Shown piece after piece: positions 1 to 27,536 of a DNA stretch of 27,536 bases. The stretch is taken from assembly GCA_002104945.1 (NCBI GenBank), contig MCFH01000140.1:1-27536 (forward strand), written 5' to 3'. The notes under the pieces were generated by a model, which ran no database searches, had not been told where the DNA came from, and saw nothing but the letters and a program-made list of their open reading frames with translations. Position 1 is the first letter of the stretch, and each line of letters begins with the position of its first letter. A program made the translations under genes and the position numbers. This DNA comes from Piromyces finnis finn. Taxonomy: Eukaryota > Fungi > Neocallimastigomycota.

Positions 1-63
1 ATTATTATTATTATTATTATATATTATTATTATTATTATATTATTATTATTATTATTATTATT
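1..63 (-). repeat. Partial AAT run at window start
   Basis: (ATT)n with three 1-nt deletions, followed by gttgatagg as in the other inverted copy. Confidence 0.95.
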
Positions 64-640
64 GTTGATAGGACTGTTGGAATATCCACTTCTTGCTTTC
101 AATAGGCAAGTAGAAACCCAAAAAAAATTTGAGTACTCATAATATAATTTAATAAAATCTTTAGTTTCAATAAATTTATTATCATCATAATATTACGCTT
201 TGATTGAATTTCCTTTGAGATCTTTCCAATAAAAGTTTTTAACTGATTTAGCATCTCCATGCTTCTTTAATTTTTTATCAAGAGTCCTACATAATTCCAT
301 GTATACCATGTATATTTTCTAAATTTAGGAATGTAATTGACAAGGTATAAATAATACATTTTGAGTTTTTCTACTTGTTAAAACATCTAATCTGAGCTAA
401 TGCGCATTTTGCTAACAATGAATGAATATTCATATCTTCTGAAATAGAGTATATATATAAAACAATACAGCTTTATGAACACCGGCTATAATTAGGAGAA
501 TAGAGGAAAGCCGACTTGACTTCATTATTACTAATATCTTAGCTGGTGTCTCATTCATCAAACATAAGGGTAATGGCAAAATTATTACTTTAATAAAATA
601 AAATTATTACTTTGATAAAACAAAAAAAAAATTAAAAGTA

Positions 641-712
641 AGGGGCGTTCCGGATTTGAACCGAAGACCTATTGATCTGCAGTCAATTGCTCTACCGCTG
701 AGCTAACACCCC
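641..712 (-). tRNA. trnC-GCA: tRNA-Cys(GCA)
   Basis: Exact reverse complement of 2099-2170. Confidence 0.97.
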
Positions 713-777
713 ACTTTTGTTATTTTGTCACAATAACATATATAAAAATTTAAAAAATTTGGACACATGGAAAAAAT

Positions 778-2033
778 TGTCACGAATACTAGTGAAATTA
801 CAATTTCAAGATCACTTGGAATTGTGAAATCACTTATGAAAATTCAAAATCAACAAATATTTTATTTTCAAATAAATTATAAAATTTTATTAAGAAATAT
901 TTAAAAATTTAGAAAAGGTTAAAATATGACCTTAACCCTTAATAATTTTTATAATAAATAACTTTAACCCTTATCGTTAAAATGGAATAAGAAAAAACAC
1001 GCGTATCTCCTCAACGAATGACGATTTTTGAATAATAATATTTTGGTTATAATTAAGTTCGTTAGAAAGCCACGCTCGAGACAAACAACATATCTTAAAA
1101 TCAGGTCAATATCTCTGCTGGTTCACGAGATATTTCAATTTAAAGATATTTTGTTAGTAATGATTAATTGTTTATTCAGAGAATGATCACCCCTGATGTA
1201 TTGACATAAATCATTCACCCAAAAGGATATAAATTATTGTTTTAATTAAATTAAAATTATTTTCCGGAATTAATTAACTTTATTTTATAATAATTATTTC
1301 AATAACATAACTTATAATCTTTGAATTAAAAGATATAATTATTAAATTATATGCAATGAATATATATAATTAAGAATAATTAATTATAATTATTAAAATA
1401 ACTATTGTTTATATATTTATAATATTAATTATTTCTAATTATAATATAATTCATTGCATATAATTTTAATAATTATAATCTTTTAATTCAAAGATTATAA
1501 GTTATGTTATTGAAATAATTATTATAAAATAAAGTTAATTAATTCCGGAAAATAATTTTAATTTAATTAAAACAATAATTTATATCCTTTTGGGTGAATG
1601 ATTTATGTCAATACATCAGGGGTGATCATTCTCTGAATAAACAATTAATCATTACTAACAAAATATCTTTAAATTGAAATATCTCGTGAACCAGCAGAGA
1701 TATTGACCTGATTTTAAGATATGTTGTTTGTCTCGAGCGTGGCTTTCTAACGAACTTAATTATAACCAAAATATTATTATTCAAAAATCGTCATTCGTTG
1801 AGGAGATACGCGTGTTTTTCTTATTCCATTTTAACGATAAGGGTTAAAGTTATTTATTATAAAAATTATTAAGGGTTAAGGTCATATTTTAACCTTTTCT
1901 AAATTTTTAAATATTTCTTAATAAAATTTTATAATTTATTTGAAAATAAAATATTTGTTGATTTTGAATTTTCATAAGTGATTTCACAATTCCAAGTGAT
2001 CTTGAAATTGTAATTTCACTAGTATTCGTGACA
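778..2033. mobile_element. Two partial element B copies back-to-back across junction 1 (778-1384 minus, 1387-2033 plus)
   Basis: Carry B-specific variants (aacttaattataaccaaaa, acaattccaag); outer ends TGTCACG at 778 and CGTGACA at 2033. Confidence 0.8.
1375..1395. other. Fold-back junction 1 (minus to plus) inside element B
   Basis: Reverse arm ends ...taagaataattaat and forward arm starts taattattaaaataactattg. Arms are offset by ~45 nt, deletions cluster next to the turn, and there is no adapter sequence. Confidence 0.9.
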
Positions 2034-2098
2034 ATTTTTTCCATGTGTCCAAATTTTTTAAATTTTTATATATGTTATTGTGACAAAATAACAAAAGT

Positions 2099-2170
2099 GG
2101 GGTGTTAGCTCAGCGGTAGAGCAATTGACTGCAGATCAATAGGTCTTCGGTTCAAATCCGGAACGCCCCT
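2099..2170 (+). tRNA. trnC-GCA: tRNA-Cys(GCA), intronless, eukaryotic nuclear type
   Basis: Folds as acceptor GGGGTGT/ACGCCCC, D stem GCTC/GAGC, anticodon stem ATTGA/TCAAT with loop CTGCAGA, T arm TTCGG-TTCAAAT-CCGGA; U73 discriminator (Cys identity element); no encoded CCA; followed by T-tracts. Confidence 0.98.
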
Positions 2171-2173
2171 TAC

Positions 2174-2189
2174 TTTTAATTTTTTTTTT
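2174..2189 (+). terminator. RNA polymerase III terminator of tRNA-Cys (present after every copy)
   Basis: TTTT 3 nt after the tRNA, then T10; oligo-dT is the established Pol III termination signal. Confidence 0.8.
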
Positions 2190-2252
2190 GTTTTATCAAA
2201 GTAATAATTTTATTTTATTAAAGTAATAATTTTGCCATTACCCTTATGTTTG

Positions 2253-3299
<1,047 letters not shown>

Positions 3300-3479
3300 C
3301 AAAAATTTGATTTTTGACTCGGTATCCCATTGAAAGTCGAATACAATTACTATACTTTAGTATAATAGTGGCTTTCTTACTTTAATTAAAATTACTAGAA
3401 TATATTATACCCAATTTTTATTCAAGTAATAAATGATTATATTAAAAAAATCAATTACTAGATAACAAGAAAATAAAAG

Positions 3480-4950
3480 GTTACATATATTTTTAATTGA
3501 TACATTAACCGATATATTTTTGAATAATAGAATATTTTATTAAATAGTATGTTCTGGAATATCCTCAATAATATGTTCTTCTAAATTACTTACTTCTTCT
3601 GGCTTTTCGGATAAGAAGGTATGAATTAAATAATTATAATTATATGATAATTATTTTTATTGAATATAACTTTCTTAGAAATTTTGGGACGTTTAAGTTT
3701 AAATTTACGGGATTGACCATTTTTCTTCTATTTTTGTACTAAACTATATAAAATATTTAATAATTATTTTATAATAAAATTTTGTAAAAGTTTTACTAAA
3801 CTTATAATTTAATATTAAAATATTAAATTAATAAAAGATTAAAGATAACTAGGTTAGAAAAAAAATGTTTTATTAAAATAATCTTAATTGCTTTATAAAT
3901 GAATAATTAAGTTATGTATTATGGTTAAAATAATTTCTTTTATTTTATTTAAATAATATATATAATAATAAGATTATTTAATAATAATACTTATTAAGTA
4001 TTAATAAGATAATAATCTTTACAAAGATTTAATTTCATAAAATTATTCTAAACTATTTATACTAATTGTAATTTTACATTTAATAATAAAATAACTTTTT
4101 AATACATGATTATATTCATAATATTTTTATAATACTAAAACTAAACTTAAGACTTATTACTAATTATTAAAAATAACTATTGTTTATATATTTATAATAT
4201 TAATTATTTCTTAATTATAATATAATTCATTGCATATAATTTTAATAATTATAATCTTTTAATTCAAAGATTATAAGTTATGTTATTGAAATAATTATTA
4301 TAAAATAAAGTTAATTAATTCCGGAAAATAATTTTAATTTAATTAAAACAATAATTTATATCCTTTTGGGTGAATGATTTATGTCAATACATCAGGGGTG
4401 ATCATTCTCTGAATAAACAATTAATCATTACTAACAAAATATCTTTAAATTGAAATATCTCGTGAACCAGCAGAGATATTGACCTGATTTTAAGATATGT
4501 TGTTTATCTCGAGCGTGACTTTCTAACGAACCCACAATCTCCCAACCATTATTCAAAAATCGCTATTCGTTAAGGAGATACGCGTGTTTTTTCCTTATTT
4601 AATTTTGACGATAAGGGTTAAAGTTATTTATTATAAATTTTATTAAGGGTTAAGGTCATATCTTAACCTTTTCTAAATTTTTTAAATATTTCTTAATATA
4701 ATTTTATAATTTATTTGAAAATAAAATATTATTGATTTTGAAATTTTATAAGTAATTTCACAATTTCAAGTGATCTTGAAATTGTAGATTTCACTAGTAT
4801 TCGTGACAAATTTTCTACTAATATCAAATTTATAATATATTTATAATTATTATTTATCAGGGTTGATGCGTTGACCGATATATTTGTGAATAATATAATG
4901 TTTTTAATAAATAATAAATTCTATATTATTATGATGAAACAATAAATTTA
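3480..4950 (-). CDS. Gln-rich repeat-containing frame interrupted by element A (TAA/TAG=Gln); both ends approximate
   Basis: With A and one TSD removed: NIILFTNISVNASTLINNNYKYIINLILVE^NFIIKQLLNNFIQFSTKIEEKWSIPQIQTQTSQNFQESYIQQKQLSYNYNYLIHTFLSEKPEEVSNLEEHIIEDIPEHTIQQNILLFKNISVNVS, with no TGA. The two NI(I/L)LF(T/K)NISVN(A/V)S repeats are 336 nt apart in the second unit (in frame), and 3 of their 6 differences are synonymous. Confidence 0.62.
3783..4808. mobile_element. Element A: ~1.03-kb solo-LTR-like insertion with 5-bp TSD
   Basis: Ends TGTAAAAG...TTCGTGACA (TGT...ACA, no long TIR). AATTT on both sides (3778-3782, 4809-4813). Flanks joined match an uninterrupted paralogue at 5989-6102 (opposite strand). 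No coding capacity recognised. Confidence 0.82.
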
Positions 4951-5982
4951 AAATAAAATAAAAATATGTTTTATAATTAACAAATAAATCACTCAAAACT
5001 CGAAAATAAACTCTTATTATGTTTTAAATTAAATCTTTATTATATTCTATTTCTATAATTTATTTATTATCTGTTTATTGTCTTTTTTATTCTCTATTTA
5101 TTGTCCCCCTTTTTATAAAGAAGAATTTTATCTTCCTTTTATACATTTTCATTTATTACATGTATTATTATTTTTAACTATTAAATATTATTATTACTAT
5201 TGCTATTATTTATTAAAATTAAAAGAATAAATTAAAATTATGTCTTAGTATTATAAAATATTATAGAATATTACTTATTTGATTTTCTTATTACTTCAAA
5301 ATGTTTAAATTTAGAAAAATTATTATAAATTATCATTGACTATCATTAAATGTATAATACCTTGAATAAAATAATTAAAATTTAAAATTAAAATAATATT
5401 AAAATAAAATTAAAATAAAATTAAAATAAAAATTTAACAAAATTAAAATATTAAAAGTATCAATTATTATAAACACTCATTTTATACAGAAACATAAAAG
5501 AGTTCTGTATTTTATCTTTGGAATTGTTATTATTGTTCTATTTCCAGGTTTTAAGTTTGTCATTTTAGTAATAATTACTCAATTAGTTATTTTTTAATTT
5601 ATAAGTTTAAGAGTATTTCTAAAGAACACTTGGATAAACACTAGAATTAATAATTTGATGTATATCATTTTATTTTTAGTTTATTTATTCATTTTTATTT
5701 ATTTATTATTATTTTATTATTTTAGTACATTATTGGATTAAGTCGTTTTATTTTATTTAATAATTTATTTTATTTAATAATTTATTTTATTATTATCACT
5801 ATTAGGTCGTTTTTACTCAGAATTTATTATATAATAAAGATAATATTATTTATTTAAAGAAAGGGTTATATTTTCATAAAATTATTATTCATTCATTTTT
5901 AAGGATTATTATTGTTTATTTTTATTATAAGTTACTATGGGTTAAGTCGTGTTTATTCAGCTAGTTTATATCATGTTTTTAT

Positions 5983-6561
5983 ATGAGTAGCGTATCAAGG
6001 TTGATAAATAATAATTATAAATATATTATACATTTGATATTAGTAGAATATTTTATTATAAAATAATTATTAAATAATTTTATATAGTTTAGTACAAAAA
6101 TATAATTTACATAAAATCAAATATTTTATAAATTTATATATTATAAAAATCATTTTTAATATAAAGAATAATAATAATTTTTAGTAGAAAATGAGAAGAC
6201 TTAGATTATTAATAATAAGTTAAATTTTAATAATAGTTAATATAATTAATTAGTGAATACATAATAATATTTAAAAGACAAAAATAAGTTTTTATATAAT
6301 AAAAATTATTGTTAAAAAGAGCGTAAGAACAATAAATAAAAGAAAATATAAAAACGAAATTAAACTTGTCTAATTTGTAATTATTGTGTTAATAATAAAT
6401 AATATTTTATAGAATAAATCTGGTGTTATTATTCTATATAAATATTATTAAAATAATAAAACTATTAAAACTATAAAATAACTTAAAATAAATTAATAAA
6501 ACTAGTAGATATTGTTAAAGCTCGTACAATAGCTGTCGAGATAAAACAATATAAGATAACA
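5983..6561 (+). CDS. Paralogous Gln/Asn/Lys-rich frame (TAA/TAG=Gln), cut off by element B
   Basis: TGA-free for 193 codons: MSSVSRLINNNYKYIIHLILVEYFIIKQLLNNFIQFSTKIQ...QTCLICNYCVNNKQYFIEQIWCYY...KLIKLVDIVKARTIAVEIKQYKIT, then B. The N-terminal block matches the A-interrupted frame in the same register, and the last 20 codons show clear G-first bias. Other copies start at 11542, 13624(-), 19166(-), 23403. Confidence 0.5.
5989..6102 (-). repeat. Empty-site paralogue of the element A insertion locus
   Basis: Reverse complement reads tatttttgtac...ataataa-AATAT-tctactaatatcaaatgtataat...ttatcaa, matching 3729-3782 joined to 4814-4860 with a single target copy (6048-6052). Confidence 0.9.
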
Positions 6562-7592
6562 TGTAAAAGTTTTACTAAACTTATAATTTAATATTAAAAT
6601 ATCAAATTAAATAAAAGGTTAAAAGATAACTAGGTTAGAAAAAAAATGTTTTATTAAAATAATCTTAATTGATTTATAAATGAATAATTATATTATGTAT
6701 TATAGTTAAAATAATTCCTTTTTATTTTATTTAAAGAATATATATAATAATAAGATTATTTAATAGTAATACTTATTAAGTATTAATAAGATAATAATCT
6801 TTACAAAGATTTAATTCATAAAACTATTCTAAACTATTTATACTATTTGTAATTTTACATTTAATACTAAAATAACTTTTTAGTACATGATTATATTCAT
6901 AATATATTTTATAATACTAAAACTAAACTTAAGACTTATTACTAATTATTAAAAATAACTATTGTTTATATATTTATAATATTAATTATTTCTTAATTAT
7001 AATATAATTCATTGCATATAATTTTAATAATTATAATCTTTTAATTCAAAGATTATAAGTTATGTTATTGAAATAATTATTATAAAATAAAGTTAATTAA
7101 TTCCGGAAAATAATTTTAATTTAATTAAAACAATAATTTATATCCTTTTGGGTGAATGATTTATGTCAATACATCAGGGGTGATCATTCTCTGAATAAAC
7201 AATTAATCATTACTAACAAAATATCTTTAAATTGAAATATCTCGTGAACCAGCAGAGATATTGACCTGATTTTAAGATATGTTGTTTGTCTCGAGCGTGG
7301 CTTTCTAACGAACTTAATTATAACCAAAATATTATTATTCAAAAATCGTCATTCGTTGAGGAGATACGCGTGTTTTTTCTTATTCCATTTTAACGATAAG
7401 GGTTAAAGTTATTTATTATAAAAATTATTAAGGGTTAAGGTCATATTTTAACCTTTTCTAAATTTTTAAATATTTCTTAATAAAATTTTATAATTTATTT
7501 GAAAATAAAATATTTGTTGATTTTGAATTTTCATAAGTGATTTCACAATTCCAAGTGATCTTGAAATTGTAATTTCACTAGTATTCGTGACA
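6562..7592. mobile_element. Element B: diverged second copy of the same ~1.03-kb element, no matching TSD
   Basis: Homology to A starts and stops at the same TGT/ACA ends. It has an identical ~400-bp core and substitutions/indels in both outer parts. Flanks TAACA and ATTTT differ. Confidence 0.78.
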
Positions 7593-7657
7593 ATTTTTTC
7601 CATGTGTCCAAATTTTTTAAATTTTTATATATGTTATTGTGACAAAATAACAAAAGT

Positions 7658-7729
7658 GGGGTGTTAGCTCAGCGGTAGAGCAATTGACTGCAGATCAATA
7701 GGTCTTCGGTTCAAATCCGGAACGCCCCT
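7658..7729 (+). tRNA. trnC-GCA: tRNA-Cys(GCA)
   Basis: Identical to 2099-2170. Confidence 0.97.
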
Positions 7730-7811
7730 TACTTTTAATTTTTTTTTTGTTTTATCAAAGTAATAATTTTATTTTATTAAAGTAATAATTTTGCCATTAC
7801 CCTTATGTTTG

Positions 7812-8861
<1,050 letters not shown>

Positions 8862-9345
8862 CAAAAATTTGATTTTTGACTCGGTATCCCATTGAAAGTC
8901 GAATACAATTACTATACTTTAGTATAATAGTGGCTTTCTTACTTTAATTAAAATTACTAGAATATATTATACCCAATTTTTATTCAAGTAATAAATGATT
9001 ATATTAAAAAAATCAATTACTAGATAACAAGAAAATAAAAGGTTACATATATTTTTAATTGATACATTAACCGATATATTTTTGAATAATAGAATATTTT
9101 ATTAAATAGTATGTTCTGGAATATCCTCAATAATATGTTCTTCTAAATTACTTACTTCTTCTGGCTTTTCGGATAAGAAGGTATGAATTAAATAATTATA
9201 ATTATATGATAATTATTTTTATTGAATATAACTTTCTTAGAAATTTTGGGACGTTTAAGTTTAAATTTACGGGATTGACCATTTTTCTTCTATTTTTGTA
9301 CTAAACTATATAAAATTATTTAATAATTATTTTATAATAAAATTT

Positions 9346-10370
9346 TGTAAAAGTTTTACTAAACTTATAATTTAATATTAAAATATTAAATTAAATAAAA
9401 GATTAAAGATAACTAGGTTAGAAAAAAAATGTTTTATTAAAATAATCTTAATTGCTTTATAAATGAATAATTAAGTTATGTATTATGGTTAAAATAATTT
9501 CTTTTATTTATTTAAATAATATATATAATAATAAGATTATTTAATAATAATACTTATTAAGTATTAATAAGATAATAATCTTTACAAAGATTTAATTTCA
9601 TAAAATTATTCTAAACTATTTATACTAATTGTAATTTTACATTTAATAATAAAATAACTTTTTAATACATGATTATATTCATAATATATTTTATAATACT
9701 AAAACTAAACTTAAGACTTATTACTAATTATTAAAATAACTATTGTTTATATATTTATAATATTAATTATTTCTTAATTATAATATAATTCATTGCATAT
9801 AATTTTAATAATTATAATCTTTTAATTCAAAGATTATAAGTTATGTTATTGAAATAATTATTATAAAATAAAGTTAATTAATTCCGGAAAATAATTTTAA
9901 TTTAATTAAAACAATAATTTATATCCTTTTGGGTGAATGATTTATGTCAATACATCAGGGGTGATCATTCTCTGAATAAACAATTAATCATTACTAACAA
10001 AATATCTTTAAATTGAAATATCTCGTGAACCAGCAGAGATATTGACCTGATTTTAAGATATGTTGTTTATCTCGAGCGTGACTTTCTAACGAACCCACAA
10101 TCTCCCAACCATTATTCAAAAATCGCTATTCGTTAAGGAGATACGCGTGTTTTTCCTTATTTAATTTTGACGATAAGGGTTAAAGTTATTTATTATAAAT
10201 TTTATTAAGGGTTAAGGTCATATCTTAACCTTTTCTAAATTTTTTAAATATTTCTTAATATAATTTTATAATTTATTTGAAAATAAAATATTATTGATTT
10301 TGAAATTTTATAAGTAATTTCACAATTTCAAGTGATCTTGAAATTGTAGATTTCACTAGTATTCGTGACA
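9346..10370. mobile_element. Element A copy
   Basis: Same ends, TSD AATTT and A-specific variants as 3783-4808. Confidence 0.82.
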
Positions 10371-12103
10371 AATTTTCTACTAATATCAAATTTATAATAT
10401 ATTTATAATTATTATTTATCAGGGTTGATGCGTTGACCGATATATTTGTGAATAATATAATGTTTTTAATAAATAATAAATTCTATATTATTATGATGAA
10501 ACAATAAATTTAAAATAAAATAAAAATATGTTTTATAATTAACAAATAAATCACTCAAAACTCGAAAATAAACTCTTATTATGTTTAAATTAAATCTTTA
10601 TTATATTCTATTTCTATAATTTATTTATTATCTGTTTATTGTCTTTTTTATTCTCTATTTATTGTCCCCCTTTTTATAAAGAAGAATTTTATCTTCCTTT
10701 TATACATTTTCATTTATTACATGTATTATTATTTTTAACTATTAAATATTATTATTACTATTGCTATTATTTATTAAAATTAAAAGAATAAATTAAAATT
10801 ATGTCTTAGTATTATAAAATATTATAGAATATTACTTATTTGATTTTCTTATTACTTCAAAATGTTTAAATTTAGAAAATTATTATAAATTATCATTGAC
10901 TATCATTAAATGTATAATACCTTGAATAAAATAATTAAAATTTAAAATTAAAATAATATTAAATAAAATTAAAATAAAATTAAAATAAAAATTTAACAAA
11001 ATTAAAATATTAAAAGTATCAATTATTATAAACACTCATTTTATACAGAAACATAAAAGAGTTCTGTATTTTATCTTTGGAATTGTTATTATTGTTCTAT
11101 TTCCAGGTTTTAAGTTTGTCATTTAGTAATAATTACTCAATTAGTTATTTTTTTAATTTATAAGTTTAAGAGTATTTCTAAAGAACACTTGGATAAACAC
11201 TAGAATTAATAATTTGATGTATATCATTTTATTTTTAGTTTATTTATTCATTTTTATTTATTTATTATTATTTTATTATTTTAGTACATTATTGGATTAA
11301 GTCGTTTTATTTTATTTAATAATTTATTTTATTTAATAATTTATTTTATTATTATCACTATTAGGTCGTTTTTACTCAGAATTTATTATATAATAAAGAT
11401 AATATTATTTATTTAAAGAAAGGGTTATATTTTCATAAAATTATTATTCATTCATTTTTAAGGATTATTATTGTTTATTTTTATTATAAGTTACTATGGG
11501 TTAAGTCGTGTTTATTCAGCTAGTTTATATCATGTTTTTATATGAGTAGCGTATCAAGGTTGATAAATAATAATTATAATTATTATACATTTGATATTAG
11601 TAGAATATTTTATTATAAAATAATTATTAAATAATTTTATATAGTTTAGTACAAAAATATAATTTACATAAAATCAAATATTTATAAATTTATATATTAT
11701 AAAAATCATTTTTAATATAAAGAATAATAATTTTTTTAGTAGAAAATGAGAAGACTTAGATTATTAATATAAGTTAAATTTTAATAATAGTTATATAATA
11801 ATTAGTGAATACATAATAATATTTAAAAGACAAAAATAAGTTTTTATATAATAAAAAATTATTGTTAAAAAGAGCGTAAGAAAATAAAAAAAAAAATATA
11901 AAAACGAAATTAAACTGTCTAATTTGTAATTATTGTTAATAATAAATAATTTTTATAGAATAAATCTGGTGTTATTATCTATATAAATATATTAAAATAA
12001 TAAAACTATTAAACTATAAAATAACTTAAAATAAATTAATAAAACTAGTAGATATGTTAAAGCTCGTACAATAGCTGTCGAGATAAAACAATATAAGATA
12101 ACA

Positions 12104-13044
12104 TGTAAAAGTTTTACTAAACTTATAATTTAATATTAAAATATCAAATTAAATAAAAGGTTAAAAGATAACTAGGTTAGAAAAAAAATGTTTTATTAAA
12201 ATAATCTTAATTGATTTATAAATGAATAATTATATTATGTATTATAAGTTAAAATAATTCCTTTTTATTTTTTTTAAAGATATATATAATAATAAGATTA
12301 TTTAATAGTAAATACTTATTAAGTATTAATAAATAATAATCTTTACAAAGATTAATTCATAAAACTATTCTAAACTATTTATACTATTTGTAATTTTACA
12401 TTTAATACTAAAATAACTTTTTAGTACATGATTATATTCATAATATATTTTATAATACTAAAACTAAACTTAAGACTTATTACTAATTATTAAAAAATAA
12501 CTATTGTTTATATATTAATAAATTAAATTTCTAATTATAATTATTATTGTATAATTTTATAATTATAATTTAATTAAATTATAAATTATTTTATTATAAT
12601 AATTATTATAAATAAATTAAATAATTGAAAATAAAAAAATTAATTAAAAATAATTATTTTTTAATAATTAGTAATAATCTTAATTTAGTTTTAGTATTAT
12701 AAAATATATTATGAATATAACATGTACTAAAAGTTATTTTAGTATTAAATGTAAAATTACAAATAGTATAAATAGTTTAGAATAGTTTTATGAATTAAAT
12801 CTTTGTAAAGATTATTATCTTATTAATACTTAATAAGTATTACTATTAAATAATCTTATTATTATATATATCTTTAAATAAAATAAAAAGGAATTATTTT
12901 AACTATAATACATAATATAATTATTCATTTATAAATCAATTAAGATTATTTTAATAAAACATTTTTTTTCTAACCTAGTTATCTTTAACTTTTATTTAAT
13001 TTGATATTTTAATATTAAATTATAAGTTTAGTAAAACTTTTACA
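12104..13044. mobile_element. Two partial element B copies face-to-face across junction 2
   Basis: Outer ends TGTAAAAG at 12104 and CTTTTACA at 13044; B-specific variants. Confidence 0.75.
12510..12700. other. Fold-back junction 2 (plus to minus) inside element B
   Basis: Forward arm decays to ...aataattgaaaataa (cf. aattaattccggaaaataa) and reverse arm restarts at ttttaataattagtaataa; offset ~150 nt. Confidence 0.88.
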
Positions 13045-14792
13045 TGTTATCTTATATTGTTTTATCTCGACAGCTATTGTACGAGCTTTAACAATATCTA
13101 CTAGTTTTATTAATTTATTTTAAGTTATTTTATAGTTTTAATAGTTTTATTATTTTAATAATATTTATATAGAATAATAACACCAGATTTATTCTATAAA
13201 ATATTATTTATTATTAACACAATAATTACAAATTAGACAAGTTTAATTTCGTTTTTATATTTTCTTTTATTTATTGTTCTTACGCTCTTTTTAACAATAA
13301 TTTTTATTATATAAAAACTTATTTTTGTCTTTTAAATATTATTATGTATTCACTAATTAATTATATTAACTATTATTAAAATTTAACTTATTATTAATAA
13401 TCTAAGTCTTCTCATTTTCTACTAAAAATTATTATTATTCTTTATATTAAAAATGATTTTTATAATATATAAATTTATAAAATATTTGATTTTATGTAAA
13501 TTATATTTTTGTACTAAACTATATAAAATTATTTAATAATTATTTTTATAATAAAATATTCTACTAATATCAAATGTATAATATATTTATAATTATTATT
13601 TATCAACCTTGATACGCTACTCATATAAAAACATGATATAAACTAGCTGAATAAACACGACTTAACCCATAGTAACTTATAATAAAAATAAACAATAATA
13701 ATCCTTAAAAATGAATGAATAATAATTTTATGAAAATATAACCCTTTCTTTAAATAAATAATATTATCTTTATTATATAATAAATTCTGAGTAAAAACGA
13801 CCTAATAGTGATAATAATAAAATAAATTATTAAATAAAATAAATTATTAAATAAATAAAACGACTTAATCCAATAATGTACTAAAATAATAAAATAATAA
13901 TAAATAAATAAAAATGAATAAATAAACTAAAAATAAAATGATATACATCAAATTATTAATTCTAGTGTTTATCCAAGTGTTCTTTAGAAATACTCTTAAA
14001 CTTATAAATTAAAAAAATAACTAATTGAGTAATTATTACTAAAATGACAAACTTAAAACCTGGAAATAGAACAATAATAACAATTCCAAAGATAAAATAC
14101 AGAACTCTTTTATGTTTCTGTATAAAATGAGTGTTTATAATAATTGATACTTTTAATATTTTAATTTTGTTAAATTTTATTTTAATTTTATTTTAATTTT
14201 ATTTTAATATTATTTAATTTTAAATTTTAATTATTTTATTCAAGGTATTATACATTTAATGATAGTCAATGATAATTTATAATAATTTTTCTAAATTTAA
14301 ACATTTTGAAGTAATAAGAAAATCAAATAAGTAATATTCTATAATATTTATAATACTAAGACATATTTTAATTTATTCTTTTAATTTTAATAAATAATAG
14401 CAATAGTAATAATAATATTTAATAGTTAAAATAATAATACATGTAATAAATGAAAATGTATAAAAGGAAGATAAATTCTTCTTTATAAAAAGGGGGACAA
14501 TAAATAGAGAATAAAAAAGACAATAAACAGATAATAAATAAATTATAGAAATAGAATATAATAAAGATTTAATTTAAAACATAATAAGAGTTTATTTTCG
14601 AGTTTTGAGTGATTTATTTGTTAATTATAAAACATATTTTTATTTTATTTTAAATTTATTGTTTCATCATAATAATATAGAATTTATTATTTATTAAAAA
14701 CATTATATTATTCACAAATATATCGGTCAACGCATCAACCCTGATAAATAATAATTATAAATATATTATAAATTTGATATTAGTAGAAAATT

Positions 14793-15814
14793 TGTCACGA
14801 ATACTAGTGAAATCTACAATTTCAAGATCACTTGAAATTGTGAAATTACTTATAAAATTTCAAAATCAATAATATTTTATTTTCAAATAAATTATAAAAT
14901 TATATTAAGAAATATTTAAAAAATTTAGAAAAGGTTAAGATATGACTTAACCCTTAATAAAATTTATAATAATAACTTTAACCCTTATCGTCAAAATTAA
15001 ATAAGGAAAAACACGCGTATCTCCTTAACGAATAGCGATTTTTGAATAATGGTTGGGAGATTGTGGGTTCGTTAGAAAGTCACGCTCGAGATAACAACAT
15101 ATCTTAAAATCAGGTCAATATCTCTGCTGGTTCACGAGATATTTCAATTTAAAGATATTTTGTTAGTAATGATTAATTGTTTATTCAGAGAATGATCACC
15201 CCTGATGTATTGACATAAATCATTCACCCAAAAGGATATAAATTATTGTTTTAATTAAATTAAAATTATTTTCCGGAATTAATTAACTTTATTTTATAAT
15301 AATTATTTCAATAACATAACTTATAATCTTTGAATTAAAAGATTATAATTATTAAAATTATATGCAATGAATTATATTATAATTAAGAAATAATTAATAT
15401 TATAAATATATAAACAATAGTTATTTTTAATAATTAGTAATAAGTCTTAAGTTTAGTTTTAGTATTATAAAATATATTATGAATATAATCATGTATTAAA
15501 AAGTTATTTTATTATTAAATGTAAAATTACAATTAGTATAAATAGTTTAGAATAATTTTATGAAATTAAATCTTTGTAAAGATTATTATCTTATTATACT
15601 TAATAAGTATTATTATTAAATAATCTTATTATTATATATATTATTTAAATAAAATAAAGAAATTATTTTAACCATAATACATAACTTAATTATTCATTTA
15701 TAAGCAATTAAGATTATTTTAATAAAACATTTTTTTTTCTAACCTAGTTATCTTTAATCTTTTATTTAATTTAATATTTTAATATTAAATTATAAGTTTA
15801 GTAAAACTTTTACA
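14793..15814. mobile_element. Element A copy (inverted arm)
   Basis: TGTCACG...TTTTACA flanked by AAATT on both sides. Confidence 0.8.
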
Positions 15815-16298
15815 AAATTTTATTATAAAATAATTATTAAATAATTTTATATAGTTTAGTACAAAAATAGAAGAAAAATGGTCAATCCCGTAAATTTAAA
15901 CTTAAACGTCCCAAAATTTCTAAGAAAGTTATATTCAATAAAAATAATTATCATATAATTATAATTATTTAATTCATACCTTCTTATCCGAAAAGCCAGA
16001 AGAAGTAAGTAATTTAGAAGAACATATTATTGAGGATATTCCAGAACATACTATTTAATAAAATATTCTATTATTCAAAAATATATCGGTTAATGTATCA
16101 ATTAAAAATATATGTAACCTTTTATTTTCTTGTTATCTAGTAATTGATTTTTTTAATATAATCATTTATTACTTGAATAAAAATTGGGTATAATATATTC
16201 TAGTAATTTTAATTAAAGTAAGAAAGCCACTATTATACTAAAGTATAGTAATTGTATTCGACTTTCAATGGGATACCGAGTCAAAAATCAAATTTTTG

Positions 16299-17348
<1,050 letters not shown>

Positions 17349-17430
17349 CAAACATAAGGGTAATGGCAAAATTATTACTTTAATAAAATAAAATTATTAC
17401 TTTGATAAAACAAAAAAAAAATTAAAAGTA

Positions 17431-17502
17431 AGGGGCGTTCCGGATTTGAACCGAAGACCTATTGATCTGCAGTCAATTGCTCTACCGCTGAGCTAACACC
17501 CC
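17431..17502 (-). tRNA. trnC-GCA: tRNA-Cys(GCA)
   Basis: Exact reverse complement of 2099-2170. Confidence 0.97.
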
Positions 17503-17567
17503 ACTTTTGTTATTTTGTCACAATAACATATATAAAAATTTAAAAAATTTGGACACATGGAAAAAAT

Positions 17568-18592
17568 TGTCACGAATACTAGTGAAATTACAATTTCAAG
17601 ATCACTTGGAATTGTGAAATCACTTATGAAAATTCAAAATCAACAAATATTTTATTTTCAAATAAATTATAAAATTTTATTAAGAAATATTTAAAAATTT
17701 AGAAAAGGTTAAAATATGACCTTAACCCTTAATAATTTTTATAATAAATAACTTTAACCCTTATCGTTAAAATGGAATAAGAAAAAACACGCGTATCTCC
17801 TCAACGAATGACGATTTTTGAATAATAATATTTTGGTTATAATTAAGTTCGTTAGAAAGCCACGCTCGAGACAAACAACATATCTTAAAATCAGGTCATA
17901 TCTCTGCTGGTTCACGAGATATTTCAATTTAAAGATATTTTGTTAGTAATGATTAATTGTTTATTCAGAGAATGATCACCCTGATGTATTGACATAAATC
18001 ATTCACCCAAAAGGATTAAATTATTGTTTTAATTAAATTAAAATTATTTTCCGGAATTAATTAACTTTATTTTATAATAATTATTTCAATAACATAACTT
18101 ATAATCTTTGAATTAAAAGATTATAATTATTAAAATTATATGCAATGAATTATATTATAATTAAGAAATAATTAATATTATAAATATATAAACAATAGTT
18201 ATTTTTAATAATTAGTAATAAGTCTTAAGTTTAGTTTTAGTATTATAAAATATATTATGAATATAATCATGTACTAAAAAGTTATTTTAGTATTAAATGT
18301 AAATTACAAATAGTATAAATAGTTTAGAATAGTTTTATGAATTAAATCTTTGTAAAGATTATTATCTTATTAATACTTAATAAGTATTACTATTAAATAA
18401 TCTTATTATTATATATTCTTTAAATAAAATAAAAAGGAATTATTTTAACTATAATACATAATATAATTATTCATTTATAAATCAATTAAGATTATTTTAA
18501 TAAAACATTTTTTTTCTAACCTAGTTATCTTTTAACCTTTTATTTAATTTGATATTTTAATATTAAATTATAAGTTTAGTAAAACTTTTACA
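17568..18592. mobile_element. Element B copy (inverted arm)
   Basis: Reverse complement of 6562-7592. Confidence 0.78.
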
Positions 18593-20324
18593 TGTTATCT
18601 TATATTGTTTTATCTCGACAGCTATTGTACGAGCTTTAACAATATCTACTAGTTTTATTAATTTATTTTAAGTTATTTTATAGTTTTAATAGTTTTATTA
18701 TTTTAATAATATTTATATAGAATAATAACACCAGATTTATTCTATAAAATATTATTTATTATTAACACAATAATTACAAATTAGACAAGTTTAATTTCGT
18801 TTTATATTTTCTTTTATTTATTGTTCTTACGCTCTTTTTAACAATAATTTTTATTATATAAAACTTATTTTTGTCTTTTAAATATTATTATGTATTCACT
18901 AATTAATTATATTAACTATTATTAAATTTAACTTATTATTAATAATCTAAGTCTTCTCATTTTCTACTAAAATTATTATTATTCTTTATATTAAAAATGA
19001 TTTTTATAATATATAAATTTATAAAATATTTGATTTTATGTAAATTATATTTTTGTACTAAACTATATAAATTATTTAATAATTATTTTTATAATAAAAT
19101 ATTCTACTAATATCAAATGTATAATATATTTATAATTTTATTTATCAACCTTGATACGCTACTCATATAAAACATGATATAAACTAGCTGAATAAACACG
19201 ACTTAACCATAGTAACTTATAATAAAAATAAACAATAATAATCCTTAAAAATGAATGAATAATAATTTTATGAAAATATAACCCTTTCTTTAAATAATAA
19301 TATTATCTTTATTATATAATAAATTCTGAGTAAAAACGACCTATAGTGATAATAATAAAATAAATTATTAATAAAATAATTATTAAATAAATAAAACGAC
19401 TTAATCCAATAATGTATAAAATAATAAAATAATATAAATAAATAAAAATGAATAAATAAACTAAAAATAAATGATATACATCAAATTATTAATTCTAGTG
19501 TTTATCCAAGTGTTCTTTAGAAATACTCTTAAACTTATAAATTAAAAAAATAACTAATTGAGTAATTATTACTAAAATGACAAACTTAAAACCTGGAAAT
19601 AGAACAATAATAACAATTCCAAAGATAAATACAGAACTCTTTTATGTTTCTGTATAAAATGAGTGTTTATAATAATTGATACTTTTAATATTTTAATTTT
19701 GTTAAATTTTATTTTAATTTTATTTTAATTTTATTTTAATATTATTTTAATTTTAAATTTTAATTATTTTATTCAAGGTATTATACATTTAATGATAGTC
19801 AATGATAATTTATAATAATTTTTCTAAATTTAAACATTTTGAAGTAATAAGAAAATCAAATAAGTAATATTCTATAATATTTTATAATACTAAGACATAA
19901 TTTTAATTTATTCTTTTAATTTTAATAAATATAGCAATAGTAATAATAATATTTAATAGTTAAAAATAATAATACATGTAATAAATGAAAATGTATAAAA
20001 GGAAGATAAAATTCTTCTTTATAAAAAGGGGGACAATAATAGAGAATAAAAAGACAATAAACAGATAATAAATAAATTATAGAAATAGAATATAATAAAG
20101 ATTTAATTTAAAACATAATAAAGTTTATTTTCGAGTTTTGAGTGATTTATTGTTAATTATAAAACATATTTTTATTTTATTTTAAATTTATTGTTTCATC
20201 ATAATAATATAGAATTTATTATTTATTAAAAACATTATATTATTCACAAATATATCGGTCAACGCATCAACCCTGATAAATAATAATTATAAATATATTA
20301 TAAATTTGATATTAGTAGAAAATT

Positions 20325-22231
20325 TGTCACGAATACTAGTGAAATCTACAATTTCAAGATCACTTGAAATTGTGAAATTACTTATAAAATTTCAAAATCA
20401 ATAATATTTTATTTTCAAATAAATTATAAATTATATTAAGAAATATTTAAAAATTTAGAAAAGGTTAAGATATGACCTTAACCCTTAATAAAATTTATAA
20501 TAAATAACTTTAACCCTTATCGTCAAAATTAAATAAGGAAAAACACGCGTATCTCCTTAACGAATAGCGATTTTTGAATAATGGTTGGGAGATTGTGGGT
20601 TCGTTAGAAAGTCCGCTCGAGATAAACAACATATCTTAAAATCAGGTCAATATCTTGCTGGTTACGAGATATTTCAATTTAAAGATATTTGTTAGTAATG
20701 ATTAATGTTTATTCAGAGAATGATCACCCTGATGTATTGACATAAATATACCCAAGATATAAATTATTGTTTTAATTAAATTAAAATATTTTCCGGATTA
20801 ATTAACTTTATTTTATAATAATTATTTCAATAACATAACTTATAATCTTTGAATTAAAAGATTATAATTATTAAAATTATATGCAATGAATTTATTATAA
20901 TTAAGAAATAATTAATATTATAAATATATAAACATAGTTATTTTTAATAATTAGTAATAAGTCTTAAGTTTAGTTTTAGTATTATAAAATATATTATGAA
21001 TAATCATTATTAAAAGTTATTTTATTATTAAATGTAAAATTACAATTAGTATAAATAGTTTAGAATAATTTTATGAAATTAAATCTTTGTAAAATTATTA
21101 TCTTATTAATACTTAATAAGTATTATTATTAAATAATCTTATTATTATATATATATTTAATAAAATAAAGAAATTATTTTAACCATAATACATAATTAAT
21201 TATTCATTTATAAGCAATTAAGATTATTTTAATAAAAACATTTTTTTCTAACCAGTTATCTTTAATCTTTTATTTAATTTAATTTTTAATATAATTATAA
21301 GTTAGTAAAACTTTTACAAAATTTTATTATAAAATATTATTAAATAATTTTATATAGTTTATACATGTTTAAAATATTTTATTTATTTAAATAATATATA
21401 TAATAATAAGATTATTTAATAATAATACTTATAAGTATTAATAAGATATAATCTTTACAAAGATTTAATTTCATAAAATTATTCTAAACTATTTATACTA
21501 ATTGTATATTTTACATTAATAACTTTTTAATACATGATTATATTCATATATATTTTATAATACTAAAACTAAACTTAAGACTTATTACTAATTATTAAAA
21601 TAACTATTGTTTATATATTTATAATATTAATTATTTCTTAATTATAATATAATTCATTGCATATAATTTAATAATTATAATCTTTTAATTCAAAGATTAT
21701 AAGTTATGTTATTGAAATAATTATTATAAAATAAAGTTAATTAATTCCGGAAATAATTTTAATTTAATTAAAACAATAATTTATATCCTTTTGGGTGAAT
21801 GATTTATGTCAATACATCAGGGGTGATCATTCTCTGAATAAACAATTAATCATTACTAACAAAATATCTTTAAATTGAAATATCTCGTGAACCAGCAGAG
21901 ATATTGACCTGATTTTAAGATATGTTGTTTATCTCGAGCGTGACTTTCTAACGAACCCACAATCTCCCAACCATTATTCAAAAATCGCTATTCGTTAAGG
22001 AGATACGCGTGTTTTTCCTTATTTAATTTTGACGATAAGGGTTAAAGTTATTTATTATAAATTTTATTAAGGGTTAAGGTCATATCTTAACCTTTTCTAA
22101 ATTTTTTAAATATTTCTTAATAAATTTTATAATTTATTTGAAAATAAAATATTATTGATTTTGAAATTTTATAAGTAATTTCACAATTTCAAGTGATCTT
22201 GAAATTGTAGATTTCACTAGTATTCGTGACA
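20325..22231. mobile_element. Element A copy (20325-21318, inverted) plus partial A copy (21377-22231) across junction 3
   Basis: A-specific variants (aacccacaatctcccaacc) in both. Confidence 0.77.
21355..21385. other. Fold-back junction 3 (minus to plus) at the left end of element A
   Basis: Reverse arm runs to the equivalent of ~3737 and forward arm resumes at the equivalent of ~3940, giving an inversion with a ~200-nt unpaired spacer. Confidence 0.88.
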
Positions 22232-23979
22232 AATTTTCTACTAATATCAAATTTATAATATATTTATAATTATTATTTATCAGGGTTGATGCGTTGACCG
22301 ATATATTTGTGAATAATATAATGTTTTTAATAAATAATAAATTCTATATTATTATGATGAAACAATAAATTTAAAATAAAATAAAAATATGTTTTATAAT
22401 TAACAAATAAATCACTCAAAACTCGAAAATAAACTCTTATTATGTTTTAAATTAAATCTTTATTATATTCTATTTCTATAATTTATTTATTATCTGTTTA
22501 TTGTCTTTTTTATTCTCTATTTATTGTCCCCCTTTTTATAAAGAAGAATTTTATCTTCCTTTTATACATTTTCATTTATTACATGTATTATTATTTTTAA
22601 CTATTAAATATTATTATTACTATTGCTATTATTTATTAAAATTAAAAGAATAAATTAAAATTATGTCTTAGTATTATAAAATATTATAGAATATTACTTA
22701 TTTGATTTTCTTATTACTTCAAAATGTTTAAATTTAGAAAAATTATTATAAATTATCATTGACTATCATTAAATGTATAATACCTTGAATAAAATAATTA
22801 AAATTTAAAATTAATAATATTAAAATAAAATTAAAATAAAATTAAAATAAAAATTTAACAAAATTAAAATATTAAAAGTATCAATTATTATAAACACTCA
22901 TTTTATACAGAAACATAAAAGAGTTCTGTATTTTATCTTTGGAATTGTTATTATTGTTCTATTTCCAGGTTTTAAGTTTGTCATTTTAGTAATAATTACT
23001 CAATTAGTTATTTTTTTAATTTATAAGTTTAAGAGTATTTCTAAAGAACACTTGGATAAACACTAGAATTAATAATTTGATGTATATCATTTTATTTTTA
23101 GTTTATTTATTCATTTTTATTTATTTATTATTATTTTATTATTTTAGTACATTATTGGATTAAGTCGTTTTATTTTATTTAATAATTTATTTTATTTAAT
23201 AATTTATTTTATTATTATCACTATTAGGTCGTTTTTACTCAGAATTTATTATATAATAAAGATAATATTATTTATTTAAAGAAAGGGTTATATTTTCATA
23301 AAATTATTATTCATTCATTTTTAAGGATTATTATTGTTTATTTTTATTATAAGTTTATGGGTTAAGTCGTGTTTATTCAGCTAGTTTATATCATGTTTTT
23401 ATATGAGTAGCGTATCAAGGTTGATAAATAATAATTATAAATATATTATACATTTGATATTAGTAGAATATTTTATTATAAAAATAATTATTAAATAATT
23501 TTATATAGTTTAGTACAAAAATATAATTTACATAAAATCAAATATTTTATAAATTTTATATTTTATAAAAATCATTTTAAATATAAGAATAATAATAATT
23601 TTTAGTAGAAAAATGAGAAGACTTAGATTATTAATAATAAGTTAAATTTAATAATAGTTAATATAATTAATTAGTGAATACATAATAATATTTAAAGACA
23701 AAAAATAAGTTTTTATATAATAAAAATTATTGTTAAAAAGAGCGTAAGAACAATAAATAAAGAAAATATAAAAACGAAATTAAACTTGTCTAATTTGTAA
23801 TTATTGTGTTAATAATAAATAATATTTTATAGAATAAATCTGGTGTTATTATTCTATATAAATATTATTAAAATAATAAACTATTAAAACTATAAAATAA
23901 CTTAAAATAAATTAATAAAACTAGTAGATATTGTTAAAGCTCGTACAATAGCTGTCGAGATAAAAAATATAAGATAACA

Positions 23980-24990
23980 TGTAAAAGTTTTACTAAACTT
24001 ATAATTTAATATTAAATATCAAATTAAATAAAAGGTTAAAAGATAACTAGGTTAGAAAAAAAATGTTTTTTAAATAATCTTAATTGATTTATAAATGAAT
24101 AATATATTATGTATTATAGTTAAAATAATTCCTTTTTATTTTATTTAAAGAATATATATAATAATAAGATTATTTAATAGTAATACTTATAAGTATAATA
24201 AGATAATATCTTTACAAAGATTTAATTCATAAAACTATTCTAACTATTTATACTATTGTAATTTTACATTTAATACTAAAATAACTTTTAGTACATGATT
24301 ATATTCATAATATATTTATAATACTAAAACTAAACTAAGACTTATTACTAATTATTAAAAATAACTATTGTTTATATATTTATAATATAATTATTTCTTA
24401 ATTATAATAATTCATTGCATATAATTTTAATAATTATAATCTTTTAATTCAAAGATTATAAGTTATGTTATTGAAATAATTATTATAAAATAAGTTAATT
24501 AATTCCGGAAAATAATTTTAATTTAATTAAAACAATAATTTATATCCTTTTGGGTGAATGATTATGTCAATACATCAGGGGTGATCATTCTCCTGAATAA
24601 ACAATTAATCATTACTAACAAAATATCTTTAAATTGAATATCTCGTGAACCAGCAGAGATATTGACCTGATTTTAAGATATGTTGTTTGTCTCGAGCGTG
24701 GCTTTCTAACGAACTTAATTATAACCAAAATATTATTATTCAAAAATCGTCATTCGTTGAGGAGATACGCGTGTTTTTTCTTATTCCATTTTAACGATAA
24801 GGGTTAAAGTTATTTATTATAAAAAATTATTAAGGGTTAAGGTCATATTTTAACCTTTTCTAAATTTTTAAATATTTCTTAATAAATTTTATAATTATTT
24901 GAAAATAAAATATTTGTTGATTTTGATTTCATAAGTGATTTCACAATTCCAAGTGATCTTGAAATTGTAATTTCACTAGTATTCGTGACA
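23980..24990. mobile_element. Element B copy
   Basis: Same ends and flanks as 6562-7592, with more 1-nt deletions. Confidence 0.78.
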
Positions 24991-25054
24991 ATTTTTTCCA
25001 TGTGTCCAAATTTTTTAAATTTTTATATATGTTATTGTGACAAATAACAAAAGT

Positions 25055-25126
25055 GGGGTGTTAGCTCAGCGGTAGAGCAATTGACTGCAGATCAATAGGT
25101 CTTCGGTTCAAATCCGGAACGCCCCT
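25055..25126 (+). tRNA. trnC-GCA: tRNA-Cys(GCA)
   Basis: Identical to 2099-2170. Confidence 0.97.
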
Positions 25127-25208
25127 TACTTTTTAATTTTTTTTTTGTTTTATCAAAGTAATAATTTTATTTTATTAAGTAATAATTTTGCCATTACCCT
25201 TATGTTTG

Positions 25209-25719
25209 ATGAATGAGACACCAGCTAATATTAGTAATAATAAGAAGTCAAGTCGGCTTTCCTCTATTCTCCTAATTATAGCCGGTGTTCATAAAGCTGT
25301 ATTGTTATATATATATACTCTATTTCAGAAGATATGAATATTCATTCATTGTTAGCAAAATGCGCATTAGCTCAGATTAGATGTTTTAACAAGTAGAAAA
25401 ACTCAAAATGTATTATTTCATACCTTGTCAATTACATTCCTAAATTTAGAAAATATACATGGTATACATGGAATTATGTAGGACTCTTGATAAAAAATTA
25501 AAGAAGCATGGAGATGCTAAATCAGTTAAAAACTTTTATTGGAAAGATCTCAAAGGAAATTCAATCAAAGCGTAATATTATGATGATAATAAATTTATTG
25601 AAACTAAAGATTTTATTAATTATATTATGAGTACTCAAATTTTTTTTGGGTTTCTACTTGCCTATTGAAAGCAAGAAGTGGATATTCCAACAGTCCTATC
25701 AACAATAATAATAATAATA

Positions 25720-25778
<59 letters not shown>

Positions 25779-25780
25779 TA

Positions 25781-25818
<38 letters not shown>

Positions 25819-26254
25819 GTTTTAATAATAATTTAAATATATTATTAATAATAGCTATAGTGAAGATAACAATTATAATTTAGATAGTAATTTAGTTAAT
25901 AATAGTAATAGTTCTAATAATCCGGTGAATATTAATGTGTATGATTATTTTAATGTGTACAATAAAATATTTTAATTCCTTCTTGAGGAAAGAAATTTTA
26001 ACAATATCAATTTCAATTCAAGGGAATGGAAAGAACTTTGCAAGTGTCAGATTCAATCGGGCACTTACGAAGGAACACCATTCTTGACGGTAACAGCGGA
26101 ACTTCTAACCAAAATAATGTCTTATGTTAATGGCTAGCAATGGTCAATGTTCAAAAGGTTTGAAGCAACAGTTAAGAGCGTCAATGTTGAAGAAACTATA
26201 AGACAGACCATGAGGGTCAGCGCAACTAATGGAGATCATAATTTTATCCCATGA
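25209..26254 (+). CDS. Copy of the poly-Asn gene (more indel noise)
   Basis: Colinear with 7812-8861. Confidence 0.5.
25704..25817 (+). repeat. (AAT)39 with three 1-nt deletions
   Basis: 114 nt plus three missing A. Confidence 0.93.
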
Positions 26255-26738
26255 CAAAAATTTGATTTTTGACTCGGTATCCCATTGAAAGTCGAATACA
26301 ATTACTATACTTTAGTATAATAGTGGCTTTCTTACTTTAATTAAAATTACTAGAATATATTATACCCAATTTTTATTCAAGTAATAAATGATTATATTAA
26401 AAAAATCAATTACTAGATAACAAGAAAATAAAAGGTTACATATATTTTTAATTGATACATTAACCGATATATTTTTGAATAATAGAATATTTTATTAAAT
26501 AGTATGTTCTGGAATATCCTCAATAATATGTTCTTCTAAATTACTTACTTCTTCTGGCTTTTCGGATAAGAAGGTATGAATTAAATAATTATAATTATAT
26601 GATAATTATTTTTATTGAATATAACTTTCTTAGAAATTTTGGGACGTTTAAGTTTAAATTTACGGGATTGACCATTTTTCTTCTATTTTTGTACTAAACT
26701 ATATAAAATTATTTAATAATTATTTTATAATAAAATTT

Positions 26739-27536
26739 TGTAAAAGTTTTACTAAACTTATAATTTAATATTAAAATATTAAATTAAATAAAAGATTAAA
26801 GATAACTAGGTTAGAAAAAAAATGTTTTATTAAAATAATCTTAATTGCTTTATAAATGAATAATTAAGTTATGTATTATGGTTAAAATAATTTCTTTTAT
26901 TTTATTTAAATAATATATATAATAATAAGATTATTTAATAATAATACTTATTAAGTATTAATAAGATAATAATCTTTACAAAGATTTAATTTCATAAAAT
27001 TATTCTAAACTATTTATACTAATTGTAATTTTACATTTAATAATAAAATAACTTTTTAATACATGATTATATTCATAATATATTTTATAATACTAAAACT
27101 AAACTTAAGACTTATTACTAATTATTAAAAATAACTATTGTTTATATATTTATAATATTAATTATTTCTTAATTATAATATAATTCATTGCATATAATTT
27201 TAATAATTATAATCTTTTAATTCAAAGATTATAAGTTATGTTATTGAAATAATATTATTAAAATAAAGTTAATTAATTCCGGAAAATAATTTTAATTTAA
27301 TTAAAACAATAATTTATATCCTTTTGGGTGAATGATTTATGTCAATACATCAGGGGTGATCATTCTCTGAATAAACAATTAATCATTACTAACAAAATAT
27401 CTTTAAATTGAAATATCTCGTGAACCAGCAGAGATATTGACCTGATTTTAAGATATGTTGTTTATCTCGAGCGTGACTTTCTAACGAACCCACAATCTCC
27501 CAACCATTATTCAAAAATCGCTATTCGTTAAGGAGA
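26739..27536. mobile_element. Element A copy, cut by window end
   Basis: Starts AATTT-TGTAAAAG; A-specific variants. Confidence 0.78.

Follow-up and report, generated by a model that had tools for sequence, protein, structure and literature searches.

A 1026-bp insert in Piromyces finnis DNA read as a solo LTR of a Ty3/gypsy family nested in the LTR of a second family

The 1026-bp segment at positions 3783-4808 of the window is, with high confidence, a solo LTR of a Ty3/gypsy (Metaviridae) family (family A), nested in the LTR of another, Ty3-like retrotransposon family (family H); on this reading no part of the locus codes for the host or is removed during development. The window is an entire 27.5-kb contig (label C47) of the Piromyces finnis assembly, which comprises 56,455,805 bp in 232 contigs. 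The GC content along the window is 11-27%. The element, denoted here A1, and its immediate surroundings comprise the following features.

3726-3782, minus strand: left part of the H-family LTR H#1, positions ~103 to 47 of the 621-bp LTR (blastn against the H element L026:1853-8428, 92-94% identity)
3778-3782, no strand: left copy of the target-site duplication AATTT (the assembly has 83 exact matches to the empty form, in which AATTT is single)
3783-4808, minus strand: A1, solo LTR of the Ty3/gypsy family, 1026 bp, with sharp ends common to all copies
4809-4813, no strand: right copy of the target-site duplication AATTT
4814-4859, minus strand: right part of H#1, the first ~46 bp of the LTR, with its TG...CA terminus …TTATTTATCA at 4859

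As read in the window, A1 starts with TGTAAAAG and finishes with CGTGACA (TGT...ACA termini). The initial annotation had described a TG...CA-bounded element of about 1 kb between two AATTT repeats, and this description stands: A1 is a discrete, multicopy unit of 1026 bp, with AATTT on both sides. The first look at the assembly gave 589 candidate matches. Approximately 40 full-length matches were scored, on at least 13 contigs and with 93-100% identity, and every full-length copy compared has the same start and the same finish as A1. Perfect 5-bp duplications, each different from the others, are found at eight dispersed solo copies (TCTAT, GTAGT, TAATT, GTAAT, ATTTT, TTATT, ATATA and AATTT), while the chance of a 5-bp match given the base composition is ~0.007. 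The proposal that this is an LTR-like insertion made by an integrase is borne out by other copies, solo and full-length alike, which keep the TG...CA ends and carry 5-bp duplications. Further copies have shared sequences and not duplications at their flanks; followed on the strand that the first reading did not use, these sequences continue into gag and pol, and the true orientation of the element is therefore minus (5'-TGTCACGAAT...CTTTTACA-3').

The sequence into which A1 is inserted belongs to H#1, with the insertion point 51 bp inside the LTR terminus; on the other side H#1 is truncated at 3726. The 28-mer rebuilt as the empty junction (TTTTATAATAAAATTTTCTACTAATATC) is found in the assembly 83 times exactly and 152 times with up to 3 mismatches, in comparison with 2 matches for the reversed control. 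The matches occur as same-strand pairs, 3.9 or 5.95 kb apart. The four pairs examined correspond to 621-bp, TG...CA-bounded LTRs, 98-100% identical and with 4-bp duplications. In the H elements a PBS of the classical kind (TGGTGGAGAACC...) and the PPT (AGGGGAGGAAA) adjoin the LTRs, and between the LTRs are a Ty3_capsid gag and a pol of 1281 aa. The family includes a 6.58-kb element and a 4.5-kb deletion derivative, and its pol has only 29-30% identity to that of family A. As aligned, the sequence interrupted by A1 is positions 1-103 of a retrotransposon LTR, not a gene. The initial annotation had also pointed to an uninterrupted form of the interrupted frame at 5983-6102. The 28-mer is indeed present there with one mismatch (6036-6063, minus strand), but it is a part of a second H LTR (H#2) and not of a coding frame.

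The window is built from units of ~2.78 kb with a super-period of 5.56 kb, both direct and inverted units being present, and it contains five identical tRNA-Cys(GCA) genes. Beyond H#1 and A1, the unit considered here contains the following features.

3496-3550, plus strand: C-like LTR start (TGATACATTAACCGATATATTT...), with 39 of 58 positions identical to the start of C (4862-4919)
3551-3729, minus strand: M, a decayed pol fragment from a third family of gypsy elements (at least 25 dispersed copies, 86-89% identical)
4864-5997, no strand: C, a TG...CA-bounded LTR-type repeat of 1134 bp, with at least 35 dispersed copies at 90-98% identity
6002-6561, plus strand: H#2, positions 1 to ~574 of the H-family LTR, 94% identical to the H LTR
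6562-7592, minus strand: A2, a second LTR of A1's family, 95% identical to A1
7658-7729, plus strand: tRNA-Cys(GCA) gene (ARAGORN and Rfam, 67.9 bits)
7884-8986, plus strand: D, the decayed 3' part of a non-LTR (LINE) ORF2, with at least 25 copies at 87-88% identity

The C-like start aligns with the start of C without a gap over the first ~36 nt. The copies of C share the same ends (query 56-1190), and in the window the repeat is flanked by GGGT (4860-4863) and AGGT (5998-6001). Elsewhere in the assembly, copies of M lie inside long pol ORFs (three stretches). Copies of D lie inside a 977-aa ORF, with a CCHC-type knuckle in one stretch, and D itself is interrupted by an (AAT)n microsatellite. 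A candidate LTR variant of 340 bp ('K'), considered for 3489-4859, was ruled out, as its copies show a mosaic of the C-like start, the gypsy pol fragment and 103 bp of the H LTR. Two spacers in the window have a length of 1753 bp; in the sister arrays the lengths are 1753-1755 and 1755-1760 bp, tracking the (AAT)n tract, and the exact equality in the window is therefore accidental.

The true 5' end of A2 is separated from the tRNA-Cys gene at 7658-7729 by a spacer of 65 bp. The flanks of A2 do not match (TAACA and ATTTT), and this lack of a target duplication suggests that A2 is a recombinant between two insertions. The tRNA-Cys gene is likely the anchor for the whole stack of retroelements.

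Both families show preferred distances to tRNA genes, in samples that are small. Of the 10 family H elements sampled, 6 (among them all of the first four examined) lie upstream of a tRNA gene, 12-17 bp from its 5' end and in either orientation; the genes are those for Ser, Thr, Ser, Cys, Cys and Trp. Each of the remaining four borders directly on the terminus of another LTR, a pattern that repeated landing at one tRNA-proximal site would produce. In the case of family A, the true 5' LTR end is located 65-67 bp upstream of the tRNA gene at eight sites, all divergent (Gly twice, Ala, Arg, Ser and Cys three times, with A2 of the window included). At least six of the spacers are mutually unrelated, and in several of them the last part, at -12 to -15, is what remains of an LTR terminus. 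Such a tRNA site is occupied by 7 of the 16 young family A copies examined. General targeting of the solo copies to tRNA genes was considered and rejected, as a tRNA within 500 bp is present in only 1 of 18 solo-copy flanks; most solo copies have no tRNA gene at that range, so the targeting is not obligatory.

In respect to A1 itself, the 51 bp of H#1, a 4-bp flank and ~11 bp sum to 66 bp, and A1 therefore probably landed while H#1 was the element proximal to a tRNA gene; we infer that this copy was targeted relative to that gene. The competing explanation is that A1 hit the H LTR at random, repeats being plentiful in this region, and that the 51-bp geometry is coincidental, which we regard as a serious possibility, if somewhat short of an even chance. 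The scarcity of tRNA genes near solo copies and the limited share of young copies at tRNA sites are consistent with it, and so is the surrounding of A1, since a permissive Rfam search of 3400-7800 found no tRNA-like sequence besides the tRNA-Cys gene. However, coincidence does not account well for eight sites at exactly 65-67 bp in a single orientation, for the several spacers that, like that of A1, finish in a remnant LTR terminus, or for the sum of 51, 4 and ~11 bp that reproduces the spacing.

With the targeted insertion as the preferred reading, we infer that A1 became a solo LTR through recombination and that the stack was assembled in a definite order. A full element would have been inserted by its integrase into the older H LTR, 51 bp inside its terminus, duplicating AATTT, and recombination between the two LTRs of that element would then have left the single LTR. 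At the time, the H LTR was probably ~12-16 bp upstream of a tRNA gene, which would have put A1 at 65-67 bp upstream. Later tRNA-proximal insertions (C, H#2 and A2) would have displaced A1 from the tRNA gene, and finally the stack, together with tRNA-Cys and the LINE fragment, would have been amplified as a tandem array of 5.56 kb.

The assignment of A1 to a retrotransposon family is carried by the full-length elements. The initial annotation had suggested a search for such an element, with its genes between two copies, and such elements exist: the LTR of A1's family is present at both ends of a gag-pol body in seven elements, with gag, reverse transcriptase, RNase H and integrase. In the first pair found (C112:1927752-1935436, 7685 bp, with a gag of 314 aa and a pol of 1239 aa) the LTRs are only 97.7% identical and no matching duplication is present; this pair is read as a recombinant. 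The six further elements are 7677-7696 bp long, their LTR pairs are 99.7-100% identical, and all of their target duplications are perfect (ATAAT in three cases, TAATT, TTAAT and AAGTT). The 4.5-kb gag-pol region occurs in at least 21 copies with 99-100% identity. With LTR pairs and bodies nearly identical, family A is active or was active very recently. A purine-rich sequence, GGCGGAGCGA, is found immediately before the 3' LTR in all seven elements. According to Pfam, gag matches Retrotrans_gag, and the 1239-aa pol matches RVT_1, two RNase H models, Integrase_H2C2, rve and SH3_Tf2-1, in the order of Ty3/gypsy elements (RVT_1 at 349-508, RNase H at 571-702, integrase at 813-981). The best relative of this pol among solved structures is the Ty3 Gag-Pol polyprotein (7q5b, E 1.5e-136). 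A candidate full-length element at C202:73034-85576 was set aside: its LTRs are on the other strand, it contains a nested copia-like insertion, and its flanks do not form a duplication.

The identity between A1 and the LTRs of the young full-length elements is ~93%. Judged by its sequence, A1 is an older solo LTR that belongs to an older subfamily, and among the copies examined no intact element of that subfamily was found. An origin of A1 from a non-autonomous terminal-repeat element or from a DNA transposon, and not from the LTR of an autonomous retrotransposon, is very improbable. The majority of the scored copies are solitary, as it would predict, and some of them share other flanking sequence (e.g. 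...agttacttttagggttaacttaaa, in three stretches), but it is opposed by the seven elements with an LTR on each side of gag-pol, by an inverted repeat of only 3 bp (TGT/ACA) with no long terminal inverted repeats, and by duplications of 5 bp, which suit retroviral-type integrases.

No tRNA-type (TGG-type) primer-binding site was found after the 5' LTR of family A, and no complementarity of 8 nt or more is present between the PBS region of family A and the tRNA-Cys of the window. The 11 nt right after the 5' LTR (ATAATCTTTAC) are the exact complement of LTR positions 789-799; the chance expectation for such complementarity at offset 0 is below 1%. In self-priming of the Tf1 type, the nucleotides after the 5' LTR are complementary to a site inside the LTR; the 5' end of the transcript pairs with the PBS and is cut there to start minus-strand synthesis. 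Family A may prime itself as Tf1 does. We consider it rather probable that family A is a Tf1-like self-priming Ty3/gypsy family that integrates divergently 65-67 bp upstream of tRNA genes and builds, with Ty3-like families landing at -12 to -17, layered and ordered stacks, one of which was amplified with its tRNA-Cys gene as 5.56-kb arrays. We know of no LTR retrotransposon for which a spacing of 65-67 bp upstream has been described.

The initial annotation placed A1 inside a coding frame restored by its precise removal, in an organism that reads TAR as Gln, and neither part holds. The flanks that would be joined are the H LTR and decayed retroelement pieces, and the supposed peptide repeats are no protein repeats: they are two LTR-type repeats (3496 and 4864) that begin alike. 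The distance between them, given as 336 nt, is 335 nt by the anchor ACCGATATATTT (3508 and 4874) once the element is taken out along with one AATTT, and so it is not a multiple of 3. The absence of TGA carries no weight as evidence of coding. In the joined 440 nt, TGA is missing from two of the six frames, and it is also missing from 18% of the 146-codon windows of the contig, so that at least one TGA-free frame is expected, a chance outcome at 15-20% GC. When the window was translated by the ciliate code (table 6), 182 ORFs of at least 100 aa appeared, spread over all six frames, and the result was uninformative. The pol ORF of 1239 codons has 30 CAA and 1 CAG, no TAA, TAG or TGA inside, and terminates in TAA, which contradicts a TAR=Gln code. 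Fungal dockerin (CBM10) domains, a hallmark of anaerobic gut fungi, are present in long open frames at least 150 times in the assembly. The genome uses the standard genetic code, and the organism is not a ciliate.

The possibility of excision was also followed in public sequencing runs, in the form of Logan contigs. In the contigs of two DNA runs over 3300-5300, the left flank continues into CTACTAATATCAAAT, and TTATAATA continues into the right flank, as in the empty junction; loose ends of contigs are found at 3783 and 4808. Thus the empty-junction DNA looked for after the initial annotation exists, but it is accounted for by paralogous unoccupied LTRs: with 83 exact unoccupied H LTR paralogs, such contigs are expected without any excision, and short empty-junction contigs look the same whether they come from this locus or from one of the at least 83 empty paralogs. 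The left junction specific to the locus (3729/3730, between the gypsy-pol fragment and the H LTR) is restricted to the arrays of contigs C47, C74 and C79, and it abuts a copy of the element wherever a copy was scored (all cases but one). The insertion is therefore older than the amplification of the array, and no evidence of an empty allele of the A1 locus was found in the assembly arrays. Developmental excision is thus not upheld, as the empty paralogs explain the junctions and the locus-specific junction stays with the element. That A1 is a germline-limited IES of a ciliate-like TAR=Gln organism, excised from a gene with one AATTT left behind, can practically be dismissed, for although its TG...CA ends, short direct repeats and TGA-free frame after removal would suit an IES, as would the empty-junction contigs and the loose ends, the genome with its dockerins is that of an anaerobic gut fungus, long ORFs have no TAA or TAG inside and TAA at the end, both flanks are LTR sequence, TGA-free frames arise by chance, the unoccupied paralogs supply the empty junctions, and the locus-specific one is confined to arrays, next to the element wherever it was scored.

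The likeness to ciliate IESs (TA-IESs of Paramecium, transposon-derived IESs of Tetrahymena and Oxytricha) is therefore superficial: an insert bounded by short repeats, the removal of which restores continuity, is present here, whereas the ciliate host, the ciliate code, an interrupted gene and evidence of excision are not. Precise restoration after removal of an insert shows only that the insert is a transposon, and does not make a gene of its surroundings. In a genome as AT-rich as this one, decayed repeats can by chance be free of TGA and look as if they were written in a TAR=Gln code.

Among known systems, family A resembles Ty3 of Saccharomyces cerevisiae (Metaviridae, with solo 'sigma' LTRs) in its TG...CA-bounded LTRs, its 5-bp duplication, the order of gag followed by PR-RT-RH-IN, the formation of solo LTRs by recombination between LTRs, the association with tRNA genes, and its pol, to which that of Ty3 is the closest among solved structures. 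It differs in the length of the LTR (1.03 kb in comparison with 0.34 kb in Ty3), in having no tRNA-type PBS, in its host, an anaerobic gut fungus, and in its position, always divergent from the tRNA gene and 65-67 bp upstream of where the mature tRNA starts. Ty3 inserts 1-4 bp from the Pol III start (PMC5911963). With Tf1/Tf2 of Schizosaccharomyces pombe the family shares the integrase C-terminus matching SH3_Tf2-1 and the 11 nt after the LTR that are complementary to an LTR-internal site. Tf1 differs in that it targets Pol II promoters and not tRNA genes, and the self-priming of family A is a prediction from sequence. Fixed distances upstream of tRNA genes are also found in other retrotransposons of compact or AT-rich genomes, which belong to other lineages and use other distances: in Dictyostelium discoideum, DGLT-A lies 13-33 bp and TRE5-A ~48 bp upstream. 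Both of these elements, and likewise Tj1 of S. japonicus, insert at fixed distances from tRNA genes and accumulate there (PMC5006619, PMC5911963), Tj1 at 1-10 bp from the start site (PMC5911963).

A Ty3/gypsy family that is currently or was recently active is hereby documented in an anaerobic gut fungus. A search of the literature on retrotransposons of Piromyces or Neocallimastigomycota found nothing specific, and to our knowledge the mobile elements of anaerobic gut fungi are little described. A1 itself is nothing out of the ordinary, a solo LTR within another LTR. Of modest interest are the ~66-bp spacing to tRNA genes and the possible self-priming. The former adds a second apparent landing position relative to tRNA genes (~-66) beside the classical Ty3-like one (~-15), and the two positions in one early-diverging fungus may be of use for understanding how integrases read the Pol III machinery.

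The reported LTR (window 3783-4808, minus strand) belongs to a Ty3/gypsy family that repeatedly occupies one position relative to tRNA genes: at eight sites its members lie 65-67 bp upstream of tRNA genes, all in divergent orientation (L038, L040, L041, L043, L045, L047, L051; window 7593-7657). The spacers between these copies and the tRNA genes frequently have the remnant of an LTR terminus as their end, at -12 to -15. The target site duplications of the family are strongly biased towards ATAAT-like words. Head-to-tail arrangements of two LTRs with 5 bp between them are found in the assembly (for example with ATAAT as the spacer in L036 and TAATT as the spacer in L005). In DNA contigs, 4808/4809 is joined to 3781-3783 with 3-5 letters between the ends. 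New copies of the family are inserted at the 5-bp target already flanking an older copy. Parts of the LTR (window 4288-4809) are also covered by Logan contigs of two public runs, X5 and X6, which are only guessed to be RNA; these contigs include a tail-to-head LTR junction.

The family that hosts the reported LTR, H, is a Ty3-like retrotransposon with LTRs of 621 bp and duplications of 4 bp (L024-L027, L056-L061, e.g. G000:C13:940350-946926; window 6002-6561), and it occurs in two forms, an autonomous one of 6.58 kb and a deleted one of 4.5 kb. Six of the 10 sampled elements lie upstream of a tRNA gene at a distance of 12-17 bp, in either orientation, and the remaining four adjoin the terminus of another LTR. 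In the window, C, an LTR-type repeat of 1134 bp, is separated on both of its sides from the end of an H LTR by exactly 4 bp (4860-4863 and 5998-6001), and the same 4-bp spacing is observed at two further loci (right flanks of L024 and L027). This spacing fits a single tRNA-proximal target re-used by successive families.

In the full-length element L035 of the reported family, the first 11 nt past the 5' LTR (L035:7007-8037, minus strand) form an exact complement of LTR positions 789-799 (window 4011-4021), and no tRNA-type primer-binding site follows this LTR. Together, these two features of the sequence suggest Tf1-like self-priming.

Together with the tRNA-Cys gene and a LINE fragment, the LTR stack is amplified as a 5.56-kb tandem array, found on three contigs:

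window 1-27536, tandem array
G000:C74:940-21700, tandem array
G000:C79:829000-851700, tandem array

The assembly has at least 40 tRNA-Cys genes of identical sequence, 13 of them within these arrays. The LINE fragment (window 2245-3424 and 7804-8986) is the decayed 3' part of a LINE ORF2 rather than TAA/TAG=Gln coding sequence, with 87-88% identity to at least 25 copies, and is broken by an (AAT)n tract of variable length (2746-2866). The two mutually unrelated spacers between the LTR copies, 4809-6561 and 7593-9345, each measure 1753 bp in the window, and 1753-1755 and 1755-1760 bp, respectively, in the sister arrays. The exact equality of the two non-homologous window spacers is accidental.

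The window has palindromic, head-to-head junctions within LTR copies (12104-13044 and 20325-22231), and the 12.1-21.3 kb part is inverted with respect to the rest of the contig. Since the window contig consists of the array only, these junctions may represent either a real inverted duplication or an artefact of long-read assembly.
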